Source of the DNA: Squalus acanthias
Taxonomy: Eukaryota
Direction of reading: 5' to 3'
Length of the DNA: 64,000 nt
NCBI GenBank assembly: GCA_030390025.1
Contig: CM059431.1
Span: 157,854,001-157,918,000, forward strand
Position numbers and translations under genes: made by a program. The first letter of the stretch is position 1. Every line of letters starts with the position of its first letter. Below are positions 1 to 64,000 of this stretch, piece after piece. The notes beneath the pieces are model-generated. The model was not told the DNA's origin, did not search any database, and was given only the letters and a program-made list of their open reading frames with translations.

Positions 1-3000
1 GAGTCAATGGCACTCACTCTAATCTTTCTCCCCAGTCCATCTCCAGAACCAGTGTGTATCTGAGTCAATGGGACTCTCTCTGATTTTTCTACTCGTTGCA
101 TATCCAGGACCAGTGTGTATCTGAGTCAATGGGACAATTTCTGACCTATCTCCCCTGTCCATCTCCAGGACCAGGGTCCATCTGTGACAATGGGACTCTC
201 TCTGACCATTCTCCCAGGACCATATCCAGGACCAGTGTGTATCTCAGTCAATGGGACTCTCTCTGACCTTTCTCCCCAGTCCATCTCCAGGGCCAGTGTT
301 CATCTGAGTCAATGGGACTCTCTCTGACCTTTCTGCCCTGTCCATCTCCAGTACAAGTGTCCATCTGTGACAATGGGACTCTCTCTGACCATTCTCCCAG
401 GACCAACTCCAGGACCAGTGTGTATCTGAGTCAATGGGAATCTCTCTGACCTTTCTCCCCAATCCATCTCCAGGACCAGTTTGAATCTGAGTCAATGGGT
501 CTTTCTCTGACCTTTCTCCCCGGTCGATCTCCAGGACCATTGTGTATCTCAGTCAACAAGAATCCCTCTGATCTTTCGTCCCGGTCCATCTCCGGGACCA
601 GTGTGTATCTGAGTCAATGGGATGCTCTCTGATATTTCTACCCGGTCCAACTCCAGTACCAGTGTCCATCTGTGTCAATGGAACTCTCTGGGACCTTTCC
701 CCCCTGTCCATCTCCAGGACCAGCGTGTATCTGAGTCAATGGGACTCTCTCTGACCTTTCTCCACGGTCTATCTCAGGGACCAGTGTGTAGCCAGGTTAA
801 TGGGACTCTCTGTAACATTTCTACACGGTTCATCTCCAGGACCAGTTTGCATCTGACTCAATGGGAATCTCTCTGACGTTTCTCCGCAGTCCATCTCCAG
901 GTAAAGTGTTTATCTGAGTCAATGGGTCTCTCTCTGACATTGGCCCCAGTCTATCTTCAGAACCAGTGTGCATCCGAGTCAATGGGACTCTCTCTGACAT
1001 TTCCCCCCGTCCATCTCCAGGACCAGTGTGTTTCTGAGTAAATGGGACTCTCTCTGACCTTTCTCCCCGGTCCATCTCCAGGACCAGTGTGTATCTGAGT
1101 CAAATGGGACTCACTCTGACCTTTCTCCTCTGTCCATCTCCAGCACCAGAGTCCATCTGTGACAATGGAGCTCTCTCTGACCATTCTCCCAGGACCATAT
1201 CCAGGACCAGTGTGTATCTGAGTCAAGGGGAATCTGTCTGACCTTTCTCCCCAGTCCATCTCCAGGATCAATGTGTCTCTGAGTCAATGGGTTTCTCTGA
1301 CCTTTCTCCGCAGTCCATCTCCAGGGCCGGTGTTTATCTGAGTCAATGGGACTCTCTCTGACCTTTCTGCCCTGTCCATATCCAGGACAAGTGTCCATCT
1401 GTGACAATGGGACTCTCTCTGACCATTCTCCCAGGACCATCTCCAGGACCATTGTGCATCTGAGTCAATGGGACTCTCTCTGACCTTTCTCCCCAATCCA
1501 TATCCAGGACCAGTGTATATCTGAGTCAATGGGACTCTCTCTGACCATTCCCCCGGGACCATATCCAGGACTAGTGTGTATCTGAGTCAATGGGACTCTC
1601 TCTGACATTTCTCCCCAGTCCATCTCCAGGACCAGTGTTCATCAGTGTCAATGGGACTCTCTCTGTCCTTTCTGCCCTGTCCATCTCCAGGACCAGTGTG
1701 TATCTGAGTCAATGGGACTCTCTCTGACCTTTCTCCCCGGTCCATCTCCAGGACCAGTGTGTATCTCAGTCAATCGGACTCTCTCTGACCTTTCTCCCAG
1801 ATCCACCTCCAGGATCAGTCTGTGTCATTGGGACACTCTGGGACGTATCTCCCCTGTCCATCTCCAGGATCAGCGTGTATCTGAGTCAATGGGACTCTCT
1901 CTGACCTTTCTCCATGGACCATTTCAGGGACCAGTGTGTAGCCAGGTTAATGGGACTCTCTGTGTCATTTCTACCCGGTTCATCTCCAGGACCAGTTTGC
2001 ATCTGACTTACTGGGAATCACTCTGACCTTTCTCCGCAGTCCATCTCCAGGTAAAGTGTTTATCTGAGTCAATGGGACTCTCTCTGACATTTTCCCCTGT
2101 CTATCTCCAGAACCAGTGTGCATCCGAATCAATGGGACTCTCTCTGACATTTCCCCCCGTCCATCTCCAGGACCAGTGTGTTTCTGAGTCAATGGGACTC
2201 TCTCTGACCTTTCTCCCCGGCCAATCTCCAGGACCAGTGTGTATCTGAGTCAATGGGACTCTCTCTGACATTTCTCCCCGGTCCATCTCCAGGACCATTG
2301 TCTATCTCAGTCAAAGAGAATGTCTCTGATCTTTCGCCCCCGTCCATCTCCAGGACAATTATGTATCTGAGTCAATGGCACTCACTCTAATCTTTCTCCC
2401 CAGTCCATCTCCAGAACCAGTGTGTATCTGAGTCAATGGGACTCTCTCTGATTTTTCTACTCGTTGCATATCCAGGACCAGTGTGTATCTGAGTCAATGG
2501 GACAATTTCTGACCTATCTCCCCTGTCCATCTCCAGGACCAGGGTCCATCTGTGACAATGGGACTCTCTCTGACCATTCTCCCAGGACCATATCCAGGAC
2601 CAGTGTGTATCTCAGTCAATGGGACTCTCTCTGACCTTTCTCCCCAGTCCATCTCCAGGGCCAGTGTTCATCTGAGTCAATGGGACTCTCTCTGACCTTT
2701 CTGCCCTGTCCATCTCCAGTACAAGTGTCCATCTGTGACAATGGGACTCTCTCTGACCATTCTCCCAGGACCAACTCCAGGACCAGTGTGTATCTGAGTC
2801 AATGGGAATCTCTCTGACCTTTCTCCCCAATCCATCTCCAGGACCAGTGTGTATCTGAGTCAATGGGACTCTCTCTGACCTTTCTCCCCTGTCCATCACA
2901 AGGTCCAGTGTGTATCTGTGTCAATGGGACTCTCTCAGAACTTTCTCCCCGGTCCATCTCCAGGACCAGTGTGTATCCGAGTCAATGGGACTCTCTGTGA

Positions 3001-6000
3001 CCTTTCTCACCGGTCCATCTCCAGGACCAGTGTGTATCTGAGTAAATGGGACAATCTCTGACCTTTCACCCCTGTCCATCTCCAGGACCAGTGTCCATCT
3101 GTGACAATGGGACTCTCTCTGACCATTCTCCCAGGACCATCTCCAGGACCAGTGTGTATCTGAGTCAATGGGACTCTGTCTGTCCTATCTCCCCAGTCCA
3201 TCTCCAGGATCAATGTGTCTCTGAGTCAATGGGTTTCTCTGACCTTTCTCCGCAGTCCATCTCCAGGGCCGGTGTTTATCTGAGTTAATGGGACTCGCTC
3301 TGACCTTTCTGCCCAATCCATCTCCAGGACCAGTGTATATCTGAGTCAATGGGACTCTCTCTGAGCATTCCCCCGGGACCATCTCCAGGACCAGTGTTAA
3401 TCTGTGTCAATGGGACTCTCTCTGTCCTTTCTGCCCTGTCCATCTGCAGGACCAGTGTGTATCTGAGTCAGTGGGACTCTCTCTGACATTTCTCCCAGGT
3501 CCATCTCCAGGACCAGTGTGTATCTCAGTCAATGGGACTCTCTCTGACCTTTCTCTCCGATCCACCTCCAGGGCCAGTTTGTATCTGAGTCAATGGGACC
3601 CCTCTGTGACCTTTCTCACCGGTCCATCTGCAGGACCAGTGTGTATCTGAGTAAATGGGACAATCTCTGACCTTTCTCCCCTGTCCATCTCCAGGACCAG
3701 TGTCCATCTGTGACAATGGGACTCTCTCTGACCATTCTCCCAGGACCATCTCCAGGACCAGTGTGTATCTGAGTCAATGGGACTCTGTCTGTCCTATCTC
3801 CCCAGTCCATCTCCAGGATCAATGTGTCTCTGAGTCAATGGGTTTCTCTGACCTTTCTCCGCAGTCCATCTCCAGGGCCGGTGTTTATCTGAGTCAATGG
3901 GACTCGCTCTGACCTTTCTGCCCAATCCATCTCCAGGACCAGTGTATATCTGAGTCAATGGGACTCTCTCTGAGCATTCCCCCGGGACCATCTCCAGGAC
4001 CAGTGTTAATCTGTGTCAATGGGACTCTCTCTGTCCTTTCTGCCCTGTCCATCTGCAGGACCAGTGTGTATCTGAGTCAGTGGGACTCTCTCTGACATTT
4101 CTCCCAGGTCCATCTCCAGGACCAGTGTGTATCTCAGTCAATGGGACTCTCTCTGACCTTTCTCTCCGATCCACCTCCAGGGCCAGTTTGTATCTGAGTC
4201 AATGGGACCCCTCTGTGACCTTTCTCCCCGGTCCATCTCCAGGACCAGTGTGTAATTGAGTCAATGGGAATCTCTCTGACCTGCTCCCCGGTCCATCTCC
4301 AGGACCAATGTTCATCTGAGTCAATGGGACTCTCGCTGACCTTTCTCCCCAGCCCATCTCCAGGACCGGTGTGTATCTCAGTCAATGGGACTCTCTCTGA
4401 ATTTTCTTCCAGTCCATCTCCAGGAAAAGTGTTTATCTGAGTCAATGGGATCTCTATGACCTTTCTTCCCGGTTCATCTCTGGACCAGTGTGCATTTGAG
4501 TTAAAGGGGCTTTCTCTGACATTACTCGCGGTCCATCTCCAGGACCAGAGCATTTTAAAGGAGACTTTCTCTGACTTTTCACCCGGGTCCACCTCCAGGA
4601 CCAGTGTGTATCTGAGTCAAGTAGACTCTCTCTGACCTTTCTCCCCCGACCATCTCCAGGACCAGTGTATATCTGAGTCAATGGGAGACTCTCTGACCTT
4701 TCTCCCCAGTCCATCTCCAGGACCAATGTGTATCTGAGTCAATGGGACTCTCTGACCTTTCTCCCCAATCCATCTCCAGGACCAGTGTTTATCAAAGTCA
4801 ATGGGACTCTCTCTGACCTTTCTCCCCGGTCCATCTCCAGGACCAATGTGTATCTGAGTCAATGGGACTCCATCTGACCTGTCTACCGTTCCATCACCAG
4901 GACCAGTGTGTTTATCGGATTCAATGTGACACTCTCTGGCCTTTTTCCCCGGTCCATCTCCAGGACCAATGTTTATCTGAGTCAATGGGTCTATCTCTGA
5001 CCTTTCTCACCAACCCATCTCCAGGACCAGTGTGTATCTCAGTCAATGGGACTCTCTCTGACTTTTCTCCCAAGTCCATCTCCAGGAAAAGTGTTTATTT
5101 GAGCAAATGGGACTCTCTATGACGTTTCTTCCCGGTTCATCTCAGTACCAGTGTGCATCTGAGTTAAAGGGGCTTTCTCTGACATTTCTCGCGATCCATC
5201 TCCAGGACCACTGAATTTTAAAGGAGACTTTCTCTGACTTTTCACCCTGGTGCACCTACAGGACCAGTGTGTATCTGAGTCAAGTAGACTCTCTCTGTCC
5301 TTTCTCCCCAGACCATCTCCAGGACCAGTGTGTATCTGAGTCAATGGGAGACTCTCTGATCTTTCTCCCTGGTACATCTCCAGGACCAATGTGTATCTGA
5401 GTAAATGGGACTCTCTCTGACCTTTCTCCCCAATCCATGTCCAGGACCAGTGTTTATCAGAGTCAATGGGACTCTCTCTGACCTTTCCTCCAGGACCATC
5501 TCCAGGACCAGTGTGTATCTGAGTCAATGGGACTCTCTCTGACCTTTCTCTCCAGTCCATCTCCAGGACGAGTATTCATCTGTGTCAATGGGTCTCTCTC
5601 TGTCCGTTCTGCCCTGTCCATCTCCAGGACCAGTGTGTATCTGAGTTAATGTCACTCTCTCTGACCTTTCTCCCCGGTCCATCTCCAGGACCAGTGTGTA
5701 TCTCAGTCAATGGGACTCTCTCTGACCTTTCTCCCCGGTCCATCTGCAGGACCAGTTAGTATCTGAGTCATTGAGACTCTCTCTGACCTTTCTCCCCGGT
5801 CCATCTCCTGGACCAATGTGTATCTGAGTCAATGTGACTCTCTCTGACCTTTCTCCCCGGTCCATCTGCAGGACCAGTTAGTATCTGAGTCATTGAGACT
5901 CTCTCTGACCTTTCTCCCCGGTCCATCTCCAGGACCAATGTGTATCTGAGTCAATGTGACTCTCTCTGACCTTTCTCCCGTTCCATCTCCAGGACCAGTG

Positions 6001-9000
6001 TGTTTATCTGATTCAATGTGACACTCTCTTGCCTTTCTCCCCGGTCCATCTCCAGGACCAGTGTTTATCTGAGTCAATGGATCTATCTCTGACCTTTCTC
6101 CACAGCCCATCTCCAGGACCAGTGTGTATCTCAGTCAATGGGACTCTCTCTGACTTTTCTCCCCAGTCCATCTCCAGGAAAAGTGTTTATTTGAGTCAAT
6201 GGGACTCTCTATGACCTTTCTTCCCGGTTCATCTCAGGACAAGTGTGCATCTGAGTTAAAGGGGCTTTCTCTGACATTTCTCGCGATCCATCTCCAGGAC
6301 CACTGAATTTTAAAGGAGACTTTCTCTGACTTTTCACCCAGGTGCACCTCCAGGACCAGTGAGTATCTGAGTCAAATAGACTCTCTCTGAGCTTTCTCCC
6401 GACCATCTCCAGGACCAGTGTCTATCTGAGTCAATGGGAGACTCTCTGACCTTTCTCCCCAGTCCATCTCCAGGACCAGTGTGCATCTGAGTCAATGGGA
6501 CTCTCTCTGACCTTTCTCTCCAGTCCATCTCCAGGACGAGTATTCATCTGTGTCAATGGTTCTCTCTCTGTCCGTTCTGCCCTGTCCATCTCCAGGACCA
6601 GTGTGTATCTGAGTTAATGTCACTCTCTCTGACCTTTCTCCCCGGTCCATCTCCAGGACCAGTGTGTATCTCAGTCAATGGGACTCTCTCTGACCTTTCT
6701 CCCCGGTCCATCTGCAGGACCAGTTAGTATCTGAGTCATTGAGACTCATCTGACCTTTCTCCCCGGTCCATCTCCAGGACCAATGTGTATCTGAGTCAAT
6801 GTGACTCTCTCTGACCTTTCCCCCCGGTCCATCTGCAGGACCAGTTAGTGTCTGAGTCATTGAGACTCTCTCTGACCTTTCTCCCCGGTCCATCTCCAGG
6901 ACCAATGTGTATCTGAGTCAATGTGACTCTCTCTGACCTTTCTCCCGTTCCATCTCCAGGACCAGTGTGTTTATCTGATTCAATGTGACACTCTCTTGCC
7001 TTTCTCCCCGGTCCATCTCCAGGACCAGTGTTTATCTGAGTCAATGGATCTATCTCTGACCTTTCTCCACAGCCCATCTCCAGGACCAGTGTGTATCTCA
7101 GTCAATGGGACTCTCTCTGACTTTTCTCCCCAGTCCATCTCCAGGAAAAGTATTTATTTGAGTCAATGGGACTCTCTATGACCTTTCTTCCCGGTTCATC
7201 TCAGGACAAGTGTGCATCTGAGTTAAAGGGGCTTTCTCTGACATTTCTCGCGATCCATCTCCAGGACCACTGAATTTTAAAGGAGACTTTCTCTGACTTT
7301 TCACCCGGGTGCACCTCCAGGACCAGTGAGTATCTGAGTCAAATAGACTCTCTCTGAGCTTTCTCCCGACCATCTCCAGGACCAGTGTCTATCTGAGTCA
7401 ATGGGAGACTCTCTGACCTTTCTCCCTAGTCCATCTCCAGGACCAATGTGTATCTGAGTCAATGGGACTCTCTCTGACCTTTCTCCCCGGTCCATCTCCA
7501 GGACCAGTTAGTATCTGAGTCAATGGGACTCTCTCTGACCTTTCTCCCCGGTCCATCTCCAGGACCAGTGTGTAATTGAGTCAATGGGACTCTCTCTGAC
7601 CTTTCTGCCCAGCCCAACTCCAGGACCAGTGTGTATCTCAGTCAATGGGACTCTCTTTGACTTTCCTCCCCAGTCCATATCCAGGAAAAGTGTTTATCTG
7701 AGTCAATGGGTCTCTCTATGATCTTTTTTCCCGGTTCATCTCAGGACCAGTGTGCATCTGAGTTAAAGGGGCTTTCTCTGACATTTCTCGCGTTCTATCT
7801 CCAGGACCACTGACTTTTAAAGGAGACTTTCTCCACTTTTCACCCTGGTGCACCTCCAGGACCAGTGTCTAGCTGAGTCAATGGGACTCTCTCTGACCTT
7901 TCTCCCCGGTCCATCTCTTGGACCAGTGTGTATCTGAGTCAATGGGACTCTCTCTGTCCTTTCTCCCCGGTTCATCTCCAGGACCAATGTGTATCTGAGT
8001 CAATGTTACTCTCTCCGACCTTTCTGCCCGGTCCATCTCCAGTACCAGTGTGTATCTGAGTCAATGTGACTCTCTCTGACCTTTCTCCCGTTCCATTCCA
8101 GGACCAGTGTGTTTATCTGATTCAATGGGACTCTTTCTGGCCTTTCTCCCCGGTCCATCTCCAGGACCAGTGTTCATCTGAGTCAATGTGACTATCTCTG
8201 ACCTTTCTCCCCAGCCCATCTCCAGGACCAGTGTATATCTCAGTCAATGGGACTCTCTCTGACTTTGCTCCCCAGTCCATCTCCAGCAAAAGTGTTTATT
8301 TGAGTCAATGGGACGCTCTATGACCTTTCTTCCCGGTTCATCTCAGGACCAGTGTGCATCTGAGTTAAAGGGGCTTTCTCTGACATTTCTCGCGGTCCAT
8401 CTCCAGGACCACTGAATTTTAAAGGAGACTTTTTCTGACTTTTCACCCGGGTGCACCTCCAGGACCAGTGTGTATCTGAGTCAAATAGACTCTCTCTGAC
8501 CTTTCTCCCCAATCCATGTCCAGCACCAGTGTTTATCTGAGTAAATGGGACTCTCTCTGACCTTTCTCCCCAATCCATGTCCAGGACCAGTGTTTATCAG
8601 AGTCAATGGGACTCTCTCTGACCTTTCCTCCAGGACCATCTCCAGGACCAGTGTGTATCTGAGTCAATGGGACTCTCTCTGACCTTTCTCTCCAGTCCAT
8701 CTCCAGGACGAGTATTCATCTGTGTCAATGGGTCTCTCTCTGTCCGTTCTGCCCTGTCCATCTCCAGGACCAGTGTGTATCTGAGTTAATGTCACTCTCT
8801 CTGACCTTTCTCCCCGGTCCATCTCCAGGACCAGTGTGTATCTCAGTCAATGGGACTCTCTCTGACCTTTCTCCCCGGTCCATCTGCAGGACCAGTTAGT
8901 ATCTGAGTCATTGAGACTCTCTCTGACCTTTCTCCCCGGTCCATCTCCTGGACCAATGTGTATCTGAGTCAATGTGACTCTCTCTGACCTTTCTCCCCGG

Positions 9001-9470
9001 TCCATCTGCAGGACCAGTTAGTATCTGAGTCATTGAGACTCTCTCTGACCTTTCTCCCCGGTCCATCTCCAGGACCAATGTGTATCTGATCAATGTGACT
9101 CTCTCTGACCTTTCTCCCGTTCCATCTCCAGGACCAGTGTGTTTATCTGATTCAATGTGACACTCTCTTACCTTTCTCCCCGGTCCATCTCCAGGACCAG
9201 TGTTTATCTGAGTCAATGGATCTATCTCTGACCTTTCTCCACAGCCCATCTCCAGGACCAGTGTGTATCTCAGTCAATGGGACTCTCTCTGACTTTTCTC
9301 CCCAGTCCATCTCCAGGAAAAGTGTTTATTTGAGTCAATGGGACTCTCTATGACCTTTCTTCCCGGTTCATCTCAGGACAAGTGTGCATCTGAGTTAAAG
9401 GGACTCTCTCTGAGCTTTCTCCCCGGTCCATCTCCAGGACAAGTTTGTATCTCAGTCAATGGGCCTCTCT
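1..9470. repeat. 61-bp satellite array (~155 monomers) with higher-order block duplications; runs off the left edge
   Basis: GAGTCAATGG recurs at 1, 62, 123 and onward. Consensus is close to TGAGTCAATGGGACTCTCTCTGACCTTTCTCCCCGGTCCATCTCCAGGACCAGTGTGTATC. All ORFs here are repeat translations. Confidence 0.97.
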
Positions 9471-9479
9471 CTCTCTCTC

Positions 9480-10480
9480 CCTCTCAGTCTTTGGCAGCCG
9501 GGCTGTGTCTACCGGTCGCAGCATACTGTAAAGTCTCCGGGTCTGGGGCGGGGAAGGAAGGTTTCTAACTACTGATGAGAATGATGAGATTATCTTAATA
9601 ATAATATTCAACAGTCAAATTAGGCATGAACAATGGCTCCGTGTGGGAAATTACAGAGGGAACTTCCATCATTTTGGAGAGCGAGAGACAGAAGACGAAA
9701 ATAAAAGCGATCAGCGATTAACCTGATTCACATTCGATATAAAAGCTGATTTATCCGGACACATCTCCCCCCTTTAGACCCCCGGCCGTGCGGCACTCAG
9801 TCCTAGTCACTTACCCGCACAATTCCCGCCCGCTCAGCGCTCTGATCCCCACACTCACCAGAAAATTCCCGCCCGACCTCGAAGCGTTCTGTTCCGGCTC
9901 CCGGGACGTCCGCAGCACCCGGCTCCAATCGCCGCTCATTGGTCCAGTTAGAAGTGGCCGCCGTTTCCCGAACATTTTGGCTCCGGAATTGCTGCCTCTT
10001 CAAACGAATTTTACTGGAAAACCTCGCGCCATTCGTGGCGAACAGTGGTGCTGGACAGAGCATGCATAAATTAAAGTCCCTCAGTGAGTTCGCTCTTTCA
10101 ATTATCTGCATACAGGAAAGTGGCATCCCCTCCCACCAATCGGAGTCCCGCCTTGCCACACAGATCCCTCCCACTGTATCGATCAAACCCCAGGACAGCT
10201 CGGGGTCACGTGCGTCCAGATTTTAAACCGCGGGGCCGGTAAACCGCTTCAGCGCGAGCCCCGCAGCGCGTGTGACATCAGAGGACCGGCAACAGCGCAT
10301 GTGACGTCATAGACACGGCCACATCGCGTGTGACGTCAGAATCTCTTCCACAGCGTGTCGATGCTGAGGTGCGGGGACGCGCGTTGGCACATGGGAGCCA
10401 CGCAACAGCAGAAGGGGAGGGTCCGCTCCCTGTACGCCTCCGCCAGACTCAGCCATGCGCAATTTGCTGCTGAATTTCAG
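9480..10480. promoter_or_regulatory. CpG-rich island / putative promoter
   Basis: Dense CpG relative to the flanks, GC box GGGGCGGGG (~9545), CCAAT/ATTGG motifs (~9925, ~9938, ~10136), two perfect CRE palindromes TGACGTCA (10302-10309, 10332-10339) and TGACATCA (~10273). Confidence 0.6.
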
Positions 10481-10489
10481 AACGGGTGG

Positions 10490-11820
10490 CACCGGCTGGG
10501 GGTGAAGTGCGAACGGGCTGGGGTGTGAAGGGTGAACGGGCTGGGGTGTGAAGGTTGAATGGGCTGGTGTGTGAAGGGTGAACGGGCTGGGGTGTGAAGG
10601 GTGAACGGGCTCTGGTGTGAAGAGTGAACGGGCTGGTGTGTGAAGGGTGAACGGGCTGGGGTGTGAAGGGTGAATGGGCTGGGGTGAGAAGGATGAAAGG
10701 GCTGGGGTGAGAATGGAGAACGGGCTAGGGTGTGAGGGGTGAACGGGCTGGGGTGTGAAGGGTGAACGGGCTTGGGTGTGAAGGATGAATGGGCTCTGGT
10801 GTGAAGGGTGAACGGGCTGTGGTGTGAAGGATGAACGGGCTGGTGTGTGAAGGGTGAACGGGCTGGAGTGTGAAGCGTGAACGGGCTGGGGTGTGAAGCG
10901 TGAACAGGCTGTGGTTTGAATGGTGAACGGGTTGGGGTGTGAAGCGTGAACGGGTTGGGGTGTGAAGGGTGAAAGCGCTGGGGTGTGAAGGCTGATCGGG
11001 CTGGTGTGTTAAGTGTGAACGGGCTGGGGTGTGAAGGGTGAACGGGCTGGAGTGTGAAGGGTGAACGGGCTGGGGTGTGAAGGGTGAACGTGCTTGGGTG
11101 TGACGTTTGATCGGGCTGGGGTGTGAAGGTTGAACGGGCCGGTGTCTGAACGGTGAACGGGCTGGGGTGTGAAGGGTGAACGGGCTGGGGTGTGAAGAGT
11201 GAACAGGCTGGTGTGTGAAGTGTGAACGTGCTTGGGTGTGAAGGGTGAACGGGCTGGGTAGTGAAGTGTGAACGGGCTGGTGTGTGAAGGGTGAACGTGC
11301 TTGGGTGTGAAAGTTGAACGGGCTGGGGTGTGAAGGGTGAACGGGCTGGGGTGTGAAGGGCGAACGGGCTGGGGTGTGAAAGTTGAACGGGCTGGGGTGT
11401 GAAGGGTGAACGTGCTGGGGTGTGAAGGGTGAACGGGCTGGCGTTTGAACGGTGAATGGGCTGGAGTGTGAAGGGTGAACGGGCTGGGGTGTGAAGGGTG
11501 AACGGGCTGGTGTGTGAATGGTGAACGTGTTGGGGTGTGAAGGGTGAACGGGCTGGGGTGAGAAGGGTGAACGTGCTGGTGTGTGAAGGGTGAACGGGCT
11601 GGGGTGTGAAGGGTGAACGGGCTGGGTTGTGAAGTGTGAACGGGCTGGGGTGTGAAGCGTGCACGGGCTGGGGTGTGAAGTGTGAACGGGCTGGGGTGTG
11701 CAGGGTGCACGGGCTGGGGTGTGAAGTGTGAACGGGCTGGGGTGTGAAGTGTGAACGGGCTGGGGTGTGAAGTGTGAACGGGCTGGGGTGTGAAGGGTGA
11801 ACGGGCTTTGGTGTGAATAT
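10490..11820. repeat. 23-bp G-rich minisatellite (~58 units)
   Basis: Unit AACGGGCTGGGGTGTGAAGGGTG is repeated in tandem with point variants. Confidence 0.96.
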
Positions 11821-12760
11821 GCTGGCGTGAAGAGGGGGCACGGGCTTTCTTGAGAGAGGGATACTGGGTGGGCTGAGGGGGGCACTGGCTGGAGTGTGAA
11901 AAGTGGATATGGGCTGTGGTGTGAAATTGGCACAGGCCGTATCGTTGAACAACCTCTGCATAGTGTCTTTGGGTTCGGAATCCATATCAATGAATCACAA
12001 TTCCGATGTTTGTGCTCTTTCCACAATATCATTGAGAGGTCTGGGTTGTTCTGAATATTCTGTTCTAACTTGGTTAAATATGTTGTTATAATTGTTGGTG
12101 CGGGTTACTACTGCCACTAGGCGGACTGTCTCTATCGGCGGCGGTGATGACTTGACAGATAAGGCGCTTCCCGATGCCTGTTGTGAGGGCCTTTCATCAT
12201 CACCCTGATAAAGAGCCGGCTCATTTTCCGGGGAGTCCCAATCTATCTAATTGTTATCATCGCCTAGCCGGGTATTCAAACTGCCTGCTACCCGTGGCAC
12301 ACAGTCAGTCTTCCATTTTTCCTTATTTAGTTCCCTTTTACAGTCTTTATGATGTTCTGTATTTCAGGATGGCCTCTGCAGAGCGAGTCGCATATCATTC
12401 AAACTTTGCTATTTACTGGCTAGTTCCTCACTCAGTTCCTTCTTTACTTGTACAGTGATCGCGGTTCCAAAGCACTGAGTGGCGGCCATTTTAGCTGGCA
12501 CCAGATGATGGGTTTCCACCCCTGGTTACACACCAGCAGTTGGCAGCAAACATTGTGAGTGAGTATAGCCGCTAGAAATAGTGGCATGGAAAGAAAATAA
12601 TAATTACATATTAATATAAGTCATCCGACCAAATGTCATCAGTTGAAAATATATTAAAATTAAATATATTGGTAGTTGCAAAATTAGCCCCTTGTTTTCG
12701 AGTAACAGATTTCAGAATTAATATGAATCAATTTGAGGTTAAAATATTCTTGGAGTGAGC

Positions 12761-13552
12761 TGATAAGTGGCCGGCAACATTCGCGCCACAGAAGTGCCAG
12801 GCAATGACTGTCTCCAACAAGTGAGAGTCTATCCACCTCCCCTTGACATTTAACTGCGTTAGCATAGCCGAATCCCCCACCATCAATATCCTGGGGGTCA
12901 CCATTGACCAGAAACTTAACTGGACCAGACACATAAATACTGTGGCAACAAGAGCAGGTCAGAGGCTAGGTATTCTGCGGCGAGTGTCTCACCTCCTGAC
13001 TCCCCAAATCCTTTCCACCATCGACAAGGCACAAGTAAGGAGTGTGATGGAATACTCTCCACTTGCCTGGATGAGTGCAACTGCAACAACACTCAAGAAG
13101 CTCGACACCATCCAGGAACACGCAGCCCGCTTGATTTGCACCCCATCCACCAACTTAAATATTCACTCCCTTCACCACCGGCATACCGTAGCTGCAGTGT
13201 GCACCATCTACAAGATGCATCGCAGCAACTCGCCAAGCCTTCTTCGGCAGCACCTCTCAAACCCGCAACCTCTTCCATCTAGATGGAGAAGGGCAGCAGG
13301 CGTAGGGGAACACCACCACCTCCAAGTTCCCCTCCAAGTCACAAACCATCCTGACTTAGAAATATATCGCCGATCCTTCACCGTCGCTTGGTCAAAATCC
13401 TGTAAGTCCCTCCGTAACAGCACTGTGGGAGTACCTTCAACACACGGACTGCAGCGGTTCAAGAAGGTGGCTCACCACCACCTTCTCGAGGGCAATTACG
13501 GATGGGTAATAACAGCTGTACTTGCCAGCGGCACACACATAAACGAATAAAA
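12761..13552 (+). mobile_element. 5'-truncated non-LTR retrotransposon, post-RT C-terminus and 3' UTR (same family as 52254-54252 and 59826-62523)
   Basis: ORF 12843-13550 reads ILGVTIDQKLNW...QVRSVMEYSPLAW...IHSLHHR. The paralogous unit has an empty site at ~16901. Confidence 0.9.
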
Positions 13553-13750
13553 CTTATCTCTGGAAGGTAGATAGAGCAAAATTGAATCAGCACCACACTA
13601 ACTGGGACGAGAGAAAGTACTCTGGTTTCACGTAGCAGATCTGGTGGGATCCACACACAGATCGAAAAAAATGGGATGAAACAGGAAGCTTCATCAATGA
13701 TTGGAAAGGTGAGGAGCTGCACTGAGAATCCCAACAGCACAGACTTTATG

Positions 13751-15643
13751 GAGATGGCAAAAACACTGAATGAATATTTTGTATCAGTCTTTACAGTAGA
13801 GGACACTAAGAATATCCCAACACTGGACAAACAGGGGGCTATAGGGGGAGAGGAGCTAAACACGATCAAAATCACTAAGGAAGTGTTACTCGGTAAAATA
13901 ATGGGACTCAAGGCGGATAAATCACCTGGACCTGATGGCTTACATCCTAGAGTCTTGAAGGAAGTGGCGGTAGGGATTGTAGATGCATTGGTAATAATTT
14001 TTCAAAACTCCCTGGATTCCGCTAAGGTCCTGGCAGACTGGAAAACTGCTAATGTAACACCCTTATTTAAAAAGGGCAGTAGACAGAAGGCTGGTAACTA
14101 TAGACCGGTTAGCCTAACATCTGTGGTAGGTAAAATTTTGGAGTCCATTATTAAGGAAACAGTAGCAGGACATTTGGATAATCATAATTTAATAGGACAA
14201 AGTCAGCATGGTTTTACGAAGGGGAAGTCATGTTTGACAAATTTGCTGGAGTTCTTTGAGGAAGTAACATATAGAGTGGATAAAGGGGAACCAGTGGACG
14301 TAGTGTATTTAGACTTCCAAAAGGCATTTGACAAGGTGCTACATAAAAGATTATTGCTTAAGGTAAAAAATCACGGGATTGGGGGTAATATTCTGGCATG
14401 GATAGAGGATTAGCTATCTAACAGAAAGCAAAGAGTTGGGATAAATGGTTCATTCTCAGACTGGCAATCAGTAACTAGTGGTGTTCCACAGGGGTCAGTG
14501 CTGGGTCCCCAACTCTTTACAATCTATATTAACGATTTGGAGGAAGGGACCAAGTGTAACATATCAAAATTTGCAGATGATACAAAGATGGGAGGGAAAG
14601 TAGTGAGTGAGGAGGACATAAAAAACCTGCAAGGGGACATAGACAGGCTAAGTAAGTGGGCAGAGATTTGGCAGATGGAATACAACACTGGAAAGTGTGA
14701 GGTGATGCACTTTGGCAGGAAAAATCCTAGAGCAATTTATTATCTTAATGTTAAGAAACTGGAGAGTACTGAAGTGCAAAGGGATCTGGGGGTCCTGGTG
14801 CACGAAACTCAAAAGGTTAGTATGCAGGTGCAGCAAGTGATTAAGAAGGCAAATGGAATGTTGGCTTTCATTGCTAGGGGGATAGAATATAAAAAATAGG
14901 GAGGTATTGCTTCAGTTGTACAAGGTATTGGTGAGACCGCACCTGGAATACTGCATACAGTTTTGGTGTCCTTACTTAAGGAAATACATCCTTGCTCTCG
15001 AGGCAGTGCAAAAAAGGTTCACTCGGTTAATCCCGGGGATGAGGGGGTGGTCATATGAGGAGAGGTTGTGTAGATTGGGACTCTACTCATTGGAGTTCAG
15101 AAGAATGAGAGGCGATCTTATTGAAACATATAAGATTGTGAAGGGGTTGGATCGGGTGGATGCGGGGAGGATGTTCCCGATGACGGGTGAGACTAGAACT
15201 AGGGGACATAGTCTTAGAATAAGGGGCTGCTCTTTCAAAACTGAGATGAGGAGGAACTACTTCACTCAGAGGGTGGTAGGTCCATGGAATATGCTGCCAC
15301 AAAAAGCTGTAGAATCTACATCATTAAATAAATTTAAAACAGAAATAGACAGTTTCCTAGAAGTAAAGGGCATTAAGGGTTACGGGGAGCGGGCAGGAAT
15401 TTGGACATGAGTCTAGGTTCGGATCGGTCATGGCCCTGTGGGTAGTGGAGCGGGCCCAGGGACCGTGTAGCCTGATTCTGCTCCTATTTCGTGCGTGCAA
15501 TTCTGTTAGATGCAGGAGATGTTTCTGTGATAGTAGATTGGCGGTTAGGATCGGATCAGCCATGATCTTATTGAATGGCGGAGCAGGCTCGAGGGGCCGA
15601 TTGGCCTACTCCTGCTCCTATTTCTTATGTTCTTATGTTCTTA
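13751..15643 (+). mobile_element. 5'-truncated CR1 LINE, RT domain and 3' UTR, with in-frame stops
   Basis: Motifs KSPGPDG, NYRPVSLT, DFQKAFDKV, GVPQGSVLGP and FADD. Stops at 14411-14413 and 14897-14899. Ends in a (TTCTTATG)n tail. Confidence 0.95.
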
Positions 15644-15889
15644 TTGGGTGTCATTTAATTTTCAGGAAAAGGCTCGGCACTTGATGCGGCAATTTGACTG
15701 GGGATTCACTGGTATGTAAAGCTAGCCTGGGACTGCGTCATCCATAGATGTACAGGGACATTTGTTCAGTATTCATACCATGCTGTACGTGAGATAGTGT
15801 TCTTCACTCGTTAGTGTCAGAGGAGCTGTAAGTTGCATTGAACACATGATGTATTAAGTTGACTGAGCTTGCGCATGAATATACAGTGA

Positions 15890-16195
15890 GATAGGCACTG
15901 TATCTACCCCACGTCTACCTGCACTGCGACTTTTTGATGGGAATGTTCAGAAGGAATTATACTCTGTATTTTACCTGTGCTGTTCCTGACCTGGGAGTGT
16001 TATATGGGACAGTGTAGATGGAGCATTACTCTGTATCTAGACCGTGCTGTAACTGCCCCGGGAGTGTATGGTGGACCTTGTCGAGGGAACTTAATTGCTT
16101 TTTTAATTCATACAATCCTAAACTGGGTGTGTTTGATGTGACCGTTTAGGCAGAGCTTAACTCTGTATCTACCCCGTGCTGCACATGACCTGGGA
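15890..16195. repeat. Degenerate 67-bp tandem repeat
   Basis: Units resemble CTTTACTCTGTATCTAACCCGTGCTGTACCTGCCCTGGGAGTGTTTGATGGGACAGTGTAGAGGGAG. Confidence 0.8.
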
Positions 16196-17379
16196 GAACA
16201 CAGAGGTGGTTGTTAAATCTTCATCCAAGCACCCTTACCACAAACTGCCTTTCGTTTCCAAGGCAGGACGGAGACACACTTCCTTATATTATTCGAGGGA
16301 CGCCCTGGGGTGTATACATTAAAAAGGTGAACACAAGATCCATTGAAAAGTGGGTGTTCATATTTGGAGGATGGGAGGAGAATGCATAAGAGGAAATTTT
16401 GCGCGGTTGTGCTTCCTGCCTGGAGCCTCAGTACATGGGAACAGGGCCGGAGACAGAACTGAATGTATAACATGTCTTCATGCCCAGTGGGACTGCACAC
16501 CAGGAGCAGAGCATGGTCATGTGACCCTGTGACATCTCGAAGGGGCGGAGCTCCGGCTGATTTGTGACATTGTGACTGGCTGCTGTATGATTGGCTCCTG
16601 GCTCCTTTGTGATGTCACCTGGAGACAGTATCCGACCCTGGTTACACACCTGCAGTGCTGTTAATGTGGGCGGAGCTGGAGTTGGAAGCAGATATTGTGA
16701 ATGAGTATAGTCCCGATAAATAGGGGCATGGAAAGAAAAGAACAATATAAAATTAAAGCAAGTAATTCAACCAAATGTCATTAATTGTAAATATATTAAA
16801 ATTAGATATAATGGTCGTTGCAAAATTAGCCCTTGTTTTCGAGTAACAGATTCCAGAATTAATATGAATCATTTTGATGTTAAAAGATTCTTGGAGTGAG
16901 CATTATCTCAGGAAGGTGGAGAGAGCAGAATCGAATCAGCACCACACTAACTGGAGAAAGGTCGCTGCTTTCACTGAGCAGATCTGGTGGGACCAACACT
17001 CCAATTGTACAAGACGGGATAAAACTGGAAATTTCATGAAAGACTGGAAAGGTGAGGAGCTCCACTGAAAATCCCATTAGTACAGGATTTATTCAAGATG
17101 AGTGTCTAACAAGCTATTGGGAGCCTTTAATTTCTGGCAAAAGGCTCGGCCTTTGATGCAGTAATTTGACTGTAGATTCACTCATATGTAAAGCTCGCCC
17201 ATACTGCGCCTGGGAGAATGAGATACTTACATGTACAGGGATTTCTGCCCTGTATTCATGCCATGCTGTACGTGAGATGGTGGGCTTCATTGGGTAGTAG
17301 AAGATGAGTAGTTTGCTAAATTAGCCACATGCTGTACCTGAATTCACGGTGCTTTACGAACGATTGTAAAGTGAGATCT

Positions 17380-17955
17380 ACACTGTATCTACGTGCTGGG
17401 AATTTTTGATACGCAAGTGTTGAGGGAGCTTTACTCTGTTTCTAACCCGTGCTTTACGTGCCCTATGAGTGTTTGGTGTAACAGTGTCGAGGTAGCTTTA
17501 TTCTGTGTCTGACCCGTGCTGTTTTTATCTTAAGAGTGTTTTGTGGGACTGTTTAGAGGGAGCTTTACTCAGTATCTATCCCCTGCTGTACCTGCCCTTG
17601 GACTGTTTTCTGGAACATTATAGAGGAAGCTTTCCTCTCCATCTAGCCCGTGCAGTATCTGACCTGGAAATTGTGATGGGACTTTGTACAAGGACATGTA
17701 CTCTGTATTTAACCAATACTGTACTTAATCTGGATGTGCTTGATGGAACAATGCAAAAAGAGCTTTACCCTTATATAACGCATACTGTGTTTGATGGAAC
17801 AGCGTAGAGGGAACTTTACATTGAATGTAACCCAAGCTGTACCTGACCTGGGAGTGTTTAATGGGATGGTGTAGAAGTAGTTTTACTCTCCATGTATCTC
17901 GTGCCGTACCGAAACTGCGAGTGTTTGATGGGACAGCGTAGACGAAGTTTTACTA
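17380..17955. repeat. Degenerate 67-bp tandem repeat (paralogue of 15890-16195)
   Basis: AGCTTTA occurs at 17427, 17494 and 17561 (period 67). Confidence 0.85.
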
Positions 17956-19529
17956 TTATTGCACATGATTTCCCCTCCAATTATTTCTCACATAGCCCAA
18001 CTAATTGATAGTACTTATTATCCCTACACATTGCCACTGATGCTCCTTCTTGTTACAGGAAATAGACTGGTTTCAGAATAGAGAGGAGGTTGTTATATCT
18101 TCATCCAAGCACCATTACATCAATCTGCCTTTCTCTGCCAAGACAGGTGGGAGTCAAACTGCCTACTATTTTGCGACGGACTCCTTGAGGTATATAATTC
18201 AAAAGTTCTAAATTTGTGCCATTCAATAGTGGGACATCAGAGTTGGAGGATTAGAGTGGACATTTCGTAAGGGATAATATTTCGCACTTGTGCTTCCTGC
18301 GTGAGGATCCAGTTCATGGAAACGGGGTCGAAGACAGGACTGAATGAATAACATGTGTTCATCGCCAGTGAGACTTCCTACCAGGAGCAGAGTCTGGTCA
18401 TGTGAACCTGTGAAACCTCGACTCTGCGGAGTTCCGGCTGCTTTGTTTTATTGCTACTGGCTGCTGTATGATTGGCTCCTGGCTCCTTTGTGATGTCACC
18501 TGGAGATAGGTTTGCACTCCTGGTTAGGCACCATCAGTGGTGTGTTATTGTGTGCGGAGCTAGAGTTGGCAGCAGATAATGTGTGTGAGTATAGTCCCTA
18601 TAAATAGGGGCAAGAGAAGGAAAGAGCAATGTAATCTTAAAATAAGCAAATAAACAAAATGTCATTAATCGTAAATACATTCAAATTAAATATATTGTTA
18701 TTTGCAGAACGTGTTCCATTGTTTTCGAGTAACCGATTCTAAAATTAACATGAATATTTTTTATTTAAAAAAATTCTAGGAGTGAGAATTATCTTAGGAA
18801 GGTGGAGAGAGCAAATCGAATTAGCTCCACATTAAATGGCAGTAGAGCAAAGTCGCTCATTTCACAGAGCAAATCTGGTGGGACCAACACTACCATTTAA
18901 CAAGACAGCATAAAACAGGAAGCTTCATCAATGACTGGAAAGGCGAGGAGCTCCATCAGTACAGGATTTTTTCAAGATGACAGTCTAACTAGCTATTACA
19001 AGCCGTTTAATTTCTGGCAAAGGGCTCGGCAATTGATTCGTCAATATTACTGGCGATTCACTGCTTTGTAAAGCAAGCCCATACCTCACCTGGAAGTGCG
19101 TGATGTTTACATGTACAGGTATTTTTGTCCTGTGTTCATGCCATGCTGTAGGTGAGATGGTGAGCTTCATTGGGTAGTCTTAGAAGGGCTGTACGCTTAA
19201 TTTGTCACATACTGCATTTGAGTTCATTGTACAATGAAAATTACCAATTAAACTGTTGAATTGTAGCCGGCCTCAGCAACAGAATTTTAATTACACTTTT
19301 CATGTTAACAATCCTATAACAAGCATAAAATGGTCACAGGAATATCCGGGACCTGAATATGTGCTCTTTATCCACTTGATCAGGTGGATCATGACGAGCT
19401 GTTTCACCTTGTCCAGAACTGTAAAACCAGAGATCATGGCCTGAGATTGGTGGGGGTAAATTCAAAACTAATTTCTGGACCCGTTATTTCAATGAGCGAC
19501 GGTCTATCTATGGAACAGACTTGCTCCTA

Positions 19530-19985
19530 ATCTTTAGAATTAAAACTAGAGGACAGGGGAATTCAGCGGAACACGAGAAGCATAATTAGAGATAGAATGA
19601 AGGGGAATTTAGGGGAACACTGTAATGGTTTAATTAGAAATAGAGGTCAGTGGAATATGGCAACTGATATTAGAAATAGAGCCCAGCGGATCAGAATAAC
19701 CATTCATTTAGAAGTAGTGAAAGGGGAAGACAGCAACTGCTCAATTAGAATAGAGGACAAGGAGATTCAGGGGAATAAGCTAACTGTCTGATTAGAAATA
19801 GAATAAAAGGAGACATGGGGTAACACAGCTACAGTTTATTTAAAATTAGGGGACTGGGGAGACAGTAACTGTTTATTTAGAAATAGAGGAGACGGGAATG
19901 TCAGGGAAACACAATAACAGTTTAATTAGAAATAGAGAAACACAAGGGAATACAACAACTGGTTAATTAGAAACAGGGGACGTGG
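19530..19985. repeat. Degenerate purine-rich tandem repeat (~35-50 bp)
   Basis: Recurrent AATTAGAAATAGAG...GGGGAA...ACAG motifs. Confidence 0.75.
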
Positions 19986-21219
19986 AATCTCAACCACATC
20001 AGATTGAATGTGACACGCTAATGCAAGGGTTAATTATTAATACATTTGAATTCTATTTTACCTGTTGAATTTAGATGATGTGATTGACTGCAGGTCGCCT
20101 TCTCAGGACTGTAGCTGGGTGCAGAACATCGCTGACTCATGGAACTAAAACCTCTGCCGGCTGCCTAACTCGGGCCTGAAATACTACTGGTTGTCCGCAT
20201 CCAGGTAAATGAGAATGTGGCTCTTACACAAAACCGGCCGCAACTAGTCACCACTTCCTCCAGAAGCTGGATGCCAGCCGGATTGGCAGAGCCCCGGCTC
20301 CACGGGCCCTGCCACCAAGAGGATTTTGGTTTTGGAGAACGTCTGGGTGAAGTGGAACGTTAAAGTGTGACGGGTAAAGCGGGCTCTTAATCACAGTTAG
20401 TAAATGGAGCCCATTCACAATTAAATTACAAAGCTTATTGTCAGCATAAGCTTTTCAATAATGTTCTTGAACATTGGCGTGAGGTGCCATAGGTTTATTA
20501 AGCACATAATGCATGCAATAGTACTTACACACACACTTAAAAGGTAGAAATTAGAACGACACCTGATGATGGTTGATGTGGAGAACCAAACATGTCACAG
20601 TCCTGAGTTCAGTATCTTAGGCCTTTACCAAGCCGAATACTCATTCAAAACTGCAGGGTTTAATTCATTTTTCACACTCCCTGTATTCGACAATCCACAC
20701 AATTCTGCATTACACAATTATATCAACGTTAATCTGAAACTCCACATAAAGATAGTTTAATTGATTTATCTGATCGATAGTTTCACTCTTGGTCCATATA
20801 ATTGCAATTTTACCAAGTGAAACCTTTAACAATAAGTCTGTCTGTTTCTGTATATATTGTACCAGCTGAAAATGATGATGGATGTCCAAATATTTTCCTT
20901 TGCAGAACTAACTCTCTTCTCAAAATGTTACCATATGATGAAAGTTCCCTGAAATTGCTAAATCTGTTTGAAATGCCATGAGTTTAATTAAATCGCTTAT
21001 TACTTCATCGTGAAACTAACCATTGTTGCAGGGTCAGCCCTGGCCCAACAGCGCAGGGTACTTTAAACAGACCAGTGCTTCCCTGCTTAACAGGAAAAGG
21101 CTTAAGGTATACATTGCTATAGTAGAAAGACAAACAAGCACATTATCACAATATCAGACTTTAGAATATTCTGATTAGTGGAAAATGATTATATTGACCC
21201 GTGGCAAAAGAAAGAATAG

Positions 21220-21665
21220 GAATGATTTGTATTTATATCGCTCCTATCATGACCACCGGCCCTTTACAGCAAATGAAGTATTTTTGAGGTGTAATCACTC
21301 TTCTAATGTAGGAAACACGGCAGCCAATTTACGCACATCAAGCTCCCACAAACAGCAATGTAAAAATGACCAGATAATTTGTTTTTTGTGATGTTAATTG
21401 GGGATACATATTGACTGGGACACCTGGGATAACTCACTGCTCTTCTTCGAATTAGTGCAAAGTATCTTTTACGTCCACCTGAGAGGGCAGGCGGAGCCAC
21501 AGTTTAACGTCTCATTCGAAAGAAGGCACCTCCGACAGTGCAGCACTCCCTCAGCACTGCACTGGCGTGTCAACCTAGATTATGGTAGATTATTGCATCC
21601 CTGGAGCGGGACTTGAAGCCACAAACTTCTCACGAGGTTGCTCCCAGCTGAGCCACGGCTGACCC
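21220..21665 (-). mobile_element. Deu-domain SINE (SacSINE1/AmnSINE1-like)
   Basis: Contains GACAGTGCAGCACTCCCTCAGCACTGCACTGGCGTGTCAACCTAGAT, recognised as the reverse-strand Deu domain. A degenerate tRNA-like head lies at the right end. Confidence 0.75.
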
Positions 21666-21807
21666 AGGGAAAGCACCAGACACAAAACACACGGCACAAA
21701 AAGGAAGAAAGGTTTTCTGATACCTGTTCATTTTCACAGCAACAATCGGCTTTCATTCTAACGGTAACACGGTCATTCTAAAATGGAACACGGGCTGTAA
21801 TGTAACT

Positions 21808-22718
21808 CTACTTAAAGGAAGCTTTAGTTAAATTTTTCATTTTTTTAACCAATATCAGAATTATTGTCCAAGGAAATTTCACCACCTTCTTCAGCTCTTC
21901 CCTGAATTTAGTTGGTGTAGCTGCGTAAATACACGTGTTTGTACAGGAGCTCAAATACATGAGCAGATATCCGCTTCGAGTGGCGATGTACGCAGGAGAT
22001 GTATAATCGGGTCGGTGAAAAACGGCAAGGGTGTTAATTACAAAACTCCCGGCAGATGTCAGACACAACAACATAAAACTGCCCGATACAGTGAATAGTA
22101 AAATGATGGATTTCCTTCGGTTCACCATCTCTGGATCGCTCGGAATCTCACAGCTGTGAACCCGGAGTCCCCTGCGGGCTCCACTGGCAGCTAAAATACG
22201 TCTGATGGTCAAACAATTAAATAGCAATATCAAAACAAATGGAAGACATGGGTTTAAAATATATACTAAGAGAAGGCGATTAATAAAAGACCACACTGGG
22301 GAGGAAACCCCAGGGAACATTGTTGATTATTTGTTTGTGTTCAAAGGCAAACAAACGTGAGATGTTCTCTAAATAAACCGGGACAGAGATCGTTGTTATA
22401 ACCGCGGCCGCAGTTCTCATTGTGCAATAGTTTGTTTTAAATTCATGACAACATACAGCTACAAATCGGTCAAATGTGAAGGAGACGGTAAACCGCACCG
22501 ACATATCCATGCTGGTCGAATTCATGTACACCATGAACTTATTAACGGCAGTGTATGACAGGCATGAATATGGGAAGTGTTTACTGAAAATGTGAAATAC
22601 GATTACATTGATGATCATGACCAGTAGATCTGCTGTTGCCATGGCCACCATGTAGACCGAGATACATTTGGAAAGGCTGCAGTTTCCTATGGAGAGAATC
22701 ACCATTATCAGTAGGTCG
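21808..22718 (-). pseudogene. Class A GPCR, GPR139/GPR142-like, main coding exon; frameshifted
   Basis: Reads VILSIGNCSLSKCISVYMVAMATADLLV...FTFDRFVAVCC, then changes frame near 22300 into YILNPCLPFVLILLFN...RRKSIILLF...SCTNTCIYAAT. The expected splice acceptor reads AC (22719-22720). Confidence 0.88.
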
Positions 22719-22774
22719 GTGTAAAAAAGAGGGACACCAGGTCAGTAACAGGGATACTCAGATAAATCTCACAG

Positions 22775-22968
22775 CAAATGGGGACACCATCACTTCCACT
22801 TCCCCTTCAAGTCACACACCATCCGGACTTAGAAATATATAGCCTTTACTTCATCGTCGCTGGGTCGAAGTCCTGCAACTCCCTCCCTAACAGCACTGTG
22901 GGAGCAGCTTCACCACACGGACTGCAGCGATTCAAGAAGGCGGCTCACCACCTCCTTCTCAAGGCAAC
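22775..22968 (+). mobile_element. LINE 3'-end fragment (family of 12761-13552)
   Basis: QVTHHPDLEIY...HGLQRFKKAAHH matches 13320-13490. Confidence 0.85.
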
Positions 22969-23334
22969 TTGTTCTTTTTCGATAGTCAATAAAGAAGCGG
23001 ATTCCTTACAAACATCCAAACACATATTTCATTGCAGTGTGGAGCGCTGAAACCATCCCGCCATGAGGCTGGTACCATGTGATGCACCGAGCCAATTTTC
23101 TGAGTTACTGCAGCGGCCCCAGGGAGCAATCGATGGAATTTTACATTTGATCTCATCTGTTTAATTGGCGAGGGGAATCTCGGGAGCGGCATTAAATGTC
23201 AACTGTATTCAATATATTTTAAACACAATTACTGGAAAGATCTAATGTAAACATAACATTCAACTGAGACGAAAGTATTCAATTTAGGTCGAAACTCTGT
23301 GCTTTTTTTATTTATAATCGCCCCGAGGGAGCTG

Positions 23335-23523
23335 CTCGACGGAAGTGGTGGAAGCGGACACACTCAATATTTTCAAGGGGAGATTGGATAGGCACTTGAG
23401 GGAAATAAACTTGCAGGGCTACAGGGAAAGAGCGGTGGAATGGGACTGACTGGACCGCTCTACAGAGAGCCAGCAGGAACTCGATGGGCCGAATGGCTTC
23501 CTTCTCTGCCGTTATGACTCTAT
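23335..23523 (+). mobile_element. CR1 3' end with (TATGACTC) tail
   Basis: Closely matches 40960-41150 (GGGCCGAATGG...GCCGTTATGACTCTATG). Confidence 0.85.
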
Positions 23524-24396
23524 GGGGGAAAAATTCAGTTGGTTGCGCCTCCCGTTTGCGCCTTTAGAGGGCGCTAATGGGGCGCAAATCATCTAGCGCC
23601 GAAGCGCGGCGATGGTTGCGCCGCTCGCGACATTAACTAGACATTTTGCGGCGGTGCTAAACAATACTGCCACGATCTCCTGCGCTGGCAGATCATGACG
23701 TCGGTCGAGTGCGCAACGCCCCATTATCGCCCCGGAGCGGATATTGAGTGGCGCCCCCTGCCTTACCACCTGACGCTAGCAACTACATATTGAGGGGAGC
23801 GTTTTGCAGTCATGAAGGGAAAGGGGGAGCTCCGGCCTTTTATTGTTGGTGCCATTTTTGAACCATGCATTCTGAGAGAGAGGGAGAGAGACTTCCGGAG
23901 AGATTCAACGCTGTGTGAAGGAGTTTTGGGCACTGAGCAGCACTTTGCAGGTTCATTTTGATTTGCCATTCCTTGTATCGATTTAGAAGAAACTGTGGGG
24001 GCTGCACTCTGAGCTCTTTCCCTGGTACTCTCCATTGTTCTTTCCAGCAGATTTGATGTGCAGGTCTCTCCAGGCCGAGATTCAAGGCTGCAATGAGCAG
24101 GATGTGGATGAAAAGCAATATCAACCATCCCCTTTAAGAACTGGACCGTGCCATTGTGTGTTTTTTCCATTGCTGACCTACATCACATGAGCTTCGCCAG
24201 CGCTCTGAGGTAGCGCCTCGCTCCTCGGCCTTTGCGCCTTAAGACAGGTGTGAAGCGCCTGATTTAGCGCTCCAATCACCTCCAGTGGCGATAAAAGTCA
24301 AGTTTGCAGTCGGTGGCGATAATTAGTGCCAGGCGCTAATTTTTGCGCCCGGCCGATAATTGCGCCCCAAATGGGGCGATACTGAATTTCTCCCCC
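23524..24396. mobile_element. Non-autonomous DNA transposon (PIF/Harbinger-like MITE), 873 bp
   Basis: 16-bp TIRs GGGGGAAAAATTCAGT and ACTGAATTTCTCCCCC (1 mismatch). 3-bp TSD TAT at 23521-23523 and 24397-24399. GC-rich with subterminal GGCGC/GCGCC motifs. Confidence 0.85.
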
Positions 24397-24424
24397 TATG
24401 AATTTATGACTTAGTGACAAAACT

Positions 24425-24730
24425 TTGAGATCCTGATGTACTTTGAAACCCCATTAACACCTGTCAGTACCTCACACACTGTGACACCCCATACACACCT
24501 GGCAGGATCATGATACATTTTGAATCCCAATACACACCTGGCAGTATCCTGATACAATGAGAAAACCCCATACACACCTGACAGGATCCTGATATACTGT
24601 GAAACCCCATACACACCTGGCAGGATCCTGATACTCTCTTAAAATGGAAGAATGTCGACATGCTGTTAATCATTGAACACAAATGGGAGGATCCTGATAC
24701 GCTGTAAATCCCCATAAGCACCTGGCAACA
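24425..24730. repeat. 39-bp minisatellite, short array
   Basis: Units of GATCCTGATACACTGTGAAACCCCATACACACCTGGCAG; same family as 41470-42810. Confidence 0.88.
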
Positions 24731-25449
24731 ACAACAACTTGTATTTAAATAGCGCCATTAATGAAGTAAACCATGGCGAGTTGCAAACATAATTTGACAC
24801 TGAAGCTCATACTGGATTTTAGGGTAGAAAGCTTGTTCAAATAGTTCTAACACATGCCTGATTATCGGTTCTATTAAAGTCAATGGATCTGAATATTGCG
24901 CGGAGCTTATAACAGGTGATCGATGTAATAATGGTTTTTTGCTTCCCCGCCCCTGGCCAATTTCACTCCGTATCACTTATATTTGACAACTCTATAATTA
25001 CAATATACCCACACAATGACATAAAATAGAATGAGGTCAGTACGGATTATTTTGACTTGTTTCACAAAACGTTATTGATATCGCACAATTTACATGCCAT
25101 ATTTCAGTAAACTGATCGAAATGCAAATTTTTCATGCATCAACTTGGTAGTGTATGAAGGCAAGCTGATTGATTGTGACTTATTGTGAAATTGGTTAGTT
25201 GAACACCATGTGGGTGTTAATTGAATTGAGAGGGGAAGCAAAACGGGTGGTGCTACATCTGCCTCAAGGTAAGCACTCGTTCTGATGTGGCCTTCCATTG
25301 ACCAATAGAACTGAATATCGGGCGGCCTGACATGATGCTGTTAGTGTCCTGCTCTGGTCTCATAATGCGCTTACCTATTGGGAGCAGAGGTTTCAATATG
25401 GACATTACTAGTATTTGTAGGTGAAATAAATCTCCACTGCGCTTCAAAA

Positions 25450-25950
25450 TATGGTAAATTCATATTTTGATACCAATGTTTGTTTACATCGGTATTTTAT
25501 GTATATATATGTGTATGTGCAGACATATATAGAAAATAATAGCACACTTCTTGTAAAAAAAACAAGGTAATAATACATACTGATAGGCAAAAAAAACACA
25601 TTCGCCACCAAATGTAATACACCATAAAGTCTGACCATAACAATATGAAATGTCCAGACATGACAAACAGGAAAATAACGGATTTCCTTCTGCTCTCCAT
25701 CTCTGGGTCTCTGCGACTCTGCACACTGCTCTGACCCCGGAGACTCCTGCTGGCTCCGCTGGCCAATAAAATGTGTCTAACGGTTAAAGCATTGACCAGC
25801 AGAATCCGAACAAATGGAATCTCCGGGTTTAGAATGTAATGAAGGAACTTGTTTTCTGCCCGGACCCGCGTTTCCCCAACATCGTGTGTTACACGACGAA
25901 ACCAGGAGTCGTTCAGAACCCATATTTACCTATGAATATAAAATACCAGC
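25450..25950 (-). pseudogene. Second GPR139-like GPCR fragment (about TM5-TM7 only)
   Basis: FLHYILNPEIPFVRILLVNALTVRHILLASGASRSLRGQS...DPEMESRRKSVIFLF aligns with 21808-22270. No recognisable 5' half. Confidence 0.82.
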
Positions 25951-26274
25951 AATTTATTAAGATTTACTTGGCAATTTATATCGAAGTTTAGAAACCTTCA
26001 TTACCAGAAGCTCAAAATCCAACAGCAAACGGCCCACAATCCTCAAATTGCTTTATGCTACATGTTACTGGCACTTCAGAAATTGTATTGTTCTTTTATT
26101 CTATGAGTGTCTGCGCAATAAAGTGTAAAATAAGTTATGGATCACTCATTGCTGAGATATTTTAAATATTTTTTTATATTTTTGACGATTGGATTCTCCT
26201 TCATAGCACTGGTCTGTTAAATATTTGTCTCCTGAATGGCAATGACTACACCAATGACGTTGTTCATATTCAAG

Positions 26275-29200
26275 AGATAGAATGACAGCACAAAGACACT
26301 CTTCGCAAACAGAACGCGAAAATAACAGTCAAATCCACTGTGGAAAACGAAGATCTCGAACATTTTTTTCTGCATGAAAAATATACTAATGTAACGATTG
26401 TTGCTTCCCTGCGTGAGCGGAGACTGGTAGAAAATGAACTGAAGGCCGGAGGTAGAGAGCGTGAAGAATTACAGAGGAAATACATCGAAAACGAACTGGA
26501 AGAGATAAAGCTGGATCAATTGTTGAGTTTCGCTAAAACAGGCAGTTCTGGGACAACCGTGTTAATTGGGGCCGCAGGGATTGGGAAAAGCACCTTGATA
26601 CAGAAGATAATCAGTGACTGGGCCGTAGGGAAAATATACAAACAGTTTAAAGTTGTCTTTCCTTTAAATGTTCGAAACTTAAATTTAATTGAAGTAAAAA
26701 CATGTCTAAATTGCCTGATCCTGGATTCCTACCCCAATTTCGAAAATGAGTTGGAACATCTGTGGAATGAACCAGGAAATATATTGTTTATATTTGATGA
26801 TTTCGATCAATTCCAGCGAAACATCGATTTATCAGATACTCAGAGAAACAACGACACCGAAAATCCGTTTTTCGATCCCAAGTGCTGCTGTGATGTGTCA
26901 GACATCGTGCGCTGTCTCATACAGAGAGAGTTGCTCAAAGGCTGCTCAGTACTGATCGCAAGCCGGCCTTGGAAACTGGAGTCAGTGGGAAAGGCAAACA
27001 TAAATCAATCGCTCGAAATCCTGGGTTTCCCATGTCAGAACATAAAATGATATTTTCATCGTTATTTTGAAGATGAACAATTTACTAGAGTTTTAATCGA
27101 GTACATTGAGCAGAATGAGACATTGCACACCATGTGCTATAATCCTCTTTACTGCTCGGTCCTCGCTTCATTATTAGAGTCACACCGGTCACAAGGAGCG
27201 GGGGAGAGACCATTGTCCGTCACAACCAGCACACAGGTGTTCTCCACGTACGTCACAAGCCTTTTAGAGAGGTGCGGCTGTGACGTGAAACCTCTCGCGA
27301 CATGTTGCTGAAACTGGGGATTTTGGCCTACGAGGGTATTTGCAAGAAAACCGTTGTGTTAAAAACCGAACAATTATATCGCCACAGACTCGAACTTTCC
27401 AATTTTTTCTCTGCGTTTATGATGGAATTTCCAGAGAAAGATCTTTGCAGTTTTGTCTACACATTCAGTCACTCCGCCGTGCAGGACTTTGTCGCTGCAC
27501 TTATGAAAAGACTAAGCACGCCAGGATATGGACTGGGAGTATTGCTCAATGAAGGGTTCACGTGCATTGACGTGAGATTCAATATATTTTCACGTTTTCT
27601 TATCGGTCTCTCCTCACGGAATTCAACTGATCAGCTTGAAAGACAATTGGGAGAATTTCCTTCTGAAGCATTCCGGTGTGTGTCGGATTTGCTCACAGAA
27701 CATGTCAAAAGACGTGTTAAGAACTTGGAAGATGTGCAAAGCCAAAGGACATTCTTCAAGATATTGCACTATTTCCTTGAATTTGGAGACATAAAACTGA
27801 TGAAGGCCGCCATAACACCGATAAAGATAATGAAATTTACAGAGTGTCCTCTTAAACCTTCTGAGTGTGCGGTTCTTTAAAACGCACTAATGGCCGTTGA
27901 ACTGATTGAAGAGTTGAATCATAGTTCCTGTGGAATACAAGATGAAGGCATCCATCAGCTGGAGCTCGTGCTACAAAAATGTAAAATACTCAGGTAATTC
28001 ACCGATTACGTTAAATATCATTATCAAATACTACCGTTAAACTGGCACGTGAGATAATATAAGGTCAAGTAAAAACATTCACTGAATTCGATCAAATAAT
28101 GAACACATTCTGTAATTCCAATCACTGCTGTGCTCAATGGAACCGTAACAGACGGCAACGGAGTGTCTGTTCAGTTAATGCCTGAAAGTGCTGGGTTGCT
28201 CATTTAATTAGATCAGATTGGATGCTGGCAACATTACATCCGAATCAAGCGCACTCTTTGCACAACGTGGGAATCTAAATTTATCAGTAAGATGTATTCC
28301 CCTATACTTTAATCATGATATATTTGATCGCTGTTGGAAAAAAAAAACACCATTTCACAGATTCACAGAATCTTACAGCATAGAAGGAGGCCGTTCATCC
28401 CATCTTAACTGTGCCGGCTTTTCGAAAGAGCTATCCGATTAGTCCCAGTCCCCTGTTCTTTCCCCATAGCCCTGCATATTTATTCCCTTTAAGTATTTCT
28501 ACAAGTTCCTTTGGAGAGCTACTATTGAATCTGCTTCCACCAGCCTTTCAGGCAGAGCATTCCAGAACATAACAACTCGCTCCATAAATGTATTTCCTCA
28601 TGTCACCTCTGGCTTTTTAGCCAATTACCTTAAATCGGTGTCCTCTGCTTACTGACACTTGTGCCACTCATACATTGTCAGCAACAACATATCTGTTTTA
28701 TTTTAAACTGTAAACAAATATCATTGTTATATTTTGCAATTTGAATAATTTATAAGCGAGTTTTAACTGTACTTTTCTAAAATTACCAATTCCTCGATCA
28801 GATCAGATTTGCCAAATGAATAATGTTGTTGAGATCAATGATGCCAAGTGAAGGAGTTAGATTTGGGTTCGCGACTGCGATTCCTCAAATTCTGAATACT
28901 CTTTCCAGCCGCATTGCTGTGCCAAGGCATCATCAGAGGTCCGGAGGGAAGGAAAGTGAGAGGCAATGTCACTCCACCTGCTTTCATGCACATTCGAGCG
29001 ATTTCTTACAATCCCCATCAGTGGATTCTCCAATAGACTTGGGGATGATTTAAGGGCATTTGTGAGCCTCAGTGCATCAAATAGATAAATTTCCTAAAAT
29101 AGAGACAAGATCAAAGGGACGGTCTCTAATTTAACCCTGAATTCGCCTATTAATGAAGAGAATCGTCCTGTGAGAGACATATGTCGTAGATTCCACTCCG

Positions 29201-30371
29201 TTACAGACTACGATTTTCATCATTTAAGCTGCCAACCACTCAGTGCCTAATTTAAATGTAATAACTTTATAATCTATGGTTAAGTCATGACCACGGGCAT
29301 TAGAGAAACTTCTCGGTAAACAGCTACACTGTGTGATGGTCACTGATTTGACCGCATGCGCTATATCTAACTAATTTAATGCAAATCATAGAATTAAATT
29401 TGAATTACTGGTCTTATATTCGCATCTTGGATGCCAAAAGTGTCCCACGTTAAATGCATTATTTAATTACGAATATTTATATCTGTTGCCTTGCTACCTA
29501 TTTATTATTGGTTTTGGTTATTTGTGTTTAGACTCAATCAGAATAAACTGGGAGATTCAGGAGTGAAACGGCTCACTGCCGATCTGTAGAAAACTGATTG
29601 TAAGATACAGAGACTGGAGTGAGTAATTATGTTTAAAATATCAAACTGTCCAACTAGCAAGTTATTTATCTATAACAATTCTAATTAGTGTGTGAAAGAT
29701 GAACAGGCAGCTCACTTTTCAATTTACATTAAGACGGAAATAATTTTGAAACAGGAAAAAACGCACATCTCATGAAAAGTTTGCTCCCATGATTCTGGAA
29801 TTTCACAGTAATTATTAGCAAGTGGTGTATATATTAATATCTGAGCGTTTTATATAATTTCTGATGATTTTTCGATCACTGCAGGTTAAAATCTAACGAT
29901 ATCACAGATGATTGTGTGGAAAATCTAGTCTCTCCTCTCTGTGAAAATGGTTCACTGATGGAGCTGGATCTGAGTAACGATAATCAGGGAGGCGAACAGG
30001 CCAATAGACTGATTGACAATTCTGTTCTTGCATTGCGCAATCACATCCAGAGTAGAGCTAATCTCAAGGAATTCAGGTGAGTTTCCAGGTTAACTATTTA
30101 TTAATTAAATCTTCTTTCACTCTTACAATGTATTTTCGATATTTTAATTTGTATGGACTAGAGTTCCTTCACATGAGTAAACACATTTATTTTAAATGAA
30201 TTTAATAATATCGCTACTCACAGTGTACGGAAGAAGCCACTCCTTATGGATAATAATTTTTTCGTTATTTTAATATTTTTCAGTTTGACAAACAATCAAT
30301 TCAGTGCAGAAGGAGTGACAATTCTGAGGTCGGTCAATGTATCGGATTATTTGAGTGTAATTATAGAATAA
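26275..30371 (+). pseudogene. NLR immune receptor pseudogene (FISNA-like + NACHT + RI-type LRRs); exons 26275-27993, 29532-29618, 29885-30076, 30284-30371
   Basis: Walker A GAAGIGKST, ILFIFDDFDQF, SVLIASRP, MCYNPLYC and FSHSAVQDFVAA. LRR exons LNQNKLGDSGVKRL, LMELDLSN and LTNNQFSAEG have phase-2 GT-AG junctions. Stops at 26283, 27048, 27878 and 29587, and a frameshift at ~27295. Confidence 0.93.
28355..28670 (-). mobile_element. CR1 3'-end fragment in an NLR intron
   Basis: Reverse-strand CR1 tail CACAGAATCTTACAGCATAGAAGGAGGCC...CCCCATAGCCCTGCA. Confidence 0.75.
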
Positions 30372-31304
30372 TGGAATGTTTATCATGAAGATTGTTTGAT
30401 TCAAATATGTTAATTAGGTGATACTCTATAGAATCAGTTGCATTTTTGAACAATGCGGTCTGCGCTACAGTGCGGAGACCAAGTGTTGAATCAGTAATCG
30501 CTTTGGTGAACACATCTGTTCTCTCCGCAAGTGTGACCCTGAGCTTCCGGTCGCTGTGCAATTTAATTCTTTGTACTCGGGAAATTAAGCTCATCAGAAG
30601 CTCGAGGAATAGCACATCATCTTTTGATTAGACACTTTGGCACCTATCGGACTCAACACTGAGATCAACAATTTTAGATAATAGCCACTGCTCCCATTTT
30701 TTACGACAGCAGGTGCCGGTAATGGTTCTGCTGTTCAATGAGGAGAATCCCGCTGATGTTGTCATAGAATTCAGAGCCGGAGCTCAGGTCTCAGCTCGCT
30801 GCGATTGGTGATGGAAACCTGCACCTTGTGACTCAGAGGCAAGAATGTTGCCGTGAAGTCGAATTCCTGAAGTGAACAGGAGTTATTACTAGTGGTGGAC
30901 AGATTTAATTCAGTCCCAATTTTAAAGGCGTGCATTCTGTCTGTATTTTTCTATTAATATTTTGATTTGATATTATATTTGAAAAATAATAACAAAACTA
31001 TAGATAATTTAGCTTGCAGAGAGATAGAGTTCACTGATGCCAGGAGATTTCTCTTCAAGAAGTTGGACAATGTAATCGGGAGGCGTTGCAGCGCCGCCAC
31101 TGGGCAGAGGGTGTAATTAAAGCTTAAGAACTCTCTCCACAGCGTCAATTAGAAATCTGGATCTCAGAATGTATAATGTACCTCTATAAGAATGTTTTAT
31201 ATATTGCAAAAACATCTAATACACGAATTATTGAAATAATAACAAAATAAACGCCATTTGCAATTGAGACTGAATTACATGTGCGTGCAATGATATATTT
31301 AAAG

Positions 31305-31582
31305 AATGAGAAGTCGCACAACACCAGGTTATAGTCCAACAGATTTATTTAATTTTACAAGCTTTCGGAACAGTTCGCTCCTTCGTCAGGTAAGTTAGCA
31401 GTGAGAGAATCTCCCAGAATTCACAATTTAAACACAGACAAAATATATTCAAATCTTTCCCTACATCAAAGAGCACAGCCAAGACAATGAGGTGTGTCCC
31501 AGGGGGTCCAACGTGTCAAACCACCTGCTGGCTGCATATCCTGTCAATCTGTGTAGGTTCTTGTGTTAGCATCTCCACATCA
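31305..31582 (-). mobile_element. Penelope-like element remnant: inverted pLTR arm plus the last ~15 nt of the sense tail
   Basis: Reverse complement of ~47557-47813, followed by GCATCTCCACATCA. TSD ATATTTAAAGAA at 31295-31306 and 31585-31596. Confidence 0.82.
31355..31393 (-). ncRNA. Minimal type I hammerhead ribozyme motif
   Basis: Minus strand reads UUAC-CUGACGA-A-GGAGC-gaacu-GUUCC-GAAA-GC-UU-GUAA. Confidence 0.78.
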
Positions 31583-32547
31583 TGATATTTAAAGAAAACA
31601 TAGAAAAATAGTAGCAGGAGTAGGCCATTCGGCCCTTCGAAACTGCTCCGCCATTCAATATGATCATGGCTGATCCTCTATCTCAATATCATATTCATGC
31701 TCTCTCCCCATACAGCTTGATGCCTTTTGTGTCTAGAAATCTATCTATCTTCTTCTTAAATATATTCAGTGATTGGCCTCCACAGCCTTCAGTGGTGGAG
31801 AATTCCACAGCTTGACCACACTCTGAGTGAATAAGTTTCTCCTCATCTCAGTCCTAAATGTCCTACCCCGTATCCTGAGACTGTGACCTCTCGTTCTAGA
31901 ACACCCCCCACCCCAGCCAGATAAAACAGCCTCCCTGCATCCAGTCTGTCTAGCCCTGTCAGAATTGTATACATTTCAATGAGATCCCCTCTCATTCTTC
32001 TAAACTCTAGTGAATACAGGCGTAGTCGACCCAATCTCTCCTCATACGACAGTCCTGCCATCCCAGGAATCAGTCTGGGGAACCTTCGCTGCACTCCCTC
32101 TATGTCAAGTATATCCTTTCTTAGGTAAGGTAAGGTAAATTGCTCACAGCACTCCAGGTGTGGTCTCACCAAGACCCAGTACATCTGTAGTATGACATCC
32201 TTGCACCTGTGCTCAACTCCTCATGCAATGAAGGCCAACATAACATTTGCCTTCGTAACTGCTTTCTGCACCTGCATGTTTGCTTTCAGTGACAAGGTCA
32301 CCCAGGTCCCTTTGTCCATCAGCATTTCCCAATCTAGCACCATTTAAAAAATACTCGACCTTTCAGCTTTTTCTACCGAAGTGGATAACTTTACATTGAT
32401 TCACGTTATACTGCGTCTGCCATGAATTTGCCCACTCACTCAACTTGTCTAATTCGCCTTGAAGCCTCTTTGGAACATCCTCACAACTCACAATCCCAAC
32501 TAGTTTCGTGTCGCCAGCAAACTTGGAAATATTACATTTGGTTCCCT

Positions 32548-33996
32548 TGAAGGGATAATTACAAGTCCTAGCCCTTTTCGGGCTACCCCAGATCAGGCGT
32601 ATTCCCCAGACGTTTACCTTCAACTAAAGTTATCAGTAGCCGAATCCTAGAGACGATTAATTTGGTCTAAAGGTTCCGACTATCTCTCCCTAAAGGAAAG
32701 GAACGGCCTGAAGATGTTACCCTCCTCCGGATAGCACTTTTCACAAGTTTAACTAGACTGTAACCTTCCGGATATTATGAGGGTCTGGAAAACAACCCCA
32801 GAATTCTGCAATTCCTTACTGAAGTGTGTACAGAAATTGAGTTCGCGAGATTGATACAGAAATACTCTTTGAGACAATTTAAAAAATATATAGATTTATT
32901 AAAGAACCGACATCAAGTTAACAGTTGGTATGGCAATCGCAATCTTAACCGTTCAAAATGCAAATAGCTTACATTTCTTATCAGAGATCCTTATTCTCAA
33001 ATTTTAACTGCGTTACATTTCCACACTATTAATTATTTCTTAATCCAGAATATCCACCAAAATCAAATACCTTGATTACCCGAGACCCAGATTTGTAGGC
33101 CTACAGAATGGTTCTGAAGGCGAGAATCGCTCTGCCCCTTCCCAGCGACTTCTGACTCTCTATCTGAAAAGCTATATTTTTATACCTTTTTTTAATGGAA
33201 TTTTCTTTGAAGTTTCCTGCTGATATAAGCGAATTGTCTCAAGTGATACTCTATTGAATTATTTTCTATTCTTACTGTCATTTCAGCTGCCAACTTTTAG
33301 AATTCTGTCTCTACCTTTGGTGTTTAAAAAACTATCATAAAATGGTTATTATCGATTTATCTATTTGATGCCATTCCTAGGAAGTCTTTTTATTGAATTG
33401 TTTATATCACTTAACTGCTTGTAAACGAGACGTCGTGACTTCGTGGTGTTCCATTTTTAATAGAAACACAATGTAATTGCTTGGTGTCATCTATTGATAT
33501 TATATCTTCAAAGATTCTCTGTAGGTGTCTTTTACAATTTATAAATTGAAAACACTTCTCTTAGAGTGTTTTCTTGTTTTCTTGCTATCCCAATTGGTTG
33601 CATATTTAATCGTGTTTCTTTTCTTATTTGATGTTACTTTATGAAGGCATATTGTTGTTTAATGTTCTAAGTTTCTGTTTCCCTGAGTGTTAGCTTATAA
33701 CACTTTACTTGGATCATTCCATTTTGTTTCTCCCAAACTCCAGACCTTCTGGAAGCACCAATGGTTTGCTTCAATAGGGGCATTGTTTTTGTGTTTACAA
33801 CCATCTACCATTTCAAAGCTTGTGGTATTTTACAGCTTTTGTTAACACTTCATCTTATCTCGGAAGCCTGCATTGTGTTTGCAGCCTATGTCGCCGAGGC
33901 TTTCCAGACTTTTAAACTCAGTATGTCTTTTATTAATAACATCAAAATCTATTCATAGGATGATGTATTTCTTGGAATATGGCTTATTCCATTACA
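32548..33996 (-). mobile_element. Solo LTR, 1,449 bp (ERV or Gypsy-type)
   Basis: TG...CA termini and a 4-bp TSD CCCT (32544-32547, 33997-34000). Removing it restores the CR1 RT sequence. Minus-strand TATAAAAA (33177-33184) precedes AATAAA (32895-32900). Confidence 0.87.
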
Positions 33997-34392
33997 CCCT
34001 CATCCAAATCATTGATATATATTGTGATTAGCTGCGGACCAAGCATTGTTCCCTGTGTTAGATCATTGGTCAACACCTGCCACCTCGAAAAAAGACACAT
34101 TTATTCCTTCTCTCTGTTTCCTGTATGTTAACCAATTTTCAATCCATGGCAGTACATTATCCCAATGCCATGAGCTTTAATTTTGCACACTAACCACTTA
34201 TGTGCGACTTTATCAAAGGCCTTCTGAAAATCCAAACACACCACATCCACTGGTTCTCCCTTACCTATTCTACCAGTTACATCCTCAAAAAAATGCAGTG
34301 GGTTTGTGAAACACGATTTGCCTTTCATAAATCCATGTTGACTTTGTCTAATCCCGTTGATATTTTCTAAGTGTCCTGTTATCACATCCTTT

Positions 34393-36410
34393 ATAGATAC
34401 ATAGATACATAGAAGATAGGAGCAGGAGTAGGCCATCCGGCCCTTCGAGCCTGCTCCGCCATTTAATGAGATCATGGCTGATCCTTCAATTCAGTATCCC
34501 GCCCCCGCCTTCTCTCCGTAACCCTTAACCCCTTTTGCCTGTAGAAATATATCTAATTCCCTCTTAAATATATTTAATGAGCTGGCGTACACTGCTCTCT
34601 GTGGCAATGAGTTCCACAGGTTCACCACCCTCTGAGTGAAGAAATTCCCCCTCATTTCTGTCCTAAATGGTTTAGCCCTTATCCTTAAATTATGTCCTCC
34701 AGTTCTGTTCTCACCCGCCAAGGGAAACATTCCTTCTGCATCTAGTCTGTCTAGACCTGTCAGAATGTTATACACTTCTATGAGGTCCCCTCTCAATCTT
34801 CTAAACTCCAGTGTGTACATCCCTAAACTACATAGTCTCTCCTCATAGGTCAATCCCGCCATTCCTGGTATCAGCCTGGCGAATCGCCGCTGCACCCCCT
34901 CCATGGCAAGAACATCTTTCCTCAGATGAGGCGACCAAAACTGTACACAGTACTCGAGGTGTGGTCTCACCAGTGCCCTGCACAGCTGCCGCAAGATATC
35001 CCTGTTCCTGTATTCCAACCCTTTTGCTATGAAGGCCAGCATACCGTTTGCCTTCTTGACCGCCTGTTGCACCTGCATGCTCGCCTTCAGTGACTGGTGT
35101 ACAAGAACACCCAGGTCTCTCTGTACTTCCCCCTCTCCCAATTTATTGCCATTTAAATAATAATTTGCCCTCCCGTTCCTGCACCCAAGGTGGATAACTT
35201 CGCACTTGTCCACATTATAGTGCATCTGCCATTTATCCGCCCAATCACCCAGTCTGTCCAAATCGCTCTGGAGCTTCCTGGTCTCCTCCTCTGAGCCCAC
35301 CCCCCCTCCTAGTTTAGTGTCGTCTGCAAATTTGGAAATGTTGCATCCGACTCCCTGATCCAGGTCATTAATGTAAATTGTGAACAGCTGGGGACCCAGG
35401 ACAGATCCCTGTGGTACCCCACTTGTTACTGCCTGCCATTCAGAAAATGAGCCGTTTATTCCAACTCTCTGTTTTCTATCTGACAGCCAATTCTCTATCC
35501 ACGTCAATACTTTCCCCTTTATCCCATGAGCTTCAATTTTTCATGTTAATTTTTTATGTGGGACCTTGTCGAAGGCCTTTTGGAAGTCCAGGTACACCAC
35601 ATCTACTGGCTCTCCCCCATCTATTTTACCAGTTACTCCCTCAAAAAATTCCAATAGATTAGTCAAGCACGATTTACCCTTTGTAAATCCATGTTGACTC
35701 TGTCCTATCCTGTCCCCATTTGCTAAGTGCTCCGCTATTTCATCCTTAATGATGAACTCCAGCATTTTGCCCACAACTGATGTAAGGCTTACAGGTCTGT
35801 AATTACCTGCTTTTTCCCTACCCCCCTTTTTGAATAGTGGGGTAACGTTAGCTACCCTCCAATCCATGGGCACTGTTCCCGAGTCTAATGAATTCTGAAA
35901 AATCATACTTAGTGCATCCGCTATCTCTAGGGCCACCTCCTTCAGTACCCTAGGATGCATGTTATCAGGCCCTGGGGATTTGTCCGCCTTCAATCCCTTT
36001 AGGTTCCTTAACACCATATCCTTAGAGATATTGAGTTGCGTCAGTTCCTCCTTTGCCAATGTCCCTATTTTTCCCGATATCCCAGGGAGGTTTTTTGTGT
36101 CTTCCTTCGTAAAGACTGACCCAAAGTATGCATTTAGTTGGTCTGCCATTTCCTTATTTCCCGTTATATATTCCCCCGTATCTGACTGCAATGGACCAAC
36201 TTTGGTTTTCACCAGTCTTTTCCTCTTGATATACTTATGAAAGCTTTTGGAGTTAGTTTTTATATTTTCCGCCAGCTTGCTTTCGTAAGCTATTTTGCCC
36301 CTCTTGATTAAGCCCTTTGTCCTCCTTTGCTCTATCTTATACTGTTCCCAATCTTCCGCTCTGGCGCTTTTTTTGGCTATTTTATACGCCCTATCTTTGG
36401 ATTTTATGCT
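34393..36410 (-). mobile_element. Young 5'-truncated CR1 nested in the older CR1
   Basis: The frame is open from ~36410 to 34491 except for one TGA at 35541-35543. Full RT motif set and a (TATGTATC)n tail. Confidence 0.94.
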
Positions 36411-37679
36411 AGACTATATCATTTTCCCTACTGCTGATGTTAGGTTAACCGGTCTGTAGTTCCCCGTTTTCTCTCTCGATCGTTTTTTTAAATAGTGGGG
36501 TTCCATTTGCCACTCTCCAATCTGCATAAACTGTTCCATTATCTGTAGAATATTGGAAGATAACAAACAATGCATCCACTATTTCCATGGCTACCTCGTT
36601 TAGCACTCTGGGTTCCTGATTATCAGTCCCTGGGGATTTATCAGCTTTCATTCCCAATAATTTCTCCAGCACTATTTTCTTACTAATACTAATTTCGTTT
36701 AATTCCTCCTTCTCACTGGACCCTTGTTTCCCTCGCATTTCTGAGAATTTATTCGTGTCCTCTTACGTGACGACAGAACCAAAGTATTTGTTTAATTGAT
36801 CTGTCATTTCCTCGTTCCCTATTATAAATTCTCCCGCTTCTGACTGCAGGCGACCTACATTTGTCTTCACTAACTTTTTTCTTTTTCATACTTGTAGAGG
36901 CTTTTACAATCCGCTTTTATGTTCCTTTCAAGTATACTCTCATACTCTATTTTTCCCTTCTTAATCAATCTCTTGATCCTTTTTTGCTGAACTCTAAACT
37001 GCTCCCAATCCTCAGTCTTGCTACTTTTTCTGGCAAATTTATATGACACCTCTTTGAATCTAATACTCTATTTATTTTGTTAGCCATAGTTGGGCCACTT
37101 TTCCTTTCGTGTTTTTACTTCAGAAAGGAATGTACAACTGTTGCAATTCATGCATTCGTTCCTTAAATGTTAGCAATTGCCTATCCACCATCATGCATTT
37201 TAATGAAGCTCACCAATCTGGCATAGATAACTCACACCTCATACCTCCGTAGTTTCCTTTGTTTAGATTTCGGACCGTAGTTTCGGATTGGACTTCTTCA
37301 CTTTCCATTTTAATGAAGAATTCTATCATGTTATGGTCACTCTTCGCAAAAGGACCACGCACAACAAGATTATTAACTAACCCATTCATATTGCAAGGTA
37401 GAAAGGGTATGTGGATCGCACTGTTCAGAATATGGTCATTCAATAACCAGTGCTGGACATCTCAGGACACAAATAAACTGCTTTTTGCGACATCCTGCAG
37501 ATCTGACAGAGAGAAACAGGAGTCACAGGTGGTGCGGCTTCCTGTGCTTCACGAAGTGTCTAGTAGATACGGGCTGTACGTCTGTGAGTTCAATTGTAGA
37601 ATTGACTCAGAGGCGCGTTCTTCTCGGTAATATTGTGGCAAGTTGGAGATAAGGCTAGCGATGGGGTGTGATGTATATT

Positions 37680-37830
37680 TGCTGACACTTCAGCGCAGAA
37701 CTGAGGGAGCGCTGCACTGCCTGAGGTGACATCTCTTAGATTAGACCTTAAATCTAGGAAAGGTCTAACTTCTCAGCTGGACTTAAATGTTGCAATGGCA
37801 CAATTTGAAATAAGAGCTGGGGAGTTCTGT
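37680..37830 (+). mobile_element. Degenerate Deu-domain SINE fragment
   Basis: CTGACACTTCAGCGCAGAACTGAGGGAGCGCTGCACTG is reverse-similar to 21535-21580. Confidence 0.6.
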
Positions 37831-38244
37831 CCAATGTATTGGACAGAACACTGGTGTGCCGGCGTCGTCAATGTCCTGAAGTCTCTGGAAAGATGGACAC
37901 TCACCAAAAGCGGGCCAAAATGTACACACATACACCTTTACGTAGTTTCCTCCCCTCCACTCAGAAGGTTAGTCTGTCACCGAATGGGCCGGACCCAACT
38001 GAAGCTGAAACACGTGCAGTCCCTCTTCTGAGTATTCTTTGGTGTTAGACCACACCGCATGTTCTGTGAGGGGGAGTAAATTCGAGCCAATGGATTCTGG
38101 AATGACAGCAAATCAATTGCAGTTTTAAGCAGTGAACACGAGATCATGATCCGGTGAGGGAGGCATGGCTGATTGATAGCCCTTCTACAAAAGGGGCGCA
38201 CCTGGAAACTCTGGTGCCTCTCCCAACTGGCTTCCAACTAACGT

Positions 38245-39030
38245 TGCATAGTCCAGGGTATTCTTATCCTCTGTAGGCTCAATAGCCCGGGTTACTCTGA
38301 GCCATTCTAGGCCCAATAGCGCAGGGTATTCCGGCCCACTGCAGGGTCAATAGCTCAGAGTACTCTGATACTAAGTGTGCCCAATAGCACAGGGTTCTGT
38401 GAACCTCTACAGACCTGTGATTCCATGGCATCAGATCTTCTATATTGCCCATGGTACTCTCTCTACAAACCCAATAGCCGATGGAACTCAGATCCATTGC
38501 ATAGCCAGGGCACTCTGAACCTTGGCATAGCCCAGGAAAATCCGACTCTCATCAAGCGCAGGGTCCTCACACACTCTACATACACAATACGTCATGGTAC
38601 TTCGCGCCTCTGTAATCTCGATTGCCCAGGGTACTCTTATCCCCTGGCAGCCCTATGGCCCAAGCTAATCTGAGTTTCTACAATCCCAATACCCGCAGTT
38701 ATTCTGTACTTCTACAGGATAAATAGTCCCTCTACCTTCCCGGGAACAAAGGGCACACTGATTCTCTGTAGATGACGGGACTCTGGCGCTCTGCTGTTTC
38801 ATAATTGCTGGGTACTCTGACCCTCTGCAGGTCCAATAGCCAAGGTACTCTGGTCCTCTATATAAAACCTACGGCACTCAAACCATCTGCTGATGAAATA
38901 GGCCAGGGACTATGATCCTCTGCATAGCCCAAGTTTGGCTCAGCCTTTACAGGCCCAATTGCATTCGGGTAATCTGTCCATCTGCTTGCTCAATAGAGCA
39001 GATTACTCTGACCCTTTGCATACCCCATCT
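38245..39030. repeat. Highly degenerate ~34-bp tandem repeat
   Basis: Recurrent units like CCAATAGCCCAGGGTACTCTGACCCTCTACAG. Confidence 0.75.
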
Positions 39031-39054
39031 AGATTCCCAATTACATTTTTTTCA

Positions 39055-39900
39055 TTCGCTAAAGGGAAGTGGGCGTCTCTGGTAAGGCCATCATTTATTG
39101 TAAACCCCGTGTTGCCCTTGCGAAGGTGGTGGTGAGCCGCCTTCTGAACCACTGCAGTCCGTGTGGCGAAGGTACTTCCTCAGCGCTGTTACGGAGGGAT
39201 TCCAGGATTTTGAGCCAGCGACGATGAAGGAATGACGACATATTTCTGAGTCAGGATGTTGTGTAACTTGGAGGGGAACCTGGTGGTGATGGTGTTCTAT
39301 TGCAACTGCTACCGTTGTCCTTCTCGATACTGGAGGTCGCCGGATTGGTAGGTGCTGTCGCAGAAGCCCTGGCGAGCTGTAGTGCATCGTTTAGATGGTA
39401 TACACTGCAGACACGGTGCGCCGATGGTGGAGGGAGTGAAAGTTTAATGTGTTCGATAGAGAGCCGATCAAGCGGGCTGCTTGTGCTGGTTTTGTCGAGT
39501 TTCTTGAGTGTTGTTCCAGCTGCAATCATGCAGGCAATTCGAGAGTATTCCATCACACTCCTGACTTGGGCCATTAGGTGAGATCCTCAACGCAGAATAG
39601 CCAGCCTCTCACCTGCACTTGTACCACATATTAAAGTGGCTCGTCAACTTAAGTTTCTGGTCAATGGTCAATCCCATGATGCTAATGCCATTGAATGTCA
39701 ACGGGAGGTGCCTGGACGCTCTCTTGTCGGAGATAGTCGTTGCCTGGAACTTGTAAGGCGCGAATATTACTTGCCACTTATGGCAAGCCTGAATGTCGTC
39801 CAGGTCTTGCTGAATGCGGGCATAGACTGCCTCATTATCTGAGCAGTAGCGAATGGAACTGAACACTGTGCAATCATCAGCGAACATTCCCACTTCTGAG
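39055..39900 (-). mobile_element. LINE 3' fragment (family of 12761-13552)
   Basis: SEVGMFADDCTVF and QVRSVMEYS motifs, followed by the shared 3' end. Confidence 0.88.
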
Positions 39901-39944
39901 ATCGGACGAAGCGGACCTGGAGGGAGCACAGCGAGAGCGGAGCA

Positions 39945-41150
39945 GATAAAAGGAGCGGTAGTCTGCATGGATTTTCGTAAGGCGTTTGATAAAGTACCAC
40001 ATAGAAGGCTGGTTAACAAAACTGACGCTCATAGAATAGGTGGATCAGTGGCAGCTTGAATAAGGAATTGTCTTAAGGACAGAAAACAGCGAGTTGTGGT
40101 AAATGGCTGTTTTTTAGACTGGAGGATAGTAGACAGTGGTGTTCCCCAAATGTCAGTGCTGGCGCCACTGCTTTTTTATTATATATAAATGAGCTGGATA
40201 TTGGAATACAGAGTAGAATTTCTAAATTTGCCGATGACACCAAACTTCGGGGTTTGGCAAAAACTGATGATGATATCAATCGATCGCAAAATGACATAGA
40301 AAGGCTAGCAGAATGGGCAGAGAAGTGGCAGACGGAATTTAATACAGCGATGTATGAGGTGATGCATTTTGGCAGAAGGAACAGGGAGAGGCAATATACT
40401 CTTAATGGTACAGTTTTAAAGATTGTGCAGGGACAGAGGGACCTGAGAGTTAATGTGAATAGGTCACTGAAGGTGGCAGGACAGATTGAGAGTGTGGTTA
40501 ACAAAGAATATGGAATCTTGGACTTCATAGACTGAATTCTTGAGCACAAAAGTAGAGAAGTTATGCTGAACGTTTATAAAGCGCTGTTTAGGCCGCAACT
40601 GGACTATTGCTTCCAGTTCTGATCACCACACATTAGGAAGGATGTGAATGCCCTTGACAGGATTCAAAGGAGATTTACCAGAATGGTTCTGGGGACGGAA
40701 TATGTTAGCTACAAGGACAGGTTTGAAAATTTGCATTTGTTTTCATTGGAGCAAAGGAGGTCGAGGGGTGATTTGATAGGGGTGTACGAGATTATGGCGG
40801 GTTTGGATAGGCTAGACGGGGAAAGGCTGTTCCCACTACTTTATGATACAAGGATTAGGGGACACGTATACAAGGTTTTTGGCAAGAGATGCAGAGGGAA
40901 TGGGAGAAATAACTTTTATACGCAGCGAGTGGTGAGGACCTGTAACTCACTGCCGACCAAAGTGGTGCATGCGGAGACACTCAATGTTTTAAAGGGGAAA
41001 CTGGATATGCACTTGAGGGAAATAAACGTGCAGGGCTACGGGGATAGAGCGGGGGTTGGGACTGACTGAATTGTTCTACAGAGATGCGGCACGGACTCGA
41101 TGGGCCGAATGGCCTCGTTCTGTGCCGTTATGACTCTATGACTCTATGAT
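39945..41150 (+). mobile_element. 5'-truncated decayed CR1
   Basis: MDFRKAFDKVPH, FADDTKL and FYTQRVV motifs; (TATGACTC)n tail. Confidence 0.9.
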
Positions 41151-41289
41151 AAGGGGGCCAAAGATACTTCCCTGGGAGTGGGGTGCACCAGAGGTAACGG
41201 TGCGGAAGCAGGAAGAAAAGCCATTGCAGGTATCTCTGTCCCTATGATTAGATAGATAAGAATGGAACCAGAGGAGTGCAGTCCCACCC

Positions 41290-41462
41290 ACCTGGAGGAG
41301 GGTGGAGAGGAGATTTGGTAGATGAAGTGGTCAACGGTGTCAAATTCTGAAGCCAGGTCGAGAAGGACGAGGAGAGATAGTTTACCTTTGTGACAGTCAC
41401 AAAGGATGTCTTTTGTGATTTTGTCGTTTCATTGTTGTGGCAGGGGCAGAAACTGATTGGGT
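41290..41462 (-). mobile_element. L2-like RT fragment
   Basis: Minus strand translates to LSLLVLLDLASEFDTVDH, resembling the L2-type LLDLSAAFDTVDH motif. Confidence 0.65.
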
Positions 41463-41469
41463 TCGCATA

Positions 41470-42810
41470 AACTGTGAGACCCCATACATACCTGGCAGTA
41501 TTCGATAGAATGGGAAACTTCATACACAACTGGCAGAAGCCTAATACAACCTAAAACCCCATTTCTTGCAGATACCTGCTAATTTTTGGAACCCGTGCAC
41601 ACCTGGCAGTGCCCCGATATACAGTGAAACACCATACATAACTTGTCGGTTCCTGATATACTGTGAAACTCCATTCACACCTGGCAGGATCCTGATGCAC
41701 TGTGAAACCCCACACACACCTGGCAGGATCCTCATACACTGTGAAACCCCACACACACCTGGCAGGATCCTGATACACTGTGAAACTCCATACACATCTG
41801 GCAGGATCCTGATACACTGGGGATCCCCATAAACACCAGGCAGGATCCTGATACACTGTGAAACCCCATACACACCTGGCAGAATCCTGATACACTGTGA
41901 AAACCCACACACACCTTGCAGGATCCTGATACACTGCGAAATACCCATACACACCAGGCAGGTTCCTGATACACTTCGGAACCACACACACACCTGGCAG
42001 GATCCTGATACACTGTGAAACCCCATACATACCTGCCAGAACCCTGATACACTGTGAAACCCCGTACACACCTGGCAGAATCCTGATACAATCTGGAACC
42101 CCATACACACCTGGCAGAATGCTGATACACTGTGAAACCTTTGCACACTTGGCAGGATGCTGATGTACTGTGAAACCCCATACAAACCAGGCAGGATTCT
42201 GAAAGACTGTGAAATCCCATACAGACTTAAAAGGATCGTGATGCACTGTGAAATCCCATACACACCTGGCAGGATCCCAATACACTGTGAAACCCGTGCA
42301 CGCAAGGCAGGATTCCGATAAACTGTGAAACACGATCCACACCTGGCAGGATCCTGATACACTCTGAGACCCCATACACACCTGGCAGGATCGCCATATA
42401 GAGTAAAAAAGCCTTAAACATATGGCAGGATCATGAAATACTTTAAAACCCCATATATATTTCGCAGAATCCCGTTACATTCTGAAACCCTAAACACAAA
42501 TGGAAGGTTCCTGATAAGCTATGAATCATCATACACACCTGGCAGGATCCTGATACACTGTGAAACTCCATACCCACCTGGCAGGAACATGATTATCTGA
42601 AACCCCATAGATACCTGTCAGGAACCTGATGCACTGTGAAACCCCAGACACACCTGGTCGGATGCTGATACACTGTGAAACCCCATAGACACCTGGTTGG
42701 ATGCTGATACACTCTGAAAACATATACTCACCTGGTTGCATCCTGACACACTGTAAAACGGCAGGAGTACCTGGCACGATCCCGATAAACAATGGAAACA
42801 CATACACAGC
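41470..42810. repeat. 39-bp minisatellite (~34 units)
   Basis: Same unit as 24425-24730. It yields the 13-aa periodic pseudo-ORFs (VSQCIRILPGVYG). Confidence 0.95.
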
Positions 42811-43170
42811 TATCAGAATTTCAGATTTCCTGTGAATCACCATCAAAGTCTATCAGGTTCGCAATAATGTATGCATTGTATTATAGATTCTGAGTTTGGT
42901 CCCCTTGGAACAGAGAATGTTCCCAGGGGATTTGATAGAAGTGCGCAAAACAATGAATGGCTTTGATAGCGTAAATAAGGTGAAAGTAATTGCAGTGACA
43001 GAATTGTTGATAAACAGAAGACTCAGTTTCAGATGATAGGCAAAAAGCAGAGGCTGCATGAGGAAAAATGGTTTTATGCAGCGATTTATTGCAATATTGA
43101 ATGCACTGTCTGAAAGTGAGGTGGAAGAAGATTACATAGTGACCTTCTCAAAGGAATTGGATAAATATTT

Positions 43171-43487
43171 AGGGCAACACGGTGGCATAGTGGTTAGCAC
43201 TGTTGCCTCACAGCGCCAGGAACCCGGGTTCGAATCCGGCCACGGGTGACTGTCTGTGTGGAGTTTGCACATTCTCTCCGTGTCTGCGTGGGATTCCTCC
43301 GGGTGTTCCGGTTTCCTCCCACATGTCCAAAGATGTGCGGGTTAGGCTGATTTGGCTATGATAAAAAATTGACCCTTTGTGTTAGGGGGATTAAATACGT
43401 GGGGTTACGGGGATAGGGTGGGATATGTGTCGGTGCAGGCTCGATGGGCCGAAATGTCCTCTATCTGCACTGTGGGGATTCTGTGAT
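43171..43487 (+). mobile_element. tRNA-derived V-SINE (HE1-like), inserted in a decayed CR1 3' end (~42860-43600)
   Basis: A box TGGCATAGTGG (43183-43193), B box GGTTCGAATCC (43227-43237), V-domain TGTGTGGAGTTTGCACATTCTC...TCCGGTTTCCTCCCAC and a CR1-derived tail. Confidence 0.9.
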
Positions 43488-43844
43488 ACTTGAAGGAAAA
43501 AATGCAGGGCTATGCTGATAGAGAAGTGGAGTGGGATAATTGGAAATCTGTACCAAATAGCTGGCACAAACACGATTGGAAGAATGGGCTCCTTTCATAC
43601 GATTTTATTCCATAATGAAAACTAGAAGTGGCAGTGACAATGCATTGTCACATCTCAGAGGAAAGCACAGGTGCAGGAAGGTGTGAATGTGACTGCCAGC
43701 AGGGTAGGGGAACTCAGTGGAGATGGAGGTGGAAGGCCCGCAGACACTGGTCCAATGCAACGGGTACGATGTACTTGATATCTGTTCGGATAAGGAGAAA
43801 GACTGAGGAGAGTACAGCCACAATGCTGATCTAGGCAGACCGGA

Positions 43845-44370
43845 GAAGCAGATTCGAAACTTAGTAGTTATAAGGGAGTCAAAAAATAGGGGGATAGATT
43901 GCATCCTCTGTAACCACGATCTAGAGTCCCGAAGGATGTGTTGTCTGCATGATGACAGGGCAATTGGTAACTCCATGCTTCTGAAAAGTAATTTGCAAAG
44001 TAAGGGGAACATCCAGTTGTTGGGCTCCATGACGGGACCAATGACATAGGTTACAAAGTGTAGAAATTCTTGCAGAGGAAGTATCAGGACTTCGGAGATA
44101 AACTAAAACGCAGAACATGAAGGCCGTTAATTTTAGGGTTATTACCGGAGCCACGTTGTAATCAGCAACGGGACAAACAGACCAGGGAAATGAGCACGTG
44201 GCTGAAGGAGCATTGAAGGGGAGAAGGGGTTCGATTTCGTGGGACACCGGTAACAGTACTAGGGCAGGAAGAAGGTGTACCATTGGGCCGGGCTGCTTCT
44301 GAACCGGGATGGGACCAAAGTCTTAGCGGAAATGATGACCAGGCGGAATAAAAGGACTGTAAACTAAAAC
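43845..44370 (+). mobile_element. Decayed CR1 ORF1 (SGNH esterase-like) fragment
   Basis: Reads LVVIRESKNRGIDCILCNHDLESRRMCCL...HPVVGLHDGTNDIG with frameshifts. Confidence 0.6.
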
Positions 44371-44574
44371 ATGGGAGAAGGACTACGTCGGATACAGTAG
44401 TAAAAATGATAGTTCATTCTTTTTTAAAAAAAAGGCTAAAACCAAAGTTCAGGTCACAAACAGTGATATAGATTATACACACGAAATTAATCCTTAAATA
44501 ACTAAAGTAGTTAGAGGATGGTGTGACAAATAATAATCATGTTCAGTTAAGCAGTTTATGAAAAACAGCATCAT

Positions 44575-46590
44575 AAAGTCATACAGTCATCGAGTTATAT
44601 AGCACAGAAAGAGGCTCTTCGGCCCATCGTGTGCGCGCCTGCCATCAAGCCCCGTCTATTCTAATCCCATTTTCCAGCACATGGTCCGTAGCCTTGTATG
44701 CTATGGCGTTTCAAATGCTCATCTGAATGCTTCTTGAATGTTGTGAGAGTTCCTACCTCTACCACCCTTTCAGGCAGTGAGTTCCAGATTCCAACCACTC
44801 TCTGGGTGAAAAAGTTTTTCCTCAAATTCCCTCTAAACCTCCTGCCCCTTACCTTGAATCTATGCCCCCTGGTTATTGAACCCTCTATTATTTGGAAACG
44901 TTCCTTTCTATCTACCCTATCTATGCCCCTCATAATTATGTACAACTCAATCATGTCTCCCCTCAGCCTTCTCTGCTCTAAGGAAAATAAGCACAGCCTG
45001 TCCAGTCTCTCTACATAGTTGAAGCGCTCCAGCCAAGGTAAAATCCTGCTGAATCTCCTCTGCACCCTCTCCAATGCAATCACATCCTTAATATAGTGTA
45101 GCGATCAGAACTGCACACAGTATTCCAGTTGAGGCCTAACTAGCGTTTTGTACATCTCCATCTTATCTCCCTGCTCTTATATTCTAATATTCTATGCCTC
45201 GGCTAATGAATGCAAATATCCCATATGCCTTTTTTACCAACTTATCTAACTGCCCTACTGCCTTAAGGATCTATGTACATGCACACCAAGGTTCCTCTGA
45301 TCATCTGTCCTTCCTAGGGTCCTACCATTCATTATATAATCCCTTGCCTCGTTAGTCCTCCCAAATTGCATCAACTCACACCTTTCAGGGTTAAATACTA
45401 TTTGCCACTGTTCTTCCCATCTAACCAACCCTTCTATATCGTCTTGTAGCCTGAGGCTTCCCTCCTCACTATTTAACACTCCACCAATTTTCCTGTCAAC
45501 TGCGAACTTACTGACCATACCTCCTAAATTCATATGTAAATCATTAATGTACGCTATAAACAACAAAGGACCCAGCACCGATCCATGCGGTACACCACTG
45601 GACACAGGCTTCCAGTCACAAAAACAACCTTCGACCATCACCCTCTGCCCCCTGCCACTAAGCCAATGTTGTATCCAATGTGCCAATTTGCCCTGAATAC
45701 CATGGGGTCTTACCTTGTTGAGCAGTCTCCCTTATGGGACTTTGTCAAATGCGTTACTGAAGTCCATGTAGACTACATCGACAGCACTACCCTCATCCAC
45801 GCACCTAGTCACCGCCTCGAAAAGTATTATCAAATTGGTCAGATATTATTACCCCCTGACAAAGCCATGCTGACTGTCCTTGATTAATCCTTGACTCTCC
45901 AAGTGGAGACTAATTCTGCCGCTCAGAATTGTTTGCAATAATTTCCCTACCAGTGATGTTAGGCTCACTGGACTGTAATTCCCTGGTTTATCCCTACTAC
46001 CCTTCTTGAATAATGGTACTACGTTAGCTGTCGTGCAGTCCTCTGGCACCTCCCCTGTGGCCAGAGTGGATCTGAAGATTTGTGTCAGAGCCCCTGCATT
46101 CTCCACCCTTGCCTCACACTGCAGCCTGGGCTACATCTCGTTTGGGCCTGGGGATTTATTCACTTTTAAGCCCGCTAAAACCGCTGGTAACTCCTCCCTC
46201 TCAATAATACGTTGTTCAATTATATCACAATCCCCCTGCCTGACTTCTATGCCTACATCGTCCGTCTCCATAGTGAACACAGATGCAAAATATTCATTTA
46301 AATCCTCACCCACATCTTTCGGCTCTACACACAGATTGCCACTTTTGTCCCTAATGGGCCCTACTCTTTCCCTGGTTATCCTCTTGCCCTCAATATACTT
46401 ATCAAACACCTTGGGATTTTCCTATATTTTGCCCGCCAGTGTTTTTTCATTCCCACTCTTCGCTCTCTTAATTTATTTTTAAGTACCCCCCGGCAGTTTC
46501 TATACTCCACTGATTACAGTTATTTGTATCTGCCTAAAGCCTCCATTTTTTTCCTAATCCATTATTTTATATCACTTGACATCGATGGTA
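44575..46590 (-). mobile_element. 5'-truncated decayed CR1
   Basis: KSPGPNEM, NYSPVSLT, GVPHGSVLGP and FFTQRVV motifs in colinear broken ORFs. Confidence 0.92.
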
Positions 46591-47363
46591 CCCTGGGTAT
46601 ACTTCAGGAAAGAAGGATAGGCTAGGGTCTCTTTGCCAAAAATCTGTCCTTTATACTAACGCTTGGAGTATAAGAAATACATTGAGTGTATTTGAGGCTG
46701 AAATACAGATTACAGTGTGTCATTTGTTGGCCATTACTGAGAGATCGCTGCAAGATGCTTAGGATTAGGATTTAAATATTCTCGGTTATAATGTCTTTAG
46801 TAAGGATAGGAAACTGGAAGAGGAGGATTGGTAACCTTACTGATTTAATATACTATTACAACATGAGTAAGAGAGGATATAGGTAGGAGAAATCAATCAG
46901 CTGACTGTTTCTTTAGCAATTACCAATAAGAGAGGACGTAAAACTATAATGGGAGTTGTCGACACACCTCCTGATAGCAACAATGGAGTGGTAGAATGTG
47001 CAGTTTCAAATATTAGAGAAGTTTGTTGCAAAATAAGAGTTGTTTTAATTGGAGAATATAATTTTCCGAAAGATTAAGAAGATCAGAGTGGGTCAAGTTA
47101 GAATTTATCCAGTGCATTAATGGTAGGTTTCTTTGGAGCAATGTGCTCGAGAAACAACAAGAGTGCAGTATTTGCAAGAATTAGTAATAAGTAATCAGCC
47201 AGTCTTAGTTAATAATCTAACAGTAAGAGAACATTCATCTAACAGTGATCATAATATGATAGAATTCAATGTTAGTTTTCAAAAGGAGAAATTAACACTG
47301 TCACTAAGATTCTAATGAGAAGTCGCACAACACCAGGTTATAGTCCAACAGATTTATTTAATT

Positions 47364-47401
47364 TTACAAGCTTTCGGAGCTATCGCTCCTTCGTCAGGTA
47401 A
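47364..47401 (-). ncRNA. Minimal type I hammerhead ribozyme motif (inverted arm)
   Basis: Exact reverse complement of 47726-47763. Confidence 0.8.
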
Positions 47402-47725
47402 GTTAGCAATGAGAGAATCTCCCAGAATTCACAATTTAAACCCAGACAAAAATCGGGTTCATGTCACGATACAGAACGTGACTTGGCATCATGGCCGGTC
47501 TTCCCAGGTGTTTTTTTTGGTTTTTTTGGGGGGTTTTTTTTGTTTTTTTTTTAAAAACACAAGAACACAAATTGACAGGATATGCAGCCAGCAGGTGGTT
47601 TGACACGCTGGACCCCCTGGGACACATCTCATTGTCTTGGCTGTGCTCTTTGTTGTAGCGAATAATGTGAATAGATTTTGTCTGGGTTTAAATTGTGAAT
47701 TCTGGGAGATTCTCTCATTGCTAAC

Positions 47726-47763
47726 TTACCTGACGAAGGAGCGATAGCTCCGAAAGCTTGTAA
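47726..47763 (+). ncRNA. Minimal type I hammerhead ribozyme motif
   Basis: UUAC-CUGACGA-A-GGAGC-gaua-GCUCC-GAAA-GC-UU-GUAA; predicted cleavage after 47759. Confidence 0.8.
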
Positions 47764-48174
47764 AATTAAATAAATCTTTTGGACTATAACCTGGTGTTGT
47801 GCGACTTCTCATTTTTGTCCACCCCAGTCCAACGCCGGCATCTCCACACTAAGATTCTAGGTCGTGGTACGGGTCGTGGTATGGACAGAGACTGACGACA
47901 GCAAAATGGCCCAACCTATTACCTGGAAAAGCTACAGATAATCAGTGGCAGATGTTGAAAACAAAATTCAGCTTAATGCAGGACCAGTACATACCCCGAA
48001 GTCGCAAGTGCTCTACTTGTAAAAAAAACCCTTAATGATCGACAAAAGAGTTTCGAGATAACGCAAAATTAAAGGAAAGAGCATGCAAAAGTGTAAAGAA
48101 TAGTGTAATTCCAGGGATCAGCATAAAGAAGAGCAAATTAAGACAAAAAGGAGCTGTTAAAAGGGAAGAATATA

Positions 48175-48592
48175 ATAACATAAGAAATAGGAGCAGGAGC
48201 AGGCTATTTGGCCGCTCGAGCCTGCTCTGCCATTTAATGAGATCATGGCTGATCTGATCGTGGGCTCAGCTCCATTTCCCTGCACGCTCCCCATAATCCA
48301 TCACTTCCTTATTGTTCAAATATCTGTCTATCTCCACCTTAAATATATGCAATGACACAGCCTCCACAGCTCTCTGGGGAAGAGAATACCATAGATTTCC
48401 GACCCTCTGAGAGAAGAAAATTCTCCTCATTTCAGTTTTAAATGGAGTCCCCTTATTCTGAAACTACGGCCCTTAGTTCTAGTTTCCCCATGAAGGGAAA
48501 CATCTTCTCTGCATCTACCTTGTCGAGCCCCCTCAGTATCTTATATCCTTCAAAGAGATGACCTCTCATTCTTCTAAACTCCAATGAGTATA
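48175..48592 (-). mobile_element. CR1 3' end
   Basis: ACATAAGAAATAGGAGCAGGAG...CTCATTCTTCTAAACTCCAATGAGTA is reverse-similar to 15085-15640. Confidence 0.85.
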
Positions 48593-49394
48593 GTAATATC
48601 AAAATAAGTTTGCGGGAGATATCAAGATTAACACAAAAACGTTTTTACAATTATAATGGAAGAAAAAGGGTAGTCTAGCGGAATCTGTGTCTTTCAAAAC
48701 AGATGTAGGTAATATAACAAATAACAATAAGGCAATATTAGACATGTTGAATAATTACTTCACATCAGTGTTCAGAGAAGAGGACATTTTAGAGAAACTA
48801 ATGGGAACTGGTTTTGGGAATCGCTAAATTTATTACAAGCAGAACAACAGTATTAGAAAATATAATGGTACTAAGGTCTGATGAATTCCAGCGAACTGTT
48901 GGTTTCTATCCAAAGATTTAAAAGTTATTAGATGCTGAAGTTGCAAATGCTTTAGCCACAATATTTCCACGCACATTTGATTCAGCAAATGTTCTTTAAA
49001 TTGGGAAATTAGAAATGTGACTCAATTATTTCAGAATGTTGAGAGAGAGCAACCAGGAAATTATAGGCCTTTAAGTCTAACATTAGTAGCGCGAAATTAT
49101 TGGAAACTATAAATAGGAAAACAGTGTCTGAGCACTTAGAGAAATTAAAGTGATCAGCCATGATGTCATTCATTGGCGGTATGAACTAGAGTGTATGAAT
49201 GGCCTATTCCTTTCCCTAGTTCTTGATGGAAAATATATGGATATAATCTTAGTACCGTAGAAGGCCTTTCGCTCCATCGTGCCTATGCCGGCTCTTTGTA
49301 AGAGCGAGCCAATTAGACTTACTTCCCTTCTATTTCTCCATAGCACTGCAATCTAGAAAGTGTTAATATTCTGTCGTTTATAATGTCTGCCCAT

Positions 49395-49777
49395 ACTCAT
49401 TGTAATTTAGAAGAATGAGAAGTGATCTTATTGAAAATATAAGACACTGAGGGGGCTCAAAAATGTATATGTAGAGCAGATGTTTCCCCTCGTGGGGAAA
49501 AGTAGAACTCGGGGGCATAGTCCAGAATAAAGGGTCGCCCATTTAGAACTGAGTTGTGGAGGAATTTCTTCTCTGAGAGGGTCGTAAATCTGTGGCAGCT
49601 GGGTCATTCAATACATTTAAACTGGAGATAGACAGATGTTTGCTAGATAAGGGAGTGAAGGGTTATGGGGAGCGGGCAGGGAAGTGGATTTGAGCACAAG
49701 ATCACCCATGATCTTATTGAATGGCGGAGCAGGCTCGAGGGGCCAAGTGGACTATTCCTGCTCCTGTTTCTTATGTG
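49395..49777 (+). mobile_element. CR1 3' end
   Basis: Similar to 15085-15630; ends CTCCTGTTTCTTATGT. Confidence 0.85.
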
Positions 49778-50039
49778 CCAGAAAATAAAACCGGGTTAGC
49801 AAAAACCGAGGCCGTGGTTCACCGTGTCTGTTCATGAATGCTGCGCTATTATAATAGCTATGAACTATTATAAAGCTACACATTGCAACATGGCGTCTAA
49901 TCTGAAAACACGTTTTCAGCCTCCCGTGTGGATTTTGGTAATATGCTGATTCCATCTTTAAGTATTGGGGGGTAACTTTAACTTTTAACACACACAATGC
50001 AGGACACCCAATCGAGAGGTTAATCACTGAGCCTCTATC

Positions 50040-50470
50040 GCCCGTTTGTCAGTAGCAAGAAAAGCTAAAGTTACCCCGAGAGTGTGACATCACCGTTGCC
50101 GACAAGAGGCTACGTGGTCGCGACCAATTATCGTGTGAGCAAGATTGGAAAGGATATTCGAGCGGCTATCGGCACATGTTGCCGATTGGTCGAGGCTAGA
50201 TTCGCAATCCAACTTGCAAACAATCTCGCCCATTCCTTTCGCAATTCACTGCTTTGTCTTTTATTTTTTGGCCGACTGCTTGATCTCCGAGTTAAGAGGA
50301 AATATATGCTCAAACATTGCCTTGCGGTGGGTATCGAATCGGCCTCCCCCGTAAAATTTCCGCTCACCATCCCTGTCAATAAATGTAAAAAATCATTTTT
50401 ATTAACTTCAGGCAAATCACAGAAGGCTCCCGGTAAAGCGAGGAATGTCAAGATGAAGAATCGGTGACTA
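50040..50470. promoter_or_regulatory. Second CpG-enriched promoter-like segment
   Basis: TGACATCA (~50085), CCAAT at 50124-50128, ATTGG at 50144-50148 and 50185-50189, and elevated CpG in unique sequence. Confidence 0.4.
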
Positions 50471-51229
50471 AGTGGAGAATAGCGTGAAAAGTAATAATAA
50501 TGTAAATTATAATGCGGTAGTGAAGCATGGGTGGCAGAATAAAAATAAATTGAAATGAGCAGATGCCTGGAAGAAGCACGTTCTGATACGGGAAAAGATG
50601 GAGAGCCAATTGAGTATGTAAATTGCGTTGCTGGGCTGGGAGTGGGCTGCAAATGACAAACGGAATGCTGGAGAGCGTGTCTTACTGCAGAACAACTGAA
50701 CATGCGCCGGAGAGTGAACAGAGCGTCTAATAATCTCACCATCGGTAACGCCCTAATAATGTAACTCATTGCAAACAAAGCTTCTTTCTGTATTCTGTAT
50801 CTAGCTTAATAAATAATGAGACATTTCAATAAGTACCAGGCACGACAAAGTGCTGGAATTCTAAGATTCTTATCTTCAACATTGATTTTTTTATTTACCA
50901 AATTTATCGGCAGTGCATTTTTATGATCGTTTACAGACTCCATCGATTCGGATAACCAGTTCCTCACTTATTGGAATCCCATTGCATTATGGTAAATCGG
51001 AATTCACTTTTGATAGGATTGGCGTTATTTGTTATGTTTATGTTTCAAATCGTATATTTGTTACACGGATATTGTAATGGGAGATATTGAATGTTCGAAC
51101 AAAGATTAGCTGTCTTAATTTTCGGCAAAAAGCAGGTAATGCACTGATTTAAATATACTGTCCGAATTAATCACAGAATAACGATGGACAGTTAAATTGA
51201 AAGATCTAATGCCACAAGTGATTTTTTAA

Positions 51230-51605
51230 TAATTCGTTTATGGGATCAGGGCGTCGCTGGCAATACCATCAGTTATTGCCCATCCCTAGTTGCCTTTGAG
51301 AAGGTGGTGGTGAGCCACCTTCTTGAACCGCTGCAGTCCTAGTGGTGAGGGTACTCCCACAGTGCTCTTAGGTACGGAGTTCCAGGATTTTGACTCAGCG
51401 ACGATGAAGGATCGGCGAAATACTTCTAAGTCAGGATGGGGCGTGACTTGGAGGGGATCCTGGAGGTGGTGGCGTTCACATGCGCCTGCTGCCCCTGTCC
51501 TTCTAGGTGGAAGAGTTCGCGGGTTTGGGAGGTGCTGCCGAAGAACCCTTGTCGACATGCTGCAGTGCATCTTGTAGGTGGTACACACTGCAGCCACGGT
51601 ACGAC
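51230..51605 (-). mobile_element. LINE 3' end (family of 12761-13552)
   Basis: RTVAAVCTTYKMHCS...FKKVAHHHLLKGN* followed by the 3' UTR. Confidence 0.88.
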
Positions 51606-51952
51606 GGTGACTCGACATCGTTGTCAGTCTTTCCAGTTTAAAAAAAACCACAAACCCCCCCCCCCCAAAAAAAAAACCCAAAAATAAGTTAAAAGCTCAA
51701 CTGCAGACGGCAGGATTTGACACGTTGGACCCCCTGTGACCCTACTCATTGTCTTAGCTGTACTCATGTGTCTTTGATGTAATGCCTCCCTAAAAGATTG
51801 TATCTCTGCAGACAAATTGCTTACTGTGTTTATATAGTGTGTAATAGATTCCCTCATTGTACCTTTACCTGACGAAGGGGCAACAGCTCCGAAAGCTCGT
51901 AATTTTAAATAAAACTGTTGGACTATAACCTGGTGTTGTGCGACTTCTCATG
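51606..51952 (+). mobile_element. Penelope-like pLTR of a diverged subfamily
   Basis: Colinear with 47475-47812 and ends at the same CGACTTCTCAT boundary. Confidence 0.8.
51865..51902 (+). ncRNA. Minimal type I hammerhead ribozyme motif
   Basis: UUAC-CUGACGA-A-GGGGC-aaca-GCUCC-GAAA-GC-UC-GUAA. Confidence 0.8.
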
Positions 51953-52253
51953 TTTGTTTATTTAGAAATAGAGAAATACAAGGGAATACAACAAATGAAA
52001 CGGGGGACGGGGAATCACAACCACATCAGATTGTATTTGATACGGAAATGTAATGATTAATTATTCAATCCTTTCTATTTTAGCTGCTGAGTTTGGATGA
52101 TGTGGTTGAATGCAGGTCGCCCTCTCAGGATTACAGCTGGGTGTAGAACATCACTGACTGATGGAACTATATCCTCTGCCTGCTGCCTGATTCGCGCCTT
52201 AAATGCTGTCGGTTGTCTGGATCCACTTAAATGAGATTGTGCCTCAAACACAC

Positions 52254-54252
52254 GGGAACGGTACAATAGTGATAATGTCACTGGGCTAGTAATCCAAAGG
52301 CCTGGAATAATGATACGGAAACGTGAATTCAAATCGCACCACGGCAGCTTGGTTTAAATTCAGTTAATTAAATCAATCTGGAATAAAAAGCCAGTATCAG
52401 TAATGGTAACCATGAAACTATCGGATTGTCATTAAACTCATTTGGTTCGCTAATGTCCTTTCGGGAAGGAAATCTACCGTCCTTAACTGGCCTATATGTG
52501 ACTCCACATCCACAGCATTGTGGTTGACTCTTAACTGCCCTCTGAAATGAGGGATCGATCTTGGCTACGGCAACGACTCTGCAAAGTGCTCCTCACCACC
52601 ATCTGAGGACTTGTGCCAAAATTGGGGGCACTGTCTCACAGCCTGAAGACTTGCTTCGAAAACAGCCATAGTCATACTTACAGATTTATACCATTCAGCA
52701 AATATCCCAAACTATTCCATCACCATCCCGGGTTATGGTAAATCAGTACTCCTCCATTTTGAACACCACTTGTAAGAAGCACAGAGAGTACCAAGGGCAC
52801 AAAATGTACTCTGGGTGGGGGACTTCCATGTCCATCACTTAAGAGTGGCTCAGTCACACCGAATACTGACAGAGCTGGCTAAATCCTGGAGCACACAGCT
52901 GCCAGTCTAGGCCTGCGACACGCGGTGAGAGAACCAACACGTGGGAAAAAACCTACTTGACCACGTTCTCACCAATCTACCCGTCGCAAATGCATTGGTC
53001 CATGACATTATTGACCACTGCACAGTCATTGTGGAGACGAAGACCCGTCTTCACATTGAGGACACCCTCCAAAGTGTTGTGTGGCACTACCACCGTACTG
53101 AATGGGATAGATTCAGAACAGATATAACTGGGCATCTGTGGGCCATCAGCAACAGCAGAATTGTATTCCTCCAAAATCTGTAATGTCACGGCCCAGTATA
53201 TCCCTCACTCTACCATTACCATCAAGCCAGGGTACCAACCCTGGTTCAATAAGGAGTATAGACGAGCATGCCAGGAGCAGCACCAGCCGTACCCAAAAAT
53301 GAGGTGCCAACCTGGGGAAGCTGCAACACAGAAGCCGCCGCTATAAACAGGGCTATTCGATCCCACAATAAACGTATCACATCAAAACTCTTCAGTCCAT
53401 ATCGGCCTACTCCTGAGGTCCAGGCCATCACAGAAGCCAGTCTTCAGGCAATTCGATTCACTCCACATGATATCAAGACACGGCTGAATGCACTGGATAC
53501 AACACATGCTATGGGCCCGGATATCATTCCGGCTATCCTGCTGATGACTTGTGCTCCAGGACTAGCCGCGCCTCTAGCCAAGATATTCCAGTAAAGATAC
53601 AACACTGGCATCTATCCGACAATGTGGAAAATTGCCCAGGTATGTCCTGTCCACATAAAGCAGATCAAAACTAACTATTCTGCGGCGAGTGTCTCAACTC
53701 CTGTCTCCACAAAGCCTCTCCAACATCTCCAAGGGACAAAAAGGAGTGTGATGGGATACTCTCCTCTTGCCTGGATGAGTGGAGCTCCAAAATACTCAAG
53801 AGGTTCTACACAATCCAGGACAAAGCAGTGCACTTGATTGGCACCCCATGCATCACCATACCATTCACTCCCTCGACCAGCGGCGTACCGTGGCTGCAGT
53901 GTGCTTCATCTGCAAGATGTACTGCAGAAGCACGCCAAGGCTTCTTCGGCACCATCTCCCAAACACGCGACCTCTTCCACCTAGAAAGACAAGTGCAGCA
54001 GACTCATGGGAACTCCACGAACTCCAAGTTCCGCTCCAGTCACACACCTATATTGCCGATGCATCATCGTCGCTGGGTCAAAATTCTGGAAATCCCTCTC
54101 TAACTGCACTGTGGGAGTACCTTCACTACACGGACTGTAGGCGGTCAAGAAGGCGAATTTCCACGACTTTCTTAAGGGCAATTAAACATGCGGAATAAAT
54201 GCTGGCCTTGCCAGCGAAGCCCGCACCCCATGAACGAATACATTTAAAAAAG
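52254..54252 (+). mobile_element. Internally deleted LINE with a tRNA-like 5' head
   Basis: SINE-like head at 52254-52550, then APE endonuclease remnants (GDFHVH, NLLDHVLTN), AMGPDIIP, MWKIAQVCPVH, the family 3' UTR and an A tail. Confidence 0.85.
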
Positions 54253-56859
54253 GTTTACTGTTTCCTATTGTACTGTTTCCTATGTTTCCTGTTTCTGATG
54301 TTTCCGTTTTCCTATGTTTAATGGTTCCAGCTTTTCGTGTTTTCTTTTTTATACTTTTTCCGATGTTTCCTGTTTCCTACATTTACAGTTTCCTATATTT
54401 ACTGTTTCCTACATTTCCTCTATATCTTGTTTTAGAGTTTCCTATCTTCAACGTTTCCTATGTTTAATGTTTCCATTGTTCTCTGTGACCTATGTTTAAT
54501 TTTGCCAATGCTTCCTAATTCCTATGTTTACTGTTTCCTGTATTTCATCTTTTATTTTTTCACTGTTTTCTATTTTCAATATTTCCTATGTTTAATTTTC
54601 CCTACATTTACTCTTTCCCATGTTTCCCGATTCCTACATGTCCTGTTTTTCTTTTTTTTTACTGTTTTCTATGTTCAACGTTTTCTATGATTAATGTTTC
54701 CATTGTTTCCTTTTTCCTATGTTTATTTTGCCAATGCTTCCTATTTCATATGTTTACTATTTCCTGTATTTACTACTTTCTTGCTTGATTGTTTCCTACG
54801 ACCAATATTTCCTATGTTTAACGTTTCCAGTATTTCCTGTTTCTGATGTTTAATGTTTCCCATGTTTCCCAATTCCTACCTTTCCAATGTTTCCTATTTT
54901 CTTTGTTGTCTGTTTCTTATGTTTCCACTTTTCTATATTTTCTGTATTTCCTATATTTCCTATATTTACTATGTTTCCTAAGTTTAATGTTTCCTATATT
55001 TACTTATTCCTATGTTTCCTGTTTCCGAAGTTTACTACTTCCTATGATAATATTTCCTATGTTTCCTATTTCCTAAGCTAACTGTTTCCTAAATTTCTGC
55101 TTTTCTTTTTTCACTGTTTCCTTTGTTTCCTCTGTTTCCTGTTTTCTATTTTTCCTATTTTCTATGTTTCCTGTTCCTTACGTTTCCTGTTTACTATGTT
55201 TCCTGTTTCCTATGTTTACTGTTTCATATTGTTCCTGTTTTTAATGTTTCGTTTTCCTATGATTACATTTTCATATATTCACTTTTTCTAATTTTTTCTG
55301 TTTACTATGGTCCAATATTTCTTATATTTCCATTTGCCTATGTTCCCTTTACTGATTCATATGTTTACTATTTCCTACTTTTAGTCTTTTCCCTGTTGCC
55401 TTTTCCCTATGTTTACTTTTTCCTATGTAGCATGTTTCCTATGTTTACTGTTTCCTATCTTTCCTGATTCCTATTTTCGATGTTTCCTCTTTCCTACGTT
55501 TACTGTTTCTTATGTTTTGTGTTTCCTATGTTTACTGTTCCCTATGTAATTGTTTCCTATGAATCCTGTTTCTTATGCTAACTTTTTCCTGTAGTTTTTA
55601 CTTCCTTTTTCCTGTATACTGTTTTCACTATCATATTTTGCCTTTTTCATAAGTTCCATGTTTCCTATGTTTAAGGTTTGTTATAGTTTCTTTTCCTTAG
55701 GATTCCTATTTCATGTTTGCTATGTTTTCCATATCCTATGCTTATTATTTCGTATATTTACTATACCCCATGTTTCCTGTTATCTATGTTTACTCTTTCC
55801 TCATCCCTATATTTACTGTGTCCTATGTTTACTGTTTCTTAAGTGACCTATTTTCTATGTTTATTATTTCGTATCATACAATCGTGGAAATTGACGCCAC
55901 AGAAGGAGGCCATGGTGTCTGCACCATTTTTCCTTTGTCTTCGTTTTATTGCTTACTATGTTTCCTGTTTCCGATGTTTACATTTTCTTTTGTTTCCTGC
56001 TCCCTATGTTTACAGTCTCTAATTTTGCCTCTTTCCTATATTCAGTGTTTCCTGTTCTTTATTATTTTTATTTCCTGATTGCTGTCGACTGTTTACTGTA
56101 TGATATCTTTCCTTTTTCATAAGTTCCATGTTTCCTAGGTTTCTTGTAGTTCCTTTTCCCTAGGATTCCTATTTCCTGTTCCCTATGTTTTCCGTATCCT
56201 ATGCTTATTATTTCGTATATTTAATAAATCCTGTTTCCTGTTCCCTACTTTTACTATTTTCTATTCCCTATATTTTCTGTATCCTATGTTTACTGTTTCT
56301 TTTGTTACTTATTTTCTATGTTTATTCTTTCTAATCATACAGCCGTGGAAATTTACGCCAGAGAAGGAGACGTTGGTGTCTGTACCTTTTCTCCTTTTTC
56401 TTCATTTTACGGATTAACATGTTTATGTTTCCTATGTTTCCTTTTGCCTATGTTTACTGTCTCTTATGTTGCCTGTTTCCTATGTTTACTGCTTCCTATG
56501 TTATACATTTCCTCTCTTTCCTGTACACTCCGTTTAATTATTCCAATGTTTCATATGTATCCTGTTAACGGTGTTTCCTCTTTTTTCTGTTTACTGTTTT
56601 CCGTTTCATTTGCTTCCTGTTTCCTATATTTCATGTTTCCTATGTTTAATGTTGACGATGTTTTGTCTGTCCTATAATTTCTATTTTCGTTTTTTACTGT
56701 TTCCTATGGTTCTTGTTTCCTTTGTTACAGGTTTATTATTTTTCCGATTTACTATGTTTAATGTTTCATATTTTTCCTTTTATATATGTTTAATCGTTCC
56801 GCAGCTTCTTATGTTTCCTCTTTATGTTTCCTGGTTGCTATGTGTCCCGTTTCATACAG

Positions 56860-58300
56860 AGAAGGATTGGTGGATAGCAAATGTAATACGTATATATAAG
56901 AAGGGAGATAAAACATGTCCAGGGAACTATAGACCAGTCATCTTAACAACGGTGGTAGGAAGAATAATGGAATATTTACCAAAGGGAAAAATAGGAGTAC
57001 ATCTAGTAAACAAAAAACAAAATAACGAATATTCAGTATGGATTTCAAAAGGAAAAGTCTTGCTTCACCAACCTCATTGAATTTTTTGAAGAGTTAACAC
57101 AGTTCTCAGACAAGGTTCATGTTGTCGATGTAATTTATGTAGATTTTCAAAAGGCCTTCGATATGTTACCACGTAATGGCCTAATGAATAAGGTCAGAGA
57201 ATGTGGAGTCAATGGACACGAAGCAGAATAGCTAGCTCGCTGGCTCCAAGACAGAAAGCAGAGAGTAGGGGGAAAGTGTAGCAATACAACGTAGTAGAAG
57301 GTGGGAATACCAGTTCCACAAGGATCAGTGTTGGAACAAATGTTGTTCACTATTCATATGAAAATTTATTCTTTGTAATTAAAAGCACAATTTAAAAATT
57401 TGCGGATGATATCAAATTGGGGGGGGGGGGGATCAAAACTGAGGAGGTCTGCAAATAATTACAGGAATAATGGTCATATAATTGGCAAATAAATTGCAAC
57501 ACAGATAAATGTGAGGTATTACATTTAGTCACGAAGAATAAGGAGGTCACATATTGGACTATGGGATCTGGGTGGTATAGAGGAACGAAGGGATCTCGGA
57601 GTACAAACACACACGTCATTAAAGTAGCAATACAGTTTAACAAGGCCATAAAAAAGCACACCAAGCACTAGGGTTTATTTCTAGAGGGATAGAATTGAAA
57701 AGTAGTGACTCTTTGCTAAACTTATATCGAACGTTGGTTAGACCACACTTGGAGTACTGCGTACAATTCTGATCGCCTTATTATAAAAAGAGTATAAAGA
57801 TCACCGGAGATGGTGCAGAGAAGATTTCCAAGGATGATACCAGAAATGCGAGGGTATACATACCAGGAAAGGATGAATAGGTTGGGTCTCTTTTCTCTTG
57901 AAAAGAGATGGCTGAAGGTTGGCCTAATAGAGCTTTAAAAATTATGAAAGGTTTTGATAGAGTAGATTCAGAGAGAAATATTTCCACTTGTGTGGAATTC
58001 AAGGCTATCAATATAAGATAGTCACCAGAAATCAAGAAGGACATGTAGAAGAAAGTTCTTTACCCAAAGTGTGGTGAGATTTTTGAAATCGCATCCACGG
58101 GGACTGTTTGAAGCGAATAGTATAGATGCATTTAAGGGGCTGTTAGATAAGCATATGAGGGAGAAGGGAATAAAGGGTTATGCTGATAGAGTTAGCTGAG
58201 GAAAGAAGGGAGGAGGCTCGAGTGGAGAATAAACGCTGGCATTTACTGGTTATGTTGAATGGCCTGCTTCTTTGCTGTATATCCAATGAAATCCTATGTA
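56860..58300 (+). mobile_element. 5'-truncated decayed CR1 inside the satellite
   Basis: DWWIANVIRIYKKG...PGNYRPV, FADDIKL and RPHLEYC motifs, and a CR1 tail. Confidence 0.88.
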
Positions 58301-59825
58301 ATATGTTTCACGTTTCCTATATTTCCTGTTTCCTATATTTCATGTTTCCTATATATACTGTTTCTTATATTCCTTCTTTCCTATGGTTCCTGACTCCTAT
58401 GCTTAATATTTCTATATTTCCTATTTCCTAAGTTTAATGTTTCCTATATTTCCTCTTTACCTTTTTTGATGTTTCCTATGTATACGTTTTGCTATGTTTA
58501 CTGTTTCCTATGTTTACTGTTTCATATTTTTATTGTTGCCTTTTTTCTTGCTTCCTAAGTTCAATGTTTCGAATGTATATTGTTTCGTATTTTAAAAATT
58601 CCTACGATTAATGTTCCTTATATTTACTATTAACTACGTTTCCAGTCTCTAATATTTCCTCTTTGTTATATTTGCTTTTTCCCATGTTTACTGTTTCCGA
58701 TGTTTACTCTTCCGTATGCTTCTTATGTTTCCTCTTTCCAATGTTTAATGTATCTTTTGTTTCCTATAACCTATGTTTACTATTTCTTCCGTTTCGTGTT
58801 CCTTATATTTCATGTTTCCTATATTTACTGCTTCCCATGTGTCCTGTTTCCTTTATTTACCGATTACTATGTTTATTTTCTTTCCTGTTTCCTATGTTTA
58901 ATATATTCTTATGTTTACTGTTAACTATATTTCCTGTGTCTTATATTTCCTGATTTCGATGGTTTTATCTTTTTATTGTTTCTTCTGTTTCCCGTGTCCA
59001 ATGTTGACTGTTTCCTAAATTTCCTACAGTTTCCTATCTTCACTGTTTCTTATATAAACTGTTCACTGTGGCCCATGTTTCTTATATTTCCATTTGCCGA
59101 TGTTCCCTTTTCCCATATTTACTGTTTCTTATGTTTATTATAAATATGTTTCATGTTTGCTTTTTCCCCTGTTCCCTACGTTTATTCAGTCGTCTGTTGC
59201 CTGTTCCCTATGTTTACTGCTTCCTATGTTGCATGTTTCCTGTATTTATTGTTTTTATGTGTCCTATGTTTACTGTTTTTTATGTTTGCCGTTTGCTATG
59301 ATTAATGTTCCCTGTGTTTACTGCTTCCTCTATTTATATTTTCCTATGTTTATTTTTTCCTATATTTCCTGCTTCCAATGATAACTGTTTCTTATGTTTC
59401 CTGTTGCCTATGTTTAATGTTTTCTGTGTTTAATGTTTCTTATATTTACGGTTCCCTATATTTACTGTCTGCGATGTTGCCTGTTTCCTATATTACATGT
59501 TCCTTATGTTCTCTGTTTCACTTGGTTCCTATTTTCAATATTTACCGTTTCATTTATTTCTTGTTGCATATCTTTCATGCTTCCCATGTTTCTTCTTTCC
59601 TATGTTTACGGTTTCCTATTATCCTGTTTCCTATATTTCCTGTTACTTATGTTTAATGTCTCCTACGTTAACTTTTTCCATTGTTAACACTGTTCTTTAT
59701 TTTTTGTTTCCTATATTTCCTGTTACTTAGTTTTACTGTTTCCATTGTTTCCTTTTTCCTTTGTTTACTGTTTCCTATACTTCCTGTTTCATTTGTTCCC
59801 TCTTTCCAGTATTCACTGTTCCATT

Positions 59826-62523
59826 GGAACGGTAGCATAGTGGTAATGTAACTGGGCTAGTAATCCACAGGCCTGGACTAATGATCCAGAGATTCAGTTA
59901 ATTAAATAAATCTGGAATAAAAAGTGAGCAACCATGAAACTATCGGACTATTGGATTGTCGTAAAAAAACCATCTGGTTCACTAATGTCCTTTAGGGAAG
60001 GAAATCTGCCCTCGTTACCTGAACTATATGTGACTCCAGACCCACAGCAATGTGGTTGATTCGTAACTATCCTGTAAAATGGGCTGGCATAGCACTCAGT
60101 CGTAACAAACCGCTTCTAAACACAATATTAAGAATGAAACCGGACGGACCACCCGACATCCACCTCGGCATTGGCTTGGACACGGCAACAGCACACCAGG
60201 GCGACCCTGCAAAGTCCTCCTGATAAACATCAGGGGACTTGTGGCAAAATTGGGAGAGTTGTCAAGCAACAGCGTGACATAATCATAATCGCAGAATCAT
60301 CAATTTCAAACAATGTCCCAAACACCTCCAACAAAATCCCAGGCTATGTCCTGTCCCAGCGGCAGGACAGACCCACCAGTGTTGGCGGCACATTGGCATA
60401 CAGTCGGGAGGGAGTGGCCCTTGGAGTCCTCGACATTCACTCCGGACCCCATGAAGTCTCATGGCTTCAGGTCAAGTCAAGTATGGGCAAGTAAACCAAC
60501 TTCTGATTACAACCTACCGCCACCCCCTCAGCTGATGAATCAGTAACTCCTCCATGTTGAACACCACTTGGAAGAAGCACTGAGAGTAGCAAGGGCACAT
60601 AATTTACTGATATCCATTACCAAGAGTGGTTCGGTAGCACCACTACTGACCGAGCTGGCCGAGTCGTGATGGGTGTAACTGCCAGTCTGGGCCTGAGACA
60701 GGTGGTGAGCGAAGCAGCACGACGGAAAAACCTACTGGAACTCGTCCTCACCTAACTAGCCGTCGCAGATGCATATTTCCATGACAGTATTGGTAGCAGT
60801 GACCACCGCGCAGTCATTGTGGATACGAAGTCCCGTCTTCACACTGACGACACCCTCCATCGTGTTGTGTTGCACTACCACCTTGCTAAATGGGATAGCT
60901 TCAGAACAGATCTAGCAGCTCAAAAACTGGGCATCCATGAGGTGCTGTGGGCCATGTGCAGCAGCCGAATTGTATTCCACCCCAATCTGTAACCTCATGG
61001 CCCGGCATATCACTAACTCTACCATTACCATCAAGCAAGGGGACCAACCCTGGTTCAATAAGGAGTGCAGAAGAGCATGCCAGGAGAAGCACTAGGCGTA
61101 CCTAAAAATGAGGTGCCAACCTGGGGAAACTGCAACACAGGACTACATGCATGCTAAAAAGCGGAAGCAGCATGCGATAGAAGGGCTAAGCCATCCCACA
61201 ATCAACGGATCGGATCATAGCTCTGCAGTCCTGCTACATCCAGTCGTGAACGCTCGTGGACCATTGAACAACTAACAAGAGGCGGAGGCTTCATAAATAT
61301 CCCCATCCTCAATGATGGTGGAGCCCAGCACGTCAGCGCAAAAGATAAGGCTTAGGCATTTGCAACCTTCTTCAGCCAGAAGTGCCGTGTGGCTGATCCA
61401 TATCGGACTACACCTGAGCTCCCCACCATCACAGAAGCCAGTCTTCAGTCAATTCGATTCAGTCCATGTGATGTCAAGAAAAGGCTGAGCGGACTGGATA
61501 CAGCAAATTCTATGGGCCCCCAAAACAACCCGACTATCGTGCTCCCGAACTAGCCGCAACTCTAGCCAAGCTGTTCCCGTGCAGCTACAACACTGGCATC
61601 TATCCGACATCTTGGAAAACTGCTCAAGTATGTCCTGTCCACAAAAATCAGGACAAATCCAATCCGGCCAATTATTGCCCAATCAGTCTACTCTCAATCA
61701 TCATCAATGTGATGAAACGTATCATCGACAGCGCTATCAAGCGGCACTTACTAACCAGTAACCTGCTCACTGATGCCCAGTTTCGGTTCCCCAATAGACC
61801 ACGCGGCTCCCTATCTTATTACAGCCTTGGTCCAAAGGAACTGAATTCCTGATGTGACGTGAGAGTAACTGCCCTTGACATAAAGGCAGCATTTGACCGA
61901 GTGTGACATCAAGGAGCCCTAGTAAAACTGAATTCAGTGGGATTCGGGGTGGAAAACATAACACTGGCTGGAGTAATACCTAACACAAAGGAAGATGGTT
62001 GTCGTGATTGAGGTCAATCATCACAGCCCCAGGACATCGCTGCAGGAGTTCCTCAGGGAAGAGTCCAAGGCCCAATCATCTTCAGCTGCTTCATCAATGA
62101 TCTTCCCTCCACCACCTTAAACGTTCACTCCCTCCACCAGAGGCGTACCGTGGCTGCAGTGTGCACCATCTACAAGATGCACAATAACAAATAACCAAGG
62201 CTTCTTCGGCATCACCTCCCAAACCCGCGAACTCGCCCACCTAGAAGGCCAAGGGTGGCAGGTGCATGGGAACACCACCACCTCCAAGTTCCCCTCAAAT
62301 TCACACACCATCCTGACTTAGAAGCATATCGCCGATCCTTCATCGTAGCTGGTTCAAAATCCTGGAACTCCCTCCCTAACAGCACTGTGGGAGGACCATC
62401 ACCACACGGACTGCAGCAGTTCAAGAAGGCGGCTCGCCACCACCTTCTCAAGGGCAGTTAGGAATGGGCAATAAATGCTGGCCTTGCTAGCGACGCCCAC
62501 ATCCCATAATGGAATATGAAAAA
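59826..62523 (+). mobile_element. Longer decayed copy of the tRNA-headed LINE (5' head, APE, partial RT, 3' UTR)
   Basis: A box TAGCATAGTGG (59833-59843), then KVLLINIRGL, DIIIIAES, GSSDH, NYCPISLL, DIKAAFDRV and GVPQG. An internal deletion lies near 62115. Confidence 0.88.
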
Positions 62524-64000
62524 GTGTTTAAACTTTCCTACGTTTAAAGTTCCCTATAATTGTTGTTTCCTCTGTTTACTTTTCCGTTATTTAAAGTTAC
62601 TATTTTTACAGTTTCTTCTGTTTCCCCTTACCTCTGCTTCGTATTTCTTTTGTATCCTCTTTCCTATGTTTATTGTTTCCTTTGTTTAATATTTCTTATG
62701 TTTACTATTACCTAAGTTTCCTGTTTCCGATGTTTCCTGTTTCCTAGGATTATTTGATGTTTCCTATGTTTACTGATTCTTATGTTTCATGTTTCATATG
62801 ATTTAGTGATTCTTATATATCCTGCTTCCTCTGATTAATATTCCCTATGATTCCTGTTCGTGCTGATTCCTGTCTCTGCTGATTCTGTTTCCCATGTTTA
62901 CTGTTTCCTCTGTTTCCTCTTTTCTTTATTTTTTACTGTTTCCTTACGTTACATTTTGTTTAATATCCCATTTCCTATAACTTCGTTGTCCTGTATTTCC
63001 GCTTTTAGATGATTACTGTTTCCTCTGTTTCCTTTCTTTGTTACTGTTTCTCATGTGTCATGTTTCCAATGTTGACTCTTTCCTATATTTACATTTTAGT
63101 TTGTTTCCTCTCTCTTATATTTCATGTTTCCAAAATTTCTATTTCTTATATTTCCTGTTGGCTATGGTTACTGCTTCCTATAATTCCTCTTTCCTATATT
63201 TTCTGTTTCGTCTGTTTCCTGTGTCCTATGATTTGCCATTCCAACGTTTACACGTCCTTTAGTTTCCTCTTTCACTTCTTTGCTCTTTCCTATGTTTCCT
63301 GTTTCTTATGTTTCTTTTGCCTATATTTACATTATGTTACATGTACTGTTTCCTTAGATTAATGTTTCTTATGTTCCATCTTCCCTATATTTCCTGAATC
63401 GTATGTTTCCTTTTTTCCTATTTATCCTGTGTGTTATCTTGTCCGTTTCCAATGTGAATTGTTTCCAATGTTTACATTTTCTTATATTTCCTATTTTCTA
63501 TGTTTACTGTTTCGTATAGTTACTGTTTCTGTGATTTACTGTTTCCTATGTTTCCTATTTCGTACGTTTCCTGTTTACTATATTTCCTGTTTCATATATT
63601 TCCTGTTGACTATAGTTACAGTGTGTTATGTAGACTGTGTTGTATTTTTAATGTTTCTTATGTTCCATCTTTCCTATGTTTAAGTTTATTATGTTTACTT
63701 TTTCCTGTGTTTCCTGTTTCCTATGTTTACTGTTCATTATGTGTCCTGTTTGCATTGTTTACTGTTTCGTATATTCCTTTTTCCTTCTTTTGCTCTTTAC
63801 AGTATTGAAGCTTTCCTATCTTCCAGCTTTATATGTTTCTTGTTTCCTATATCTGCTGTTTCTGGTGTATCCTGTTCCCTGTTTAAAGTTTATGTTTGCT
63901 GTTTCCTAAGTTTACTGTTTCCTATGCTTACTATTACTTTTGTTTACTGTTTCATTATTCTACTGTTGGTAATGTTTCATGGACGGTATTTTGCGACCCC

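Follow-up and report, generated by a model that had tools for sequence, protein, structure and literature searches.

The window, a 64,000-nucleotide stretch of Squalus acanthias DNA, holds three truncated, ORF-less insertions, at 31302-31584, 47314-47848 and 51702-51957, which carry four short hammerhead motifs (Table 1). A tblastn search of the window with the protein of the parent element, described below, gave no match to its ORF. Across positions 1-9472, a 61-bp unit is repeated in tandem 156 times (81% matches), with more arrays just upstream (L038), and three degenerate arrays at 54253-55590, 58302-59790 and 62534-63953 share one 16-bp unit. An NLR-type gene lies in pieces at 26286-27880 (+), where separate frames encode a NACHT domain (E 1.9e-29), a NOD2 winged helix and an NLRC4 HD2 domain. 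Broken rhodopsin-family GPCR-like frames are present at 21808-22741 (-) and 25497-25925 (-), one piece of which matches 7tm_1 at E 1.1e-6.

Table 1. Hammerhead motifs and the insertions that carry them, in window coordinates.
Feature	Position	Strand	Basis or remark
Minimal type I hammerhead, copy 1	31355..31393	-	loop II of 5 nt (GAACU); one G-U in stem II
Minimal type I hammerhead, copy 2	47364..47401	-	same sequence as copy 3, whose insertion it shares on the inverted arm
Minimal type I hammerhead, copy 3	47726..47763	+	window sequence and descriptor match
Minimal type I hammerhead, copy 4	51865..51902	+	sister subfamily; C17; stem II GGGGC/GCUCC
Long arm, 31k insertion	31302..31567	-	3' UTR and hammerhead, without tail; 92.5% to full copy L032
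Second arm, 31k insertion	31569..31584	+	16 nt, tail end
Target duplication (13 bp), left copy	47302..47314	.	window sequence
Minus arm, 47k insertion	47314..47451	-	138 nt, without tail; head-to-head with plus arm
Plus arm, 47k insertion	47452..47848	+	blastn, 92.7% to full copy L032; no ORF
TATA-like box, putative promoter element	47687..47693	+	aligns with TATATAT box of sister subfamilies
Initiator-like site, putative; predicted transcription start A 47717 (+/-1)	47715..47721	+	subfamily junction cluster
AATAAA, candidate poly(A) signal	47769..47774	+	10-15 nt past the cut; intact in 75/76 copies
Optional 35-nt tail	47814..47848	+	directly precedes the ORF start codon in full copies
Target duplication (13 bp), right copy	47847..47859	.	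window sequence
Single arm, sister subfamily, copy 4	51702..51957	+	without tail; 73% to full copy L032

The preliminary description had reported four minimal hammerhead motifs, and all four read as described. A hammerhead search with a generic type I descriptor across the 64 kb found exactly these four. When bases 10,501-64,000 were shuffled 60 times with a third-order Markov model, the descriptor gave a mean of 0.017 matches, none with a stem II of at least 5 bp. Copy 3 consists of stem I (UUAC/GUAA), CUGACGA, an extra A, stem II (GGAGC/GCUCC), GAAA and the palindrome AGCU, and the cut is predicted after 47759 (U17). An Rfam search of the window gave four matches at E<=10, with the hammerhead among none of them; this result is not counted against the hammerhead identity, because the minimal variants lie outside the Rfam models. 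The four motifs are minimal type I hammerheads (min-HHRs), likely self-cutting, of the terminal repeat of a Penelope-like element (PLE).

Copies 2 and 3 are the arms of one insertion, as had been proposed: two head-to-head arms span 47314-47848 within a 13-bp target duplication. The plus arm corresponds to the last ~370 nt of the element, comprising the 3' UTR, the hammerhead and the 35-nt tail, and the 40 top-scoring matches to the 138-nt minus arm elsewhere in the 3.7-Gb genome have 99-100% identity. In the plus arm, the TATA-like box lies 30 nt above the predicted start, and a GU-rich stretch (47793-47801) lies beyond the AATAAA. The 31k copy is likewise an inverted pair, with a near-identical target duplication of 15-17 bp at 31290-31306 and 31582-31596. 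Copy 4 with its 3' flank (51800-51960) is found again at C7:157470849 (-) and on contig C2044, which suggests either a segmental duplication or an alternative haplotype.

Copies 1-3 form one subfamily group (93% over 253 nt). The three insertions, which the preliminary description had counted as three independent observations, are therefore not independent as regards selection. Within the window, the stem variation is one-sided only, the wobbles being transitions, and stem I does not vary. Selection therefore cannot be shown from the four window copies by themselves. For the family as a whole, the idea of a selected module is supported by the invariant core and two compensatory pairs.

The parent element is represented by a natural full copy, L032, with an 892-aa ORF. 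Its reverse transcriptase (RT) matches Pfam RVT_1 (E 2.6e-8), and the protein contains the DKG and YIDD motifs, a CHGNLCKTC linker at 753-761 and VYLIRC...YIGET. The C-terminal GIY-YIG assignment is by motif match (VYLIRC/YIGET), no Pfam GIY-YIG match being obtained at E<=0.001, and a PDB sequence search with the element protein gave no matches. The family thus has the single ORF with RT and C-terminal GIY-YIG of endonuclease-bearing (EN+) PLEs, a reading frame that the window copies lack. It also has, as CHGNLCKTC, the CX2-5CxxC linker between RT and EN that marks the Neptune and Nematis elements (PMC8557442). The 3' end of L032 carries the same hammerhead, and the post-cut sequence is repeated ahead of the ATG: in full elements, the 91 nt past the hammerhead cut equal the 91 nt preceding the ATG. 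Full elements have a copy of the hammerhead at each end, the 3' one coming after the 3' UTR, a location in the pLTR of a PLE. Genome-wide, a degenerate hammerhead pattern gave 75,197 matches, as compared to 30 for the reversed-pattern control, and a 23-nt anchor 3' of the motif gave 99,980 exact matches. The element is a young, very abundant Penelope-like retrotransposon. Contigs of sequencing runs presumed to be RNA (X1, X5, X10, X11) contain the family in other organisms; such contigs do not reveal transcript ends, and among the matches listed none had a loose poly(A) end. A divergent second Penelope-type endonuclease end, with a Cx5CxxC linker and GIY-YIG-like, lies 2.5 kb beyond the window end (L039, 2513-3112, +).

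To describe the conservation of the hammerhead, we took the first 100 exact matches on contig C1 of the anchor, which was picked outside the motif; 24 were dropped, as they were truncated inside or below the motif, and the remaining 76 all parsed. These copies are mutually related, and thus are not 76 independent trials. Positions C3, G5, A6, A9, G12-A14, A15.1, G15.2, C16.2 and U16.1 are invariant in all 76, G8 is present in 75, and U4 is present in 71, with C in the other five. Position N7 is C in 33 copies, G in 30, A in 12 and U in one, N17 is U in 66 and C in 10 and never G, and the length of loop II ranges from 3 to 9 nt. The core CUGANGA ... GAAA ... UH, helices I and II and the type I topology were recognized in the four window copies and in the 76 genome copies. 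The extra A between positions 9 and 10.1 is present in 75 of 76, the remaining row being mis-registered by a 1-nt deletion, while the G10.1-C11.1 pair and the AGCU palindrome at 15.2-16.2, without a stable helix III, are present in all 76. The four additional traits given for min-HHRs by Cervera and De la Pena are thus all present. The outer pair of stem I is broken in 13 copies, so helix I is effectively 3 bp with an optional fourth.

Two stem pairs change on both sides, and do so genome-wide only: stem I pair 3 (C-G 50, U-A 24, U-G 2) and stem II pair 5 (C-G 70, U-A 4). A covariation test on eight aligned rows did not beat its shuffles, 44 of 500 reaching the observed value. The upstream flank is much more variable than the motif. 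The 3' flank equals the core in conservation, and the flank control that had been proposed accordingly needs care; within this flank, the AATAAA past the cut is intact in 75 of 76 copies while the adjacent positions vary. Selection on the hammerhead at the family level is supported by the invariant core and the two compensatory pairs across subfamilies, as far as related sequences can speak to it. One subfamily carries a CCGACGA core (U4C; L110, L162, L164 and L177) with a compensated U-A atop stem II, in several insertions.

How are the copies made? Among 127 arms, 88 form 44 head-to-head pairs, and exactly one arm carries the tail in 43 of the 44. By analogy, this one-tail pattern matches the two internal RT starts and the two-strand extension of the Anolis element described below. 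Of 100 unbiased arms, 50 extend at least 120 nt upstream, and 14 have 5' ends 6-10 nt above C3, seven of them exactly at -7. Position -7 corresponds to the A in an initiator-like sequence (TCACTTC or TTACTTC), ~30 nt below a TATA box. Sister subfamilies account for the sharp peak at -7; the window's own subfamily has a wider cluster, in which three positions around A 47717 hold 56 of 73 loci (a hand count within a 9-nt search window).

The base that precedes these ends is also suggestive. An added G is what the copying of a cap leaves, as established for other retroelements. A purine followed by ACTTYACC gave 8,634 matches genome-wide. Among the first 100 listed, 37 are the native sequence of a subfamily, three have G before ACTTTACC, and the 60 with ACTTCACC divide into G 50 and A 10 (hand count). 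The control placed 2 nt lower (1,195 matches) divides into G 64 and A 36, which differs from the ACTTCACC split (Fisher p 0.011), although this control is itself G-rich. The junction G of L224 is absent from the target duplication; at 11 of 16 inspected G junctions, the G could also derive from the sister arm. The break-point pattern suggests that most copies were templated by capped, uncut RNA. Ends could also cluster here if RT stalled on the stems of the hammerhead itself.

In 26 of 31 ORF-bearing copies, a partial tandem of the EN+ PLE kind, the upstream cut site is intact and 18-751 nt more of the 3' end lie above it; the other five start past the cut, at +3, +16, +16, +66 and +67. None of the 31 ends at the predicted transcription start, at which simple cap run-off would predict some. 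We compared the two repeats within each of 19 insertions (20 loci, one without a 3' repeat): they differ by 0-3 substitutions in 18 of the 19 cases, as compared to means of 6-19 substitutions from the repeats of other insertions. Therefore, RT probably passed over one template a second time to give the upstream repeat, by strand transfer or on a circle.

We propose that the parent element is mostly copied from an uncut, capped template and that cutting by the hammerhead is a minor or regulatory event, a reading to which we assign a probability of about 0.7. RNA polymerase II would start at the initiator, 3-9 nt above stem I, directed by the TATA box ~30 nt higher. The capped RNA would begin with one hammerhead and end with a second after the ORF, and the AATAAA past the cut would serve as the poly(A) signal. 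The two terminal hammerheads could pair via their AGCU palindromes and cut slowly, probably with the assistance of a protein. Reverse transcription likely starts internally, ~55 and 91 nt past the cut, one start per target strand, which would produce head-to-head arms with a one-sided tail. RT would mostly copy uncut RNA, and thus insertion would not depend on cutting each time. RT that ran off at the cap would leave the short stubs; alternatively, RT would enter a second lap of the 3' end, leaving partial tandems.

Several other accounts of the same copies were weighed. A circular template, as proposed in PMC4209133, would arise by double cleavage and ligation into a unit-length circle, within which RT starts and runs in laps, so that the hammerhead is intact in every copy. 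The uncut junctions at 26 of 31 ORF starts, the near-identical repeats within an insertion and the variable length of the second laps (18-751 nt past the cut) all agree with this. However, a circle is endless and leaves the pile-up 7 nt above C3, with its excess of G, unexplained. We regard it as rather unlikely as a general template, although it could still serve for the long copies only. It is also possible, if doubtful, that the terminal repeat is organized as a retroviral-style U3-R-U5, the hammerhead filling a short terminal redundancy between the cap site and the poly(A) signal. RT starting near the RNA 5' end may then yield a strong-stop-like cDNA, which integrates as a stub or is transferred to the 3' repeat, and a dimer of the terminal hammerheads of one mRNA may remove the cap and the poly(A) signal together. 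If this holds, 100,000 genomic copy ends would record the cap and, faintly, the cut.

The cut itself might define the normal 5' end of the template, as an HDV-like ribozyme does in R2 (PMC6765202). Starts right at the cut gave 523 pattern matches, 28 of 30 inspected being true junctions, and starts at +3 gave 439, against control counts of 135 at -4 and 118 at +8. Yet after a rough flank-filter correction the starts at the cut amount to ~1-2% of ~100,000 arms, and, among the 100 unbiased arms, only two have their end in the 3 nt past the cut. In addition, ~9 of the 28 junctions are confounded by microhomology, as they agree with the complement of stem I in the sister arm. The -4 control misses some joins at the AAGCT palindrome, and the +8 control is limited to some subfamilies (5 of 20 inspected at +8 being a deletion variant). 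As about a third share microhomology and the controls are imperfect, the excess is only a hint of cut-started copies, and a cut-defined end as the rule seems very improbable. Improbable too is a motif that no longer cuts, being kept as a promoter-downstream element, as a protein-binding site or as a hitch-hiker in a young family. The 3' flank is conserved as strongly as the core, the U4C change occurs in at least three insertions, and Naiad elements thrive without canonical hammerheads (PMC8557442), all of which would suit such a motif. Against it, the variation occurs at positions that the chemistry tolerates (N7, N17 that is never G, the length of loop II) and in compensated pairs, and the Anolis counterpart does cut and is rescued by C3G/G8C (PMC11167929).

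Does the hammerhead act as a dimer? The preliminary description had considered cleavage probably dimer-dependent, a question that concerns the parent element and not the window relics. For the parent element, dimer dependence is plausible, based on the AGCU palindrome and on the literature, in which dimer cleavage of PLE hammerheads is attributed to Lunse et al. 2016 (as cited in PMC6765202). By nearest-neighbour calculation, the active (Forster-type) dimer has an energy of -18.7 kcal/mol, as compared to -21.4 for two monomers, and an inactive dimer with a 6-bp AAGCUU helix reaches -25.1 kcal/mol. The active dimer is thus geometrically possible, yet not the energy minimum. This modelled disadvantage fits two reports: min-HHR dimers have low activity in vitro (PMC4209133), and the Anolis hammerhead depends on protein (PMC11167929). 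In the window, a dimer in cis of copies 2 and 3 was considered and rejected, as they lie on opposite strands; since the 47k and 31k insertions are both head-to-head pairs, neither can form one. Because the arms are inverted, a read-through transcript of the 47k insertion would lock copy 3 into a hairpin, all 38 nt being paired with the other arm. Copies 3 and 4 lie on one strand, 4.1 kb apart, with an identical palindrome. The window copies are likely passive relics, of little importance in themselves.

The motif class has been known since 2014, when Cervera and De la Pena described the min-HHRs of metazoan PLEs (PMC4209133). The sections of that paper covered here mention no cartilaginous fish as a host. 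The hammerheads here share with those min-HHRs the type I topology, the palindrome at 15.2-16.2 without further helix III, the extra base 9/10.1, the G10.1-C11.1 pair, the short helix I, the pLTR location and the occurrence mostly as single motifs or close opposite-strand pairs. In contrast, helix II is 5 bp here and 7-8 bp in Schistosoma, and the ~75,000 matches here exceed the ~4,000 of coelacanth and ~9,000 of Xenopus given there, although the search methods differ.

A close known counterpart is PAc, a Poseidon element from Anolis carolinensis (Frangieh et al. 2024, PMC11167929). Its RT starts in vitro at two internal, tail-matching sites, and its hammerhead mutants do not block insertion in vitro. 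Common to PAc and the present element are the two tail-bounding internal RT starts (putative here), the extension of both target strands and uncut RNA as the main substrate. The PAc ORF begins inside the hammerhead, with RT start sites 111-118 nt into the ORF, while here the hammerhead and both putative RT starts precede the ATG and the protein has a Zn-finger-like linker. With the Neptune/Nematis-type EN+ PLEs (PMC8557442, PMC3846280), the present element shares the CX2-5CxxC linker, the C-terminal GIY-YIG, the partial tandems, the head-to-head arms and a one-end tail of 30-40 bp, and an Adineta pLTR has a TATA box and a TCACT initiator-like motif, as here; the insertions here have 13-17 bp target duplications, and the likeness to the Neptune clade is by linker motif. 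Non-LTR retrozymes, reported in one chondrichthyan genome, have type I hammerheads related to those of PLE pLTRs (bioRxiv 10.64898/2026.07.22.740005). They are head-to-tail tandem arrays, whereas the window copies are dispersed single or inverted stubs. A retrozyme reading was rejected, as two or more head-to-tail hammerhead units are absent and no tandem array covers the window copies.

Inverted arms and tails are likewise described for Penelope elements (PMC8557442, PMC3846280). Our literature search, limited to main texts and largely to journals open without subscription, returned nothing direct on a shark PLE hammerhead; it also returned nothing direct on cap or template-switch evidence in Penelope elements, and within that coverage the cap and cut clues were not found. 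The role of the hammerhead in Penelope elements is called unclear in PMC8557442. Here, the break points of ~100,000 copy ends can be compared with the predicted cap and cut sites, and these ends together with the young open-ORF copies make that role testable by counting and by simple RNA assays. By eye, many insertions seem to lie inside common repeats, CR1-like ones included, and often share the same flank words (flanks of L100-L129, L160-L219 and L330-L349).
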